Part shown: in pieces, positions 1 through 10,884 of the stretch
How the letters are laid out: each line of letters begins with the position of its first letter
How positions within the stretch are numbered: position 1 is the first letter of the stretch
Source: a virus
Lineage: Duplodnaviria; Heunggongvirae; Uroviricota; Caudoviricetes
DNA: 10,884 nucleotides
Reading direction: 5' to 3' (one strand)
Virus record (IMG/VR): IMGVR_UViG_2695420485_000001
Position numbers and translations under genes: made by a program
Notes under the pieces: generated by a model
What the model saw: the letters and a program-made list of their open reading frames with translations, nothing else
Database searches by the model: none
What the model was told of the DNA's origin: nothing

Positions 1-17
1 AGTTCACTTTGGTTATT

Positions 18-32
18 GCGCTTTGTCAGCGC
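18..32 (-). promoter_or_regulatory. nutL boxB-like hairpin (GCGCUGACAAAGCGC on the leftward pL transcript)
   Basis: Plus strand 18-32 gcgctttgtcagcgc; on the minus strand this gives a 5-bp stem GCGCU/AGCGC with loop GACAA, about 65-80 nt downstream of the pL start. Matches the P22-type boxB as I recall it, not the lambda GAAAA loop. No convincing boxA found by eye. Confidence 0.5.
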
Positions 33-100
33 CGTAGATTCATATTCGAATCGTTGTATATTCACCGCCCTGGTGAGTAGTGCGTCCTGCTGATGTGTTT

Positions 101-163
101 AGTATCACCGCCAGTGGTATTTATGTCAGCACCGCCAGAGATAATTTATCACCACAGATGGTT
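101..163 (-). promoter_or_regulatory. OL1-OL2-OL3 operators with leftward promoter pL
   Basis: Three 17-bp sites: tatcaccgccagtggta (103-119), cagcaccgccagagata (127-143), tatcaccacagatggtt (147-163). Minus strand reads CTGACA-17 nt-GATACT (-35 at 124-129, -10 at 101-106). Near-identical to lambda OL/pL from memory. Confidence 0.85.
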
Positions 164-310
164 ATCTGTATGTTTTTTATATAGATTTATTTTTTTGCAG
201 GGGTGTGTGGCTTGGGAGGTGATCGAGAGATCTGAATTGCGATGTTTAGTGAGTTGTATCTATTAATTTTCAAATAAATACAATTGGTTATGTGTTTTGG
301 GGCGAACGTG

Positions 311-345
311 AGGCAAAGAAAACCCGGCGCGGTGGCCGGGTTTAT
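311..345. terminator. Hairpin terminator closing the leftward immunity operon (tIMM position), possibly bidirectional
   Basis: Stem cccggc (323-328) / gccggg (335-340) with a 6-nt loop. On the minus strand it is followed by UUUUCUUUG, on the plus strand by tttatttatt. Lies immediately beyond the stop of the 216-aa minus-strand gene. Confidence 0.6.
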
Positions 346-996
346 TTATTGCTTAGGAGCTTGTTGTGATGACGATTGGTTAGTTGGAGCGCTCGTTAAT
401 GGTTGCTGTGTCGGTACCTGTATTATAATTGGAGCCGGGCTGGTTACTGATGGTGACTTGTCATTGCCGGAGATAATCCAACTTGAGGCTAACATCACGC
501 CAGACAGAATCACAGTAACTAAAGTCAAGCCAACGGCCATCGCCCACTGAGTCGTTGTAAGTCCCGTTTTCAAACCGCCGATTTCACCTTTAATTTCAGC
601 AATACCTCTCTCAATAGAAGAAAATTGCTGAGTATAATAGGTTTTAAAGTCAGCTGATTCGCGACGCATTTCCGCAGCAATAGACTCTACCTCTGATTTG
701 TTTTGTGAAAGCTTTGCGTCAAGTTCTTCTCTGGACATTCCGCTCACGCTTACCTCCAGGGTATCACTCTTCATCGCTACATCTTCCTTACTTGGGCGCA
801 AACCCGTTTCGTCCATGGCGTATGAAACTCTATTTGATACCTTAGCATCAATACCAATACTTTGGTACTGAGATGGATCCCCATAAGGAGAAACGGTTGT
901 CGCTGCTAGGGTTGCACTAACTATAATACTTGGAAGAACTGATGATGTTGTTCCTGAGGTAGGTTGAACTGAAGAAACTGGCTTCAGTCTTTCCAT
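346..996 (-). CDS. Hypothetical membrane-anchored protein, 216 aa: S/T-rich N-terminus, charged coiled-coil-like middle, one predicted TM helix (WAMAVGLTLVTVILSGVMLASSWII), S/P/T/Q-rich tail
   Basis: Long minus-strand ORF in the position of lambda rexB. Its ATG (996..994) overlaps the stop of the upstream 88-aa gene (ATGGAAAGACTGA), indicating translational coupling. AT-rich relative to cI. No family recognised. Confidence 0.75.
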   Translation of the reverse strand: MERLKPVSSVQPTSGTTSSVLPSIIVSATLAATTVSPYGDPSQYQSIGIDAKVSNRVSYAMDETGLRPSKEDVAMKSDTLEVSVSGMSREELDAKLSQNKSEVESIAAEMRRESADFKTYYTQQFSSIERGIAEIKGEIGGLKTGLTTTQWAMAVGLTLVTVILSGVMLASSWIISGNDKSPSVTSPAPIIIQVPTQQPLTSAPTNQSSSQQAPKQ

Positions 997-1250
997 AGCC
1001 CATTATCCCTGAGAGCTACCTGTAATGATTTTACTAATGCAACAGCTTGATCCGGGCTCATTGAGACTGACATGTTAGGGGTCAACTCAACTTTTACTTG
1101 GAAGCTATTCTTTCCTTGCTCATCAGACTGCATGTGATGCTCAAATTCATGGCGGTAAAAAGTAATGATTGTTTCAGCACGATCAGGCGTAATAAGAACT
1201 GATGTGGCGGTCATGTGCTGAGGTATGATTTTAATAGTGTTATCTGACAT
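984..1250 (-). CDS. Hypothetical soluble protein, 88 aa (MSDNTIKIIPQH...GLWKD), His/Glu-rich; the ORF extends to an ATG at 1391 (135 aa) but that start lacks a Shine-Dalgarno
   Basis: Minus-strand ORF. The internal ATG at 1250..1248 is preceded by AAAAAGGA 7-8 nt upstream; the 1391 ATG has no SD. Stop overlaps the start of the 216-aa gene. No homology recognised. Confidence 0.6.
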   Translation of the reverse strand: MSDNTIKIIPQHMTATSVLITPDRAETIITFYRHEFEHHMQSDEQGKNSFQVKVELTPNMSVSMSPDQAVALVKSLQVALRDNGLWKD

Positions 1251-1442
1251 AAGTATCCTTTTTGTTTCCTTAGTATTTTTTTGCATTGACATCAGAAATA
1301 GCGAATCCACAAGAGTATGAGTAAAGCTAATCAGTTTAGTGATACGGTGACTATTAAAGTGGTAAACCACATCAAAGCTCGCAGAGTGCATACCAGGCTG
1401 TCACACATGACAAAGTAACGAGGATGCCTGATCTCATAGCGC

Positions 1443-1598
1443 TCAAAGAGACATGCCGATAATGGCATTAACCACGCATGACGCCATAAACACGCCGCCA
1501 ACGATGAAGCTGGCTTGGTTCTTCCTGGTAGCGCCAAGAGTCAACAGAACCACTGAAAGGGCAAAAAAAGGTATCGCGATTATGCTGAACGTGTTCAT
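1443..1598 (-). CDS. Small hydrophobic protein, 51 aa, two predicted TM helices (MNTFSIIAIPFFALSVVLLTLGATRKNQASFIVGGVFMASCVVNAIIGMSL); not in the supplied ORF track
   Basis: Hand translation of the minus strand: ATG at 1598..1596 preceded by GAGGT with 5-nt spacing, TGA at 1445..1443. Sits between the cI stop and the 88-aa gene, same orientation as the leftward operon. Strongly hydrophobic composition. Confidence 0.45.
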   Translation of the reverse strand: MNTFSIIAIPFFALSVVLLTLGATRKNQASFIVGGVFMASCVVNAIIGMSL

Positions 1599-1675
1599 GT
1601 TGACCTCAACTTATTTCGATTCTCCATCACCCTTAATCCGCCGCCCCATGTGTTTGTTGTGATTCGTTGCTGGCC

Positions 1676-2392
<717 letters not shown>

Positions 2393-2399
2393 TTAAATC

Positions 2400-2465
2400 T
2401 ATCACCGCAAGGGATAAATATCTAACACCGTGCGTGTTGACTATTTTACCTCTAGCGGTGATAAT
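2400..2465. promoter_or_regulatory. OR3-OR2-OR1 operators with divergent promoters PRM (leftward) and PR (rightward)
   Basis: OR3 tatcaccgcaagggata (2400-2416), OR2 taacaccgtgcgtgttg (2423-2439), OR1 tacctctagcggtgata (2447-2463). PR: -35 TTGACT (2437-2442), 17-nt spacer, -10 GATAAT (2460-2465). Confidence 0.9.
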
Positions 2466-2480
2466 GGTTGCATGTACTAA

Positions 2481-2690
<210 letters not shown>

Positions 2691-2697
2691 GTAACAC

Positions 2698-2743
2698 CGC
2701 TATTTTCACAATGGACATTCGTCCTACGTCGCTGACAAAGCGA
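2698..2743 (+). promoter_or_regulatory. nutR: boxA-like CGCTATTTT (2698-2706) and boxB hairpin UCGCUGACAAAGCGA (2729-2743)
   Basis: Located just after the cro stop, as in lambda. boxB is a 5-bp stem with loop GACAA, the same loop as the nutL element at 18-32. Confidence 0.55.
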
Positions 2744-2772
2744 GTCCCAATATATCTGACCAACTAAGGCCA

Positions 2773-2796
2773 TATGCGTTTCCACGCATACCTTTC
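2773..2796 (+). terminator. Candidate tR1 hairpin between nutR and cII
   Basis: Stem tatgcgt (2773-2779) / acgcata (2784-2790), loop ttcc, followed by CCUUUC. The weak U-tract suggests partial or rho-assisted termination. Confidence 0.3.
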
Positions 2797-2828
2797 AACT
2801 AGCTATTCACTATTGGAAATCATAAGAA

Positions 2829-3125
2829 ATGGAACAAACAAGTTACAGCAAACTATCCCAGCGTGACGTTGATCGCGCAGAAACAGATTTACTCATCAAC
2901 CTGTCAACGCTTACCCAGCGCGGTCTGGCAAAGATGATTGGCTGTCATGAATCGAAGATAAGCAGAACGGACTGGAGATTTATTGCTTCAGTCTTGTGTG
3001 CTTTCGGAATGGCATCAGACATCAGTCCGATTAGTAGAGCTTTTAAGTATGCGCTTGATGGAATCACAAAGAAAAAATCCCCGGTGGCCGCCGGGGACTC
3101 TAAGCAAATTGATATGCAATTCTGA
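2829..3125 (+). CDS. cII: CII-like transcriptional activator, 98 aa; lambda cII homolog but divergent
   Basis: Position between cro and O. HTH segment ESKISRTDW parallels lambda DKSQISRWKRDW and the C-terminus KKKSPVAAGDSKQIDMQF parallels lambda NKKRPAATERSEQIQMEF. The tO hairpin lies inside its 3' end, as in lambda. Confidence 0.8.
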   Translation: MEQTSYSKLSQRDVDRAETDLLINLSTLTQRGLAKMIGCHESKISRTDWRFIASVLCAFGMASDISPISRAFKYALDGITKKKSPVAAGDSKQIDMQF

Positions 3126-3147
3126 GGGAATTACTGGATCAATCAAC
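3071..3147 (-). ncRNA. oop: OOP antisense RNA (promoter pO in the 5' end of O, terminator tO inside the cII 3' end), about 77 nt
   Basis: Minus strand has -35 TTGAGT (plus 3178-3183), 18-nt spacer, -10 ATAATG (plus 3154-3159). Terminator hairpin ccccgg...ccgggg (plus 3079-3096) is followed on the minus strand by AUUUUUUC. Predicted length matches lambda OOP. Confidence 0.7.
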
Positions 3148-3157
3148 AGGAGTCATT

Positions 3158-4057
3158 ATGACAAATACAGCAAAAATACTCAACTTCGGCAGAGGTAACT
3201 TTGCCGGACAGGAGCGTAATGTGGCAGATCTCGATGATGGTTACGCCAGACTATCAAATATGCTGCTTGAGGCTTATTCAGGCGCAGATCTGACCAAGCG
3301 ACAGTTTAAAGTGCTGCTTGCCATTCTGCGTAAAACCTATGGGTGGAATAAACCAATGGACAGAATCACCGATTCTCAACTTAGCGAGATTACAAAGTTA
3401 CCTGTCAAACGGTGCAATGAAGCCAAGTTAGAACTCGTCAGAATGAATATTATCAAGCAGCAAGGCGGCATGTTTGGACCAAATAAAAACATCTCAGAAT
3501 GGTGTATCCCTCAAAACGAGGGAAAATCCCCTAAAACGAGGGATAAAACATCCCTCAAATTGGGGGATTGCTATCCCTCAAAACAGGGGGACACAAAAGA
3601 CACTATTACAAAAGAAAAAAGAAAAGATTATTCGTCCGAGAATTCTGGCGAATCCTCTGACCAGCCAGAAAACGATCTTTCTGTGGTTAAACCGGATGCT
3701 GCAATTCAGAGCGGCAGCAAGTGGGGGACAGCAGAAGACCTGACCGCCGCAGAGTGGATGTTTGACATGGTGAAGACTATCGCACCATCAGCCAGAAAAC
3801 CGAATTTTGCTGGGTGGGCTAACGATATCCGCCTGATGCGTGAACGTGACGGACGCAACCATCGCGACATGTGTGTACTGTTCCGCTGGGCATGCCAGGA
3901 CAACTTCTGGTCCGGTAACGTGCTTAGCCCGGCCAAACTCCGCGACAAGTGGACCCAGCTCGAAATCAACCGTAACAAGCAACAGGCAGCCGTGACAGCC
4001 AGCAAACCAAAACTCGACTTGACAAACACAGACTGGATTTACGGGGTGGATCTATGA
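3158..4057 (+). CDS. O: Replication initiator O, 299 aa
   Basis: Near-identical to lambda O as recalled (MTNTAKILNFGRGNFAGQERNVADLDDGYARLSNMLLEAY...DWIYGVDL). Contains the ori iterons internally. Confidence 0.97.
   Translation: MTNTAKILNFGRGNFAGQERNVADLDDGYARLSNMLLEAYSGADLTKRQFKVLLAILRKTYGWNKPMDRITDSQLSEITKLPVKRCNEAKLELVRMNIIKQQGGMFGPNKNISEWCIPQNEGKSPKTRDKTSLKLGDCYPSKQGDTKDTITKEKRKDYSSENSGESSDQPENDLSVVKPDAAIQSGSKWGTAEDLTAAEWMFDMVKTIAPSARKPNFAGWANDIRLMRERDGRNHRDMCVLFRWACQDNFWSGNVLSPAKLRDKWTQLEINRNKQQAAVTASKPKLDLTNTDWIYGVDL
3505..3640. repeat. Replication origin inside O: four ~19-bp iterons plus an adjacent AT-rich region
   Basis: tatccctcaaaacgaggga, aatcccctaaaacgaggga, acatccctcaaattgggggat, tatccctcaaaacaggggga, followed by cacaaaagacactattacaaaagaaaaaagaaaagattatt. 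Confidence 0.9.
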
Positions 4058-4755
4058 AAAACATCGCCGCACAGATGGTTAACTTTGACCGTGAGCAGAT
4101 GCGTCGGATCGCCAACAACATGCCGGAACAGTACGACGAAAAGCCTCAGGTACAGCAGGTAGCGCAGATCATCAACGGTGTGTTCAGCCAGTTACTGGCA
4201 ACTTTCCCGGCGAGCCTGGCTAACCGTGACCAGAACGAACTGAACGAAATCCGCCGCCAGTGGGTTCTGGCTTTCCGGGAAAACGGGATCACCACAATGG
4301 AACAGGTTAACGCAGGAATGCGCGTAGCCCGTCGGCAGAATCGACCATTTCTTCCATCACCCGGGCAGTTTGTTGCATGGTGCCGGGAAGAAGCATCCGT
4401 TATCGCCGGACTGCCAAACGTCAGCGAGCTGGTTGATATGGTTTACGAGTATTGCCGGAAGCGAGGCCTGTATCCGGATGCGGAGTCTTATCCGTGGAAA
4501 TCAAACGCGCACTACTGGCTGGTTACCAACCTGTATCAGAACATGCGGGCCAATGCGCTTACTGATGCGGAATTACGCCGTAAGGCCGCAGATGAGCTTG
4601 TCCATATGACTGCGAGAATTAACCGTGGTGAGGCGATCCCTGAACCAGTAAAACAACTTCCTGTCATGGGCGGTAGACCTCTAAATCGTGTTCAGGCGCT
4701 GGCGAAGATCGCAGAAATTAAAGCTAAGTTCGGACTGAAAGGAGCAAGTCTATGA
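4054..4755 (+). CDS. P: Replication protein P (DnaB helicase loader), 233 aa
   Basis: Near-identical to lambda P as recalled (MKNIAAQMVNFDREQMRRIANNMPEQYDEKPQVQQ...). ATGA overlap with the O stop. Confidence 0.97.
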   Translation: MKNIAAQMVNFDREQMRRIANNMPEQYDEKPQVQQVAQIINGVFSQLLATFPASLANRDQNELNEIRRQWVLAFRENGITTMEQVNAGMRVARRQNRPFLPSPGQFVAWCREEASVIAGLPNVSELVDMVYEYCRKRGLYPDAESYPWKSNAHYWLVTNLYQNMRANALTDAELRRKAADELVHMTARINRGEAIPEPVKQLPVMGGRPLNRVQALAKIAEIKAKFGLKGASL

Positions 4756-5042
4756 CGGGCAAAGAGGCAATTATTCATTATCTGGAGACGCACAAGAGCT
4801 TCTGTGCGCCGGACGTTGCCGCGCTAACAGGCGCAACAGTAACCAGCATAAATCAGGCTGCGGCTAAAATGGCACGGGCAGGTCTTCTGGTTATCGAAGG
4901 TAAGGTCTGGCGAACGGTGTATTACCGGTTTGCTACCAGGGAAGAACGGGAAGGAAAGATGAGCACGAACCTAATTTTTAAGGAGTGTCGCCAGAGTGCC
5001 GCGATGAAACGGGTATTGGCGGTATATGGAGTTAAAAGATGA
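4752..5042 (+). CDS. ren: Ren protein, 96 aa
   Basis: MTGKEAIIHYLETHKSFCAPDVAALTGATVTSINQAAAKMARAG..., near-identical to lambda Ren as recalled. ATGA overlap with the P stop. Confidence 0.93.
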   Translation: MTGKEAIIHYLETHKSFCAPDVAALTGATVTSINQAAAKMARAGLLVIEGKVWRTVYYRFATREEREGKMSTNLIFKECRQSAAMKRVLAVYGVKR

Positions 5043-5066
5043 CCATCTACATCACTGAGCTAATAA

Positions 5067-5097
5067 CAGGCCTGCTGGTAATCGCAGGCCTTTTTAT
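5067..5097 (+). terminator. Rho-independent terminator between ren and ninB (tR2 position)
   Basis: Stem aggcctgc (5068-5075) / gcaggcc (5084-5090), 8-nt loop, then TTTTTATTT. Confidence 0.65.
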
Positions 5098-5115
5098 TTG
5101 GGGGAGAGGGAAGTC

Positions 5116-5556
5116 ATGAAAAAACTAACCTTTGAAATTCGATCTCCAGCACATCAGCAGAACGCTATTCACGCAGTACAGCAAATCCTTCCAGACCCAA
5201 CCAAACCAATCGTAGTAACCATTCAGGAACGCAACCGCAGCTTAGACCAGAATCGAAAGCTTTGGGCTTGCCTTGGTGACGTCTCTCGTCAGGTTGAATG
5301 GCATGGTCGCTGGCTGGATGCAGAAAGCTGGAAGTGTGTGTTTACCGCAGCATTAAAGCAGCAGGATGTTGTTCCTAACCTTGCCGGGAATGGCTTTGTG
5401 GTAATAGGCCAGTCAACCAGCAGGATGCGTGTAAGCGAATTTGCGGAGCTATTAGAGCTTATACAGGCATTCGGTACAGAGCGTGGCGTTAAGTGGTCAG
5501 ACGAAGCGCGACTGGCTCTGGAATGGAAAGCGCGATGGGGAGACAGGGCGGCATGA
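5116..5556 (+). CDS. ninB: NinB (Orf recombination-mediator family), 146 aa
   Basis: [31 protein letters not shown]..., near-identical to lambda NinB as recalled. The track ORF begins at an upstream TTG (5098); the ATG at 5116 follows a GGGAGAGGGAAG Shine-Dalgarno. Confidence 0.93.
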
Positions 5557-5735
5557 GACGACAGCGACGAAGTTTCACCGACATCATCTGCGAAAACTGC
5601 AAATACCTTCCAACGAAACGCTCCAGAAATAAACGCAAGCCAATCCCAAAAGAATCTGACGTAAAAACCTTCAACTACACGGCTCACCTGTGGGATATCC
5701 GGTGGCTAAGACATCGTGCGAGGAAAACAAGGTGA
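5553..5735 (+). CDS. ninE: Small Cys-containing basic nin protein, 60 aa ([60 protein letters not shown]); best fits NinE by size, NinD not excluded
   Basis: ATG at 5553 overlaps the ninB stop (ATGA). The 60-aa length matches lambda NinE rather than NinD (57 aa); the sequence is recalled from memory, not searched. Confidence 0.7.
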
Positions 5736-5765
5736 TTGACGCGATGATTTATTCGGGGCTATATT
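5736..5765 (+). promoter_or_regulatory. Strong sigma70-like promoter: TTGACG, 18-nt spacer, TATATT
   Basis: -35 at 5736-5741 and -10 at 5760-5765, immediately after the ninE stop, directed rightward toward the inserted module. Confidence 0.5.
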
Positions 5766-5771
5766 CCTCAC

Positions 5772-5848
5772 GCGCCAGCAAAATCTGGCGTCGGGATTAG
5801 CACCCCGGATATCGAAACGGTGCATAACCGCGCTGGCGGTTTTTTTAT
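5772..5848 (+). ncRNA. Candidate short terminated leader or sRNA (~75 nt) from the 5736-5765 promoter, ending at an intrinsic terminator
   Basis: Predicted start near 5772. Internal hairpins cgccag/ctggcg and cggg/cccg. Terminator stem aaccgc (5826-5831) / gcggtt (5836-5841) with loop gctg, followed by seven T. No ORF with a Shine-Dalgarno in the interval. Confidence 0.3.
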
Positions 5849-6010
5849 GCGCTAAGCACAGTCACATTCGCGATTTATGGCGGGCTGTGTGGGGGAGCCG
5901 AAAGGCTCGCCGGATGTTTCGACCGGTAGTGCTAACCCCGCACAGTTCGCCACCACGATGATTAGCACCTGACGGTGGCGAGGTAAAAATTATCGAAACG
6001 CGAGGTCATT

Positions 6011-6688
6011 ATGGCTGTTCAAATTTCTGTCGAAAACCTTTCCCCTGTTACCTATAACCAGATCCCCGTAATTACTACTGAACTGTTGGCTCACCTTTAC
6101 GGAACAAAAATCAAAAACATTTCTGATAACTTTCTGAACAACACGACGCGATTCATGCCCGGAAAGCATTACTTTAAAATTGAAAAAAACGAATTACGCG
6201 AGTTTAAGAACAGACCCGAAACAATCGGGTTAGTTGGTAAAAATGCCCGCGCCCTCATCCTCTGGACAGAACGCGGCGCAGCCCGTCACGCAAAAATGCT
6301 CGAAACCGATCAGGCGTGGGAAGTGTTCGAAAAACTGGAAGACTGCTATTTCAGCCAGTGCGAGAAAAATACTGGCAAACAAGAGAAGAAGCCCAACGGG
6401 CTTTCCGCAAAAGAAACAGACAGCCTTGTATGGCTGTGGGATTATGCCAACCGCTCACAGGCATTGTTCCGTGAGTTGTATCCCGCATTAAAACTGATTC
6501 AGTCTGGCTATTCCGGCATATGCTACGACTACGGTCATGAGTTCTCGTATGTTATTGGAATGGCGAGAGACGTTTTAATTAATCACACACGAGATGTTGA
6601 TATCAATGAGCCAGACGGACCAACGAACCTTCTGGCATGGGAAAGGCTTAAGAACAAAGAGTTGCCGCCTTCACTGCATCGCTACTGA
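6011..6688 (+). CDS. ORF6N (KilA-N-related) domain protein, 225 aa, with an unrecognised C-terminal domain
   Basis: N-terminal ~100 aa fit the ORF6N pattern ([33 protein letters not shown]...[34 protein letters not shown]). GAGGT Shine-Dalgarno 6 nt before the ATG. Followed by its own terminator. Confidence 0.7.
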
Positions 6689-6703
6689 CAATTGACAACT
6701 TAA

Positions 6704-6731
6704 CAAACCCAGCTTCGGCTGGGTTTTTTAT
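6704..6731 (+). terminator. Rho-independent terminator after the ORF6N gene
   Basis: aacccagc ttcg gctgggtt: 8-bp stem, tetraloop, then TTTTTTATT. Confidence 0.75.
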
Positions 6732-6756
6732 TGCTGAATTTTCAATGTGAGAGGAC

Positions 6757-7485
6757 ATGACAATGAATGAGCTGATAAATAGCAATGCCATCAAAATGAC
6801 AAGCATTGAAATCGCTGAGTTGGTGGGAAGTCGTCATGACAAGGTGAAACAATCCATTGAACGACTGGCTGTTCGAGGTGTGATCCGAAATCCCCCAATG
6901 GTGGTTTTCGAAAAAATCAATAACTTAGGATTACTTCGTGGCGTAGAGGCTTACGTTTTTGAGGGCGAACAAGGTAAGCGCGACAGCATTATTGTCGTTG
7001 CCCAGTTGTCGCCGGAATTCACCGCTCGCCTTGTTGACCGCTGGCGAGAACTCGAAGGGGCAACCGCGAAAATACCACAAACCTTTTCTGAGGCATTGCG
7101 CCTTGCGGCCGACCTTGAAGACCAGAAGGCTGAACTGGAGAAACAGCTTGCTCTCGCAGCACCTAAAGTTGAGTTTGCCGATCGAGTTGGCGAGGCCAGC
7201 GGAATTTTGATTGGAAACTTTGCAAAGGTTGTTGGTATTGGTCCAAACAAACTGTTTGCGTGGATGCGCGATCACAAAATCCTTATTGCTTCAGGTGCCC
7301 GGCGCAATGTGCCAATGCAGGAATATATGGATCGCGGCTATTTCACAGTGAAAGAAACAGCGGTCAATACAAATCACGGAATACAGATATCGTTCACCAC
7401 AAAAATCACCGGGCGTGGTCAACAGTGGCTGACAAGAAAGCTGCTAGATAACGGAATGCTTAAAGTAACAGGGGAGGCTGCTTAA
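6757..7485 (+). CDS. Rha-family phage regulatory protein with a KilA-C/ANT-like C-terminal domain (antirepressor or Roi-like), 242 aa
   Basis: N-terminus [30 protein letters not shown] fits the Rha winged-helix pattern; C-terminus [48 protein letters not shown] fits the ANT/KilA-C pattern. GAGAGGA Shine-Dalgarno upstream. Stop overlaps the ninG start (TAATG). Confidence 0.7.
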
Positions 7486-8090
7486 TGGCTAAACCAGCGC
7501 GAAGGAAATGCAAAATCTGTAAGGAATGGTTTCACCCGGCATTCTCAAATCAGTGGTGGTGCAGCCCGGAACACGGAACTAAATTAGCACTCGAACGACG
7601 AAATAAAGAACGCGAAAAGGCGGAAAAAACAGCAGAGAAGAAACGACGACGAGAGGAGCAGAAACAGAAAGATAAAATTAAGATTCGAAAACTCGCCTTA
7701 AAGCCCCGCAGTTACTGGATTAAACAAGCCCAACAAGCCGTAAACGCCTTCGTCAGAGAAAGAGACCGCGACTTACCATGTATCTCGTGCGGAACGCTCA
7801 CGTCTGCTCAGTGGGATGCCGGACATTACCGGACAACTGCTGCGGCACCTCAACTCCGATTTGATGAACGCAATATTCACAAGCAATGCGTGGTGTGCAA
7901 CCAGCACAAAAGCGGAAATCTCGTTCCGTATCGCGTCGAACTGATTAGCCGCATCGGGCAGGAAGCAGTAGAGGAAATCGAATCAAACCATAACCGCTAT
8001 CGCTGGACTGTCGAAGAGTGCAGGGCCATCAAGGCGGAGTATCAACAGAAACTTAAAAAACTGCGAAACAGCAGAAGTGAGGTTGCATGA
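7485..8090 (+). CDS. ninG: NinG (Rap recombination endonuclease), 201 aa
   Basis: [31 protein letters not shown]...CISCG...[11 protein letters not shown], near-identical to lambda NinG as recalled, with the Cys-rich motifs. Confidence 0.9.
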
Positions 8091-8758
8091 ATATCTACGA
8101 AAGAATTGATGGCAGCAAATACCGAAATATTTGGGTAGTTGGCGATCTGCACGGATGCTACACGAACCTGATGAAAAAACTGGAGACGATAGGATTCGAC
8201 ACCAAAAAAGACCTGCTTATCTCGGTGGGCGATTTGGTTGATCGCGGTACAGAGAACGTAGAATGCCTGGAATTAATCACATTCCCCTGGTTCAGAGCTG
8301 TACGTGGAAACCATGAGCAAATGATGATTGATGGCTTATCAGAGCGTGGAAACGTCAATCACTGGATGCTTAATGGCGGTGGCTGGTTCTTTAATCTCGA
8401 TTACGACAAAGAAATTCTGGCTAAAGCTCTTGCCCATAAAGCAGATGAACTTCCGTTAATCATCGAACTGGTGAGCAAAGATAAAAAATATGTCATCTGC
8501 CACGCCGATTATCCTTGTGACGAATACGAGTTTGGAAAGCCAGTTGATCATCAGCAGGTAATCTGGAACCGAGAACGAATCAGCAACTCACAAGACGGGA
8601 TCGTGAAAGAAATTAAAGGCGCGGACACGTTCATCTTTGGTCATACGCCAGCAGTGAAACCGCTCAAATTTGCCAACCAGATGTATATCGATACCGGCGC
8701 AGTGTTCTGCGGAAAGCTCACATTGATTCAGGTACAGGGAGAAGGCGCGTGGGCATAA
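8087..8758 (+). CDS. ninI: NinI Ser/Thr protein phosphatase (lambda PPase), 223 aa
   Basis: Calcineurin-like metallophosphatase motifs GDLHG, GDLVDRG, GNHE; near-identical to lambda phosphatase as recalled. ATGA overlap with the ninG stop. Confidence 0.93.
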
Positions 8759-9237
8759 GAGAACTAAACCTCACCAAAGAACAGCATGAGTGGCTGAATG
8801 GCTGGCTTGAACTGTGGGGCGCATGGGTTTATTCAGGTCGTCTGGAAAAGCGCATGAGCAGCGTAATAGCGAAGTTCATGGAGAGCGTAGAGCCGGGAAG
8901 AGTTATGACAAGACCAATGTGCAATGATGATGATGGAATGTTGATTTCTCAGGTCGTCGATTCCGTCATGTACATTGACAAGAAAGCCTTTGGCATCCTC
9001 CTCAGCTACTACGCTCATGGTTCTTCCAGGCACGCCATTGCATCTTACTATCATCGCGTCGCAAGACCTCGCAAGATGTTATGCCGGGGCGGCGGGCGCA
9101 TTCAAAAACCATCGCTCGCAACCTGTCGACGGGAAGTTGACGAAATCCTTAATGCCTCGTTGTTTATGATTTACCCGGTTCTGGATAGTGCGTTTAAAAA
9201 CCGGAAACGTGTAGAGAAAATTAAACATGTAGCATAG
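8749..9237 (+). CDS. Q: Late-gene antiterminator Q of the non-lambda (phage 82/21, DLP12 QuuD-like) family, 162 aa
   Basis: Occupies the Q slot between ninI and the PR'/tRNA region. Shares WGAW and P-x-C-x-DDD-x-M-I motifs with DLP12 QuuD as recalled; not similar to lambda Q. Likely GTG start at 8749 preceded by GGAGAAGG. Confidence 0.65.
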
Positions 9238-9243
9238 AACGTG

Positions 9244-9272
9244 TTGACATCATTGAGCAAATGAGCAACACT
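9244..9272 (+). promoter_or_regulatory. Candidate late promoter PR' (-35 TTGACA at 9244-9249; -10 uncertain, AACACT at 9267-9272)
   Basis: Consensus -35 immediately after the Q stop, in the position expected for PR'/qut. The -10 is weak, so the transcription start is uncertain. Confidence 0.35.
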
Positions 9273-9282
9273 ATTGGCATAA

Positions 9283-9326
9283 GCTGCCGTTAGTGACTCT
9301 TAAGTTGCAACGGTGGCTTTTTTATT
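9283..9326 (+). terminator. Hairpin plus U-tract just downstream of the PR' candidate (tR'-like, or the Q-modifiable pause/terminator)
   Basis: 9-bp stem gctgccgtt (9283-9291) / aacggtggc (9309-9317) with two G-U pairs and a 17-nt loop containing the palindrome GTTGCAAC, followed by TTTTTTATTT. Confidence 0.45.
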
Positions 9327-9327
9327 T

Positions 9328-9402
9328 GGGTCAGTCGTATAAAGGTCATTACGGAAGGCTGTTAACCTTCTTATCGTGGTTCGAGTCCACGCTGTCCCGC
9401 CA
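9328..9402 (+). tRNA. tRNA-like gene, 75 nt, anticodon loop CUGUUAA (GUU, Asn-type); one U-U mismatch in the acceptor stem
   Basis: Manual cloverleaf: acceptor gggtcag/ctgtccc (6 of 7 paired), D-arm gtat-aaaggtca-ttac, anticodon stem gaagg/ccttc, T-arm cgtgg-ttcgagt-ccacg, discriminator G, encoded CCA. Confidence 0.55.
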
Positions 9403-9407
9403 AACAT

Positions 9408-9483
9408 GCTGGTTTAGCTCCAATGGTAGAGCAACTGACTTGTAATCATCAGGTCGCCAGTTCGATTCCGGTAGCCGGCACCA
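9408..9483 (+). tRNA. tRNA-Thr-like gene, 76 nt, anticodon UGU (loop CUUGUAA); weakened anticodon stem and one T-stem mismatch
   Basis: Resembles E. coli tRNA-Thr(UGU) as recalled (GAGCAACTGACTTGTAATCA...AGGTC...CCAGTTCGATTCCGGTAG...CACCA). Acceptor gctggtt/agccggc includes two G-U pairs. Only 3 of 5 anticodon-stem pairs form (tcatc instead of tcagt). Confidence 0.6.
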
Positions 9484-9486
9484 TAT

Positions 9487-9561
9487 GCGGGTACCGTATA
9501 ATGGCTATTACCTCAGCCTTCCAGTCTGATGATGCGGGTTCGATTCCCGCTACCCGCTCCA
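9487..9561 (+). tRNA. tRNA-like gene, 75 nt, anticodon loop CUUCCAG (UCC, Gly-type by manual fold); C at position 8 and a C-U mismatch closing the anticodon stem
   Basis: Perfect 7-bp acceptor gcgggta/tacccgc, D-arm gtat-aatggcta-ttac (same architecture as the first tRNA-like gene), T-arm gcggg-ttcgatt-cccgc, encoded CCA. Confidence 0.5.
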
Positions 9562-9573
9562 GATTTATTATCA

Positions 9574-9598
9574 GGCTCGCTTCGGCGGGCTTTTTTTG
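9574..9598 (+). terminator. Rho-independent terminator after the tRNA cluster
   Basis: gctcgc ttcg gcgggc, a 6-bp stem with one G-U, then TTTTTTT. Confidence 0.7.
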
Positions 9599-9649
9599 TA
9601 TCTGCGTTACACCATTAACTAATAAATCGAGTGCTTATCAGGAGGCTAT

Positions 9650-9874
9650 GTGAAAAAGCTGATGGTGACGATTGGTCCGTTCGAAACAGAAGTTAGTTTT
9701 CGTGTCGTTCAGGGGGAGAGTGTACTTGTTGAAGATGTATTTCATGGAAAATCAACAGGTCCTTATGTAAAAGAATATTTTGTCGACGCCACGGATGAAA
9801 ATATTGAGGTGGTGTACGATTCCGTCAATCACCCTAATTTGATCATTAAGGCAAAATTGAAACCACTTTATTGA
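9650..9874 (+). CDS. Hypothetical small protein, 74 aa
   Basis: AGGAGG at 9640-9645, GTG start at 9650 with short 4-nt spacing; alternative ATG at 9662 is far from the SD. No family recognised. Located between the tRNA cluster and the downstream late region. Confidence 0.5.
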   Translation: MKKLMVTIGPFETEVSFRVVQGESVLVEDVFHGKSTGPYVKEYFVDATDENIEVVYDSVNHPNLIIKAKLKPLY

Positions 9875-9926
9875 TCTGAGCGGGAGCAATCATAAAATAT
9901 CTCTGGGTACCCATAAGGAGATAAAT

Positions 9927-10136
9927 ATGTTTGTTGCTGAAGGGGTAATGGAAGATAAGGACAACAAAGGATGTGTTAAAGGTTGGGCTGTGGTAAGAAA
10001 CTCGCCATGGCATCTTGTTGGGGTTTTTGCGACAGAGGAAGACGCGGAAATGGAAGCAAGAAAGACGGGAGATGAGTACGAGGTTCACTATGGCTCGCAT
10101 CGAACAGGAAGTGATGATTTTGTCTGGGGGGAGTAA
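9927..10136 (+). CDS. Hypothetical small acidic protein, 69 aa
   Basis: Strong AAGGAG Shine-Dalgarno 7 nt before the ATG at 9927. Followed by a terminator. No family recognised. Confidence 0.6.
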   Translation: MFVAEGVMEDKDNKGCVKGWAVVRNSPWHLVGVFATEEDAEMEARKTGDEYEVHYGSHRTGSDDFVWGE

Positions 10137-10169
10137 CAGTCGTTTAACCCCAGAATAATCCCGTAACTG

Positions 10170-10195
10170 AGGTCGCTATTGGCGGCCTTTTTTTG
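10170..10195 (+). terminator. Rho-independent terminator after the two small ORFs
   Basis: ggtcgc tattg gcggcc stem-loop followed by TTTTTTT; near-duplicate of the 9574-9598 terminator and its downstream motif. Confidence 0.7.
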
Positions 10196-10326
10196 TATCC
10201 GCGCCACGCCCGGCGCATATCAACCACAGAGCCTTTCGGGGGTGAGCTTACGGAGTGGTCAGTGTGACTTTCTCTGTGGGCAGATCGCTCCCGGGCGTTG
10301 GCTCACCCACCCAAAGGAACGTCACG

Positions 10327-10758
10327 ATGTTTGGTATTTTTGGTAAAAAAGCCCGCCGAGCGGCAGTGGAAATTAAAAAGTTTGAGAAACGTGATCTGGC
10401 ACAGGCGGTTATTAATGCTGCCTATCTGGTGGCCTATGCAGATGGTGAATGTGAGGCTTCAGAGAAAGCGAAGATCGAGCAGGTCTTGCGTAACCAGCCT
10501 GCGTTGTCCGCGTTTACGTCAGAAATTAATGCGATTAGCGCAACCATTATCGGTCAGCTGGATACGAACTTTAAAACTGGTCGTCGAGCGGCATTGCGTG
10601 AAATTGAAGATGTGAAACACGATACGCGTGAAGCGGAAGATGTGCTGGATGTGGCGGTGGCCATTGCGGAGGCAGACGGCGAAATTGAGCCGGAAGAGCG
10701 CAAGGTGCTGGAAGAGATTGCCGGTGTTCTGGGTCTTCGTCTGGAGAATCACCTGTGA
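10327..10758 (+). CDS. TerB-like (tellurite-resistance TerB family) domain protein, 143 aa
   Basis: From the ATG at 10327 (MFGIFGKKARRAAVEIKK...); the track ORF begins at an upstream alternative start. Two VA-x-ADG-E acidic repeats (LVAYADGECEASEKAKIE and VAIAEADGEIEPEERKVLEEIAGVLG) typical of TerB. Confidence 0.65.
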   Translation: MFGIFGKKARRAAVEIKKFEKRDLAQAVINAAYLVAYADGECEASEKAKIEQVLRNQPALSAFTSEINAISATIIGQLDTNFKTGRRAALREIEDVKHDTREAEDVLDVAVAIAEADGEIEPEERKVLEEIAGVLGLRLENHL

Positions 10759-10884
10759 CGGTAAAACTGCGCCTGGCTGTGGCTGCACTCCTGCTGTTTC
10801 TGGTGGTGATGGTGGATTTCACCAGCAGAATCATGTCGGTGCTGGCGGATGGGGTGCTGGTCTGCGGCATTGTGGTATTGCTGT
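10755..10884 (+). CDS. 5' part of a membrane protein (VTVKLRLAVAALLLFLVVMVDFTSRIMSVLADGVLVCGIVVLL...), continues beyond the window
   Basis: GTG at 10755 overlaps the TerB-like stop (GTGA), suggesting translational coupling. Hydrophobic reading frame with no stop before the window end. Absent from the ORF track because it is open-ended. Confidence 0.45.
   Translation, partial: MTVKLRLAVAALLLFLVVMVDFTSRIMSVLADGVLVCGIVVLL

Follow-up and report, generated by a model that had tools for sequence, protein, structure and literature searches.

The left operator and promoter region (OL/pL) of the IMG/VR record IMGVR_UViG_2695420485_000001, a Caudoviricetes sequence, carries in its operators two single-base differences from phage lambda. 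Do these differences change the immunity of the prophage, are they neutral natural variation, or do they alter its regulation in another way? In the following, "the window" is the whole stretch of DNA that was analysed (10,884 nucleotides), and the operator coordinates within it were transferred from the annotated GenBank records EF120460 (mEp234) and NC_001416 (lambda). The OL/pL region and its surroundings contain the following features:

18 to 32, minus strand: nutL boxB GCGCTGACAAAGCGC, downstream of pL (EF120460 (mEp234) annotation, offset 904)
94, minus strand: predicted pL transcription start (mapped from the EF120460 annotation)
101 to 106, minus strand: pL -10 hexamer GATACT, unchanged (EF120460 annotation and promoter scan)
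103 to 119, plus strand: OL1 TATCACCGCCAGTGGTA, canonical (EF120460, NC_001416 and alignment)
124 to 129, minus strand: pL -35 hexamer, CTGACA in the window and TTGACA in all relatives (alignment and promoter scan)
127 to 143, plus strand: OL2 CAGCACCGCCAGAGATA with a private A>G at 129, half-site position 3 (sequence and alignment)
129, plus strand: private substitution A>G (alignment and searches)
147 to 163, plus strand: OL3 TATCACCACAGATGGTT with a private G>A at 154, position 8 of the consensus half (sequence and alignment)
154, plus strand: private substitution G>A (alignment and searches)
315 to 343, no strand given: Timm terminator hairpin, end of the leftward cI operon (EF120460 annotation and terminator scan)

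The letters of the window are cagcaccgccagagata at 127-143 and tatcaccacagatggtt at 147-163. A sequence-only reading of this DNA had compared them with lambda and had named one changed base in each of OL2 and OL3. The alignment to NC_001416 bears this out, and the lambda sequence used there was correct: OL2 differs from lambda by one base (129, G instead of A), and so does OL3 (154, A instead of G; lambda TATCACCGC, window TATCACCAC). By the coordinates of the annotated records both changes lie inside the 17-bp CI/Cro operators, as had also been claimed, and position 129 lies in the -35 hexamer at 124-129 on the minus strand, where the OL2 change turns TTGACA into CTGACA. The strings TATGTCAGCACCGCCAGAGATAATTTATCAC and GATAATTTATCACCACAGATGGTTATCTGTA mark the variant alleles and can be used as k-mer queries.

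Three 17-bp operators with TATCACCGC-type half-sites follow each other at the lambda spacing (7-bp and 3-bp spacers) and align without gaps to the lambda and mEp234 operators. On the minus strand, a sigma-70 promoter whose -10 overlaps OL1 and whose -35 overlaps OL2 reads into nutL (boxA and boxB mapped from EF120460), and the cognate lambda-type CI and Cro as well as OR1-3 are present in cis. Every testable defining feature was thus found, and the OL/pL of the window is, judged by its sequence, a lambda-immunity left operator and promoter of the HK97/mEp234 subtype. The creation of a new promoter on either strand was considered and rejected, as the scan finds only pL and no other promoter was seen by eye. 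The boxB GCGCTGACAAAGCGC is one that we take to be of the P22/HK97 type and not lambda's GCCCTGAAGAAGGGC, which would fit a non-lambda N upstream of the window. The open reading frame across OL (93-266) has no exact match on record.

The sequence-only reading had used lambda as its reference. Both bases do differ from lambda, but lambda is the wrong baseline, and the region differs from it at many other positions. Window 1-340 is 98.5% identical to mEp234, HK106 and HK97 and 89% identical to lambda (over window 62-340), and window 1-3165 is 98.7% identical to HK97. On this comparison, the element is an HK97/mEp234-type lambda-immunity prophage. The repressor genes and the right operator were compared as well:

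1676 to 2389, minus strand: cI repressor, 237 aa, identical to mEp234 CI (protein comparison)
2400 to 2463, plus strand: OR3 (2400-2416), OR2 (2423-2439) and OR1 (2447-2463) (comparison with EF120460)
2490 to 2690, plus strand: cro, identical to mEp234 Cro (protein comparison)

CI is 99% identical to that of lambda, with the exchanges T3A in the N-terminal arm and K71N (initiator methionine counted), and Cro is 98% identical, with K39N. The window and mEp234, which have the same CI and Cro, also have in common the G>A at 2454 in OR1. HK97, mEp234 and HK106 (EF120460, EF120461, NC_002167) have the same layout as the window, with nutL, pL, OL1-OL2-OL3 and Timm, and gp48/gp49-type genes replace rexAB in them, as they do in the window. 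These records are reportedly the set of Degnan et al. 2007. Compared with this group, most departures of the window from lambda are nothing unusual for this known type of wild immunity region. Positions 129 and 154 stand out because their bases are also missing from the true nearest relatives (the prophages of MS 119-7 and TB354, see below) and not because they differ from lambda. HK97, mEp234 and HK106 have A and G where the window has G (129) and A (154). In the alignment, all six references (lambda NC_001416, mEp234, HK97, HK542, HK544 and CL707) have A at 129 and G at 154, and these two are the only operator columns in which the window departs from lambda and the five wild lambda-immunity phages.

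Between Timm and cI, at the position of rexB/rexA in lambda, the window has two open reading frames on the minus strand, at 346-996 (216 aa) and 984-1391 (135 aa). No Pfam match was found for these counterparts of HK97 gp48/gp49, and the annotated length of the one at 984-1391 varies between records (88, 102 or 135 aa).

Closer relatives were sought in 5,426 complete E. coli genomes and then compared base by base. The prophage of E. coli MS 119-7 (NZ_CP146653) matches window 1-3161 throughout, save 129 and 154, and the prophage of E. coli TB354 (NZ_AP038814) matches window 1-4352 with the same two exceptions; unlike the window, both have the canonical OL2/-35 and OL3. The next differences between TB354 and the window are at 4353, 4939 and 6661, so that positions 129 and 154 make up two of the five differences in window 1-6909, and mosaic divergence starts near 6910. 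The chance that both of two random substitutions in 4352 bp hit the 51 operator bases is (51/4352)^2 or about 1.4e-4, and the chance that at least two of five substitutions in 6909 bp fall there is about 5e-4, or about 2e-3 when six operators are counted; all three probabilities are nominal and post hoc, as it was the location in operators that had drawn attention to the site. Despite the post hoc statistics, the clustering of the changes in the operators is not what uniform drift predicts. Among the collections searched, both changes are derived and private to the window sequence, as far as these comparisons of sequences go.

A pair of changes that are 25 bp apart, with identical DNA around them, is also a possible pattern of local error, and the deposited sequence might contain sequencing or assembly errors or changes engineered in the laboratory. 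Such an artefact would be in line with the uniqueness of the alleles in every collection searched, and the antirepressor-like protein of the window (ANT/KilAC domain, 242 aa, 6757-7485) likewise has no exact match in an index of 153 billion gene positions. Both changes are, however, clean transitions outside of homopolymers and Dam/Dcm motifs, and random errors have no reason to strike two functional positions. Moreover, the quality of the window is high elsewhere, with reading frames intact where TB354 is frameshifted. We therefore consider an artefact to be quite improbable.

The prophages of MS 119-7 and TB354 are visibly decaying, with IS insertions in both. The N gene is truncated in the MS 119-7 prophage and in a third relative, 20KM2222. 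In the TB354 prophage, the integrase contains an internal stop, and the antirepressor, the homologue of the antirepressor-like protein of the window, is frameshifted at window-equivalent 6910.

Towards its right-hand end, the window has another mosaic structure than MS 119-7 and TB354. Mosaic joints are found at about 5556-8090 and 8736-10884, and the left 6.9 kb are nearly identical to the TB354 prophage. The Ren protein of the window is very common and adjoins many different immunity regions, and lambdoid phages with other types of immunity share the NinG allele (7485-8090). The end of the window with Q, the tRNAs and the TerB-like gene (tciA) is about 96% identical to phage JLK-2012. Downstream of the Q antiterminator gene there are a tRNA-Asn(GTT) at 9328-9402 and a tRNA-Gly(TCC) at 9487-9561. 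JLK-2012 has Asn, Thr and Gly tRNAs in a row, whereas the window has Asn and Gly with an 84-nt gap between them, which may hold a degenerate tRNA-Thr or mark a missing one.

The same variants, for which recurrence in related prophages had been proposed as a check, were found in none of the IMG/VR loci, E. coli genomes, phages and metagenomes searched. With a degenerate 45-mer we obtained 71 IMG/VR contigs and 18 GTDB contigs, the latter mostly lambda contamination, and the pattern-selected loci (95) all have A at 129 and G at 154. This sample is conditioned on the canonical remainder of the 45-mer, and hence a second one, unbiased by the OL sequence, was chosen by cI: 80 IMG/VR loci were taken by CI protein identity, and OL was located by alignment in 75 of them. 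A at 129 and G at 154 were present in all 75, and also at the equivalent positions of Sakai Sp1, O103 ML775 and O157 F8492. The 45-mer with both variants had no megablast match in the complete E. coli genomes or the phage collection. A control probe with only A154 matched 531 E. coli records, each with a mismatch (none at 100%), which means that either single variant in the canonical context would have been detected. Furthermore, 21-mers with each variant had no exact match in IMG/VR, and 37-39-mers with the variants had none in the metagenome collection. Neither base occurs in the more than 600 other lambda-type OL regions covered. Import by recombination from another operator type was rejected as the origin of the changes, as the donor sequence is absent from all collections searched.

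Canonical lambda OL was also found in GTDB assemblies of unrelated taxa, among them Nocardioides, Vibrio, Shewanella, Pseudomonas and Enterococcus. These contigs, several of which are about 48.4-48.5 kb long with low coverage, look like contamination with lambda control DNA.

Natural polymorphism at OL is frequent. About half of the 75 cI-selected loci differ within window-equivalent 95-175, including the operators and the -35, and the recurrent changes are C>T at position 8' of OL1 and OL2, T>C at position 1 of OL3 and several spacer changes. The natural -35 variant TTGGCA (window-equivalent 126), with a predicted cost of about +3.9 kBT, is present in two of 74 IMG/VR loci and in E. coli O157:H7 F8492, so weakened pL alleles are not unique to the window.

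The two changes of the window could thus be ordinary polymorphisms, functionally silent and located in operators by coincidence. The background divergence of 1.3% from HK97 predicts about 0.7 changes in 51 bp, the OL2 change is predicted to be neutral for CI (see below), and comparable single alleles are present in nature at 1-3% (one OL3 at 4.0 kcal/mol and two TTGGCA loci), all of which would agree with silent variation or, in the case of the single alleles, drift. This explanation does not account well for nearest relatives that are otherwise identical over 3.2-4.35 kb, nor for the absence of both bases from the other OL regions. Moreover, the natural polymorphisms in operators affect positions 1 and 8' and the non-consensus half, at a predicted cost of at most 0.4 kcal/mol, whereas changes are costly at G8 of the consensus half and at the first T of the -35. 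Silent variation therefore appears unlikely to us. Neutral natural variation, which the sequence-only reading had offered as an alternative, does not fit comfortably either: natural OL polymorphism avoids these positions, and the change at 154 hits one at which each substitution in OR1 cost 2.5-2.7 kcal/mol.

One of the natural changes, the G>A at 8' in the non-consensus half (plus-strand C>T at operator index 10), turns up at three different operators in wild lambda-immunity phages. It is found in OR1 of the window (2454) and of mEp234, in OL1 (window-equivalent 112) of 16 of 74 IMG/VR loci and in OL2 (136) of 12 of 74. It looks like a parallel, tolerated polymorphism at one operator position (0.4 kcal/mol each), possibly linked to the T3A arm variant of CI. 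The G>A in OL3 of the window was considered as another instance of this change and rejected, since the natural one affects the non-consensus half (0.4 kcal/mol) and that of the window the consensus half (2.7 kcal/mol).

From published energy tables we infer every quantitative effect as well as the phenotype. For the binding of CI, we used the free-energy changes of Sarai and Takeda for every single substitution in OR1 (reprinted in PMC2194778). There, the exchange of C12-G30 for T-A at consensus position 8 of OR1 costs 2.7 kcal/mol and all three substitutions at this position cost 2.5-2.7, while the cost is only 0.4 kcal/mol for G>A at 8' in the non-consensus half, and A>G at position 3 costs about 0.3 kcal/mol in the preferred orientation and about 0.1 in the other (PMC2194778). 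Measurements of lambda CI on Stx-phage operators (PMC10742460) cover positions other than those of the window changes. The additive model that was built from the OR1 table assumes additivity and transfer from OR1 to OL3, and its values are those of lambda CI. In kcal/mol relative to OR1, it gives -0.2 for OL1, 0 for OR1, 1.1 for OL2, 1.5 for OL3, 2.2 for OR3 and 3.0 for OR2. The accepted operator order OL1~OR1>OL2>OL3>OR3>OR2 is thereby recovered, which lends some confidence to the model.

In this additive model, OL2 of the window moves from 1.1 to 1.4 kcal/mol, and the change would be close to neutral for CI. OL3 is predicted to rise from 1.5 kcal/mol to 4.2, and so to be weaker than OR2 (3.0), on OR1/lambda CI values applied to a window CI that has T3A. 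Across 74 natural loci, the predicted OL3 values are 1.5 (60 loci), 1.9 (12 loci), 2.0 (one locus) and 4.0 kcal/mol (one locus), and OL3 of the window is the weakest predicted among the 75 sequences. On these values, the change at 154 would effectively disable OL3 for CI. In the lambda co-crystal (1LMB), the arm in which T3A is located reportedly touches the central base pairs in the consensus half, and T3A might alter the tolerance at operator position 8.

Besides OL2, the change at 129 affects the promoter. In the consensus scan, the pL of the window reads CTGACA-17-GATACT with 9/12 matches (minus strand, 129-101) and that of the nearest relative TTGACA-17-GATACT with 10/12. The window thus carries what reads as a promoter-down allele of pL, with the -35 moved off consensus at a high-information position (TTGACA to CTGACA). 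In the classical lambda pL -35 "sex" mutants, too, it is a point change in the TTGACA hexamer overlapping OL2 that lowers leftward early transcription.

The size of the effect was estimated with the energy matrix for sigma-70 by Lagator et al. 2022. A library of lambda pR mutants had served to fit this matrix, and one of lambda pL mutants to validate it; the data of PMC3592454 cover the -10 region only. In this matrix, C for the first T of the -35 costs +4.95 kBT, the second-largest penalty in the -35 element (Lagator et al. 2022). The predicted pL energy ranges from 9.3 to 13.25 kBT across 74 natural loci, and the window with 14.25 kBT lies at the extreme, as the weakest of 75. Predicted pL occupancy falls from 0.86 to 0.04 in a simplified single-configuration calculation with the Lagator chemical potential, in which IHF, upstream effects and alternative registers are ignored, and the true drop may be smaller than this estimate. 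CTGACA is thus predicted to be a substantial pL down-mutation. That the OL2 change should weaken pL, as first read from the sequence, is supported as a prediction by the +4.95 kBT, taken from a matrix that had been validated with mutants of pL, and by the consensus scores of 9/12 and 10/12. The OL2 change is therefore expected to act on the promoter and hardly on the binding of CI.

Classically, lambda vir arises through mutations in its operators, and virulence needs the loss of repression at OL1/OL2 and OR1/OR2. Since both changes of the window are in CI/Cro operators, they could stand for altered immunity, i.e. an escape from or a changed response to the lambda-type repressor, or for a step towards virulence. 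However, OL1 and OR1-3 are as in the relatives, CI and Cro are unchanged (identical to mEp234) and the shift at OL2 is predicted to be only about 0.3 kcal/mol. The site that would be strongly affected is OL3, which does not repress pL, and the -35 change would lower the expression of pL and not raise it. The large loss of CI affinity at OL1/OL2 and OR1/OR2 that marks a lambda vir-type allele is not predicted for the window. The reading of the operator changes as altered immunity, which had been raised for this locus, did not hold up, and we regard it as highly improbable; the immunity specificity should be unchanged.

The account that we favour, with moderate confidence, is that of two private derived mutations in OL/pL which together would give a weaker pL and a defective OL3 at unchanged immunity specificity. 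Through the A>G at 129, binding of CI to OL2 would be nearly untouched, and initiation at pL would go down severalfold to tens-fold. A weaker pL would mean less N, cIII, kil, red and int-xis early-left function after induction or infection. Through the G>A at 154, the conserved G8 of the OL3 consensus half is lost, and OL3 would be mostly empty at lysogenic CI levels. In lambda, OL3 aids CI at OR3 in the shutdown of pRM through the OL-OR loop, and its loss would be expected to raise CI about two-fold and to destabilise the loop slightly. In an OL3- mutant, cI mRNA rises to about 2.5 wild-type units and looping falls from 79% to 60% (PMC3708714). In the laboratory OL3-4 mutant of lambda (Dodd et al., Hensel et al.), the lesion is likewise confined to OL3 and should prevent its occupancy by lysogenic CI, as predicted for the window. 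OL3-4 is an engineered allele with a known effect, a higher pRM activity, whereas the window has a single natural G>A whose effect is predicted only. The prophage of the window would probably have more CI. The net result would be a prophage which is more tightly locked and attenuated, with both changes acting in the same direction.

This pattern fits host-level selection against induction, and it also fits the decay of a prophage for which the left operon has become dispensable. Decay is suggested by the relatives MS 119-7, TB354 and 20KM2222, which show IS insertions, a truncated N and a broken integrase (N lies outside of the window). If the pair is adaptive, which we consider doubtful, the prophage would have been "locked down" by cis-regulatory point mutations instead of an IS insertion or deletion. 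One mutation would weaken the early-left promoter and the other would end the OL3-dependent autorepression of cI and raise the repressor, and the host lineage would lose fewer cells to spontaneous induction or to the toxicity of the pL operon.

The two changes together are a small but non-random regulatory variant of a well-known switch. The alleles are new to the collections searched, while the system and the expected consequences are textbook; the finding is thus one at the level of alleles and adds no new mechanism. As the lambda switch is the best-quantified gene circuit, natural alleles at high-cost positions are directly interpretable and testable. If the predictions fail, the T3A arm variant of the wild CI would read position 8 differently from lambda CI. 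If they hold, the prophage of the window would be a natural OL3-minus, pL-down double mutant, with which one can ask whether long-range cI autorepression and full pL strength are kept by selection in wild prophages. Such an allele could show whether host lineages tame their prophages via subtle regulatory point mutations.

Follow-up and report, generated by a model that had tools for sequence, protein, structure and literature searches.

The HK97 version of the rexAB slot: probable accessory cargo comprising the gp49–gp48 pair and a small membrane protein gene

The slot between cI and tIMM

The window, by which we mean the whole 10,884-nucleotide stretch analysed here, carries three minus-strand open reading frames of 51 (1443–1598), 88 (984–1250) and 216 residues (346–996), located as a sequence-only reading had proposed, in the place that lambda gives to rexA and rexB. 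When the window is compared with lambda, homology covers 62–342 and begins again at 1680; because it stops at 342 and restarts at 1680, positions 343–1679 are an exact replacement of rexA–rexB. The slot is limited on one side by the stop codon (1676–1678) of a lambda-type cI repressor gene, a minus-strand reading frame of 237 residues (1676–2389) that is annotated as cI or LexA-family in the HK97 and E. coli records, and on the other side by a retained tIMM hairpin (320–343). The block from 1680 to 2549, cI included, is 98% identical to lambda and confirms that the slot lies behind a lambda-type cI. It also holds the OR/PRM/PR control region between cI and cro (2390–2489), where an OR operator is annotated in HK97 and a promoter scan places a PR-like promoter at 2437–2465.

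Positions 1–1700 of the window are 99.5% identical at the nucleotide level to HK97 26566–28263, a span that carries Gp48, Gp49 and cI, and the gene neighbours and flanks (cI, OL/pL) are the same in the window and in HK97. On this evidence of identity, the two longer window genes are HK97 gp48 (NP_037733) and gp49 (NP_037734), both hypothetical in public records. The sequence-only reading had recognised none of the three proteins, and this stands in so far as no known function was found for them, but gp48 and gp49 were already in the databases, as HK97 genes and as members of PHROGs 5820 and 26809 (E 9.6e-69 and 2.7e-62, respectively). The 51-residue gene is the sole one of the three that is missing from the annotation of HK97, HK225 and the NCBI E. 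coli records. Plus-strand reading frames annotated across it in HK225 were rejected, the selection pattern matching the minus-strand frame. The window is a mosaic prophage with replication genes that differ from those of HK97: its O and P reading frames are lambda-like, whereas in HK97 O resembles P22 gp18 and P resembles DnaB.

A minus-strand intrinsic terminator of the tIMM type closes the slot (312–343), with a 9-bp GC-rich stem followed by UUUUCUUU. Its hairpin at 320–343 (−15.4 kcal/mol, z −2.3) sits in a segment common to the window and lambda that reaches the rexB stop, so the terminator once described as tIMM-like is the lambda hairpin itself, retained. At 88–96% identity the same hairpin also ends the slot in other loci (L007, L009, L019, L020, L045, L048 and L050), and it does so even where the loci are unrelated; this conserved slot-edge terminator illustrates cargo exchange between phages with unrelated repressors.

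All three reading frames are co-oriented with cI within one promoter-to-terminator unit. In lysogens, by analogy with lambda, 343–1679 would be transcribed from PRM on a transcript that runs from cI, its presumed first gene, through tIMM; a promoter and terminator scan predicted no strong terminator between cI and position 343. The structure of the transcript is uncertain in its middle part, since scanning of the 192-nt spacer between the two modules described below (1251–1442, minus strand; GC 39.6%, containing the palindrome TGTCAtgtgTGACA) resolved neither promoter nor terminator: the spacer yielded no convincing promoter or strong terminator, and a simple scan returned no minus-strand promoter upstream of gp49. 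Its RNA folding is no better than that of shuffled sequence (z +0.85). The one weak hairpin of the scan, of 5 bp, lies at 1453–1468, within the 3′ end of the 51-residue gene, and no Rfam family was found in 1–1750. A literature search that included HK97 lysogen phenotypes and transcriptomes returned no paper on gp48, gp49 or the 51-residue gene, and no HK97 lysogen transcriptome.

The survey of related prophages that the sequence-only reading had called for reveals how variable the slot is. Among 5,426 complete E. coli genomes, 52 carry the present cassette and 99 have rexAB behind the same cI; further cargos behind this cI in E. coli are a hypothetical gene paired with a DUF1828 gene, a lone 127-residue gene, a KilA-N pair, and rexA together with an ExbB-like gene. 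With at least six different cargos downstream of a lambda-type cI in E. coli genomes, the slot is visibly a cargo hotspot, and phages with common flanks differ in the genes that separate the repressor from the following terminator, as expected of accessory or moron cargo. The literature agrees with the earlier suggestion that the cI-proximal slot receives such cargo: the rexAB slot is a documented place for accessory genes on the PRM transcript (PMC7067206, PMC3564112), and Rex, 933W Stk, 434 Hex and BstA are known examples (PMC3564112, PMC7067206). The best explanation of 343–1679 is that it represents accessory cargo in the immunity region of a lambdoid prophage, in the version of the slot found in HK97.

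Two modules and their proteins

The 51-residue gene (1443–1598, minus strand) has a GAGG ribosome-binding site 5 nt upstream, and hydropathy analysis of its product indicates two transmembrane segments, at residues 4–22 and 31–49, with a short loop, TRKNQ, between them. It is a real gene under purifying selection, with dN/dS of about 0.06–0.2 against six diverged homologues, a reading that leaves out the L015 comparison and in which synonymous sites are near saturation. Homologues of the protein fall into 35 clusters at 67–98% identity, nearly all of them 51 residues long, and their genes include stand-alone chromosomal singletons in Atlantibacter, Lelliottia, Klebsiella, Kosakonia and Raoultella, in non-phage settings without gp48 or gp49. 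The protein may thus be described as a predicted inner-membrane hairpin with two transmembrane helices, from a small family of otherwise stand-alone chromosomal genes in Enterobacteriaceae. In loci L019 and L020 the match to the window covers exactly 1431–1649 at 92% nucleotide identity (the protein is 90% identical), behind a different HTH_3 repressor and ahead of a different, 331-residue cargo gene. These limits define a mobile minus-strand module of 219 bp that consists of the reading frame flanked by 51 nt on its upstream and 12 nt on its downstream side.

In HK97, HK225, PDP110P1 and 52 E. coli prophages the three reading frames always occur together at 99% identity or more, and these copies, being near-identical, count as one evolutionary instance. 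Klebsiella and Kosakonia carry gp49/gp48-like pairs directly after a repressor and without the 51-residue gene. Third-position GC content sets the genes apart as well (0.596 for the 51-residue gene vs 0.355 for gp48 and 0.393 for gp49). Because the 51-residue gene differs in distribution, composition and partners, the sequence comparisons indicate two independently acquired modules, this gene and the gp49–gp48 pair, and the earlier notion of one three-gene cassette is not upheld, the first gene belonging to an independent 219-bp module. Similarly, the claim that the block is more AT-rich than cI survives in weak form: the values are 43.6% vs 45.5% GC overall, and the third-position figures for gp48 and gp49 lie below the 0.437 of cI, but that of the 51-residue gene lies well above it.

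The first gene of the pair, gp49 (984–1250, minus strand), encodes an acidic protein of 88 residues, predicted to be the soluble small partner of gp48, with 8 Lys and Arg against 11 Asp and Glu and no transmembrane segment by hydropathy. The start chosen by the NCBI pipeline and in the HK225 record gives 102 residues. We rejected that start, which has no ribosome-binding site; the 88-residue start has an AAGGA site 5 nt upstream, and diverged homologues at 52–66% identity are all 88 residues long. Both gp49 and gp48 are real genes, with pN below pS in every comparison. The first 13 nt of gp48 coincide with the end of gp49 (ATGGAAAGACTGA), and this overlap, noted in the sequence-only reading, is preserved in relatives at 33–66% protein identity.

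The second gene, gp48 (346–996, minus strand), matches HK97 Gp48 and encodes a predicted inner-membrane protein of 216 residues with a single transmembrane segment near its C-terminus. Transmembrane prediction gives two segments in the 51-residue protein, none in the 88-residue protein and one in the 216-residue protein (152–170), the arrangement originally proposed. Residues 1–87 (736–996) form a variable N-terminal region that is predicted to be disordered (pLDDT <50) and is not conserved in family alignments. It is followed by a conserved coiled-coil core at residues 88–150 (547–735; pLDDT 85–90), with the motif SREELDAKLxQNKxEVxxxAAEMRRE, then GxIxGLK-type repeats, and with invariant or near-invariant columns at E91, A94, L96, E102 and G141. 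The transmembrane helix spans residues 152–175 (472–543; Kyte–Doolittle peak 2.25 at 152–170) and is found in all 77 family members examined. An AlphaFold2 model shows a confident long helix at 89–142 and then a transmembrane helix at 148–177; elsewhere the quality of the model is poor (pLDDT 52).

Residues 176–216 (349–471) make up a Pro/Gln/Ser-rich tail with the motif PAPIIIQVP, ending in APKQ. Tails across the family contain 19% Pro and 15.5% Gln and share a recurring strand-like motif (PIIIQVP or PTVIYVQQP); their (AP)n runs differ in length, and Lys or Arg stands among the last three residues in 63 of 77. The absence of a signal peptide and the position of the single transmembrane segment near the C-terminus lead us to infer that the N-terminal ~150 residues of gp48 are cytoplasmic and that the Pro/Gln-rich tail is periplasmic. 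A pore-type abortive mechanism would not obviously require the conserved motif of such a tail.

The gp49–gp48 family and its relation to known systems

Rather than an orphan, gp49–gp48 appears from profile searches to be a member of a widespread two-gene family of about 200 clusters. Relatives of gp48 comprise 11 close clusters, and a profile search extends them to 203, of which 107 have E ≤ 1e-10. Coiled-coil, single transmembrane helix and Pro/Gln-rich tail are conserved across the ~200 clusters; the first ~40–100 residues of the gp48-like protein are exchanged in concert with the small partner upstream. A small reading frame lies directly upstream of the gp48-like gene in 25 of 25 diverged viral loci (gap −23 to +39 nt). 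The coiled-coil core is homologous in all 153 locus pairs compared, and remains 60–87% identical while partner and N-terminus change, the L052 and L059 types sharing 87% of it. Homology of the gp48 N-terminus is confined to the locus pairs in which the partner is homologous too (13 of 13, with no exception among the 153). This joint replacement could reflect mere linkage, since the partner gene and the N-terminal codons adjoin in the DNA, and no fusion of a partner with a gp48-like protein was found.

Alternative partner classes fall in PHROGs 4293, 4231, 5893 and 5881 and matched no known domain. Comparison of the gp49-like profile with those of the other beta-rich partners gave a colinear but weak signal (probability 31%, P 5e-4), and homology among the partner classes is unproven on so weak a comparison. 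Among the genera that carry the gp48 family are gut bacteria, plant associates and insect pathogens. Of 14 distinct cases, 10 have a repressor of the HTH, S24 or CI type as the gene preceding the pair, as do the loci in Yersinia, Kosakonia and Klebsiella. Within lambdoid phages the pair follows immediately on repressors of several types; the remaining pairs adjoin Arc/Mnt-type repressors and Ant genes in myovirus-type prophages.

Searches of the three window proteins against Pfam, NCBIfam, PADLOC and PHROGs matched solely PHROGs of unknown function, and none of the 5,027 defence models of PADLOC-DB v2 was hit. The 52 gp48-family members searched gave scattered weak coiled-coil matches in PADLOC (LmuB, JetC, ZorA) and generic coiled-coil matches in Pfam (Baculo_PEP_C, CCDC90-like, NPV_P10). 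Both family profiles were also run against PDB sequences, and nothing meaningful came up among solved structures. Homology to a characterised protein of unrelated function, which would have told against the original proposal, did not emerge from Pfam, NCBIfam, PADLOC or the PDB profile search. The CCDC90-like family (PF07798, formerly DUF1640) resembles gp48 in having a coiled-coil followed by a C-terminal transmembrane helix; gp48 itself scores 12.6 bits against it (E 0.12), below the gathering threshold of 33.5 bits, and 15 of the 52 members match weakly, to the C-terminal part of the model (best E 2.4e-7). We regard this signal as mostly generic coiled-coil, because Baculo_PEP_C and NPV_P10 match as often, and it gives no functional help, as the family has no known bacterial function.

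The proposal that the cassette follows the logic of RexA and RexB holds for layout and not for descent. Like lambda RexA/RexB, the genes occupy the stretch from the cI stop to tIMM, are co-oriented with cI, and encode a soluble and a membrane protein with the soluble gene first, an arrangement that is real and conserved in the family; the overlap of the two genes is found in gp49/gp48 only. RexB is a 144-residue protein with several transmembrane segments, and Rex is defined by its exclusion of T4 rII mutants, infection being accompanied by a loss of membrane potential. In contrast, gp48 has one transmembrane helix after a long coiled-coil, and gp49 has 88 residues vs 279 for RexA. With no BLASTP alignment between gp49 and RexA, E 0.68 for gp48 against RexB, and an hhalign probability of 0.4%, the resemblance is one of analogy.

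Other cargo of the slot offers precedents for position and role. The genes for 933W Stk, 434 Hex and BTP1 BstA lie directly behind the repressor, are co-transcribed with it, and have exclusion or abortive-infection roles (PMC3564112, PMC7067206). Their products are unrelated to gp49–gp48: Stk is a kinase, Hex a small cytoplasmic protein and BstA a DNA-associated protein, and none shares the gp48 plan of a membrane-bound coiled-coil accompanied by a small partner. The HK97 gene for gp15 is located among the tail genes. The 51-residue gene, in contrast, lies in the immunity region, and the HK97 record contains no gene 15 in the 24–31 kb stretch examined. A moron product, HK97 gp15 is a small YebO-like protein with bacterial homologues that mediates superinfection exclusion (PMC6379469). 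The 51-residue protein is likewise small, prophage-borne and found in the same phage, with homologues on bacterial chromosomes; in Pfam it had no YebO match at E ≤ 1, and gave only sub-threshold matches over the transmembrane region.

Possible roles of the cargo

By analogy with these precedents, we suggest, at a probability of a little under one half (about 0.45), that the cargo consists of lysogen-expressed accessory genes of the PRM transcript and that gp49 and gp48 together make a two-component system of the inner membrane, whose most likely purpose is phage exclusion. The two genes would be translationally coupled. Gp49 may bind the variable N-terminal region of gp48 and so make up an exchangeable specificity or control unit, while the conserved coiled-coil may oligomerise the membrane-anchored part of gp48, which would act at the envelope. 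Judged by position and precedent, the role would be to protect the lysogen from other phages, either through a triggered membrane lesion, that is, abortive infection as proposed for Rex, or through a block to genome entry at the inner membrane, that is, superinfection exclusion.

Several features of the locus would also suit other roles. Both modules encode inner-membrane proteins, relatives of the 51-residue gene are ordinary chromosomal genes, and the gp48 family spans gut, plant-associated and insect-pathogen genera, as might be expected of lysogenic-conversion factors that, like lambda bor and lom, alter the envelope or host physiology (stress tolerance, surface, TonB or peptidoglycan links) and have no direct role in phage–phage conflict. 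The Pro-rich gp48 tail, with its variable (AP)n length and usually a Lys near the end, recalls periplasmic spacer or tether proteins. We nevertheless consider conversion unlikely: Pfam and NCBIfam contain no similar conversion or virulence factor, and exchangeable partner/N-terminus units are more like the specificity modules of conflict systems than a housekeeping envelope function. Quite unlikely, in our view, is a toxin–antitoxin or addiction pair in which gp48 is a membrane toxin and gp49 its cognate neutraliser, and which mainly stabilises the prophage or kills cells that lose repressor-operon expression, rather than sensing other phages. A small upstream gene with a conserved 13-nt overlap with a downstream membrane protein would fit such a pair, the partner changes along with the gp48 N-terminal region as cognate pairs would, and a coiled-coil with a single transmembrane helix could oligomerise into a membrane lesion; however, no toxin or antitoxin family was matched in Pfam, NCBIfam or PADLOC, and the conserved periplasmic tail and cytoplasmic motifs suggest specific binding partners rather than a generic membrane poison. 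This alternative overlaps phage exclusion, because many toxin–antitoxin pairs act in abortive infection.

The position of the pair, immediately downstream of at least four unrelated repressor types or beside Arc/Mnt–Ant immunity genes, raises the further question of whether it modulates the lysis–lysogeny switch or the induction of its own prophage rather than acting on other phages. RexA is reported to bias the lambda switch, which provides one precedent. Another is 434 Hex, which is reported to protect the repressor (PMC3564112). A membrane anchor and a periplasmic tail are unexpected in a regulator of a cytoplasmic DNA switch, a module that works with unrelated repressors argues against a specific repressor interaction, and gp49 is acidic and matched no DNA-binding domain in Pfam; such a role is improbable. 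A single co-evolved system of all three genes would account for their common orientation within one promoter-to-terminator unit and their joint occurrence in HK97, HK225, PDP110P1 and the 52 E. coli prophages, but the two parts separate in every diverged instance, their composition differs, and the module of the 51-residue gene has sharp borders of its own, which leaves this idea scarcely credible.

Returning to phage exclusion, gp49–gp48 is a reasonable candidate for a new anti-phage system on the grounds of position, architecture and precedent. A bolder claim, which we hold to be doubtful, is that the pair founds an unrecognised class of repressor-linked anti-phage systems in Enterobacterales and beyond, with the 51-residue hairpin as a second, independent exclusion factor. 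If this were true, a conserved tail-anchored effector, made up of coiled-coil, transmembrane helix and periplasmic Pro/Gln tail, would be combined with exchangeable sensor units, each consisting of a small partner, from at least five unrelated families, and the matching N-terminal region of the membrane protein.

Exclusion systems have come time and again from the slot next to the repressor in lambdoid prophages, as Rex, Stk, Hex and BstA show. HK97 is heavily used as a model, yet the occupants of its slot are uncharacterised and one of its genes is unannotated. The analysis shows a clear modular design in the gp49–gp48 family and a consistent link to lysogeny control, in a family absent from the defence catalogues searched. 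The HK97 pair offers a concrete and cheap experimental target, and, should gp49–gp48 prove to act in defence, the exchangeable units of partner and N-terminus would provide a natural model for the evolution of specificity.

A substitution in the rexA–rexB slot

The window comes from a lambdoid prophage and carries a lambda-type cI (1676-2389, minus strand; ORF call and lambda homology) and, by lambda homology, a lambda-type cro (2490-2690); nucleotide comparison with lambda gives 98% identity across 1680-2549. Because lambda homology spans 62-342 and picks up again only at 1680, the interval 343-1679, limited on one side by the cI stop codon and on the other by that of the final gene, precisely substitutes for rexA–rexB. 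The sequence-only reading had placed a leftward cassette in this slot; that position holds, and the coordinates of its three co-oriented ORFs hold exactly in our ORF call: a 51-aa gene (1443-1598) followed by 88-aa (984-1250) and 216-aa (346-996) genes, all on the minus strand.

At the distal end, the tIMM hairpin is kept from lambda (320-343; a GC-rich stem of 9 bp, then UUUUCUUU; -15.4 kcal/mol, z -2.3). A tIMM-type hairpin 88-96% identical to window 319-342 lies at the distal slot end of seven comparison loci, Klebsiella among them, whose repressors and cargo are unrelated (L007, 5903-5926; L009, 5612-5635; L019, 5318-5352; L020; L045, 4600-4643; L048, 4600-4622; L050, 4597-4630). On this sequence evidence the hairpin looks like a shared boundary for cargo exchange, and it may possibly serve as a recombination anchor.

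Window positions 1-1700 match phage HK97 at 99.5% identity, and the two larger genes correspond to its Gp48 (216 aa) and Gp49 (88 aa); the same block occurs in Lambdavirus PDP110P1 and, behind a different repressor, in phage HK225. The HK225 match reaches window 1700 and so takes in 25 nt from the 3' end of the lambda-type cI, which fall outside the cI gene that HK225 itself carries. The cassette was described earlier as unrecognised, which is apt for function, since gp48 and gp49 are hypothetical in all records, but not for databases, where the HK97 record already holds them. The 51-codon ORF is without annotation in the HK97, HK225 and NCBI E. coli records, and HK225 has opposite-strand ORFs annotated across it. 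Full-length lambda-type cI is found in 618 complete E. coli genomes, followed by rexAB in 99 and by the cassette in 52 (of 5,426 genomes overall). Other occupants sampled behind cI include a hypothetical+DUF1828 pair, a lone 127-aa gene, a KilA-N pair, and rexA with an ExbB-like gene. One such cargo, in an E. coli O104:H4 prophage (L070, 1644-2950), consists of overlapping genes for a 180-aa hypothetical and a DUF1828 protein behind the same lambda-type cI, and is another uncharacterised slot occupant.

Elsewhere, the nin region carries an antisense-RNA-controlled antirepressor module (5759-7485) with Rfam matches to c4-a1b1 targets (5759-5811), isrK (5772-5846) and C4 antisense RNA (5873-5957), followed by two antirepressor-type ORFs, one with ORF6N and P22_AR_C domains (6011-6688) and one with Rha and ANT/KilAC (6757-7485); the prophage thus has, in addition to lambda cI, a second layer of immunity, of the P1/P7 type. 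The Q antiterminator gene (8749-9237) has a tRNA cluster downstream of it (9328-9561), in which ARAGORN calls tRNA-Asn(GTT) (9328-9402) and tRNA-Gly(TCC) (9487-9561); a third match (9408-9480), found by Rfam without an ARAGORN call, may therefore be a degenerate tRNA. Past the tRNAs, the late-operon leader region holds an ORF of 167 aa (10255-10758) whose product has a TerB domain of the tellurite-resistance type, at a position typical of morons; Pfam gave no match for the two small ORFs preceding it (9650-9874, 9927-10136).

Two modules within the cassette

The 51-aa ORF bears the marks of a genuine gene. A ribosome-binding site (GAGG) precedes it by 5 nt; its homologues fall into 35 clusters, 67-98% identical and nearly all exactly 51 aa long; and dN/dS is ~0.06-0.2 (leaving out the mis-registered L015 comparison), with synonymous sites near saturation. 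Its product has hydrophobic segments at residues 4-22 and 31-49 joined by the linker TRKNQ. By analogy with HK97 gp15 (PMC6379469), it might, with low confidence, be a small membrane modulator or exclusion factor.

Diverged homologues stand alone at unremarkable chromosomal sites in Atlantibacter, Lelliottia, Klebsiella, Kosakonia and Raoultella; their neighbourhoods include pmrD, a dinI-family gene, or RIO1 and yceI, but in no case gp48 or gp49. A gene 90% identical in protein also lies directly behind a different, YdaS/YdaT-type HTH_3 repressor, with an unrelated 331-aa gene next in line; at the DNA level that locus resembles ours only across window 1431-1649 (219 bp, 92%) and at the terminator. 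Conversely, gp49/gp48-like pairs directly follow repressors in Klebsiella and Kosakonia without the 51-aa gene. All three-gene co-occurrences are copies at ≥99% identity and so count as one evolutionary instance. As read from these sequences, the cassette is two modules, the 51-aa gene and gp49–gp48, and the earlier picture of a single three-gene unit is abandoned. The proposal that the block is more AT-rich than cI is likewise weak: GC is 43.6% against 45.5%, and at third codon positions the 51-aa gene (0.596) is GC-richer than cI (0.437), with gp49 at 0.393 and gp48 at 0.355. The 192 nt that separate the 51-aa gene from gp49 contain a perfect palindrome, TGTCAtgtgTGACA (1396-1409, minus strand), which might bind a protein or form a small hairpin; neither a promoter nor a terminator was resolved near it.

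Architecture and joint exchange of the gp49–gp48 pair

For gp49 we prefer the 88-aa start, because every homologue at 52-66% identity has this length and the ATG at 1250 has AAGGA 5 nt upstream of it; the 102-aa start of the NCBI pipeline was set aside. The two genes are coupled, gp48 starting 13 nt before the gp49 stop, and relatives at 33-66% protein identity retain this -13 overlap. For both genes, every comparison gave pN below pS.

Word-based searching recovered only 11 clusters of gp48 relatives, whereas a profile search recovered 203 (E≤0.001; 107 at E≤1e-10), with named members in Escherichia, Citrobacter, Klebsiella, Kosakonia, Yersinia, Xenorhabdus, Morganella and the betaproteobacterium Aquitalea. 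The family conserves a coiled-coil core opening with SREELDAKLxQNKAEVxAVAAEMRREMAxFR, variable numbers of GxIxGLK or SLNAKIDGI-type repeats, a single TM segment and a 23-66-aa tail, while the first ~40-100 residues vary. AlphaFold2 predicts a confident helix at gp48 residues 89-142 (pLDDT 85-90), followed by a TM helix spanning 148-177; pLDDT is below 50 elsewhere. Since a signal peptide is absent and the TM segment lies near the C-terminus, the N-terminal part is probably cytoplasmic and the tail periplasmic. Tails (77 members) are 19% Pro and 15.5% Gln, recurrently contain a short hydrophobic strand with prolines on both sides (PIIIQVP, PTVIYVQQP), and have K or R within the last three residues in 63 cases. 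The length of the (AP)n run differs between near-identical proteins; in four loci (L052, L054, L055, L057) the sole difference is ~8 to 11 tail Ala-Pro copies, which suggests slippage altering the length of a periplasmic spacer.

A small partner ORF lies directly upstream of the gp48-like gene in all 25 diverged viral loci (gap -23 to +39 nt). Partners are gp49-like (87-99 aa, PHROG 26809), otherwise beta-rich (84-108 aa, PHROG 4231 for one subgroup), double Cys-x-x-Cys proteins (111-131 aa, PHROG 4293) or others (143-165 aa, PHROG 5893, 5881), and none of these PHROGs has a known function. Profile comparison aligns the two beta-rich groups colinearly, with an ITF-RH motif in common, but the match is weak (probability 31%, P 5e-4). 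Upstream of the pair, a HTH, S24 or CI-type repressor accounts for 10 of 14 distinct proteins in lambdoid loci; Yersinia, Kosakonia and Klebsiella loci likewise have a repressor there, at least four repressor types being represented, and in Xenorhabdus-type myovirus prophages the pair sits beside Arc/Mnt-like repressor and Ant genes. Yersinia-type loci (L004, 3746-4691; L061, 2517-2999) place one or two extra paralogous proteins between repressor and pair (132-160 aa, N-terminal TM segment, PHROG 34525, function not known), so three or four accessory genes can share the slot.

Comparing 18 distinct pairs with one another (153 locus comparisons) showed homology of the core every time and detectable homology of the N-terminal region in 13; in all 13 the partner was homologous too, and no similar N-terminus occurred with a different partner. 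Several pairs, such as L052 and L059, have cores 60-87% identical with unrelated partners and N-termini, placing the exchange junction inside the gp48-like gene, at the N-terminus/core border. This pattern fits a partner and N-terminus that form one functional unit; linkage alone also contributes, because the two are adjacent in DNA. The gp48-family search found no partner/gp48-like fusion.

A candidate exclusion system

The cassette proteins matched no PADLOC defence model, Pfam or NCBIfam family or solved structure, the nearest Pfam family (CCDC90-like) being sub-threshold and without known bacterial function, and our literature search found no paper on gp48, gp49 or the 51-aa gene. The suggested RexA/RexB logic survives in the slot and the two-component layout but not in the proteins, since sequence comparison gave no similarity of gp49 or gp48 to RexA or RexB; the resemblance is thus positional and architectural only.

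We put the probability that gp49–gp48 has a phage-exclusion role of some type at roughly 0.45. By extension from lambda and published work on the slot (PMC7067206, PMC3564112), lysogens would transcribe the genes from PRM, with transcription ending at the tIMM hairpin. We suggest that gp49 would bind the variable N-terminal region of gp48, that the conserved coiled-coil would oligomerise the membrane-anchored protein, and that the system would act at the inner membrane to shield the lysogen from other phages, through either a triggered membrane lesion or a block of genome entry; the conserved motif in the predicted periplasmic tail tips the balance slightly towards an action on the envelope side. 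As rivals to this exclusion role, the pair could be a toxin–antitoxin or addiction system, could act on the switch of its own prophage, or could serve lysogenic conversion at the envelope. The cassette itself is accessory cargo of the repressor operon, a known kind, in which its proteins are unrelated to the known examples and its design is modular.

What the first reader, a model, noticed from the sequence alone, without database searches (positions are those of the whole stretch)
1443..1598. Unannotated 51-aa two-TM peptide between cI and the cassette
The supplied ORF track misses this minus-strand gene because it is below the length cut-off. It has a GAGGT Shine-Dalgarno at 5-nt spacing, an ATG start, and two hydrophobic stretches separated by TRKNQ. 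Small membrane peptides of this kind often act as toxins, holin-like effectors or regulators of membrane partners. The track instead offers two overlapping ORFs here (1331-1537 minus, 1453-1662 plus) without ribosome-binding sites.
Basis: seen in the sequence. Interest (0 to 1): 0.5.

Follow-up and report, generated by a model that had tools for sequence, protein, structure and literature searches.

The report
Overlooked small membrane gene after cI
The 51-codon reading frame just downstream of the prophage repressor gene is a real, conserved gene for a tiny two-helix membrane protein, missed in the reference phage HK97 annotation; it travels with prophage repressor genes, but what it does is still unknown.

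Summary
Window 1443-1598 (minus) is a 51-codon ATG ORF with a GAGGT Shine-Dalgarno and two hydrophobic helices joined by TRKNQ.

It is a real gene:
- The frame is open in all 32 distinct homologous coding sequences.
- dN/dS against the window is 0.05-0.13 in the 13 comparisons where dS could be estimated.
- Similarity to chromosomal homologues begins at the ATG and ends at the stop.

The window is an HK97-type immunity region reading cI, this gene, gp49, gp48, terminator. The gene is missing from the HK97 and HK225 records. RefSeq calls it (WP_001091427.1, hypothetical) in only a few of about 53 E. coli genomes.

The family is small, Enterobacteriaceae-restricted, always 48-57 aa, and absent from Pfam, NCBIfam, PHROGs, PADLOC and PDB. 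Chromosomal copies sit in stable non-prophage positions.

Prophage copies form a ~160-290 bp mini-module directly behind four repressor types. They sit 10-15 nt behind two of those types. Ahead of them are at least seven different cargo sets, several matching defence systems.

The 77-nt spacer in the window is a scar of a Rac-type repressor's 3' end.

Function is inferred only. It is probably a lysogen-expressed inner-membrane hairpin acting on a host membrane target, perhaps in superinfection exclusion. Holin and type I toxin readings are disfavoured.

The parts
1443..1598 (-). Coding sequence of the 51-aa two-helix membrane peptide ('pep51')
   Evidence: ORF. (homologues, length conserved). 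(purifying selection, frame open in 32/32). (helical hairpin, pLDDT 87).
1603..1607 (-). Shine-Dalgarno GAGGT, 4 nt before the ATG
   Evidence: An SD-like purine motif at the same place in 28 of 32 homologous loci, although the surrounding upstream sequence is not conserved.
1611..1649 (-). Recombination scar: the last 12 codons plus stop of a Rac-type (HTH_3) prophage repressor gene (MGRRIKGDGESK*). It is followed by the same 12-nt gap (1599-1610) that separates that repressor from pep51 in other prophages.
   Evidence: sequence; homology to L033/L058/L059/L041/L060 starts at -53/-51 relative to the ATG, inside their repressor genes.
1676..2389 (-). cI repressor (lambda/HK97 type, HTH_3 + Peptidase_S24), the upstream gene of the operon
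1360..1442 (-). ~83 nt after the stop codon that remain joined to pep51 in some other prophages (L030, L058) with different cargo. Role unknown; no significant RNA structure.
984..1250 (-). gp49 (88 aa, phrog_26809, unknown function), downstream cargo gene 1
346..996 (-). gp48 (216 aa, phrog_5820, C-terminal membrane anchor), downstream cargo gene 2
315..343 (-). GC-rich hairpin followed by TTTTCTTT just after the gp48 stop: the likely intrinsic terminator that ends the cI-pep51-gp49-gp48 transcript
   Evidence: sequence. One search detected the same hairpin on the + strand. For the minus strand this is my reading of the sequence.

Best explanation
Shown: 1443-1598(-) is a real gene under purifying selection. 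It encodes a 51-aa helical hairpin with two transmembrane helices and a short basic loop.

Inferred: by the positive-inside rule the loop faces the cytoplasm and both ends face the periplasm.

Shown: the gene lies between the repressor gene and variable cargo. The consensus scans found no sigma-70 promoter on its strand and only one weak terminator-like hairpin, inside its own 3' end (1468-1453). In its native setting it starts 10-15 nt after the repressor's stop codon.

Inferred: it is therefore made in the lysogen from the repressor (PRM/PRE) transcript, as rexA/rexB are in lambda.

Shown: the phage copy keeps all the residues that are conserved in vertically inherited chromosomal homologues of other Enterobacteriaceae (T3, F4, I6, P10, V33, G34/G35, A39, N44, G48). 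Only the ORF was captured. It moves as a ~160-290 bp mini-module, independently of both repressor type and cargo.

Inferred mechanism: the hairpin inserts in the inner membrane. It uses the small-residue/Asn face of helix 2 to bind, or oligomerise against, a conserved host inner-membrane protein without killing the cell.

Inferred benefit: the most likely gain to the lysogen is exclusion of superinfecting phage at the membrane or DNA-entry step. This rests on precedent for this genomic slot and on the defence cargo next to it.
For: Gene reality.

Hairpin structure.

Operon position:
- One search found no sigma-70 promoter consensus on the minus strand in 200-2600.
- One search's only minus-strand terminator-like site between cI and gp49 is a weak 5-bp hairpin inside the ORF.
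- One search shows a terminator hairpin after gp48.
- Searches found no significant RNA structure in the spacers.
- Gaps of 10-15 nt behind Rac-type and 246-aa S24 repressors.

Modularity:
- Four repressor clusters and at least seven cargo sets.
- Homology blocks bounded at -1..-53 and +155..+238.
- Repressor scar.

Slot is a defence hot spot: cargo behind pep51 matches PD-Lambda-2_B, PD-T4-9_C, PDC-M66A/B, PDC-M63A and HigB.

Precedent in the same phage: HK97 gp15 is a small inner-membrane, prophage-expressed protein with non-prophage enterobacterial homologues (YebO). It blocks DNA entry (PMC3594210).

From my own knowledge: rexAB, HK022 nun, 933W stk and BTP1 bstA are further repressor-adjacent exclusion genes. 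This is not a tool result.
Against: - There is no expression or phenotype data of any kind.
- Chromosomal homologues sit among ordinary metabolic and regulatory genes (frmRA, cytochrome b561, formate dehydrogenase, patD-ydcSTUV, GGDEF). They are syntenic within genera, not in defence islands.
- The phage copy shows no sign of neofunctionalisation. This fits a housekeeping or stress role at least as well as an anti-phage role.
- PADLOC has no model for it.
- Lambda-cI and Rac-type prophages without it exist, so it is dispensable for lysogeny.
- PGAP usually does not call it.
Confidence: 0.35

Rival explanations
1. Lysogenic-conversion gene with a host-physiology role. The phage supplies E. coli with a small membrane protein that other Enterobacteriaceae encode chromosomally. 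It modulates a transporter, sensor or respiratory complex, or envelope stress tolerance, in the manner of AcrZ, MgtS, KdpF, CydX or MgrB. It has no direct anti-phage role.
For: Chromosomal copies are vertically inherited in syntenic, non-defence contexts in Atlantibacter, the Klebsiella oxytoca complex and Superficieibacter; Lelliottia also carries it in a non-defence chromosomal context. Family-conserved residues are all retained in the phage copy. E. coli has no chromosomal copy, only the prophage one, in 53/5426 genomes. The protein has no extramembrane domain, which is typical of small proteins that act through TM-TM contacts (my own knowledge).
Against: No conserved neighbouring partner gene across genera. 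No shared regulatory motif upstream. In prophages it sits in the classic exclusion/defence slot, beside defence cargo.
Confidence: 0.3
2. Membrane-damaging effector. It would be either a GhoT/OrtT-like or type I-like toxin, or the pore-forming executioner of an abortive-infection response, RexB-like in role. In that case it is kept harmless in the lysogen and triggered on infection.
For: Its size and two-TM hairpin resemble GhoT/OrtT-type peptides. In Raoultella the homologue lies in a stretch rich in small toxin genes (GhoT/OrtT, GnsAB). An invariant Asn and Gly-rich helix 2 could drive oligomerisation. The position corresponds to that of rexB in lambda.
Against: It is constitutively placed on the repressor transcript with a good SD and no antitoxin, antisense RNA or structured leader. 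Only the ORF, not any flanking regulator, is shared with chromosomal copies. There is no sequence relation to RexB (hhalign probability 1.2%). There is no PF10753 (GhoT/OrtT) hit. The cargo systems beside it are defined elsewhere without it.
Confidence: 0.12
3. Third component of the gp49/gp48 cassette: a three-gene membrane system that replaces RexAB.
For: In HK97, HK225, PDP110P1 and most E. coli prophage loci the three genes are contiguous and nearly identical. gp48 is itself membrane-anchored.
Against: The peptide gene occurs with ParA-like, ClpP-like protease, HigB/PD-Lambda-2, PDC-M66 and PDC-M63 cargo instead of gp49/gp48. A gp49/gp48-like pair follows cI directly without it in Klebsiella phage ST15-VIM1phi2.1. 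Homology breakpoints fall between the peptide gene and gp49.
Confidence: 0.08
4. Not a gene. It would be either a chance ORF or conservation that belongs to the plus-strand ORF (1453-1662, annotated as gp45 in HK225) or to a non-coding element.
For: The antisense frame is open in 24 of 32 homologues and has the second-lowest pN/pS, 0.42. PGAP omits the peptide gene in most genomes.
Against: The sense frame is open in 32/32. It has the lowest pN/pS and a clear third-position variability pattern. Start, stop and length are conserved down to 47% identity, and an SD is present in 28/32. Similarity ends at the ORF borders, while ORF 1453-1662 extends 64 nt beyond them. There is no Rfam hit and no significant fold. 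An open antisense frame is expected opposite codons for hydrophobic residues (my own knowledge).
Confidence: 0.02

Closest known systems
HK97 gp15 (YebO-related moron; superinfection exclusion protein)
   Same: It is a small prophage-expressed inner-membrane protein of the same phage. Its homologues are mostly non-prophage chromosomal genes confined to Enterobacteriaceae, so it was captured from a host chromosome (PMC3594210). It is the best model for what the 51-aa peptide may do.
   Different: No sequence relation (hhalign probability 0.1%). gp15 is 62 aa; from its sequence I read one N-terminal hydrophobic helix and a charged tail. It lies in the tail operon, with a putative terminator annotated just downstream. 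Its C-terminus has diverged from YebO. The 51-aa peptide is a two-helix hairpin with no tail, rides on the repressor transcript, and has not diverged from its chromosomal relatives.
Lambda RexB (with RexA), the cI-operon exclusion system
   Same: It occupies the same genomic slot: a membrane protein encoded downstream of cI, between cI and the leftward operator region. It is expressed in lysogens (my own knowledge).
   Different: RexB is 144 aa with four TM helices (helix count from my own knowledge) and works with RexA. There is no similarity (probability 1.2%), and no RexA homologue in the window: gp49 and gp48 have no Rex domains.
Phage 434 Hex; HK022 Nun; 933W Stk; BTP1 BstA (genes co-expressed with or adjacent to the prophage repressor)
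   Same: They show the same operon logic: an accessory gene placed directly behind the repressor gene so that it is made in the lysogen. The Hex abstract is (PMC3564112) and the BstA abstract (PMC8585504). The other two are from my own knowledge.
   Different: All are soluble or much larger proteins with unrelated sequences and known different mechanisms. None is a 51-aa membrane hairpin.
GhoT/OrtT and type I membrane toxins; class II holins/pinholins
   Same: They are very small hydrophobic peptides. GhoT/OrtT and class II holins also have two TM helices.
   Different: No Pfam match to PF10753 or any toxin or holin family. There is no antitoxin or antisense partner and no lysis-cassette context. 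There is no charged C-terminal tail or dual start.
Small membrane-protein regulators of E. coli (AcrZ, MgtS, KdpF, CydX, MgrB, PmrR)
   Same: They are under 60 aa and almost entirely transmembrane. They act by binding larger membrane proteins. The chromosomal homologues of the peptide look like this class.
   Different: No sequence relation was detected. No partner is known, and no adjacent partner gene is conserved. Most of those proteins have a single TM helix.

Membership tests
Genuine protein-coding gene | Reading frame intact, with conserved start, stop and length across diverged homologues | tested here: met
   0 stops in 32/32 distinct coding sequences. Homologues are 48-57 aa throughout and nearly all 51.
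Genuine protein-coding gene | Purifying selection specific to this frame | tested here: met
   dN/dS is 0.05-0.13 in the 13 of 21 comparisons with the window where dS was not saturated. Entropy by codon position is 0.66/0.42/1.40. Median pN/pS is 0.25 in this frame against 0.42-2.2 in the other five.
Genuine protein-coding gene | Translation initiation signal | tested here: met
   GAGGT lies 4 nt before the ATG. An SD-like motif is present in 28/32 homologues although the upstream sequence is otherwise unrelated.
Genuine protein-coding gene | Direct evidence of translation | not testable with these tools
   No ribosome-profiling or proteomic data available. Literature searches found nothing.
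Moron (Hendrix/Juhala sense) | Extra gene present or absent between conserved neighbours in related phages | tested here: met
   Lambda, HK106 and mEp234 share the cI 3' end but lack the gene. Related Rac-type repressors lack it in 29 E. coli genomes.
Moron (Hendrix/Juhala sense) | Own promoter and terminator (independent transcription unit) | tested here: not met
   No sigma-70 consensus on the minus strand in 200-2600. The only terminator-like site is a weak 5-bp hairpin inside the ORF. The gene starts 10-15 nt after the repressor stop in its native setting. A consensus scan cannot exclude a weak promoter.
Lambda RexB family | Sequence or profile similarity; four TM helices; RexA partner | tested here: not met
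   hhalign probability 1.2%. Two helices only. No Rex domains in neighbouring genes.
HK97 gp15 / YebO family | Sequence or profile similarity | tested here: not met
   hhalign probability 0.1%.
Superinfection-exclusion proteins (functional class) | Prophage-expressed, membrane-located | tested here: inconclusive
   Operon position and hairpin prediction fit. Expression and localisation are not measured.
Superinfection-exclusion proteins (functional class) | Blocks infection or DNA entry of other phages | not testable with these tools
   Needs plating and DNA-entry assays.
Type I / GhoT-OrtT membrane toxins | Family HMM match, or a cognate antisense RNA or antitoxin that travels with the gene | tested here: not met
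   No PF10753 or other toxin family hit. No Rfam hit in 1200-1720. Only the ORF is shared between phage and chromosomal copies.
Type I / GhoT-OrtT membrane toxins | Toxicity on expression | not testable with these tools
   Needs controlled expression.
Holins (class II / pinholin) | Located in the lysis cassette next to an endolysin; charged cytoplasmic C-terminal tail; late expression | tested here: not met
   It lies in the leftward immunity operon between cI and gp49. The protein ends ...IGMSL and has no D/E; its only K/R are in the loop.
Known anti-phage defence systems (PADLOC) | Match to a defence-system protein model | tested here: not met
   0 families for the peptide, gp49 and gp48. 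Cargo in sister prophages does match.
Any curated protein family (Pfam, NCBIfam, PHROGs) or solved structure | Score above the family threshold | tested here: not met
   Best Pfam hit is 16.6 bits against a cut-off of 27, and hits are inconsistent among members. NCBIfam and PHROGs give nothing significant. No PDB match at E<=1.

The most novel reading that the evidence does not exclude
The peptide founds an unrecognised family of repressor-coupled membrane proteins. In this reading it is a constant second gene of the immunity operon in Rac-type and other lambdoid prophages, placed 10-15 nt behind the repressor. It provides superinfection exclusion, or another membrane-level protection of the lysogen, while the defence cargo behind it is swapped freely. 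HK97, a model phage, would then have carried an unannotated immunity-operon gene with a phenotype since its genome was published in 2000.
Probability: 0.3. Interest if true: 0.6.

Novelty: new member of a known kind. Interest (0 to 1): 0.4.

Why it matters
HK97 is a reference phage, and its immunity region is used as a textbook comparison with lambda. A conserved, selected gene between cI and gp49 is missing from its record, and the HK225 record has it on the wrong strand. PGAP skips it in most E. coli genomes that carry it.

The comparative picture gives a concrete, cheap target for genetics, comparable to gp15. The peptide gene is a tiny independent module that stays attached to the 3' end of four different repressor genes while the defence cargo behind it is exchanged. 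It also marks the left border of a defence hot spot in Rac-type prophages.

The nested repressor scars add a clear example of how immunity modules are reshuffled.

If the peptide turns out to exclude phages or to regulate a host membrane protein, that would define a new small-protein family. If it has no phenotype, the result is only an annotation fix.

Tried and rejected
**Family and structure searches that found nothing**
- Pfam, NCBIfam, PHROGs and PADLOC scans of the peptide gave only sub-threshold, mutually inconsistent TM-region hits. Pfam on 16 diverse members was the same.
- A PDB profile search found nothing at E<=1.
- A profile search of 1.84 billion representatives found only 18 small standalone proteins of 36-57 aa; the 15 aligned full-length ones are 48-57 aa. 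There were no fusions to larger domains that could hint at function.
- I did not run a fold search on the 51-aa hairpin model, because a two-helix hairpin would match non-specifically.

**RNA and regulatory checks**
- Rfam on 1200-1720 at E<=1 gave nothing.
- RNA folding of the two spacers gave z-scores of -0.1 and +1.1, so there is no structured leader, attenuator or terminator.
- I looked for LexA, sigma-54, sigma-E, CpxR, PhoP and Fur motifs upstream of 23 mostly chromosomal homologues. Nothing was shared; there was one isolated LexA-like palindrome, in L009.

**Searches in other collections**
- tblastn found no copy on plasmids.
- Only HK97, HK225 and PDP110P1 among 50,697 phage records carry it.

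**Literature**
- Searches for HK97 gp48/gp49, rex-slot descriptions, WP_001091427 and repressor-adjacent hot spots found no mention of this ORF.
- The primary gp15 paper (PMC3430355) is not held.

**Considered and rejected**
- Membership in RexB or gp15/YebO.
- Three-gene system with gp49/gp48.
- Holin.
- Plus-strand ORF as the real gene.

Full report
**1. What is in the window**

The window is a lambdoid immunity and early region. On the minus strand it reads as follows:
- cI, lambda/HK97 type, 1676-2389
- the 51-codon ORF, 1443-1598
- gp49, 984-1250
- gp48, 346-996

On the plus strand, cro, cII, O and P follow.

Positions 1300-1700 are 99.8-100% identical to HK97, HK225 and Lambdavirus PDP110P1. 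The ORF begins with ATG at 1598 and ends with TGA at 1443-1445. It is preceded by GAGGT (1607-1603) and 4 nt.

The product is MNTFSIIAIPFFALSVVLLTLGATRKNQASFIVGGVFMASCVVNAIIGMSL. It has a GRAVY of 1.42, with two basic residues in the loop and no acidic ones. AlphaFold predicts two helices, 3-25 and 28-50, with mean pLDDT 87.

**2. Is it a gene?**

- A database search found 34 proteins at 67-98% identity, nearly all exactly 51 aa. They come from Atlantibacter, Klebsiella, Raoultella, Kosakonia, Lelliottia and Enterobacter.
- A genome scan added loci down to 47% identity in Pantoea and Erwinia.
- In 32 distinct coding sequences the frame has no stop. An SD-like motif precedes the start in 28, although the rest of the upstream sequence is unrelated between genera.
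- Variability is concentrated at third codon positions (entropy 0.66/0.42/1.40).
- dN/dS against the window is 0.05-0.13 in the 13 of 21 comparisons where synonymous sites were not saturated.
- Among the closely related prophage copies, pS is 0.06-0.32 with pN 0-0.05.
- Of the six frames, this one has the lowest pN/pS (0.25).
- The antisense frame gives the track's ORF 1453-1662, which is HK225 'gp45'. It scores 0.42 and is interrupted in 8 of 32 sequences.
- Nucleotide similarity between the window and chromosomal homologues runs from -9/0 to +151/+153 relative to the ATG. That is exactly the ORF.
- There is no Rfam family and no significant RNA fold here.

I conclude that this is a protein-coding gene. 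I call it pep51 below.

**3. Annotation status**

- The HK97 records leave 27814-28238 empty.
- HK225 annotates two plus-strand ORFs instead, one flagged 'poor ribosome-binding site'.
- In complete E. coli genomes the sequence is present in 53 of 5426. PGAP calls it (WP_001091427.1, hypothetical protein) in only a few of them.
- The exact protein is nevertheless in public collections on 772 contigs as 'hypothetical' or 'uncharacterized'. Variants above 90% identity are named from Citrobacter koseri, C. portucalensis, Enterobacter hormaechei and Shigella.

**4. The family**

A profile search of 1.84 billion representative proteins found 18 clusters. Their representatives are 36-57 aa, and the 15 aligned full-length ones are 48-57 aa. 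All are standalone.

These divergent members keep:
- the N-terminal MSTFxIIAIPFF motif
- a basic loop, with K26 nearly invariant
- a glycine and small-residue-rich second helix, with G34 invariant, G48 nearly invariant and N44 retained in most

No Pfam, NCBIfam, PHROG, PADLOC or PDB entry covers the family.

**5. Two kinds of genomic context**

*(a) Chromosomal.* The gene lies among ordinary genes, and the context is syntenic within a genus but different between genera:
- Klebsiella oxytoca complex: frmA, frmR, cytochrome b561, a DinI-like gene, then pep51.
- Atlantibacter: DUF4142, DUF1349, an Hsp20-like gene, then pep51.
- Lelliottia: RIO1 kinase, pep51, YceI.
- Raoultella: a stretch of small genes (GhoT/OrtT, YncL, GnsAB, DUF6500) next to patD-ydcVUTS.

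This looks like vertical inheritance of a host small-protein gene.

*(b) Prophage.* Copies of 90-100% identity always lie directly downstream of the prophage repressor gene. Four unrelated or distantly related repressor clusters are involved:
- lambda cI
- the HK225 type
- a 246-250-aa S24 type
- a Rac-type HTH_3 repressor opposite ydaS/ydaT

Behind the last two the gap is only 10-15 nt.

The genes after pep51 differ:
- gp49/gp48
- a 98 + 269/275-aa pair, whose larger member looks like a gp48 analogue in the translations (my reading; not aligned)
- a ParA-like ATPase
- a ClpP/SDH-like protease
- HigB + PD-Lambda-2_B + a PD-T4-9_C-like protein
- HipA_2 + DUF3037 (PDC-M66A/B)
- DUF6932 (PDC-M63A) + a 309-aa protein

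Conversely, a gp49/gp48-like pair follows cI directly, without pep51, in Klebsiella phage ST15-VIM1phi2.1. Lambda-cI and Rac-type repressors also occur without pep51.

pep51 is therefore an independent unit. It is not part of 'the cassette'.

**6. Module borders and scars**

Relative to the ATG, the block shared between the window and prophages with other cargo is:
- -1..+160 (L064)
- -4..+238 (L030)
- -53..+155 (L059)
- -51..+167 (L033)

In the window, 1649-1611 reads atg ggg cgg cgg att aag ggt gat gga gaa tcg aaa taa, which translates as MGRRIKGDGESK*. That is the C-terminal end of the Rac-type repressor. It is followed by the same 12 nt (gttgaggtcaac) that separate that repressor from pep51 elsewhere.

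The 77-nt 'intergenic' spacer is thus a recombination scar. The pep51-gp49-gp48 block once sat behind a Rac-type repressor and was joined to lambda-type cI within the last ~50 nt of the old repressor gene. HK225 keeps, in addition, 25 nt of the lambda-cI 3' end in front of that scar, so the scars are nested.

**7. Expression logic**

This section is inferred. The scan found no sigma-70 consensus on the minus strand between 200 and 2600. Its only terminator-like site there is a weak 5-bp hairpin inside the ORF.

A GC-rich hairpin followed by TTTTCTTT lies just after the gp48 stop, at ~343-315.

The simplest reading is one transcript from PRM/PRE covering cI, pep51, gp49 and gp48. That matches lambda cI-rexA-rexB. 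The close spacing in the native arrangement permits coupled translation.

**8. Mechanism**

*Shown:* a hairpin of two hydrophobic helices with a basic loop and no soluble domain. There are conserved small and polar residues on helix 2. The family is conserved in host chromosomes. The phage copy is unchanged at the conserved positions.

*Inferred:* insertion in the inner membrane with the loop in the cytoplasm, and action through helix-helix contacts with a conserved host membrane protein or with itself.

*For an exclusion role:*
- the slot
- the neighbouring defence cargo
- the HK97 gp15 precedent: a small inner-membrane protein with chromosomal enterobacterial relatives that blocks DNA entry

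*Against an exclusion role:*
- the chromosomal copies are not in defence islands
- there is no sign that the phage copy has changed function

This is why I give exclusion only about 0.35 and a host-physiology role about 0.30.

*Toxin or abortive-infection effector (about 0.12).* This is disfavoured by unregulated placement on the repressor transcript, the lack of any partner RNA or protein, and the absence of family matches.

*Holin.* This is excluded by context and by the lack of a charged tail.

*Membership in other families.* RexB and gp15/YebO were both tested and failed.

**9. Verdict**

The finding is real and correctly described. It is best classed as a new, uncharacterised member of the known class of lysogen-expressed small membrane proteins carried by prophages.

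Its interest is moderate. It is an annotation gap in a model phage, with an unusually clean comparative signature: a mini-module tied to repressor 3' ends, with nested scars, at the border of a defence hot spot. There is no functional evidence yet.

Noticed in passing
window 1611-1649 (minus), with 1599-1610: The cI-pep51 spacer contains the last 12 codons and stop of a Rac-type HTH repressor gene (MGRRIKGDGESK*), plus the native 12-nt gap. This is a recombination scar showing that the block was moved from behind a different repressor. HK225 (L002) additionally retains 25 nt of the lambda-cI 3' end upstream of it, so the scars are nested.
   Followed up: yes
L030, L033, L059, L063, L064, L066-L069 (about 4150-6500 in each): The position just after pep51 in Rac-type and related prophages is a hot spot of exchangeable cargo. 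Cargo includes HigB + PD-Lambda-2_B + PD-T4-9_C-like, HipA_2 + DUF3037 (PDC-M66A/B), DUF6932 (PDC-M63A) + a 309-aa protein, a ParA-like ATPase, a ClpP/SDH-like protease, and a 98 + 269/275-aa pair whose larger member resembles gp48.
   Followed up: partly
L030 and L064, about 4160-4300: Downstream of pep51 these loci carry a further relic of a Rac-type repressor 3' end (...LKELDELYAKFMGRRIKGDGE*). This indicates repeated rearrangement around the mini-module.
   Followed up: no
window 315-343: A GC-rich palindrome (AAACCCGGC...GCCGGGTTT) lies right after the gp48 stop. It is followed by T-runs in both directions: a likely bidirectional intrinsic terminator closing the immunity operon.
   Followed up: partly
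window 984-1391 (minus): The gp49 start is ambiguous. HK97 annotates 88 aa (start 1250, AAGGA SD) and HK225 annotates 102 aa. The longest ORF is 135 aa from ATG 1391. The PHROG profile has 12 extra N-terminal positions.
   Followed up: no
L002 (HK225) 3018-3119 and 3163-3363, = window ~1317-1418 and 1462-1662, plus strand: HK225 gp44 ('poor ribosome-binding site') and gp45 are annotated on the strand opposite pep51. gp45 is the antisense frame of pep51 and is probably a spurious call.
   Followed up: partly
window 5759-5957 (+): Rfam gathering-score matches to the c4-a1b1 target, isrK and C4 antisense RNA. This is an antisense-RNA (C4/isrK-type) regulatory element between the replication and nin regions.
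   Followed up: no
window 9328-9558 (+): Three tandem tRNA genes (Rfam RF00005, 49-55 bits) lie in the late-regulatory part of the window.
   Followed up: no
L035 (Raoultella planticola) 1196-4156: The chromosomal homologue overlaps the stop of a DUF6500 gene (ATGA). It lies in a cluster of very small genes (GhoT/OrtT, YncL, KPN01023, GnsAB) beside patD-ydcVUTS, a region that seems to accumulate small membrane and toxin peptides.
   Followed up: no
L062 (IMG/VR contig) 4001-4153: A 75%-identical copy lies in a phage-like region between a UmuD-like gene and a tail-fibre/terminase block, not behind a repressor. The repressor linkage is therefore not universal outside the E. coli/Citrobacter lambdoid prophages.
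   Followed up: no

Follow-up and report, generated by a model that had tools for sequence, protein, structure and literature searches.

The window, by which we mean the whole stretch of 10,884 nucleotides that was analyzed, is the early-right arm of a lambdoid prophage, with its genes in the order cI, cro, cII, O, P, ren, ninB, ninE, the block examined here (5736–7485), ninG, a NinI-type phosphatase gene, a Q-family antiterminator gene, and tRNA genes. The cI-cro segment was 100% identical to that of phage HK97, the immunity region being of the HK97/lambda type, and the part of the window that follows Q and the tRNA genes contains no stx gene. The block has ninE upstream and ninG downstream, where lambda carries ninF in between, and the position that the initial annotation had given it was borne out by both the neighboring genes and the comparison with lambda. 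All of the features described below are on the plus strand. Both of the ORFs that had been called are present, the first at 6011–6688 (225 amino acids) and the second at 6757–7485 (242 amino acids), as are the proposed terminators, which were found as hairpins with a T-run at 5826–5841 and 6705–6726. The coupling of the second ORF to ninG was also confirmed, its stop codon overlapping the ninG start codon (TAATG, 7483–7487). As a whole, the block represents the ant-roi arrangement already known from Stx-type lambdoid phages.

The first ORF is ant. A Pfam search indicated that its product carries an ORF6N domain at residues 12–96, as had been proposed, and a P22_AR_C domain (PF10548) at residues 125–197, the latter with an E-value of 3.7e-25. 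BLASTP analysis indicated that residues 122–225 are identical to residues 197–300 of P22 Ant at 90 of 104 positions (87%). The C-terminal half, which had been regarded as unassigned and novel and for which a domain search over residues ~110–225 had been suggested, is thus the known C-terminal domain of P22 Ant. The P22_AR_N domain was absent from Ant in the Pfam search, with ORF6N in its place. When the C-terminal half alone was used as a tblastn query, 224 phage records matched, P22 included, and the GenBank record of phi24B already describes ant as ORF6N plus P22AR-C. The identical Ant protein is recorded in 58 contigs. In close relatives, residues 82–225 were near-invariant, the variable part being the ORF6N core (residues ~28–80). 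The Ant alignment is shallow because the 120 homologues listed are all at least ~78% identical, and structure prediction from an alignment of 22 sequences resulted in a mean pLDDT of 42, which is unusable for fold comparison. Sequence and profile searches of the PDB with Ant and Roi yielded no solved-structure relative detectable by sequence.

Both Ant and Roi fall in PHROG "anti-repressor" families, and the role of antirepressor or regulator that had been guessed agrees with the accepted annotation. In phi24B, ant knockout reduced late pR' expression after norfloxacin treatment to ~30%, a plasmid copy complemented the defect, and superinfection was unchanged by ant deletion (PMC3064807). The C-terminal domain shared with P22 Ant and the phi24B phenotype, which is partial, suggest that Ant may act as an antirepressor by inactivating CI.

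The second ORF encodes Roi. Over its full length of 242 amino acids, the product was 83.9% identical to HK022 Roi, which is the match that the initial annotation had proposed to look for. Pfam analysis indicated a strong ANT/KilAC domain in the C-terminal part and an N-terminal Rha match that was sub-threshold (26.7 bits against a cut-off of 29.9), so that the earlier Rha/KilA-C assignment stands firmly for the latter element and weakly for the former. HK022 Roi exhibits the same Pfam pattern of weak Rha and KilAC, and its gene is at the same position of the nin region, directly after ninF. As for the translation start of roi, ATG 6763 is probably to be favored over 6757, because GAGG at 6751–6754 lies 8 nt upstream of it and both the HK022 protein start (MNELI) and PGAP agree. 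According to Clerget and Boccard (1996), HK022 Roi reportedly recognizes a site inside the roi gene and influences lytic growth in an IHF-dependent manner. A passage of PMC3430580, citing earlier work, likewise describes HK022 Roi as a DNA-binding protein affecting lytic growth.

The leader upstream of ant, at 5736–6010, begins with a promoter-like site, TTGACG-18-TATATT at 5736–5765, which is sigma-70-like with 10 of 12 positions matching and has putative activity. In the scanned region, two promoter-like sites were found against 3.2 expected, so the match alone is not above chance, and what stands of the strong promoter that had been claimed is a sigma-70-like site. The site was near-invariant in an alignment of 30 related leaders. 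In phage P1, the P1c4 (P51b) promoter is in the same place, the distance from the end of the -10 element to a1 being 32 nt in both. A search for signs of Gifsy-type SOS control found no LexA box near the cassette promoter. Next to the promoter-like site is a short RNA of the IsrK or c4-a1b1 type (5772–5846), which consists of a 5' hairpin, the target sites a1 (TTAGCAC, 5797–5803) and b1 (TCGAAAC, 5812–5818), and an intrinsic terminator with its stem at 5826–5841 and a U-run. The Rfam scan matched isrK (RF01394) at 5772–5846 with 76.6 bits against a cut-off of 50, and c4-a1b1 (RF03163) at 5759–5811 with 50.6 bits against a cut-off of 46.7.

At 5873–5957 (core at ~5877–5953) lies a C4-type antisense RNA, which was identified by its Rfam match, its fold, and compensatory stem changes. 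The C4 model (RF01695) was matched over its full length (1–87) with 75.1 bits against a cut-off of 45 and an E-value of 1.3e-13, and folding analysis indicated a long closing stem and two hairpins with a minimum free energy of -49.1 kcal/mol and a z of -7.08. The segment b' (GUUUCGA, 5916–5922) is in the loop of hairpin 2 and the segment a' (GUGCUAA, 5929–5935) in a single-stranded joint, and the 3' CCACC is invariant, P1 included. Each of the two segments has an exact 7-nt complement both upstream, in a1 and b1 inside the short terminated RNA, and downstream, in a2 (TTAGCAC, 5962–5968), which is 5 nt past the C4 match, and b2 (TCGAAAC, 5993–5999). The end of b2 is 2 nt before the Shine-Dalgarno sequence of ant (GAGG, 6002–6005) and 11 nt before its ATG (6011), so that b2 adjoins the Shine-Dalgarno sequence without overlap; in other alleles, the GGA of the Shine-Dalgarno sequence falls within b2. 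The ORF list of the window holds no ORF between b2 and ant. A 31-codon ORF (5878–5973) overlaps C4, has no evident Shine-Dalgarno sequence, and stops 38 nt upstream of the ant start codon; as an equivalent of Gifsy-1 orf45 or P1 icd it was rejected, because its length (14 to >47 codons) and frame vary between alleles.

The description of this region as a short terminated leader was therefore right as to the terminator and missed the actual regulatory content, a predicted C4/IsrK RNA switch. The PGAP annotation also leaves the leader RNAs unmarked. Phage JLK-2012 has a leader of 100% identity to the present one, and records of APSE phages already annotate C4, isrK, a', and b' (PMC7313666).

The origin of the block was evident from a side-by-side alignment with lambda and HK022. 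The left junction (5731–5739) is GTGATTGAC, that is, the ninE stop codon plus the first three ninF codons, after which the identity stops, and the -35 TTGAC of the promoter-like site derives from ninF. Identity resumes at the last ninF codons (TCAATGT, 6742), just before roi, and this right junction (6742–6756) is a remnant of the ninF 3' end (TCAATGT...GAGG) that supplies the roi ribosome-binding site. Between the junctions, the cassette ends in the intrinsic terminator at 6705–6733, with a 9-bp stem (6705–6726) followed by a T-run, which is identical in phi24B and VT2-Sakai. HK022 has the order ninE-ninF-roi without ant. Therefore, from both junctions and the HK022 arrangement, we conclude by comparison of the sequences that a c4-ant cassette of ~1 kb (~5740–6741) took the place of the ninF body in a backbone that resembled HK022 and already carried roi. 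The statement that ninF had been replaced was thus literally right, whereas the single self-contained two-gene module that had been proposed is not what was inserted: only c4-ant was, and roi, which HK022 has without ant, is a separate resident. Furthermore, the identities of the two proteins assort independently, being 95% for Ant and 88% for Roi with phi24B, and 73% and 99%, respectively, with VT2-Sakai.

The block is also widespread. The 1750-bp sequence matched 310 phage records, mostly of Stx1 and Stx2 phages in which the genes are annotated as ant, Roi, and NinG, and of 5426 complete E. coli genomes, 1681 carried it, the median among these being two places. The novelty that had been suggested does not hold, as the C-terminal domain of Ant is known and the module is ubiquitous with its roles described, either of which the initial annotation had named as refuting it.

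To evaluate the C4 pairings beyond this locus, we compared 80 IMG/VR loci encoding Ant relatives, 78 of which have a C4 of the same type. Seven a'/b' combinations were present among the 78, and in each of them a1, a', and a2 match one another. The same is true of b1, b', and b2, where the largest departure is a wobble or a mismatch at one end. As an example, GGCGT/ACGCC in one allele corresponds to GGCAT/ATGCC in another, the change being made at all three places. The a and b alleles were found to be reassorted independently. Self-pairing runs were 6–9 nt long, mostly 7, against mostly 5 nt or less for non-self pairs, which reach 6–7 nt where alleles are shared or near-identical. In the 30-leader alignment, 99.6–100% of cells pair, as compared with 35–45% when the partners were slid, and ten pairs exhibit compensatory changes on both sides, including three each in a1:a' and a':a2. 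Two cassettes in one isolate genome were observed in three genomes of the IMG/VR sample, with different alleles in two and the same allele in one, which is too few to conclude from.

A wider search, in which species-representative genomes were scanned with a pattern and then with our own covariance model, extended this to other Enterobacterales. The loose genome pattern gave 80 loci, 34 of them without C4 and probably chance matches, and 46 IsrK-plus-C4 leaders, which come from Enterobacter, Klebsiella, Kluyvera, Erwinia, Proteus, Morganella, and others. In 44 of the 46, the complements are exact both upstream and downstream of C4. Together, the 46 have 16 a' alleles and 38 b' alleles, and the last letters of b2 are usually GGA, ~10 nt ahead of the following ORF. 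As side observations, the C4 leaders of these other taxa precede differing cargo (Rha, Bro-N, KilA-N, Icd-like, and a family of ~150 amino acids that has no annotation), and many of the chromosomal loci found in this way look P4-like.

Taken together, it is most likely that the block consists of two known lambdoid accessory units side by side, a C4/IsrK-controlled ant cassette and roi. The cassette comprises the putative promoter, the IsrK-type terminated small RNA with a1 and b1, the C4-type RNA, a2, b2, ant, and the terminator. The C4 structure, the four complementary sites, their placement beside the ant start, and their co-evolution were computed here, and from homology and this covariation we infer a C4 mechanism as follows. 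In the lysogen, the local promoter would supply C4, which would pair with a2 and b2 and block ant translation, by analogy with P1/P7 immI, and the pairing may also cause premature termination. With less confidence, we suppose that competition for C4, either by the abundant terminated a1/b1 RNA or by a1 and b1 within long transcripts, could relieve the repression. On induction, antiterminated transcription from pR under N would pass both terminators and produce more ant mRNA; in lambda, N-modified pR transcription reads through terminators during induction. Ant, with its ORF6N and P22 Ant C-terminal domains, may then help lift CI repression, whereas roi lies outside the cassette, its product being a predicted DNA-binding protein of the Rha/KilAC type whose translation would be linked to that of ninG. 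The repression of ant by C4 in P1/P7 is summarized in PMC12197685, and processing of the C4 precursor by RNase P is ascribed to Hartmann et al (1995) where that work is cited in PMC11143913.

The proteins themselves might act in a different manner from that proposed, in that Ant, Roi, or both could be DNA-binding regulators or exclusion factors instead of antirepressors, with phage or host promoters or incoming phages as targets. ORF6N, Rha, and KilAC are all predicted DNA-binding modules, HK022 Roi is described in this way in the passage of PMC3430580 mentioned above, and C4 leaders elsewhere drive varied cargo (Rha, Bro-N, KilA-N, and Icd-like). In addition, the induction defect of the phi24B ant deletion is only partial, and CI binding by Ant is putative (PMC3064807). 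However, the C-terminal domain is 87% identical to that of P22 Ant, a biochemically established antirepressor that inactivates not only P22 C2 but also lambda CI (Susskind & Botstein, as cited in PMC3064807), and the C4 system of P1 controls a bona fide antirepressor. This possibility is therefore considered unlikely.

The cassette could also be switched as isrK is in Gifsy-1, where the supply of IsrK in trans led to a more than 100-fold increase in anrP translation, which the authors explained by an alternative intramolecular structure and a coupled small ORF (PMC4825925). Applied here, such action would mean that the read-through mRNA is inactive, that IsrK opens its fold, and that a small ORF is coupled to ant, with C4 antisense pairing playing no part. 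The strong match to the IsrK model and the 31-codon ORF overlapping C4 are consistent with this, as is the experimental support from Gifsy-1 itself (PMC4825925). However, that ORF lacks an evident Shine-Dalgarno sequence, stops well short of the ant ATG, and varies in length and frame across alleles. Furthermore, selection clearly keeps the C4 loops complementary to both pairs of sites, which the Gifsy-1 model does not need. We consider Gifsy-1-type action instead of C4 pairing quite unlikely, although the two models may each describe part of one system. The same work bears on the C4 mechanism, in which the decoy or "sponge" step is uncertain, because the Gifsy-1 authors favor a structural switch and observed no reduction of the IsrK effect when the downstream RNA was co-expressed (PMC4825925). 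That the block is a self-contained two-gene module with a new C-terminal domain used in phage–phage conflict is very improbable, since, although the genes are adjacent, both belong to PHROG "anti-repressor" families, and neither product has a detectable solved-structure relative, the C-terminus is P22_AR_C, already annotated in the phi24B record, HK022 has roi but no ant, the identities of the two products vary independently of each other among phages, and the block recurs in the hundreds of phage records and E. coli genomes counted above.

The C4/IsrK-controlled cassette next to roi accordingly remains the preferred reading, and its variation across loci raises a further, tentative idea, of which we are doubtful, that the C4 recognition segments, with at least seven combinations among the ant cassettes of E. 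coli, form a combinatorial, fast-evolving address code. If this were true, every lambdoid prophage in a poly-lysogen, and every P4-like satellite, would keep a private antirepressor switch, and a shared a or b allele would lead to cross-repression via C4 or cross-activation via an IsrK-type decoy, which would add an RNA layer to prophage–prophage cross-talk in E. coli rich in Stx phages. The idea is new only in its scale and its network reading, as P1 and P7 are already known to be hetero-immune through changes in their loops, and so are P4 and phiR73. The breadth of the loop polymorphism is in itself a modest side observation.

In practical terms, the novelty flagged at the outset matters little, as Ant is an antirepressor that has already been catalogued, and Stx prophages and their relatives carry the module as a rule. 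What the analysis adds is a clean annotation, in which a nin-region ant is placed behind a predicted P1-type C4/IsrK switch that genome annotation pipelines leave unmarked. With C4 loops being highly polymorphic, work on the induction of Stx prophages or on their cross-talk should heed this RNA layer.

Among known systems, the Stx phages phi24B, VT2-Sakai, 933W, and Min27 likewise have ant-roi between ninE and ninG, and the present prophage differs in its HK97/lambda-type immunity region and in having no stx after Q and the tRNA genes in the window. P22 Ant shares the C-terminal 104 residues, whereas its N-terminus is P22_AR_N in place of ORF6N, and the mnt, arc, and sar control of P22 immI (mnt-arc-ant, sar RNA) is absent here. 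In satellite phage P4, the CI RNA with seqA and seqC is a processed structured RNA between two complementary sites, as C4 is predicted to be here; the P4 RNA acts by transcription termination and controls replication genes. The P4 CI RNA is also mentioned in PMC4825925, the report on Gifsy-1, whose isrK-orf45(STnc1160)-anrP-isrJ locus resembles the present one in its IsrK-family terminated small RNA, read-through into a structured RNA, and antirepressor-like gene. It differs in orf45, which has no conserved equivalent here, in isrJ, which had no match here in the Rfam scan, and in the Q-type antiterminator, which is upstream there and downstream here.

The immI region of P1 has the same order of promoter, a1, b1, C4, a2, b2, and first gene, with nearly equal spacings. 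The C4 fold of P1/P7 is the same, with b' in the loop of hairpin 2, a' in the joint, and CCACC at the 3' end, and there are two sites on each side of C4, the last of which adjoins the ribosome-binding site; b2 ends 10 nt before the icd ATG in P1 and 11 nt before the ant ATG here. The site sequences differ from those of P1 with matching changes in C4, as they do between P1 and P7. In P1, an icd ORF is coupled to ant, whereas ant follows directly here, although icd-like ORFs are present after C4 in some other loci. Furthermore, P1 is a plasmid prophage, in which the KilAC-type Ant1/2 is controlled and C1-type operators, none of which was identified here, are present, whereas the present cassette controls an ORF6N plus P22_AR_C protein in a lambdoid nin region under pR/N read-through. 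The ant-roi block, the P22 Ant domain, and the type of C4/IsrK switch are thus all already known from these systems.

In the alignment of Ant (6011-6688) with its relatives, the variable, mosaic stretch was found to be the ORF6N core, at approximately residues 28-80, and residues 82-225 were almost unchanged within the family. If any part of Ant determines target specificity, this would be the N-terminal domain and not the C-terminal half. The nearest complete-genome match, from E. coli TB354, had a block identity of 99.4%, and in it (2228-2951 of that locus) ant is intact and roi is annotated as frameshifted (pseudogene). In some relatives (IMG/VR loci L041, L084, and L077-L083), ant has upstream of it either another leader type or a second, truncated ORF6N gene; in these arrangements, the ant cassettes are tandem or partly duplicated. 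The E. coli genome matches in two joined pieces are likewise annotated 'Ant | ORF6N'.

A 31-codon ORF overlapping the C4 RNA (5878-5973) is reminiscent of orf45 of the Salmonella Gifsy-1 isrK-anrP locus. This ORF was inconstant between the leader alleles, ranging from 14 to >47 codons with shifts of frame, and it lacks an evident SD.

On other Enterobacterales chromosomes, the most frequent cargo of IsrK/C4 leaders was a family of ~150-aa proteins (Kluyvera georgiana locus L093, 5485-5952, and ~25 others among L089-L168), which is characterized by the pattern MATIPTQxHxLLxVPFxxxTDFTxL, had zero matches in Pfam and NCBIfam, and has an HTH_35 gene as its downstream neighbour. Upstream in the Kluyvera georgiana locus are UvrD/PD-(D/E)XK and multiubiquitin/E1-like genes, and the region appears to be a P4-like satellite's defence hotspot.

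Downstream of Q in the window (9328-9561 and 9650-10758), Rfam called three tRNA-like genes and ARAGORN two (Asn-GTT and Gly-TCC), followed by two small ORFs of PHROG-unknown function and a TerB-domain ORF (10327-10758); no stx gene was found downstream of Q within the window. On the minus strand downstream of cI (346-1391), the position of rexA/rexB in lambda is taken by two ORFs of 216 and 135 aa, which had no match in Pfam and were assigned to PHROG families 5820 and 26809 (function unknown). The cI-cro immunity segment (1676-2700) was 100% identical to that of phage HK97, whereas the nin region is similar to that of Stx phages, and this combination is an ordinary lambdoid mosaic.

Follow-up and report, generated by a model that had tools for sequence, protein, structure and literature searches.

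A predicted immI-type antisense RNA module upstream of an antirepressor gene in the nin region of a Stx-phage-like prophage

The immI mechanism of phages P1 and P7 acts through an antisense RNA, c4 (Citron and Schuster 1990, as cited in PMC8198154; the 1990 work is also cited in PMC12197685). The GenBank record of P1 gives the order promoter P1c4, a1, b1, C4 RNA, a2 and b2, followed by icd and ant. In P1, the loop of the second C4 hairpin holds b′ (CACTAAC), and the single strand after this hairpin holds a′ (CTGTCAA). In prophage Gifsy-1, promoter PisrK gives rise to a short terminated RNA, IsrK, and to a read-through isrK-orf45-anrP transcript (Hershko-Shalev et al. 2016, PMC4825925). anrP was untranslated under basal conditions; IsrK supplied in trans increased its translation 139-fold, and IsrK-G28A failed to do so (PMC4825925). 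The compensatory pairs G28A/C162U and G31A/C159U defined a helix, and the authors proposed that IsrK remodels the read-through mRNA, switching on an upstream ORF that is coupled to anrP (PMC4825925). The product, AnrP, induces Gifsy-1 (PMC4825925). The same paper names P4 CI RNA, which acts via premature transcription termination, as a structural analogue (PMC4825925). In P22, the small RNA sar pairs at the ribosome-binding site of the message for a phage antirepressor and represses its translation (PMC12197685).

We analysed a stretch of DNA of 10.9 kb (the window), which is a mosaic lambdoid prophage, lambda-like in its left part and Stx-phage-like around positions 5736-6010 (the interval). 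Gene order around the interval is NinB, NinE, ORF6N/P22_AR_C protein, ANT/Rha "Roi", NinG, phosphatase, Q. The interval is very probably an antisense immunity module of the P1/P7 immI type, situated in the nin region of a lambdoid (Stx-phage-like) prophage. This reading is supported by matches to three Rfam families, all above the curated cut-offs and in the expected order and spacing. The search was performed at curated gathering thresholds and rerun with alignments; the original prediction, made from the letters of this DNA, had called for such a covariance search, and all three families matched inside the interval. The features of the locus are as follows.

5736-5765, + strand: sigma-70-type promoter (TTGACG at 5736-5741, 18-nt spacer, TATATT at 5760-5765)
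5772-5846, + strand: IsrK-like / c4-a1b1 small RNA (Rfam isrK, RF01394, 76.6 bits, cut-off 50)
5759-5811: match to c4-a1b1 (RF03163, 50.6 bits, cut-off 46.7)
5772-5791: hairpin 1 of the IsrK-like RNA
5792-5807: hairpin 2 of the IsrK-like RNA, with a1 inside its 8-nt loop
5795-5804, + strand: a1 target-mimic site, GATTAGCACC; its core TTAGCAC (5797-5803) is complementary to a′
5810-5819, + strand: b1 target-mimic site, TATCGAAACG; TCGAAACG (5812-5819) pairs with b′
5826-5847, + strand: intrinsic terminator of the IsrK-like RNA, AACCGCGCTGGCGGTT plus T7
5873-5957, + strand: C4 antisense RNA (RF01695, 75.1 bits, cut-off 45; full-length model match, 1-87)
5915-5922, + strand: b′, TGTTTCGA, in the loop of C4 hairpin 2; complementary to b1 and b2
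5929-5935, + strand: a′, GTGCTAA, in a single-stranded internal loop of C4; complementary to a1 and a2
5960-5969, + strand: a2 site in the ant leader, GATTAGCACC, core TTAGCAC at 5962-5968; 3 nt past the C4 match
5991-6000, + strand: b2 site, TATCGAAACG, core TCGAAACG at 5993-6000
6011-6688, + strand: ant, predicted antirepressor gene, 225 aa (Pfam ORF6N, 3.1e-20; P22_AR_C, 3.7e-25)
6705-6733, + strand: strong intrinsic terminator of the ant unit (9-bp stem, TTCG loop, T-run), directly past the ant stop codon

The locus was compared with the described systems and with other phages in a set of 18 loci, comprising the window, 16 diverse phage loci and the P1 immI region; the set includes P1, Gifsy-1, APSE, phiV10, and Klebsiella and Aeromonas phages. 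P1 and the window share the order of promoter, a1, b1, terminator-like hairpin, C4, a2, b2 and start codon. C4 folds alike in both, a hairpin loop presenting b′ and an internal single strand presenting a′. In both, a2 lies 3 nt past C4, b2 lies 10 nt before a start codon (that of icd in P1, that of ant at 6011 in the window), and the controlled function is an antirepressor. The b2 site of P1 overlaps GAGG and that of the window ends 1 nt before the Shine-Dalgarno sequence GAGG (6002-6005), a matching geometry. The recognition sequences are entirely different (a is TTGACAG and b is GTTAGTG in P1; TTAGCAC and TCGAAAC in the window). In P1, icd, the mediator of C4 control, lies between C4 and ant; the window has no icd-like gene, its b2 site is at the ribosome-binding site of ant itself, and the first ORF after b2 is ant. 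The lack of icd was counted against the immI reading, and it means that control would act directly on the ant ribosome-binding site. The antirepressors are also different (an ORF6N/P22_AR_C protein in the window, Ant1/2 in P1), as are the host elements: P1 is a plasmid prophage, whereas the window is a lambdoid prophage with a lambda-like cI, and its promoter is without a C1 operator. The module of the window is thus a relative of the P1 operon that lacks icd, and not a full copy of it.

Gifsy-1 resembles the window in being a lambdoid prophage, in the position of the promoter, and in having an IsrK homologue followed by a C4 homologue (the orf45/STnc1160 region in PMC4825925) and an antirepressor gene. 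Its a (TTGGCGT) and b (TCACCG) sequences both differ from those of the window. The module of the window lies between ninE and roi, upstream of Q, whereas that of Gifsy-1 is just downstream of Q; the antirepressor gene is followed by a plain terminator in the window and by the sRNA gene isrJ in Gifsy-1 (2073-2147 of the locus as retrieved). When Gifsy-1 was renumbered from the start homologous to 5772, the published positions fell on the stated bases (A107 of AUG, UG120-121). G28 and G31 then lay inside a1, and C159 and C162 lay inside a′. The published helix therefore corresponds to pairing of a1 with a′, which supports real pairing of an IsrK-type with a C4-type RNA, and "orf45" starts at the 5′ end of the C4 homologue. 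The P4 CI RNA, with seqA and seqC, is like the window in that a small RNA comes from the leader of its own operon and has complementary sites upstream and downstream; no match to a P4-family Rfam model was found at the interval. The window resembles P22 sar in the proposed repression of antirepressor translation at the ribosome-binding site, but its regulator is encoded on the same strand, upstream of the target, and would pair via two short loops.

All coordinates and sequences given for 5736-6010 in the original prediction were verified by direct motif check. The promoter, described there as near-consensus, matched 10 of 12 consensus positions in a consensus scan. One promoter-like site was found in 5300-6500 and 0.9 was expected from shuffles; the match is not significant on its own, being no more than chance level. 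Hexamers resembling -35 and -10 elements occur at the equivalent position in most of the 18 loci (a clear -35 is absent from two), and the counterpart of 5736-5765 is annotated in the P1 record as the sigma-70 promoter P1c4. Transcription was predicted to start at ~5772. The published Gifsy-1 mutation numbering fits the bases when the start is the homologue of 5772, which supports this prediction. The ninE stop codon (TGA, 5733-5735) stands immediately before the -35 hexamer, so that the module starts right at the end of ninE.

The promoter and terminator had been predicted to yield a discrete small RNA of ~75 nt, and the Rfam match identifies this RNA as an IsrK homologue. The locus has the isrK/c4-a1b1 plan of two 5′ hairpins and an intrinsic terminator, with a promoter of its own, directly 5′ of C4. 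The b1 site is in a single-stranded linker ahead of the terminator. In the alignment fold, compensatory changes were present in all six pairs of hairpin 1, and hairpin 2 was conserved. The terminator, called strong in the original prediction, is present as a hairpin (5826-5841) with T7 behind it. Since C4 and ant further downstream lack a separate promoter, it is presumed to be leaky; in Gifsy-1, the homologous terminator was shown to be read through (PMC4825925). A leader reading through into the ORF6N gene, the other transcript foreseen in the original prediction, is likewise the arrangement shown experimentally in the Gifsy-1 homologue (PMC4825925). In Rfam, RF01394 carries the title "isrK Hfq binding RNA". 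The families isrK (RF01394, no clan) and c4-a1b1 (RF03163, clan CL00128) cover overlapping parts of one RNA, and each has matches in the window as well as in other loci; Rfam does not link isrK to the C4 clan.

The 85-nt RNA at 5873-5957 holds the complements of both repeats; it had been overlooked, and C4 had not been recognised as a unit. Its fold has an MFE of -48.6 kcal/mol (z = -6.2) and consists of a long closing stem that encloses a GAAA hairpin (5895-5908), a second hairpin with b′, and an internal single strand with a′. The GAAA hairpin, GAGCCGAAAGGCTC, had been noticed as an isolated element and is the first internal hairpin of C4. In the consensus from 16 sequences, 16 of 27 pairs showed double-sided changes that preserve pairing. 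By homology to the C4 annotated in P1 (744-820 in the numbering of the P1 locus as fetched), mature C4 is predicted to span about 5879-5954. The closing stem starts at G5879 and its 3′ strand ends in GCCACCA (5949-5955), as in P1, which is compatible with excision by RNase P. Hartmann et al. (1995, in the references of PMC11143913) are said to have found that C4 is excised by RNase P from a longer precursor, with a tRNA-like acceptor stem and 3′ CCA. A tRNA-like gene, suggested by the 3′ GCCACCA, was rejected: the motif is part of C4, and the only tRNAs located by ARAGORN are those at 9328-9402 and 9487-9561. When 5400-7600 was searched permissively against Rfam, nothing but sub-threshold chance matches came up beyond the three families.

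The two ARAGORN tRNAs (tRNA-Asn, 9328-9402; tRNA-Gly, 9487-9561) belong to a group of three tRNA genes just 3′ of the Q gene (9328-9561). The third (9408-9480) was an Rfam match missed by ARAGORN; in the matching cluster of JLK-2012, a tRNA-Thr is annotated between tRNA-Asn and tRNA-Gly.

A further complementarity involves the 3′ strand of the C4 closing stem. Positions 5946-5954 (TTCGCCACC) are complementary to 5974-5982 (GGTGGCGAG), between a2 and b2, and a covarying complement of 7-11 bp to the C4 3′ strand occurs at a matching offset past C4 (+14 to +27) in 16 of the 18 loci, for example GCTACCACC/GGTGGTAGC in YDC107. This hints that an unprocessed transcript could form an alternative hairpin (5946-5954 with 5974-5982), which would hold a2 in its loop and compete with the C4 fold.

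The 5′ end of C4 also contains the start codon of a small ORF, on which a different model can be built. In a mechanism like that published for Gifsy-1, the IsrK-like RNA would open in trans the ribosome-binding site of the 31-aa ORF at 5877, which corresponds to orf45, and translational coupling would turn on an otherwise silent ant. This model was put forward for the homologous Gifsy-1 locus, where mutations of the orf45 start and stop codons supported it (PMC4825925), and every one of the 18 loci has the ATG conserved at the equivalent position of C4. However, the conserved ATGG is the base of the C4 closing stem, where conservation tracks RNA pairing, with compensatory changes, and the annotated 5′ end of mature P1 C4 falls between the T and the G of this ATG. 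The original prediction described the ORF from ATG 5877 as having no Shine-Dalgarno sequence; we agree, since none of the GGAG/AGGA type was seen in the preceding bases, CACATTCGCGATTT. The 45-aa ORF of Gifsy-1 overlaps anrP by 4 nt, whereas the ORF of the window stops at 5972, 38 nt short of the ant ATG. Across the loci its length ranges from 14 to 260 aa (14-15 aa in P1, PhiR12, Kp4865 and APSE), and in some it is in frame with the downstream gene. The variable length and the 38-nt gap speak against both a conserved peptide and translational coupling at the locus of the window. We therefore consider this model unlikely here.

The two repeats on which an immI-type module would depend had been pointed out in the original prediction, and both were recovered: GATTAGCACC starts at 5795 and 5960, and TATCGAAACG at 5810 and 5991. 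Each has two copies and occurs nowhere else in the window. Of 5000 dinucleotide shuffles of the interval, only 2 had two separate 10-nt direct repeats. GTGCTAA at 5929-5935, described as an inverted partial copy, is present and is the a′ of C4. The corresponding element for the second repeat had been overlooked; b′ GTTTCGA (5916-5922) is the reverse complement of its core. Thus a′ and b′ are each complementary to one upstream and one downstream site, as in the P1/P7 module. The duplex of b1 TCGAAACG with b′ comprises seven Watson-Crick pairs and one G-U pair. The a and b duplexes are short, with 7-8 bp each, and this was counted against the immI reading. Complementarity was scored on loops only, since RNAduplex on whole RNAs is uninformative, unfolding the C4 stem into long duplexes. 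Further C4 targets in the window were sought and rejected: TTAGCAC at 7584 and TCGAAAC at 6300 and 9681 correspond to about the chance frequency for 10.9 kb, and the two 7-mers never come together as a pair.

In all 17 other loci, an isrK/c4-a1b1 element is followed 22-28 nt later by C4, and a start codon lies 48-58 nt past C4 in 17 of the 18. The recognition sequences are diverse, with 11 different a′ heptamers and 15 different b′ loops. The upstream RNA nevertheless has an exact complement of a′ at position 26 in 15 of the 18 loci, and one stands no more than 7 nt past C4 in 17 of them. Mean complementarity was 6.8 nt for cognate combinations, versus 3.05 nt for non-cognate ones. The recognition sequences thus change jointly in three complementary places, which identifies them as RNA-RNA pairing sites and not protein operators. 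VT2-Sakai, P27, phiV10 and Gifsy-1 have a common a site, TTGGCGT, and four different b sites. Specificity may accordingly be combinatorial, and partial cross-talk among co-resident prophages is conceivable from these sequences.

The same comparison bears on two simpler readings. The terminator at 5826-5847 could merely limit transcription into ant as a cis attenuator, with no trans-acting RNA. The layout of promoter, terminator and gene is compatible with this, but the conserved and highly structured C4 and the duplicated sites with their covariation would be unexplained, and IsrK was shown to act in trans in Gifsy-1 (PMC4825925); such an attenuator is very improbable. That the 10-mers are operators for a phage DNA-binding protein (CI, the ORF6N protein or Roi/Rha) controlling the promoter or the downstream gene is hardly credible, for although they are exact and statistically unusual and DNA-binding proteins are encoded next door, they are non-palindromic, all lie downstream of the transcription start, each has a complement within the structured C4 RNA, and from phage to phage their three copies covary against a background of varying flanking proteins, a hallmark of RNA-RNA pairing. 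The original prediction had left the choice between a regulatory RNA and an operator array, in either case not coding sequence. Its non-coding regulatory RNA was found, but the covariation of the repeats with C4 in the 18 loci speaks against its operator array. Because the repeats are RNA target sites, EMSA of the ORF6N and Rha proteins on them, as suggested there, is not a relevant test.

The protein encoded downstream of b2 is most likely an antirepressor, judging from its domains and its homology to AnrP: its N-terminal 124 aa are 87% identical to AnrP of Gifsy-1. In phage and RefSeq records with identical regions, the downstream gene is labelled "anti-repressor Ant". The terminator past ant makes the promoter, IsrK, C4 and ant a self-contained transcription unit between ninE and roi. 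In the Stx2a phage Stx2_EH0787, an sRNA-Xcc1 match (RF02221, 75.7 bits; 1677-1760 of the locus as retrieved) is located ~560 nt 3′ of C4, past a shortened ant-like ORF of 121 aa; a paper on APSE phages reported sRNA-Xcc1 beside an ORF6N gene (bioRxiv 10.1101/2020.03.17.996009).

For the immI-type module we propose the following mechanism. The sigma-70 promoter at 5736-5765 would initiate transcription near 5772. Many transcripts would end at 5826-5847, giving the ~75-nt IsrK-like RNA with a1 exposed in a hairpin loop and b1 in the linker. Read-through transcripts would run on through C4 (about 5879-5954), a very stable structured RNA, and extend into the ant mRNA. By analogy with P1, C4 is probably excised by RNase P, as the stem base at G5879 and the 3′ GCCACCA would fit. 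C4 would then use a′ (5929-5935) to bind a2 (5962-5968) and b′ (5915-5922) to bind b2 (5993-6000). Since b2 lies right against the Shine-Dalgarno sequence and start codon of ant, this pairing should block ribosome binding, and the ORF6N/P22_AR_C antirepressor would consequently be off in the lysogen. The IsrK-like RNA has exact copies of both target sites and so could bind and titrate C4. A higher ratio of IsrK to C4 would relieve the repression of ant and promote induction. The recognition sequences would serve as a specificity code that differs among phages. In this scheme, the sequences themselves establish the RNAs with their folds, complementarities and covariation, and the placement of the sites at the ribosome-binding site; C4 processing, the block on translation, the role of IsrK as a decoy and the activity of the antirepressor are carried over from the homologues. 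One published result does not fit a simple decoy model: in Gifsy-1, the a1 mutation G28A in cis raised basal anrP translation from 4 to 93 units (PMC4825925), whereas a pure decoy predicts lower expression.

The module as such is already known: its RNAs are in Rfam, its mechanism has been described for P1/P7, and the Gifsy-1 homologue has been dissected. APSE phage records annotate isrK, C4, a′ and b′ together, and the isrK and C4 annotation of APSE phages has been published (bioRxiv 10.1101/2020.03.17.996009). The public phage and RefSeq records examined over IsrK/C4 carry CDSs only, nothing, or a spurious "hypothetical protein" (e.g. PhiR12_2_star, vB_EcoS_P27); the sole exception among them is the APSE-8 record, in which both ncRNAs are annotated. 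The copy in the window, as read from its sequence, has recognition sequences of its own. No experimental study of this element in E. coli was found in the literature, and an EHEC Hfq-CRAC paper mentions neither IsrK nor antirepressors (PMC4104026). We give about even weight to the proposition that the Gifsy-1 and P1 models describe one mechanism, in which "orf45" would be C4 and not coding, IsrK would be the a1b1 anti-antisense decoy that titrates C4 off the antirepressor ribosome-binding site, and a and b would form a reassortable two-part address. No explicit statement in the literature that IsrK is a1b1 or that orf45 is C4 was found, and a 2025 review keeps IsrK and c4 as separate systems. 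Only this unifying reading, with IsrK as the a1b1 decoy and orf45 as C4, might be new.

The interval is 99-100% identical to the corresponding sequence of Stx phages JLK-2012, phi24B, Min27, YYZ-2008 and Stx2a_F451. The nin region is mosaic; JLK-2012 and VT2-Sakai have a dam methylase gene between ninB and ninE, which is not in the window. Related copies were found in 264 phage records and in 697 of 5426 complete E. coli genomes (13%), and the module is present in many Shiga-toxin phages, e.g. phi24B, Min27 and VT2-Sakai. Antirepressors can turn prophages on without the SOS response. If the a/b address is reassortable, co-resident prophages could cross-regulate each other's antirepressors. Being widespread in Stx phages and E. 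coli genomes, the module could plausibly contribute both to the induction of Stx phages and to prophage cross-talk.

Follow-up and report, generated by a model that had tools for sequence, protein, structure and literature searches.

In phage 21, a Q21-type antiterminator gene is followed by the late promoter pR', a Q-binding element, and the terminator tR', with a tRNA-Asn gene after tR'. The phage 21-type pair of tRNA-Asn and tRNA-Thr genes is also present in phages Sf6, SfI, ST64T, PS3, and BTP1. In Stx phages, the tRNA genes ileZ, argN, and argO are likewise found downstream of Q in a lambdoid late operon, where they are classically explained by rare codons; their anticodon specificities (AUA, AGA/AGG) differ from those of the genes described below. 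Codon usage has long been the explanation of tRNA genes after Q in lambdoid and P22-like phages generally, and one that the Asn gene never fitted (PMC3636060).

P2 OLD kills by cleaving host tRNA-Thr(UGU) at the paired CNG motifs of the anticodon stem, while the tRNA-Thr of phage 21 resists this cleavage and protects against OLD; resistance of tRNA-Thr requires both an altered CNG motif and a shorter stem (PMC12445682). Host tRNA-ThrU, in contrast to the protective phage 21 tRNA, provides little to no protection. The class of OLD-resistant phage tRNA-Thr(UGU) includes tRNA-Thr6 and tRNA-Thr21 (PMC12445682). Resistance and rescue were shown for phage 21 tRNA-Thr and for library tRNAs; the identity of the published tRNA-Thr21 with the phage 21 gene considered here is taken from the wording of that paper and from record OL657228. 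Host tRNA-Gly(UCC) is also depleted by OLD (bioRxiv 10.64898/2026.07.10.737580). [quoted passage not shown]

We analysed a 10,884-nt stretch of viral DNA (IMG/VR record IMGVR_UViG_2695420485_000001; hereafter, the window). Three tRNA-like genes had been proposed downstream of Q in an original prediction made without database searches, and this was borne out, at precisely the predicted positions, by covariance-model scores, by existing annotation, and by the Q open reading frame upstream (Table 1). We conclude that the three are genuine tRNA genes, for Asn, Thr, and Gly, and that they open the late operon of an E. coli prophage of the lambda type.

Table 1. Late-operon features in the window and their coordinates.
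Feature	Coordinates	Strand	Remarks
Q antiterminator gene, phage 21 type	8749-9237	+	PF06530 (Phage_antitermQ), 85.6 bits
Late promoter pR' and terminator tR'	9244-9327	+	Positions transferred from record OL657228
pR' -35 element, TTGACA	9244-9249	+	Transferred from OL657228
Q-binding element	9252-9267	+	Transferred from OL657228
Transcription start	about 9279	+	Transferred from OL657228
tR' hairpin and U-tract	9281-9327	+	Abuts G1 of tRNA-Asn; transferred from OL657228
tRNA-Asn(GUU)	9328-9402	+	75 nt, CCA encoded, discriminator G73
tRNA-Thr(UGU), chimeric in sequence	9408-9483	+	76 nt, CCA encoded
tRNA-Gly(UCC)	9487-9561	+	75 nt, CCA encoded, discriminator U73
Intrinsic-terminator-like hairpin, UUCG tetraloop and U7 tract	9573-9599	+	3' of the Gly gene

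All three genes exceeded the gathering score of Rfam RF00005 (29 bits), with 55.3 bits for tRNA-Asn (match 9328-9399, E = 5.7e-10), 49.0 bits for tRNA-Thr (9408-9480, E = 3.2e-8), and 49.2 bits for tRNA-Gly (9487-9558, E = 2.8e-8). ARAGORN called Asn(gtt) and Gly(tcc) over their full lengths but missed the tRNA-Thr gene in its scan of the window. tRNA-Asn, tRNA-Thr, and tRNA-Gly are annotated both by NCBI in a 100%-identical prophage of E. coli Z1323HEC0393 and in the GenBank record of phage JLK-2012 (JQ347801 / NC_049942), which carries the same trio (99.7% identity over 357 nt) without the G39U change in tRNA-Gly. The combination of tRNA-Asn, chimeric tRNA-Thr, and tRNA-Gly also occurs in prophages of O55:H7 and kindred E. 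coli strains; in the CB9615 type of O55:H7, tRNA-Thr is without U68C, tRNA-Gly has G10A instead of U8C, and Q and the promoter are different. The trio is already in public annotation and the kind of element is already known, and the chimeric tRNA-Thr and the tRNA-Gly variant would be new members of that kind.

The predicted anticodons, GUU, UGU, and UCC, were correct. The anticodon loops (CUGUUAA in tRNA-Asn, CUUGUAA in tRNA-Thr, and CUUCCAG in tRNA-Gly) are seven nucleotides long and carry U33 and, at position 37, a purine; the T-loops are of the UUCGA type (UUCGAGU, UUCGAUU, and UUCGAUU, respectively). Measured against the identity-element sets established in the tRNA literature, the encoded CCA, the discriminators (G73, A73, and U73), G1-C72, C2-G71, U33, and the anticodons are intact throughout the trio, as is G3-C70 in tRNA-Gly. 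Open reading frames at 9293-9445 and 9423-9653 overlap the tRNA genes and were taken to be spurious.

The antiterminator region of phage 21 matches window positions 8736-9485 with 96% identity, and the annotation of the identical prophage lists the Q open reading frame as an antiterminator Q family protein. Between the pR'-tR' segment and its annotated phage 21 counterpart, the only differences are one substitution and a T that the window lacks; neither pR' nor tR', the loop of which is 17 nt, was called by a simple consensus scan of the window. Compared with the phage 21 module, the window adds a third tRNA gene, Gly, and a second terminator. The latter was found by a terminator scan as a hairpin at 9573-9592, with an 8-pair stem followed by TTTTTGTATC; in the ETEC4070 cassette, a terminator-like hairpin is absent 3' of the Gly gene. 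We rejected a role of the tRNA genes as an integration site, because they are internal to the late operon and the identical prophage adjoins the bio operon, not a tRNA gene.

The tRNA-Asn sequence is identical to that of phage 21. It contains a U4·U69 mismatch in the acceptor stem and U13·U22 at the end of the D-stem. Among 16 distinct variants of the Asn family, which were collected from the flanks of tRNA-Thr loci, U4·U69 is unpaired in 15, and three other pairs are compensatory or covarying. The body of the molecule is closer to host glyT (72%) than to host asnT (63%). In the anticodon stem, AAG/CUU replaces host CGG/CCG, with C39 and U41 where the host has U39 and C41, and the region of the AriB site reads UAACCU (UAAUCC in the host).

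The 5' part of tRNA-Thr, nucleotides 1-26 (9408-9433), matches phage 21 tRNA-Thr at all 26 positions, whereas nucleotides 27-76 (9434-9483) match host thrU at 46 of 50 positions and phage 21 at only 31. By this comparison, the gene is a chimera of a 5' phage 21 tRNA-Thr and a 3' thrU-like gene, in which the anticodon arm, the T-arm, and the 3' acceptor strand are thrU-derived from nucleotide 27 on; likeness to the phage 21 type does not extend over the full length and is confined to nucleotides 1-26. The chimerism had escaped the original prediction. Substitutions G42U and U43C leave A27·C43 and C28·U42 unpaired and the anticodon stem is therefore reduced to three pairs. Two anticodon-stem pairs (27-43 and 28-42) are thus broken, versus one (27-43) in phage 21 tRNA-Thr, in whose family five pairs are compensatory and G27·A43 is unpaired in 17 of 17 variants. 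The 3' CNG motif at 40-42 is changed from CAG to CAU, while the 5' CUG is kept. The window tRNA-Thr consequently combines the UGU anticodon, an alteration in the paired CNG motifs (28-30/40-42), and a shortened stem, as described for tRNA-Thr resistant to OLD. It keeps the AriB site U36-A-A-U-C-A41 (UAAUCA) of the host, although it departs from the host tRNA in pairs 27-43 and 28-42 and in the D-loop. Generic searches of viral contigs with Asn and Thr anticodon-arm patterns returned at least 120 loci, which were unrelated tRNAs, including those of giant-virus contigs, and almost none of the window family.

The tRNA-Gly gene is identical to host glyT at 70 of 75 positions (93.3%), a level at which it matches the chromosomal glyT of over 5,000 E. 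coli genomes. Judged from sequence, the phage gene is a captured host glyT. The host tufB-operon tRNA genes thrU and glyT are the source of the 3' two-thirds of tRNA-Thr and of the whole of tRNA-Gly. In the chromosome, tyrU is located between the two; in prophage cassettes, the order is thrU-TAT-glyT, and the same 3-nt TAT spacer separates the Thr and Gly genes of the window. The D-arms of tRNA-Asn and tRNA-Gly are indeed alike (GUAUAAAGGUCAUUAC and GUAUAAUGGCUAUUAC, 13 of 16 bases), but this likeness does not demonstrate the common origin that had been read from it, one gene being a captured host glyT and the other phage 21 tRNA-Asn.

The window tRNA-Gly differs from glyT by the compensatory pair C6U/G67A and by U8C, A38G, and G39U, so that base 8 is C, and G39U leaves C31·U39 unpaired. 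In the Gly family, 14 pairs covary and pair 31-39 is intact in 25 of 26 variants, the window's being the sole unpaired one. The molecule keeps its two CNG motifs (CAG and CUG), and only pair 31-39 is broken. The combination of an altered CNG motif and a shortened stem is therefore absent from tRNA-Gly, and because the lost pair is not at the 27-43 end, resistance to OLD is not a prediction of the published two-factor rule. Since G39U is rare, being present in only three of the 5,426 genomes compared, the function of this variant is uncertain.

These irregularities could be read as decay, with the chimeric tRNA-Thr and the mutated tRNA-Gly being pseudogenes left by illegitimate recombination between two tRNA cassettes and tRNA-Asn alone being functional. 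In tRNA-Gly, U8C, A38G, and G39U fall at otherwise nearly invariant positions, G38 may pair with C32, the anticodon loop is closed in the minimum-energy fold predicted for the A38G allele, and the exact window sequence occurs in only three of 5,426 complete E. coli genomes. The recombinant tRNA-Thr of CB9615, whose acceptor stem contains three G·U pairs, is not called by NCBI, and the failure of ARAGORN on the window tRNA-Thr points the same way. Single-sequence minimum-energy folds are uninformative on function, however, because host thrU and asnT also yield no cloverleaf. Both genes still score 49 bits, and their CCA ends, discriminators, acceptor identity pairs, U33, and anticodons are all intact. 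In tRNA-Thr, U68C arose after recombination and restores a Watson-Crick pair, and the G42U/U43C combination recurs in a non-chimeric thrU-like gene (locus L297). The window-type tRNA-Thr was recovered nine times from a combined set of scanned viral-contig loci and separately collected loci, and the region is covered to at least 80% in seven E. coli records and to 78% in six O55:H7 records. As to base 8, T5 tRNA-Thr and tRNA-Gly have A8 and not U8, and according to the T5 record, T5 tRNA-Gly becomes an effective suppressor. We consider decay of both genes improbable, and a possibility only for tRNA-Gly and, to a lesser degree, tRNA-Thr.

The mismatches themselves had been correctly noted (U4·U69 in tRNA-Asn, three anticodon-stem pairs in tRNA-Thr, C8 and C31·U39 in tRNA-Gly), but to call all of them defects is misleading, given that U4·U69 is retained in nearly all variants of its family and that a short anticodon stem has been documented as contributing to the resistance of phage tRNA-Thr. 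The combination of compensatory changes with retained mismatches points to purifying selection on tRNA structure. Most of the mismatches look like the features that spare phage tRNAs from tRNA-cutting nucleases, rather than like decay. Comparison with T5, a virulent phage that carries some 24 tRNAs, is consistent with this. The T5 tRNAs are unrelated to those of the window in overall sequence; T5 tRNA-Thr and tRNA-Asn have the same anticodons as their window counterparts, and in both sets the anticodon stems are mismatched and bases 39-41 changed. T5 tRNA-Asn, tRNA-Thr, and tRNA-Gly all bear anticodon-stem mismatches, and positions 40-43 of T5 tRNA-Thr (CAUC) are those of the window tRNA-Thr.

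We therefore favour, as the probable explanation, that the trio supplies cleavage-resistant replacement tRNAs and, in addition, decoding capacity for ACA/ACG and GGA/GGG codons. The three genes would be transcribed only together with the late genes, upon Q-mediated read-through of tR', and tRNA-Asn, tRNA-Thr, and tRNA-Gly would then be excised from the late transcript as functional elongator tRNAs. Their main benefit would be to sustain late-gene translation when host tRNA-Asn(GUU), tRNA-Thr(UGU), and tRNA-Gly(UCC) become limiting, chiefly when ATPase-Toprim tRNases such as P2 OLD and PARIS AriB, which rival prophages of the P2 type and satellites of the P4 type encode, cut the host anticodon stems. 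The irregularities of tRNA-Asn and tRNA-Thr would be escape features, i.e., altered or shortened anticodon stems from which cleavage motifs have been lost; because they preserve the anticodon, the aminoacylation identity elements, and otherwise the cloverleaf, the phage tRNAs could stand in for cleaved host tRNAs. Extra decoding of ACA/ACG and GGA/GGG would be a second, compatible benefit. We infer that the chimeric tRNA-Thr, tRNA-Asn, and, most conjecturally, the mutated tRNA-Gly are themselves resistant and active.

Other observations delimit the proposed role in nuclease escape. ARAGORN and Rfam found no tRNA-Lys gene anywhere in the window, which thus differs from the T5 anti-PARIS set (Lys, Thr, and Asn) in its lack of tRNA-Lys(UUU) as well as in the UAAUCA retained by its tRNA-Thr; without tRNA-Lys(UUU), the trio cannot neutralise PARIS alone. 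A megablast match to P2 old was obtained in only 17 of the 5,426 complete E. coli genomes, and nuclease pressure, if it is the driver, must therefore come from the wider OLD/PARIS family. Anticodon nucleases of the HepS type, which hit Thr tRNAs but mainly tRNA-Thr(GGU), were set aside as having no specific link to the trio.

Of the three roles originally offered, one connected with anticodon nucleases came closest to the experimental literature, although in the form of decoys. Decoy tRNAs would bind and titrate the nucleases and spare host tRNAs, with no need for a translational function. The PARIS authors do raise the possibility of competition for over-expressed viral tRNAs (PMC12409363). 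The published phage tRNA-Thr, however, left the host tRNA unprotected, and rescue was thus by replacement, with ACA decoding restored. Moreover, the trio conserves both identity elements and anticodons, neither of which a pure decoy would need. Action as decoys appears very improbable.

The remaining role, pure codon supplementation, would provide more isoacceptors for late-gene codons, with the mismatches being neutral. Late genes were compared with 15,040 codons from a 50-kb sample of K-12 sequence (frequencies per thousand): ACA, 11.0 versus 5.5; ACG, 23.8 versus 12.5; GGA, 12.2 versus 6.1; and GGG, 23.5 versus 9.2. These codons are 1.9- to 2.5-fold more common in late genes, which fits the Thr and Gly genes in part. 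The homologous Asn-Thr pair of SfI is accompanied by the same ACA bias (PMC3636060), and the many prophage cassettes that consist of host thrU and glyT can act only by dosage. Asn codons, on the other hand, are not enriched (38.3 versus 36.5 per thousand), and the role of tRNA-Asn was "not clear" to the SfI authors either (PMC3636060). The late codons with the highest enrichment, AGG (6-fold), CGG (4.5-fold), AGA (4-fold), and AUA (2.8-fold), have no phage tRNA; in particular, tRNAs of the Stx-phage type for AUA and AGA/AGG are lacking in the window despite over-use of such codons by its late genes. Supplementation also leaves unexplained why anticodon-stem mismatches are conserved beside compensatory changes, and why phage 21 tRNA-Thr protects against OLD when host tRNA-ThrU hardly does. 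As the sole explanation it is therefore rather unlikely.

Related loci contain alleles that can be arranged in a series. In the primary chimera (L440), the host-type anticodon arms of tRNA-Thr and tRNA-Gly are intact; G42U, U43C, and A38G were gained next, followed by U68C, which restored G5-C68, and finally by G39U, which gives the window type. At 17 loci, the prophage Thr-Gly cassettes are 100% identical to the host genes; such cassettes cannot be escape variants and suggest that the ancestral cassette acted through dosage or codon supply. Prophage cassettes mostly match the host exactly or depart from it in compensatory pairs alone, and the window lineage adds uncompensated changes in the anticodon arms. 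Clustering of the lineage-specific changes reaches significance only at positions 38-43, a region that was picked post hoc (P = 0.002; P = 0.09 for the whole anticodon arm).

We tentatively suggest, as a possible though doubtful extension of the replacement model, that the trio is a compact tRNA island directed against Toprim tRNases and caught in mid-assembly. A host thrU-glyT cassette would have recombined into a phage 21-type tRNA-Thr, the chimera would have re-evolved a short, CNG-altered stem, converging on T5 tRNA-Thr, and the arm of tRNA-Gly would now be undergoing remodelling (A38G, then G39U) under OLD-like nucleases. If so, the presence of tRNA-Asn(GUU) would be accounted for, as PARIS and OLD would attack it secondarily, and the tRNA-Gly variant would represent the first case of a phage tRNA-Gly acting against OLD, through a loss of pair 31-39 that lies outside the two-factor rule.

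The work of 2025-2026 has shown that the anticodon stems of tRNA-Thr(UGU), tRNA-Gly(UCC), and tRNA-Asn(GUU) are cut by OLD and AriB, and the window holds exactly these three in one late-operon cluster. ARAGORN and NCBI annotation can overlook phage tRNA genes with mismatches, and stem mismatches in phage tRNAs should not be counted as marks of pseudogenes. The intermediate alleles of related loci, which range from host-identical to shortened-stem anticodon arms, constitute a natural mutant series that may serve to determine which substitutions give resistance, whether a chimeric tRNA functions, and what weight tRNA-Gly(UCC) has in classical P2-lambda interference.

The three adjacent tRNA genes that the original prediction placed downstream of the Q gene all scored above the gathering threshold (29) of the Rfam tRNA model RF00005, with window-wide E-values from 6e-10 to 3e-8. 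The same genes are annotated by NCBI as tRNA-Asn, tRNA-Thr, and tRNA-Gly in an E. coli Z1323HEC0393 prophage that is 100% identical over the tRNA region, and the trio is also present in the GenBank record of phage JLK-2012 (99.7% identical in this region). The middle gene was not called by ARAGORN in the window, while both outer genes were. CCA is encoded in all three, and the spacers are 5 nt (Asn-Thr) and 3 nt (Thr-Gly). The anticodons are GUU, UGU, and UCC, as first read, and every irregularity reported from the sequence was found: U4·U69 in the Asn acceptor stem, an anticodon stem of only three pairs in Thr (A27·C43 and C28·U42 being unpaired), and both C8 and C31·U39 in Gly. The likeness of the Asn and Gly D-arms extends to 13 of 16 bases. 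Two entries of a mechanical ORF list, 9293-9445 (50 aa) and 9423-9653 (76 aa), run through the tRNA genes and are almost certainly not genes.

Coordinates of the features discussed (window positions)
Feature	Position	Strand	Source or score
c4-a1b1 target element	5759-5811		Rfam
isrK-like RNA	5772-5846		Rfam, 76.6 bits
C4 antisense RNA	5873-5957		Rfam, 75.1 bits
Antirepressor-type ORF	6011-6688		ORF6N and P22AR C-terminal domains
Q antiterminator ORF	8749-9237	+	PF06530
-35 element, TTGACA	9244-9249		transferred from phage 21 record
Q-binding element	9252-9267		transferred from phage 21 record
Transcription start	near 9279		transferred from phage 21 record
tR' terminator, U-tract abutting G1 of tRNA-Asn	9281-9327		transferred from phage 21 record
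tRNA-Asn	9328-9402	+	Rfam match 9328-9399, 55.3 bits; ARAGORN Asn(gtt) 9328-9402
tRNA-Thr	9408-9483	+	Rfam match 9408-9480, 49.0 bits
tRNA-Gly	9487-9561	+	Rfam match 9487-9558, 49.2 bits; ARAGORN Gly(tcc) 9487-9561
Second terminator-like hairpin, 3' of Gly gene	9573-9592
Small ORF, 74 aa	9650-9874		no Pfam match
Small ORF, 69 aa	9927-10136		no Pfam match
TerB-like ORF	10255-10758		annotated tciA in JLK-2012

The 90 bases separating Q from the first tRNA match the late regulatory region annotated in phage 21 (OL657228), apart from a single substitution and one missing T. Since the tR' U-tract abuts tRNA-Asn, the trio lies behind the terminator; by the phage 21 model, it should be made mainly once Q modifies RNA polymerase, i.e., with the late genes. 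In the CB9615 (O55:H7) prophage, the Q-binding/promoter sequence (locus L005, 2455-2560) is unrelated to that at window 9238-9335, while the tR' terminator and the tRNAs are the same; the mosaic junction falls just upstream of the terminator stem. The Z1323HEC0393 prophage is lambda-like, lies beside the bio operon, and has lambda-type head and tail genes; relative to it, the window is mosaic overall. Type III secretion effector genes (NleG family, EspS) lie beyond its tail-fibre genes (locus L475, 8300-10956). The two small ORFs follow the tRNAs directly. Elsewhere in the window, the RNA elements at 5759-5957 and the antirepressor-type ORF directly 3' of them constitute a P1/P7 immI-like C4/ant module within a lambdoid nin region.

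The three genes differ in origin. The Asn gene is identical to phage 21 tRNA-Asn, and Asn-Thr pairs 3' of Q have already been described in phages 21, Sf6, SfI, ST64T, PS3, and BTP1. The Asn body (9328-9402) is 72% identical to host glyT versus 63% to host asnT, and, like glyT, has an A/U-rich D-arm and a variable loop of only 4 nt; it could have arisen by recruitment of a Gly(UCC)-type scaffold to bear a GUU anticodon. Nucleotides 1-26 of Thr match phage 21 Thr at 26/26 positions and host thrU at 19/26, while nucleotides 27-76 match thrU at 46/50 and phage 21 Thr at 31/50; judged from these identities, Thr is a chimera of the two. Gly, with 70 of 75 bases identical to host glyT, is evidently a captured copy of that gene. 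A "thrU-TAT-glyT" cassette occurs in many viral and prophage contigs (L260, L262, L291, L292, and others; L004, 2922-3075), and in 17 of these loci both genes match the host copies at 100% identity. The host chromosome carries tyrU between thrU and glyT, whereas the cassette lacks it and resembles the host cluster with tyrU cleanly excised. In ETEC4070, the cassette is preceded by a different Q gene and by a tRNA annotated as Ile. A recombination event joining such a cassette to the Asn-Thr module of phage 21, inside the GGUAGAGCA segment common to both Thr genes, explains the window arrangement.

Related loci form an allele series. At L440, the chimeric Thr has an intact host-type anticodon arm, and Gly is almost wild type (U11C only). 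The CB9615 allele adds G42U, U43C, and A49G in Thr, and has C6U/G67A, G10A, and A38G in Gly. In JLK-2012, U68C is added in Thr, restoring G5-C68, and U8C replaces G10A in Gly. The window has the JLK-2012 Thr and adds G39U in Gly. G42U/U43C is also found in a non-chimeric thrU-like gene (L297). Thr and Gly together have seven lineage-specific substitutions, four of them at positions 38-43; the clustering is significant only for this region, which was picked after the data were seen (P = 0.002), P being 0.09 for the whole anticodon arm.

The irregularities of Thr and Gly could also be read as signs of decay. Variants differing in sequence were collected from viral contigs, and their base pairs were counted. 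The Asn family consists of two alleles, three compensatory pairs apart (6-67, 7-66, and 28-42), with U4·U69 unpaired in 15/16 variants; the phage 21 Thr family has compensatory changes at five pairs, with G27·A43 unpaired in all 17 variants; and the glyT-like family covaries at 14 of 21 pairs. All three families are tRNAs under structural selection, and in the Asn and phage 21 Thr families the mismatches are conserved features. For Gly, pair 31-39 is kept, with covariation, in 25/26 glyT-like variants and broken in the window type alone, positions 8 and 38 are nearly invariant apart from the changes of the window lineage, and the exact sequence is present in 3 of 5,426 complete E. coli genomes. 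Decay of both genes is, in our estimate, improbable; Gly taken singly may be either a further escape variant or a gene starting to decay.

Published tRNases are a possible source of selection. P2-lambda interference results from cleavage of host tRNA-Thr(UGU) by P2 OLD, 3' to the C in paired CNG motifs (28-30 and 40-42); phage tRNA-Thr(UGU) genes rescue the cells, including tRNA-Thr21 of phage 21, which resists cleavage, while host tRNA-ThrU gives little to no rescue, and a resistant tRNA needs an altered CNG motif as well as a shorter anticodon stem (PMC12445682). OLD depletes Thr(UGU), Gly(UCC), fMet, Val(UAC), and Pro(UGG) (bioRxiv 10.64898/2026.07.10.737580, a 2026 preprint). Lys(UUU) and Thr(UGU) are efficient substrates of PARIS AriB and Asn(GUU) is a weaker one; the cut falls between positions 40 and 41, beside a U36-A-A-U motif, and the T5 Lys, Thr, and Asn variants jointly neutralise AriB (PMC12409363). 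The trio therefore comprises two leading OLD targets and two of the three biologically relevant PARIS targets; no Lys(UUU) gene is present in the window. That the tRNAs act as decoys is very improbable: host tRNA stays unprotected by phage tRNA under OLD (PMC12445682), and the preprint again finds replacement, not competition.

Window Thr has both OLD resistance factors, with motifs CUG/CAU and three pairs versus CUG/CAG and five pairs in the host; its AriB site, UAAUCA, is the host one. In Asn, both CNG motifs are lost (AAG/CUU versus host CGG/CCG), and the AriB site is UAACCU instead of UAAUCC, changed at positions 39 and 41, where T5 tRNA-Lys also has its two resistance substitutions. Gly retains both CNG motifs (CAG/CUG in the host, with five pairs) and has lost only pair 31-39, so resistance is not predicted for it by the published rule. 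Mismatched anticodon stems are also seen in T5 Asn, Thr, and Gly. T5 Thr (L478, 668-742) shares CAUC at positions 40-43 with window Thr (9447-9450), the genes being otherwise unrelated, which could reflect convergence or gene conversion. T5 Thr and Gly have A8 instead of U8, and according to the T5 record, T5 Gly with a changed anticodon is an effective suppressor; a non-U8 base is therefore not disqualifying.

Compensation for codon usage, also proposed originally, was partly supported for two of the tRNAs. The 31 late genes counted in the prophage with the identical tRNA region (7,843 codons) use ACA (11.0 versus 5.5 per thousand), ACG (23.8 versus 12.5), GGA (12.2 versus 6.1), and GGG (23.5 versus 9.2) more often than a sample of 40 K-12 genes (15,040 codons), while Asn codons (AAU + AAC) are not appreciably commoner (38.3 versus 36.5). 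AGG, CGG, AGA, and AUA are enriched three- to six-fold in the late genes, with no phage tRNA for them. Thr and Gly may thus plausibly bring a secondary benefit through codon supply, which was also the likely original role of the host-identical thrU-glyT cassette. As a full account it is unlikely, since it leaves the Asn gene and the stem changes unexplained.

The trio itself is already annotated, and earlier publications describe both the Asn-Thr module and the action of phage 21 Thr against OLD; in the literature searched, we found no account of the chimeric origin of window Thr and its allele series, of the derivation and remodelling of Gly, or of the trio's match to the OLD and PARIS target lists. 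We consider it somewhat probable that the three are functional late-operon tRNAs. They would stand in for host isoacceptors that run short or are lost to tRNases attacking the anticodon stem, and the irregularities of Asn and Thr would serve escape from these enzymes. P2 old (L477, 3621-5381) was found by megablast in 17 of 5,426 complete E. coli genomes, and the phage 21-type Asn-Thr module is seemingly in many more (824 records in the 90-95% identity band of the matches listed). Given this rarity of P2 old, any tRNase pressure that maintains the trio would have to come from a broader range of nucleases.

Follow-up and report, generated by a model that had tools for sequence, protein, structure and literature searches.

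A probable two-gene moron between related terminators in the Shiga toxin 2 cargo slot of lambdoid phages

The cargo slot and the closest described systems

Morons of lambdoid phages, reportedly treated by Juhala et al. 2000 and by Hendrix, are additional segments separating two sequences that are contiguous in a close relative, with intrinsic terminators as bounds and a lower G+C content. Lambdoid mosaicism also features boundary or linker sequences, which are conserved patches of 15-50 nt placed exactly at module junctions with unrelated neighbors; such short sequences are said to have been recognized in the P22 nin region by Clark et al. 2001, and Martinsohn et al. 2008 and De Paepe et al. 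2014 have reportedly connected Red/Rad52-like recombinases and relaxed recombination with this mosaicism. In Sp5, stx2 occupies the slot downstream of PR', which has been described as a moron insertion site (Tree et al., 2014, PMC4104026). Transcription of the phage tRNAs in lysogens starts at a promoter situated between tR' and stx2AB (Sy et al., 2020, PMC7547250), so the terminator that follows the tRNAs (T1, below) has a job to do.

We analyzed a stretch of 10,884 nucleotides (hereafter the window) from the Caudoviricetes record IMGVR_UViG_2695420485_000001, for which a preliminary description had proposed a two-ORF moron between duplicated terminators in the Stx-toxin position. A phage-21-type Q gene (8749-9237) lies upstream of a plus-strand phage tRNA cluster (9328-9561), with the PR'/tR' region between them, and the interval 9240-9485 is 92% identical to the PR'-qut-terminator-tRNA region of phage 21. 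The cluster holds three tRNAs, Asn-GUU (9328-9402), Thr-UGU (9408-9480), and Gly-UCC (9487-9561), rather than two. The three Rfam tRNA matches scored 55, 49, and 49 bits, and they include the tRNA-Thr (49 bits), which ARAGORN missed; tRNAs for Asn, Thr, and Gly are also annotated in JLK-2012 and RefSeq relatives. The Rfam search of 9100-10884 returned nothing beyond these three tRNAs. T1 (9573-9606, plus strand) is the resident terminator closing the tRNA unit, and it is followed on the same strand by an optional block of 597 bp (9607-10203), comprising a leader, orf1, a spacer, orf2, and a second terminator, T2 (10169-10203). The resident right flank (10204-10758, plus strand) consists of a 123-nt leader (10204-10326) and the terB/tciA gene (10327-10758; Pfam TerB at 2.9e-16, phrog_632). 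As described previously, only two small genes, of 74 and 69 aa, lie between the terminators, and both are annotated as CDS by RefSeq in near-identical prophages.

The location of the block, between Q, PR', and the tRNAs on one side and the lysis genes on the other, is that of stx2AB in the moron insertion site of Sp5/933W-type phages (PMC4104026), and its left junction coincides with the last base of the terminator closing the phage tRNA unit, 3' of Q and PR'. In the Stx2a phage LC567840, the same T1-type terminator after tRNA-Arg runs ...GCGGGCCTTTTTTATATCTGCG, after which comes the stx2A leader; T1 of the Stx2a phage ends in ...ATATCTGCG, where this leader starts. The T1 end ...TATCTGCG represents the last bases shared with Stx2a phages, and stx2A follows immediately. 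Junction classes were counted in 120 IMG/VR viral contigs with the T1 motif, those among the matches listed, and ...TATCTGCG was followed by the terB leader in 63, by the stx2A leader in 36, by the block in 19, and by another sequence in 1. The last bases of T1 are the common left joint for nothing (terB leader), stx2AB, or the block, and the proposed Stx-toxin position proved exact, since the block and stx2A are joined at the same nucleotide of T1. The cargo itself differs, being a toxin in the case of stx2AB and two uncharacterized proteins, predicted to be cytoplasmic, in the block. The convergent Hfq-binding sRNAs described at the stx2 site lie further downstream, outside the window, and form no part of the block.

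The Shiga toxin 2 gene slot thus appears, at nucleotide resolution, as a general cargo site bounded on the left by the terminator that closes the tRNA unit, with repeats the size of a terminator marking the places of cargo exchange. This picture is useful for the annotation of STEC prophages and for understanding how stx moves between phage backbones. The block is an ordinary example of accessory cargo swapping in lambda-like E. coli prophages, morons in the PR' cargo slot being already known.

Presence, absence, and mobility of the block

Comparison of related prophages gave the pattern anticipated in the preliminary description, namely absence of the block with one terminator copy kept. Both JLK-2012, which has the same Q and the same three tRNAs, and O157:H7 F3113, in a tRNA Ile-Arg context, share the flanks of the window without the 597-bp block, and each of them runs from the T1 stem and its ...GTATCTGCG tail straight into CCACGCC..., which in the window is the downstream flank of T2. 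The terB leader, which folds no better than its shuffles (z -1.2), is identical in the window, JLK-2012, O26, and O157. Because of the shared terminator tail, the boundaries of this indel can slide by a few bases inside the repeat. The block is present in O26 11368, and its upstream context differs: in the window the tRNAs are Asn-Thr-Gly and the Q is of phage-21 type, and in O26 the tRNAs are Ile-Arg-Arg and the Q is another one. A search of 5,426 complete E. coli genomes recovered the interior of the block in 110, most of them from non-O157 STEC (93 cover at least 80% of the query), so that carriers, mainly O26, O145, O111, and O103 STEC, make up approximately 2% of complete E. coli genomes. 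Sampling 40 ranks at even intervals from 5,426 E. coli records, we detected the empty junction in approximately 6, and empty sites are several-fold commoner than filled ones.

The block separates sequences that are directly adjacent in related phages, carries its own 3' terminator (T2), and has a base composition that differs modestly from that of neighboring phage genes (G+C content of 42.3% for the block and 39.1% for orf1 versus 48.3% for Q and 50.2% for terB), all of which it shares with lambdoid morons. A classical moron also has its own promoter, which allows expression from the repressed prophage; a consensus scan found no sigma-70-like promoter between T1 and orf1. We consider it quite likely that 9607-10203 is a moron, that is, an optional self-contained two-gene cassette in the cargo slot 3' of PR' and the tRNA cluster; the earlier moron reading agrees with its optional presence in relatives, its terminator, its lower G+C content, and the occurrence of the same module elsewhere in other phages.

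An orf1 homolog lies directly upstream of an orf2 homolog in approximately 80 of 84 Enterobacterales or viral loci, including phages of Salmonella, Xenorhabdus, Yersinia, and relatives. In the approximately 80 Enterobacterales phage loci, the pair never lies far from lysis genes and is, with few exceptions, closed by an intrinsic terminator of its own. Its position varies: Salmonella and Xenorhabdus have it ahead of the holin, and in mEp237 and one Erwiniaceae genome it comes after Rz. In Salmonella, T1, the block, and T2 are all retained, with a different right flank after GTATCC. The Xenorhabdus modules end in GGTCGCTTAGGCGGCCTTTTTTT or GGGTCGCAAATGCGGCC..., and in a second lineage (L105) the same tail, TTTTTTATTGCGCCT, is found on either side of the module, on terminators whose stems differ. 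The conserved pairing, the varied positions, the own terminators, the changed Salmonella right flank, and the L105 tails together argue that the cassette is a mobile module. The genes mEp237_060/061 are 37% and 65% identical to orf1 and orf2, and 41% identity to orf1 was found for an unnamed ORF that immediately follows Rz in Stx1a/2a/2c phages and H-19B; all are late-region accessory genes annotated as hypothetical. Unlike the block, the mEp237 pair and the post-Rz ORF sit after the lysis cassette, and the Stx phages have the orf1 family only. Relatives of orf2 in Pseudomonas phages have unrelated neighbors, and the surroundings of distant orf2 relatives (Pseudomonas, Azotobacter, Ralstonia, and others) were heterogeneous, with no informative partner.

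The terminator repeat and cargo exchange

T1 and T2 were the sole plus-strand terminator-like sites in a terminator scan of 8700-10884, at the places given in the preliminary description. The T1 hairpin (9573-9592) has eight pairs and a UUCG loop and is followed by a T-run, with the U-tract reaching 9597 and the conserved tail 9606; the T2 hairpin (10169-10189) has nine pairs and is followed by the U-tract and the tail GTATCCGCG, which ends at 10203. RNA folding yielded -11.9 kcal/mol (z -2.6) for T1 and -12.7 kcal/mol (z -2.2) for T2. With stems of 8-9 bp, five G-C pairs each, and seven subsequent U residues, both are predicted to be good intrinsic terminators. They lie in a direct repeat (9584-9613 and 10181-10210) with 83% identity over 30 nt and a spacing of 597, whose shared core GGCGGSCTTTTTTTGTATCYGCG matches twice in the window, at 9584-9606 and 10181-10203, and not once in 200 dinucleotide-preserving shuffles, even with two mismatches allowed. 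A hand alignment of the full 33-nt units gave 29 identities in 34 columns, with three substitutions and two single-base indels, and the two indels amount to the loss of one C-G stem pair, so that pairing is preserved. The earlier statement that the units are near-identical over ~30 nt holds for the U-tract and tail and is slightly generous for the stem. A U-G wobble is common to both stems, and the terminator family can be described as a YTCGC-loop-GCGGR stem with this conserved wobble, a U-tract, and an RTATCYG tail. The T2 stem type, GGTCGC...GCGGCC, accompanies the module in Salmonella and Xenorhabdus, and the T2 tail repeats that of T1; T2 is part of the cassette and belongs to the same terminator family as T1. 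A target-site duplication was ruled out as the origin of the repeat, since T1 and T2 diverge by approximately 15% whereas the flanks hardly vary between strains, and it is also contradicted by the T2 stem type being common to modules in other genera.

Many intrinsic terminators resemble GCC-CGC-tetraloop-GCG-GGC followed by Ts, and GC-rich hairpins with U-tracts, such as those of T1 and T2, may come to look alike by convergence; in other lineages, moreover, the module is closed by terminators whose stems look quite different. It is nevertheless hardly credible that the likeness of T1 and T2 is convergent, as between generic GC-rich hairpins with U-tracts unrelated to the cassette boundaries, because the identity runs 9 nt beyond the U-tract, where termination imposes little constraint, the motif is unexpected by chance, both stems retain the U-G wobble, and the base-pair indel that distinguishes them is compensated. 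In addition, the empty-site junction falls exactly at the tail end in independent contexts, and the sample of 120 listed contigs argues against scattered junctions. A different question is whether the block was ancestral and was deleted by recombination or replication slippage between T1 and T2, leaving one hybrid terminator. The 23-nt direct repeat, with 21 identities and 597-bp spacing, is a good deletion substrate, and 26 viral contigs in which tRNA-Arg, the T1 stem, and the T2 tail allele (C; GTATCCGCG) are followed by the terB leader have the structure expected of a crossover inside the T-run/GTATC core. However, deletion as the whole explanation is unlikely in view of the several-fold excess of empty sites and of the JLK-2012 and O157 empty sites, which carry T1's own tail allele (T). 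The same T1 end is also joined to unrelated cargo such as stx2A, which makes the slot older than the block, and the occurrence in other genera of the two genes together with the T2 stem type, as a module, gives the block a history outside this site. Since both alleles occur at empty sites, the T/C tail polymorphism does not polarize insertion versus deletion. Deletion may well also happen, which is compatible with an original acquisition of the block.

From the positions of the junctions, we infer recombination at the terminator. The shared 15-30 nt of terminator sequence would provide a short homology patch for recombination between co-linear lambdoid genomes, with exchange presumably depending on Red/Rad52-type or host systems for relaxed homologous recombination, and cargo gained, lost, or exchanged at this patch would leave one terminator at empty sites and two at filled sites. 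As in the boundary sequences of lambdoid mosaicism, the conserved patch lies exactly at the module junction next to unrelated neighbors; in contrast to them, the patch here doubles as a predicted functional terminator and occurs as two direct copies, which could therefore mediate loss as well as gain. A bolder reading, which we regard as a long shot, would make this terminator family a dedicated cassette-exchange site of lambdoid late regions and, in parallel, orf1-orf2 a new late anti-defense or host-takeover pair. The exchange-site hairpin (U-G wobble, U-tract, and RTATCYGCG tail) could be recognized by a phage or host recombination function, loosely like integron attC. If true, such a site would account for the joining of stx2AB, the terB unit, and the orf1-orf2 module at exactly the same nucleotide, as well as for the duplicated terminator tail flanking the module in L105.

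The cargo genes and the orf2 leader

The first cargo gene, orf1 (9650-9874, plus strand), encodes 74 aa from a GTG start, with a Shine-Dalgarno sequence AGGAGG (9640-9645) 4 nt upstream. Its product is acidic (pI 5.2), belongs to a small family of unknown function (phrog_2571), and has the predicted fold of a six-stranded beta-sandwich; inspection by eye for a signal peptide or membrane segment revealed none. The second gene, orf2 (9927-10136, plus strand), encodes 69 aa from an ATG start, and the Shine-Dalgarno sequence previously attributed to it was located as AAGGAG (9915-9920), 6 nt upstream. The orf2 product is very acidic (pI 4.7, net charge about -8), belongs to the unknown-function family phrog_4280, has a predicted beta-beta-beta-alpha-beta-beta fold, that is, a small alpha/beta unit, and contains the invariant motifs SPWHL and YGSHRxGSDDF. 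Between close relatives, orf2 has at least as many non-synonymous as synonymous differences (8:2). The confident predicted folds, the conserved ORFs with invariant motifs, and the Shine-Dalgarno sites indicate that both are real genes, and both products are predicted to be small, acidic, and cytoplasmic.

Both proteins remained unrecognizable, as the preliminary description had found them. Searches of Pfam, NCBIfam, PADLOC, and PHROGs returned only the unknown-function PHROGs and a sub-threshold DUF7336 match, a sequence-profile search of the PDB gave no match, and the predicted structures had no structural neighbors and no DNA-binding fold. Neither protein matched a PADLOC-DB v2 defense model at E<=1 or a toxin or antitoxin family in Pfam, NCBIfam, PADLOC, or the PDB, and neither displays a signal peptide, toxin-subunit homology, or fold of Shiga-like/AB5 or other secreted toxins. 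No Pfam domain was found fused to longer relatives, and a literature search on the RefSeq and locus identifiers found no paper. The virulence, toxin-antitoxin, or defense role suggested earlier for such cargo thus finds no matching model for either protein, and nothing in the analysis suggests a new toxin.

A toxin-antitoxin, abortive-infection, or other defense pair carried as prophage cargo would account for two small, adjacent, co-oriented genes kept together in approximately 80 loci and for the 8:2 ratio of non-synonymous to synonymous differences in orf2; late-region prophage cargo often consists of such systems, and the toxin-antitoxin pairs HicAB and ParDE lie close by in the Salmonella locus. 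We nevertheless judge this decidedly improbable, given the lack of toxin, antitoxin, or defense matches, of a DNA-binding fold, and of structural neighbors, and the occurrence of each family without the other (orf1 after Rz in Stx phages and orf2 relatives in Pseudomonas phages). Moreover, toxin-antitoxin operons are normally autoregulated from their own promoter, and none was found upstream of orf1. From size, charge, location, and the absence of matches alone, we tentatively propose, with considerable doubt, that the two products are accessory factors that bind a host or rival-phage component late in infection, rather than toxins or virion or lysis components. In the lysogen, both terminators would stop RNA polymerase unmodified by Q; after induction, Q-modified polymerase from PR' would read through tR', T1, and T2, so that orf1 and orf2 would be made with the late genes, as Stx2 is. 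The module, presumably expressed together with the late genes, would be a sensible choice for functional screens.

The orf2 leader contains a conserved inverted repeat (9898-9923, plus strand) with the arms UAUCUCU and AGGAGAUA around the palindrome GGGUACCC, and its 3' arm holds the orf2 Shine-Dalgarno sequence. The motif recurs in more than 30 distinct orf2 leaders, with the rest of the spacer being variable. Across these leaders, 87% of cells are paired, five pairs show double changes, the pair next to the Shine-Dalgarno sequence is C-G or U-G at 15:14, and the inner palindrome alternates between GGGTACCC and GGTTAACC; the observed values were reached by 0-1 of 500 shuffles. RNAalifold found no consensus structure in the orf2 leaders, and the hairpin, proposed by hand, is thermodynamically weak (-6.8 kcal/mol, z -0.7). 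Translation of orf2 is probably damped or gated by this repeat, and were the two genes an anti-defense or host-takeover pair, the second would possibly be gated by a conserved hairpin hiding its Shine-Dalgarno sequence. The only promoter-like candidate in the scan, TTGATC-16-TAAAAT at 9871-9898 (9/12 consensus match), lies just ahead of this repeat, upstream of orf2.

Anatomy and polymorphism of the block

The window covers the early-right and Q region of a lambdoid prophage from E. coli. Its segment 9240-10330 was matched over the full length by three complete E. coli genomes (99.5-99.9% identity), in which the RefSeq gene order is nin-region genes (NinB, NinE, NinG, and NinH among them), Ser/Thr phosphatase, Q, tRNA-Asn, tRNA-Thr, tRNA-Gly, two hypothetical proteins, TerB-family protein, DUF3927 protein, SASA/NanS-type esterase, holin, lysozyme, a lysis protein annotated at the usual Rz place, and terminase. 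The PR'-qut-terminator-tRNA region of phage 21 is 92% identical to 9240-9485, which places the block directly downstream of the Q-dependent late promoter. The tRNA-Thr between Asn and Gly (anticodon UGU, 9408-9480) scored 49 bits with the Rfam tRNA model and is annotated in RefSeq and in phage JLK-2012; ARAGORN reports two tRNAs and misses it.

Only two terminator-like sites were found on the plus strand in 8700-10884. The T1 hairpin after the tRNAs (9573-9592; 8 bp followed by seven T) and the T2 hairpin at the end of the block (10169-10189; 9 bp followed by seven T) have energies of -11.9 and -12.7 kcal/mol, respectively, when folded as RNA. The two sites share a 30-nt direct repeat (9584-9613 and 10181-10210, 83% identity, spacing 597), the core of which, GGCGGSCTTTTTTTGTATCYGCG, has exactly two copies in the window and appeared in 0 of 200 dinucleotide-preserving shuffles with two mismatches permitted. 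A hand alignment of the 33-nt units gave 29 identical columns of 34; two single-base indels take out one C-G pair and leave the stem paired, and the same U-G wobble is kept in both stems. The repeat, folds, and shuffles confirm the related terminators proposed in the preliminary description, and the two small genes that it placed between them are indeed the only ones: orf1 (74 aa, 9650-9874, GTG start) and orf2 (69 aa, 9927-10136), both preceded by a Shine-Dalgarno sequence. The GTG start of orf1 is overlapped by a mini-ORF (ATG-TGA, 9648-9653; ctATGTGaaa); in other lineages, orf1 begins with ATG. The 3' half of T1 (9582-9596, TCGGCGGGCTTTTTT) also forms a perfect 15-nt inverted repeat with terB codons 7-11 (10345-10359, AAAAAAGCCCGCCGA), where the terB copy scores as terminator-like on the minus strand (10366-10353); either coincidence or a convergent terminator within the terB start could account for this.

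Phage JLK-2012 of E. coli O55:H7 has the same Q, three tRNAs, and terB (tciA) as the window, but aligns to it as two pieces with the block absent. Its single terminator, CAGGCTCGCTTCGGCGGGCTTTTTTTGTATCTGCG, is identical to T1 and is directly followed by CCACGCCCGGCGCATATC..., the window sequence 3' of T2. An O157:H7 prophage whose Q differs and whose tRNAs are Ile-Arg has the same empty junction. In O26:H11 11368, which again differs in Q and has tRNA Ile-Arg-Arg, the block is present between T1-type and T2-type terminators. Thus, presence of the block is polymorphic in at least two backbone contexts, with one terminator kept at empty sites; JLK-2012 and the O157:H7 prophage are the block-less relatives with one terminator copy that had been anticipated. 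The block interior was detected in 110 of 5,426 complete E. coli genomes, always on the chromosome, with 93 matches covering at least 80% of the query. Among the matches listed, serotyped carriers were mostly O26, O145, O111, or O103, with one O157. Both incomplete copies examined adjoin IS3-family transposase genes. Empty junctions are commoner than the block: the first 6 of 40 rows sampled in even steps from the ranking of 5,426 records span one, which suggests that they occur in several hundred genomes. The terB/tciA leader (10204-10326) is identical in the window, JLK-2012, O26 11368, and O157 F3113 and contains an inverted repeat (10240-10252 and 10296-10308); its fold of -50 kcal/mol was no better than shuffles (z -1.2).

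A left joint shared with stx2A and a family of terminators

The terminator that follows the second tRNA-Arg of a Stx2a phage is CAGGCTCGCTTTTGCGGGCCTTTTTTATATCTGCG, with the stx2A leader starting immediately at its end. We scanned IMG/VR for the T1 stem and tail and classed the bases following ...TATCTGCG in at least 120 contigs. Among the matches listed, T1 was followed by the terB leader (CCACGCC... and close variants) in 63 contigs, the stx2A leader in 36, the block (TTACACC...) in 19, and other sequence in 1. The alternative contents of this cargo slot therefore share one left joint, the end of T1. The block and stx2AB occupy the same nucleotide position, which bears out the proposed Stx-toxin position of the cassette and agrees with the moron insertion site described downstream of PR', which holds stx2 in Sp5 (PMC4104026). 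In the viral contig L243 and 18 similar ones from IMG/VR, a terminator of this family (GGCTCGCTGCGGCGGGCCTTTTTTATATCCGCG) stands in surroundings that lack tRNAs. Their right flank matches the terB leader for only the first ~19 nt (CCACGTCCGGCGCACATCA) before diverging, suggesting that the conserved joint unit reaches about 20 nt beyond the tail.

T2 belongs to the cassette, since it accompanies the genes while the right flank differs. A Salmonella prophage has tRNA-Arg, T1, block, and T2 in this order, and ...GTATCC is followed by ACCGGGAGGCACCC... and then the holin gene, with no terB. The post-T2 sequence of this prophage (ACCGGGAGGCACCCGGCACC..., L013 4223-4340) recurs 3' of stx2B in the Stx2a phage (L009 4545-4575), close to where convergent anti-sRNAs have been described, so the slot may have a shared joint at its right edge as well. 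Xenorhabdus modules, with orf2 only 60-71% identical, end in GGTCGCTTAGGCGGCCTTTTTTT or GGGTCGCAAATGCGGCC..., the T2 stem type, and one carries the tail CGTATCTGC. Among 66 distinct downstream sequences, most modules from Enterobacterales and viral contigs have a hairpin and T-run ~20-60 nt past the orf2 stop. In the L105 lineage, the module is flanked on either side by terminators that differ in stem but share the tail TTTTTTATTGCGCCT; the window's pattern recurs there independently. We read these related terminators as a family marking module borders in such late regions. To judge from the junction positions, the family would give 15-50 nt of homology at which co-linear phages could recombine, which fits the relaxed recombination known from lambdoid phages. 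That it is a dedicated cassette-exchange site is very improbable.

The tail allele of T1 itself (T) is common at empty sites, and 26 viral contigs combine tRNA-Arg and the T1 stem with T2's allele (C), followed by the terB leader. The latter is the form expected from a T1 x T2 deletion and could equally be the allele into which the block first recombined; the tail SNP does not decide between gain and loss, as both alleles occur at empty sites. We argue that the block was acquired at this slot at some point, because unrelated cargo uses the slot and the module exists elsewhere. Later losses through the T1/T2 repeat are likely.

With its anatomy, polymorphism, terminator quality, joint shared with stx2A, and module mobility demonstrated, the block is a textbook-style moron with uncharacterised cargo in the best-known cargo slot of lambdoid phages. 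The proposed moron cassette at a terminator repeat is upheld by the polymorphism of the block and by T2 moving with the genes, and cargo would have been swapped via recombination at the terminator family. In the lysogen, T1 would stop tRNA-unit and stray transcripts, and T2 would shield terB and the lysis genes from transcription arising in the cassette. Upon induction, Q-modified polymerase from PR' would read through tR', T1, and T2, expressing orf1 and orf2 along with the late genes. The nucleotide-exact left joint with stx2AB and the recurring terminator tails are tidy, if unsurprising to a specialist.

The orf1-orf2 module and its proteins

The two genes are conserved as a pair: of 84 loci drawn from Enterobacterales genomes and viral contigs (orf2 identity 58-100%), about 80 have an orf1 HMM match directly 5' of the orf2 homologue. 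The module precedes holin in Salmonella and Xenorhabdus and follows Rz in mEp237 and an Erwiniaceae genome. In Stx1a, Stx2a, and Stx2c phages and H-19B, a homologue of orf1 (41% identity) overlaps the 3' end of Rz and has no orf2 near it. Distant orf2 relatives (39-56% over the best aligned segment) have unrelated neighbours in Pseudomonas phages and other proteobacteria. The orf1 family is very small (11 representatives at E<1e-3 among 1.84 billion clusters). In Stx2a phage LC567840 (L007 6001-6225), the 74-aa orf1 homologue starts within the last Rz codons (overlapping ATGA); in many Stx phages this post-Rz gene is present without orf2 and annotated as hypothetical or left unannotated. The late region that holds the module in a Xenorhabdus prophage also has, directly after an Rz-like lysis gene, an Acb2/Tad1-hairpin family gene (anti-CBASS/Thoeris sponge; L010 6891-7133), which shows that the neighbourhood hosts anti-defence cargo.

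AlphaFold2 predicted a six-stranded beta-sandwich for orf1 (pLDDT 88.5) and a beta-beta-beta-alpha-beta-beta unit for orf2 (pLDDT 85.7); the latter had no BFVD match below E 0.2. Both proteins are acidic (pI 5.2 for orf1; 4.7 for orf2, with a net charge of about -8). Searches of Pfam, NCBIfam, PADLOC, PHROGs, and PDB sequences returned only PHROGs of unknown function and a sub-threshold DUF7336 signal, and inspection by eye for a secretion signal found no hydrophobic N-terminus or membrane segment in either protein. There is no evidence for a toxin, toxin-antitoxin pair, or known defence system, and the suggested cargo of these types gained no support from the profile and PDB-sequence searches. 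Between the window and O26, orf2 has 8 non-synonymous and 2 synonymous codon differences and orf1 has 3 of each, all small numbers; the orf2 family has 21 invariant columns, and its surface seems free to vary. With low confidence, we guess that the proteins are accessory factors, produced late in infection, that bind a component of the host or of a rival phage.

An inverted repeat in the orf2 leader

The strong Shine-Dalgarno sequence noted for orf2 is present (AAGGAG) but lies within the 3' arm of a conserved inverted repeat, which occupies the 26 nt before the orf2 start (9898-9923, UAUCUCUGGGUACCCAUAAGGAGAUA). Over 30 distinct orf2 leaders retain the motif, while the remaining spacer varies. 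In a 29-sequence alignment, 87% of cells pair, five pairs are changed on both sides, and the inner palindrome changes from GGGTACCC to GGTTAACC; the observed values were equalled in only 0-1 of 500 shuffles. The pair beside the Shine-Dalgarno sequence alternates between C-G and U-G (15:14), which speaks for a hairpin in RNA rather than an operator in DNA. The putative hairpin is, however, weak (-6.8 kcal/mol, z -0.7), and RNAalifold did not call it on the orf2 leaders; sequestration of the Shine-Dalgarno sequence is likely but unproven. Just 5' of the repeat lies a promoter-like TTGATC-16-TAAAAT (9871-9898).

Follow-up and report, generated by a model that had tools for sequence, protein, structure and literature searches.

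The function of the TerB domain has been an open question since the ter operon was first described. Within that operon, TerB is membrane-associated and partners with TerC, a multi-pass membrane protein (PMC11003894; Millman preprint). In DjlA, a TerB-type domain is tethered to the inner membrane within one chain comprising an N-terminal transmembrane helix, the TerB-like domain and a J domain. The Shango and Bunzi systems of defence islands combine a TerB domain with helicase or ATPase partners, for which a role in 'membrane surveillance' has been proposed. In jumbo phages, Ter genes have been proposed to serve competition with superinfecting phages (Iyer et al., PMC7824862). Phages P1 and P7 carry the gene pair tciA-tciB, followed by a third small gene, tciC (MGFWDFADKHPIV...); the P1 gene names rest on homology only (GenBank notes). 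Our literature searches found no published phenotype tests of tciA/tciB and nothing relevant on DUF3927, the family to which TciB belongs.

The window, by which we mean the whole 10,884-nucleotide stretch of viral DNA analyzed here, ends in the same two families in the same order, with an overlapping stop and start as in P1 and P7. That this is the phage tciA-tciB cassette is virtually certain. The pair flagged in a preliminary description of this DNA is therefore already known, as a cassette catalogued under PHROGs 632 and 1470 and annotated in phages JLK-2012 and P1. Its parts are as follows.

10327 to 10758, plus strand: tciA (Pfam TerB, phrog_632, 2JXU match, AF2/Foldseek, identity to JLK-2012 TciA)
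10743 to 10746, plus strand: tciB Shine-Dalgarno sequence GGAG (read from the sequence; tight junction conserved)
10755 to 10884, plus strand: tciB, 5' 43 of 55 codons (Pfam DUF3927, phrog_1470, complete ORF in the near-identical locus L003)

The 143-aa ORF at 10327 encodes a TerB-domain protein, and the TerB assignment of the preliminary description stood up to profile, PDB-sequence and fold comparisons; the two acidic repeats that it noted are present as well. Pfam TerB (PF05099) matches residues 26 to 138 (E = 2.9e-16; 60.2 bits against a cut-off of 24.4), a PHROGs profile search places phrog_632 over residues 1 to 143 of 143 (E = 3.8e-69), and phmmer links the protein to the solved TerB 2JXU (E = 3e-7). 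The AF2 model is all-helical, with eight helices (pLDDT 88.3; pTM 0.83), and its top PDB matches in Foldseek are 2H5N (probability 1.0; TM 0.55 to 0.64) and then 2OU3, a COG3793 tellurite-resistance protein, both of them TerB-like. The acidic repeats are LVAYADGECEASEKAK, starting at residue 36, and AIAEADGEIEPEERKV, starting at residue 114. Residues D39, G40, E46, D117, G118 and E124 show little or no variation in alignments of 12 and 25 homologue sequences, and the paired ADG...E motifs are proposed as a putative metal or ligand site. The TerB-domain protein TciA, with its two acidic ADG...E sites, is soluble and cytoplasmic; it is 100% identical to its JLK-2012 counterpart and has a hydrophobic and basic N terminus (MFGIFGKKARR). 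The mechanical ORF list starts the TerB frame at GTG 10255 (167 aa). We rejected that start: homologues and RefSeq use ATG 10327, and the stretch upstream of this ATG is noncoding because its length, 126 to 137 nt among related loci, varies by non-multiples of 3. A DjlA-like co-chaperone identity was likewise set aside, the match to NF006948 being local only (28.7 bits against a cut-off of 162) and the J domain absent.

The tciA stop codon TGA (10756 to 10758) overlaps a GTG at 10755 (GTGA), with the GGAG lying inside the 3' end of tciA, 8 nt before that GTG, and the frame that follows is hydrophobic and open as far as the window end at 10884, just as the preliminary description had read it. 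Pfam DUF3927 (PF13064) matches the 43 in-window residues (E = 6.8e-12; 45.6 bits, cut-off 25). In the 99.7%-identical genome that carries L003, the complete tciB is a 55-aa ORF (10555 to 10722 of that locus) whose stop falls 38 nt past the window end, and phrog_1470, 'TciB-like', covers residues 1 to 54 of 54 (E = 4e-30). As had been claimed, TerB is followed by a conserved membrane partner whose start is coupled to it, but this partner is a DUF3927 micro-protein and not a large membrane protein; its end after 55 codons is the quick stop that the preliminary description had named in advance as counting against it. The DUF3927 family alignment has basic residues at both ends, two hydrophobic segments, conserved D21 and D32-G33, and an invariant P45. 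TciB is an inner-membrane micro-protein, with insertion and topology predicted. Natural TerB-DUF3927 fusions also occur (P0007, P0065); in the AF2 model of P0007, the TciB part is one long helix of low confidence (pLDDT 49 to 72).

The overlap between the two genes is not due to chance, since each of the 227 related loci whose TerB gene is intact has a small hydrophobic ORF next to it. The junction is tight in 226 of these, comprising 207 GTGA overlaps and 19 with a 1-nt ATG overlap, and in one locus the start lies 20 nt past the stop. Among 17 diverse phages, 15 have a hydrophobic ORF of 50 to 73 aa that starts -8 to +4 nt from the TerB stop, and in two Pseudomonas phages the place after TerB is taken by a small membrane partner of another kind.

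Compared with P1, the TciA of the window is 41% identical, and tRNA-Asn and tRNA-Thr genes lie upstream of the pair in both P1/P7 and the window. The tciC gene has no counterpart after tciB in L003, where the sole small ORF is unrelated to TciC and the DNA matches the sRNA family STnc100. The P1 genes are expressed from the C1-controlled ban operon, whereas the window pair sits in a Q-dependent late region. TerB of the ter operon shares with TciA its domain, size and paired acidic motifs, yet the similarity is distant, the partner of TciA is a micro-protein in place of TerC, and no other ter gene lies near tciA: terC, terD, terE and terZ are absent from the window and from 19.7 kb of the near-identical locus. 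DjlA matches TciA weakly and locally (TciA residues 88 to 138), and unlike DjlA the proposed TciA/TciB unit has its membrane element on a separate polypeptide. The cassette also differs from Shango and Bunzi in that it lacks a helicase or ATPase partner and is phage-encoded, virulent phages included.

Membership of a known defense system was rejected, as PADLOC returned no defense-system match, only PDC-S48 at a marginal E = 0.0031 over 35 residues of TciA and nothing for TciB. By analogy with the TerB domains of Shango, Bunzi and the phage-inhibiting ter operon, a phage TerB might act as a decoy that imitates or titrates host TerB sensors, so that infection goes undetected at the membrane, and carriage of the pair by virulent phages of several host genera would suit such a role. 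We consider this quite unlikely, given that the defense-system models match so marginally and that a decoy would have no evident use for a dedicated membrane partner whose conserved Asp residues lie within the membrane.

Upstream of the cassette, the window contains the following elements.

8749 to 9237, plus strand: antiterminator Q gene, from which terminator-resistant late transcription derives (Pfam Phage_antitermQ, E = 3.2e-24; RefSeq annotation of the near-identical locus)
9328 to 9561, plus strand: tRNA-Asn, tRNA-Thr and tRNA-Gly cluster (ARAGORN for Asn and Gly; Rfam for all three; RefSeq)
10169 to 10194, plus strand: intrinsic-terminator-like hairpin GAGGTCGCTATTGGCGGCCTT followed by a T-run (terminator scan; immediately upstream of the leader)
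10199 to 10329, plus strand: tciA leader RNA (conservation, covariation, nhmmer and covariance-model copies, no Rfam match)

The order of the locus is Q, tRNAs (with Rfam tRNA matches between Q and the accessory genes that include 9408 to 9480), tciA/tciB, SASA esterase and holin, which is the standard accessory slot of lambdoid phages. Of 5,426 complete E. coli genomes, 840 carry the cassette, mostly at several sites each. The placement after Q that the preliminary description regarded as unusual for a housekeeping function is ordinary. In an O157:H7 example, Q and three tRNA genes (Ile, Arg, Arg) precede the cassette, and we take this to be the order that leads up to stx in Stx phages; the slot between the Q/tRNA block and the esterase and lysis genes is presumably the one that stx occupies in those phages. 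In L003, tciB is separated from a class II holin by a 1.85-kb esterase gene and by an sRNA, the STnc100-family match downstream of tciB. A preprint places TerB within 10 kb of PasA/PasC (Pas sRNAs).

A promoter scan found no sigma-70-like site near tciA, and a late promoter was not located either. A terminator hairpin with a different stem occupies the same position in other lambdoid, Fostie, Klebsiella and pPE4 loci, and in jumbo phages a tRNA-Cys 3' end takes the place of the terminator upstream of the leader. With Q upstream, an intrinsic terminator in front and no sigma-70-like promoter, the pair is likely to be expressed on induction, in line with the rise on induction that the preliminary description expected; Q-dependence itself is deduced from gene order. 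A literature search for induction data returned nothing relevant.

The database names of these genes suggest a different use, in which the prophage would express TciA/TciB in the lysogen and so confer tellurite and/or colicin resistance, and enrichment of the cassette in EHEC/STEC genomes accords with lysogenic conversion of this kind. Such conversion is improbable in our judgment: terC, terD, terE and terZ are missing nearby although other ter genes are required for tellurite resistance (PMC8421299), the terminator stands upstream with no promoter-like site, the same pair is found in N4-like and jumbo phages that are strictly virulent and thus never lysogenize, and in P1 and P7 the pair lies within the C1-repressed ban operon. 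The virulent phages, the absence of other ter genes and of a sigma-70 promoter, and the terminator together point to a lytic-cycle, membrane-associated role rather than lysogenic tellurite resistance, and the P1/P7 arrangement also argues for lytic-phase use.

Late expression, itself deduced, together with the position of the pair between Q and the lysis genes of lambdoid prophages, could also suit an accessory of lysis timing, in which TciB would modulate holin triggering (antiholin-like or by buffering the proton motive force) with TciA as its cytoplasmic regulator. In 'Actinobacillus' phage pPE4 the pair is directly upstream of the holin, and in Fostie it is close to the holin. We think this role unlikely: in P1/P7, N4-like phages, jumbo phages and LIET2, the pair is far from the lysis genes and beside replication, nucleotide-metabolism or tRNA genes, while in E. 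coli the esterase gene parts it from the holin. Neither protein matches a holin or antiholin family. TciB as a lysis-cassette gene, an outcome the preliminary description had foreseen as contrary to its reading, was rejected on the absence of any holin, antiholin or spanin family match in Pfam and PHROGs and on its lack of contiguity with the lysis genes; PHROGs places it in the category 'moron'.

Among GenBank phage records, from which the phage diversity was drawn, a TerB gene tightly coupled to a small membrane ORF occurs in P1/P7, N4-like, jumbo and other phages, several of them strictly virulent; an IMG/VR scan with a TciA alignment matched only near-identical E. coli prophage loci. The cassette is not kept intact everywhere. 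Frameshifted or truncated tciA genes make up 36 of 270 leader-linked copies (~13%), and selection on tciA in prophages is therefore not strict. A CRISPRi screen of P1 found all three tci genes to be non-essential (PMC10695390), and the tci operon has been lost in about half of one subgroup of P1-like elements (PMC9603915). These losses are what one would expect of functionless or decaying cargo hitch-hiking in a recombination-prone slot, yet we regard that account as very improbable, since the protein pair and its coupled junction are kept across phages whose TerB proteins are only 30 to 50% identical, the catalytic-site-like residues are invariant, and the RNA leader covaries.

That leader is the less ordinary element of a locus whose gene pair is already catalogued. 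It spans 131 nt (10199 to 10329), ends at the tciA ATG, and is conserved more strongly than the coding region, preceding TerB genes that are just ~41% identical; P1 and P7, unlike the window, have no structured leader. Four covarying helices make up its fold, pseudoknots included. Helix H1 is a hairpin (GCGCC/GGCGC) whose loop, CGCCC, pairs with a downstream GGGCG to form PK1; H2 is CCACAGAG/CTCTGTGG; and H4, GGGTGAGCT/GGCTCACCC, crosses H2 and PK1, which itself crosses H1. Fourteen base pairs changed on both sides, compared with 4.0 +/- 1.5 in shuffles (0 of 500 reached this count) and at most 7 in slid controls, and each helix shows several distinct compensatory states. Folding of the single sequence is not significant alone (z = -1.73), and RNAalifold on close relatives predicted a nested structure that differs in part from this fold and has a single covarying pair. 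The fold became clear only once diverged copies were added.

Copies of the leader were sought among the fetched loci with nhmmer and a covariance model. Two divergent tciA lineages and the jumbo phages share it, the jumbo-phage copies being diverged, and more diverged copies precede unrelated genes (KilA-N, antirepressor-N, Rha-like and an NMT1-like binding protein) in phage late regions. The leader matches none of 4,227 Rfam families; the whole window gave no leader hit at E <= 0.1, and the best match at E <= 10 on a 206-nt stretch containing the leader was a plant miRNA (E = 3.1). A literature search on the leader sequence returned nothing relevant. Two candidate identities were not adopted. 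An HDV-like ribozyme, suggested by the order H2, H4, H3 (compare P1, P2, P3), was set aside because an upstream hairpin loop joins the fold through PK1 and no Rfam ribozyme matches, and an STnc100-like element because the leader itself does not match and the STnc100 match sits downstream of tciB instead.

Like leaders that sequester the Shine-Dalgarno sequence (translational riboswitches and RNA thermometers), the tciA leader lies directly 5' of the start codon and carries a pyrimidine stretch complementary to that sequence, here invariant and within a covarying fold. It differs from them in having no Rfam family, in its crossing helices and in also preceding unrelated genes. The invariant CCUUUC faces the invariant Shine-Dalgarno sequence AAAGG of tciA and could pair with it; as both sides are invariant, covariation is silent on this pairing. 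That the leader is a real, functional and hitherto undescribed regulatory RNA of phages seems to us to fall slightly short of an even chance. Such an RNA would gate the Shine-Dalgarno sequence through CCUUUC. It could sense a ligand, ion or temperature, and ligand sensing in particular we rate as unlikely, if not remotely so.

With the identity and anatomy of the cassette shown, we infer the remaining steps as follows. Lacking its own promoter and standing behind an intrinsic terminator, the cassette most likely depends for its transcription on RNA polymerase that Q has made terminator-resistant, and would therefore be transcribed in lytic growth alone. Translation of tciA probably proceeds through the pseudoknotted leader, in which CCUUUC can pair with AAAGG, and tciB would be translated by coupling to tciA, so that matched amounts of both proteins are expected. 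TciB probably enters the membrane as a hairpin of two helices, its ends both in the cytoplasm and its conserved Asp residues in the bilayer, and would hold TciA, or signal to it, at the inner face of the membrane, in parallel with TerB-TerC and the TM-TerB unit of DjlA. The TciA-TciB complex would then act on the inner membrane of the infected cell during lytic development. A lytic-phase, membrane-associated two-protein unit is, we think, probable. As for what the unit does, the most likely role may be to shield the cell from secondary attacks on its envelope, such as DNA entry by superinfecting phages or pore-forming colicins, these being phenotypes of the ter operon, where TerB works; an exclusion or protection function is tentative and, taken singly, rather doubtful. 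Taken as a whole, this is the best explanation we can offer, with confidence somewhat better than even.

The flagged pair is in itself ordinary, a catalogued accessory cassette of about one-seventh of complete E. coli genomes. Among the natural TerB systems seen here it is also the smallest, with a single TerB protein and a single membrane partner of 55 aa. Because it is conserved in temperate lambdoid phages as well as in virulent N4-like and jumbo ones, it offers a convenient model in which to study how TerB works and how it is coupled to the membrane. The pseudoknotted leader is missing from Rfam and from the searchable literature and, if real, would be a new RNA regulator of the accessory genes that phages carry in their late region, here in prophages of pathogenic E. 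coli; sensing by the leader, if true, would hint at what the TerB protein responds to.

The genes tciA and tciB lie in the early-right and late-left portion of a lambdoid prophage, whose content in the window comprises cI, cro, cII, O, P, ren, ninB, antirepressors, ninG, a Ser/Thr phosphatase and Q. Three tRNA genes follow Q, and two small ORFs separate this trio from the cassette:

8749-9237, Q
9328-9561, tRNA-Asn, tRNA-Thr and tRNA-Gly, 3' of Q
9573-9592 and 10169-10189, terminator hairpins, each followed by TTTTTGTATC
9650-9874, ORF74, phrog_2571 fragment, inside the terminator-bracketed segment
9927-10136, ORF69, phrog_4280, inside the same segment, with a promoter-like site at 9871-9898
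10199-10329, leader RNA, 131 nt between the terminator and the tciA ATG
10327-10758 (+), tciA, TerB-domain gene
from GTG 10755, tciB, DUF3927 gene

The tRNA at 9408-9480 was missed by ARAGORN, matched Rfam with 49 bits and is annotated as tRNA-Thr by RefSeq in a near-identical genome. Segment 9573-10199 is absent from phage JLK-2012 and therefore has the appearance of an inserted accessory-gene ("moron") unit. Elsewhere in the window, matches to isrK (76.6 bits), C4 antisense RNA (75.1 bits) and c4-a1b1 (50.6 bits) at 5759-5957 sit directly 5' of P22AR-C and KilAC antirepressor genes (6011-7485); this is a P1/P22-type antisense immunity module within a lambda-like early region.

The preliminary description of a TerB-family protein with two acidic repeats held under profile searches. 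The 143-aa TciA scored 60.2 bits against Pfam TerB (cut-off 24.4), matched PHROG 632 across its full length (E=3.8e-69) and matched the NMR structure of Klebsiella TerB (2JXU; E=3e-7). Its AlphaFold2 model is all-helical (pLDDT 88.3), with the TerB-like proteins 2H5N and 2OU3 as best PDB fold matches, and the Asp, Gly and Glu positions of the two acidic motifs are invariant or nearly so among homologues. The overlapping hydrophobic ORF described with it was also seen: the tciA stop TGA overlaps the tciB GTG start (GTGA), with GGAG 8 nt upstream, and the frame matches Pfam DUF3927. Completing this gene from an E. coli chromosome (NZ_CP148357, locus L003; 99.7% identity over 1.7 kb) upheld a hydrophobic partner, "TciB-like" by PHROG 1470 (E=4e-30), but one that stops quickly, after only 55 codons (MTVKLRLAVAALLLFLVVMVDFTSRIMSVLADGVLVCGIVVLLWPVIKRNSLHNA). 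In the family alignment, basic residues occupy both termini, a short polar turn (DFTSR) divides two hydrophobic segments, Asp is conserved at positions 21 and 32, and Pro45 is invariant. Together with the positive-inside rule, this pattern suggests that TciB is a hairpin, N-in/C-in, whose acidic residues would lie within the membrane. AlphaFold2 drew the TciB portion of a natural fusion protein as a single long helix, at low confidence (pLDDT 49-72).

The combination of TerB and a membrane partner is a conserved unit far outside E. coli prophages. A tblastn search with TciA matched 131 phage records, including temperate phages (P1/P7/D6, Klebsiella and "Actinobacillus" phages), virulent N4-like phages (FSL SP-076, Pollock, Zuri), Erwinia and Salmonella jumbo phages, and Pseudomonas, Pantoea and Vibrio phages. 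Of 17 loci inspected, 15 have a hydrophobic ORF of 50-73 aa that begins between -8 and +4 nt relative to the TerB stop; PMBT3 and Vibrio K481 had no such ORF there. The partner aligns with the window TciB and carries the DF/DS...DG...WP motif in 11 of these 15, and the LIET2 and ZY21 copies exceed the Pfam DUF3927 threshold. Two jumbo-phage partners align more weakly, are not significant against DUF3927 and lack both Asp residues. Pseudomonas phages AF and Zuri encode an unrelated small protein in the TciB position (L089 2232-2453; L095 2243-2446), with one N-terminal TM segment, a conserved CxxYGxQTERETxYAxFVGCMV motif and no Pfam family. Among related loci with intact TerB, the partner is present in 227/227; 207 of them have the GTGA junction, and in 19 an ATG overlaps the stop by 1 nt. 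Natural TerB-DUF3927 fusions also exist, as in-frame products of frameshifts (proteins P0007, P0065). Phage 434 (L002 4138-5370) carries a DUF3927 gene without TerB, 3' of the gene for an unrelated multi-pass membrane protein (247 aa, outside any Pfam family), and an NMT1-like-family gene (L085 2533-3327) immediately follows tciB in Salmonella jumbo phage pSal-SNUABM-04.

The preliminary interpretation stands in part. The genes it flagged belong to an already known annotated family: phage JLK-2012 encodes a 100% identical TciA, its pair is annotated tciA/tciB, and the cassette occurs in 840/5,426 complete E. coli genomes, mostly EHEC/STEC (genomes with any match have a median of six such places). 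All three P1 tci genes were non-essential in a CRISPRi screen (PMC10695390), and the tci operon is variable and frequently lost among P1-like phage-plasmids (PMC9603915). A lone "terB" of unknown function is recorded in several phage genomes (PMC3728262, PMC8421299, PMC7371120), and Iyer et al. describe a "standalone" TerB gene in Erwinia jumbo phages, suggesting that it could help the phage compete against superinfecting ones (PMC7824862). Our literature search found no experiments on tciA or tciB. Frameshifts interrupt tciA in 36/270 leader-linked copies (about 13%), which shows relaxed selection in resident prophages. A recurrent frameshifted allele (MFGIFGKKSPQSGNGN*) is found in 27 loci from IMG/VR and metagenomes (L079 among them). 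That the genes are decaying cargo is nevertheless extremely unlikely.

The cassette adjoins tRNA genes in unrelated phages (L004, L087, L085, L086, L097, L339 and window 9328-9561): Asn/Thr/Gly or Ile/Arg/Arg in lambdoid phages; Asn and Thr upstream and Ile downstream in P1/P7; Trp and Cys upstream and Tyr/Gln/Ile/Met downstream in jumbo Machinavirus; and Arg in ZY21. O157:H7 EC4115 has the order Q, tRNA-Ile/Arg/Arg, TerB, DUF3927, esterase, holin, presumably placing TerB/DUF3927 in the slot held by stx in Stx phages. In L003, tciB is followed by an STnc100-family sRNA match, a SASA-family carbohydrate esterase, a class II holin, lysozyme and spanin. The sRNA match (L003 10730-10899, 104 bits) begins 8 nt 3' of the tciB stop, past the window end and before the esterase gene. 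It is possibly the PasD-type sRNA described in the Zhu/Storz preprint, and it could derive from the 3' UTR of the tciAB mRNA.

An intrinsic-terminator-like hairpin (10169-10189) precedes the cassette and no sigma-70-like site was found between it and tciA, so the simplest reading is that Q-modified polymerase transcribes tciAB in lytic growth. In P1 and P7 the tci genes lie within the C1-repressed ban operon, the N4-like and jumbo phages carrying the pair have no lysogeny, and all other ter genes are absent from the window and from 19.7 kb of the near-identical locus. These observations argue against lysogenic tellurite resistance and favor a function exerted at the inner membrane during the lytic cycle; we consider it very unlikely that tciAB are lysogenic conversion genes.

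The cassette couples translation of a TerB-fold protein, whose double acidic site is conserved, to that of a membrane micro-protein obligately encoded alongside it. Published work links TerB to the membrane and to TerC (PMC11003894; Millman preprint), the ter operon is described as protecting cells from phages and from pore-forming colicins, and the defense systems Shango and Bunzi contain TerB domains, for which membrane surveillance has been proposed. We speculate that TciB tethers or signals to TciA, and tentatively that the unit might shield the membrane of the infected cell when superinfection, colicins or other secondary insults follow. That tciAB instead act as a decoy for host TerB-based defenses is quite unlikely. 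A role for tciAB as a lysis-timing accessory is also unlikely.

The leader is more conserved than tciA itself, and one leader is common to two TerB lineages (141 and 89 loci) that share only about 41% identity. Once, it directly precedes an NMT1-like (TAXI-type) periplasmic binding-protein gene instead (L104 6113-6955, Pseudescherichia contig). Profile and covariance-model searches found diverged copies 5' of KilA-N, antirepressor-N and Rha-like genes in the same set of prophages and 5' of tciA in jumbo phages ChrisDB and pSal-SNUABM-04 (copies at L085 1653-1791; L086 1366-1503; L092 3583-3717; L229 13784-13922; L221 7091-7226; L138 3175-3311; L105 966-1077), and none in P1, P7, N4-like phages, LIET2 or ZY21.

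Paired states of the leader helices.
H1 (hairpin stem): GCGCC/GGCGC; CACATC/GATGTG; TCTGTC/GACAGA; TGCGC/GCGCA
PK1 (H1 loop with downstream segment): CGCCC/GGGCG; CGCTC/GAGCG; CGCAC/GTGCG; TCTCAC/GTGAGA; TCACAC/GTGTGA
H2: CCACAGAG/CTCTGTGG; CCGTAGAG/CTCTACGG; CCAAAGA/TCTTTGG; CGAGAG/CTCTCG
H4 (crosses H2 and PK1): GGGTGAGCT/GGCTCACCC; GATGAGCCCTG/CAGGGTTCATC; GTGAGCCTG/CAGGCTCAC

In an alignment of 29 related sequences, built with a model that included H1 and H2 and not PK1 or H4, 95.1% of cells pair, and 14/27 pairs changed on both sides compared to 4.0 +/- 1.5 in shuffles (0/500) and at most 7 in slid controls. Beside H2 lies an invariant CCUUUC that could pair with the Shine-Dalgarno AAAGG, itself invariant, which suggests Shine-Dalgarno sequestration. 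The leader matched nothing in Rfam, and its sequence did not occur in a relevant context in the papers searched. Judged by comparative analysis, it is a conserved, covarying, pseudoknotted RNA, and merits an experimental look.
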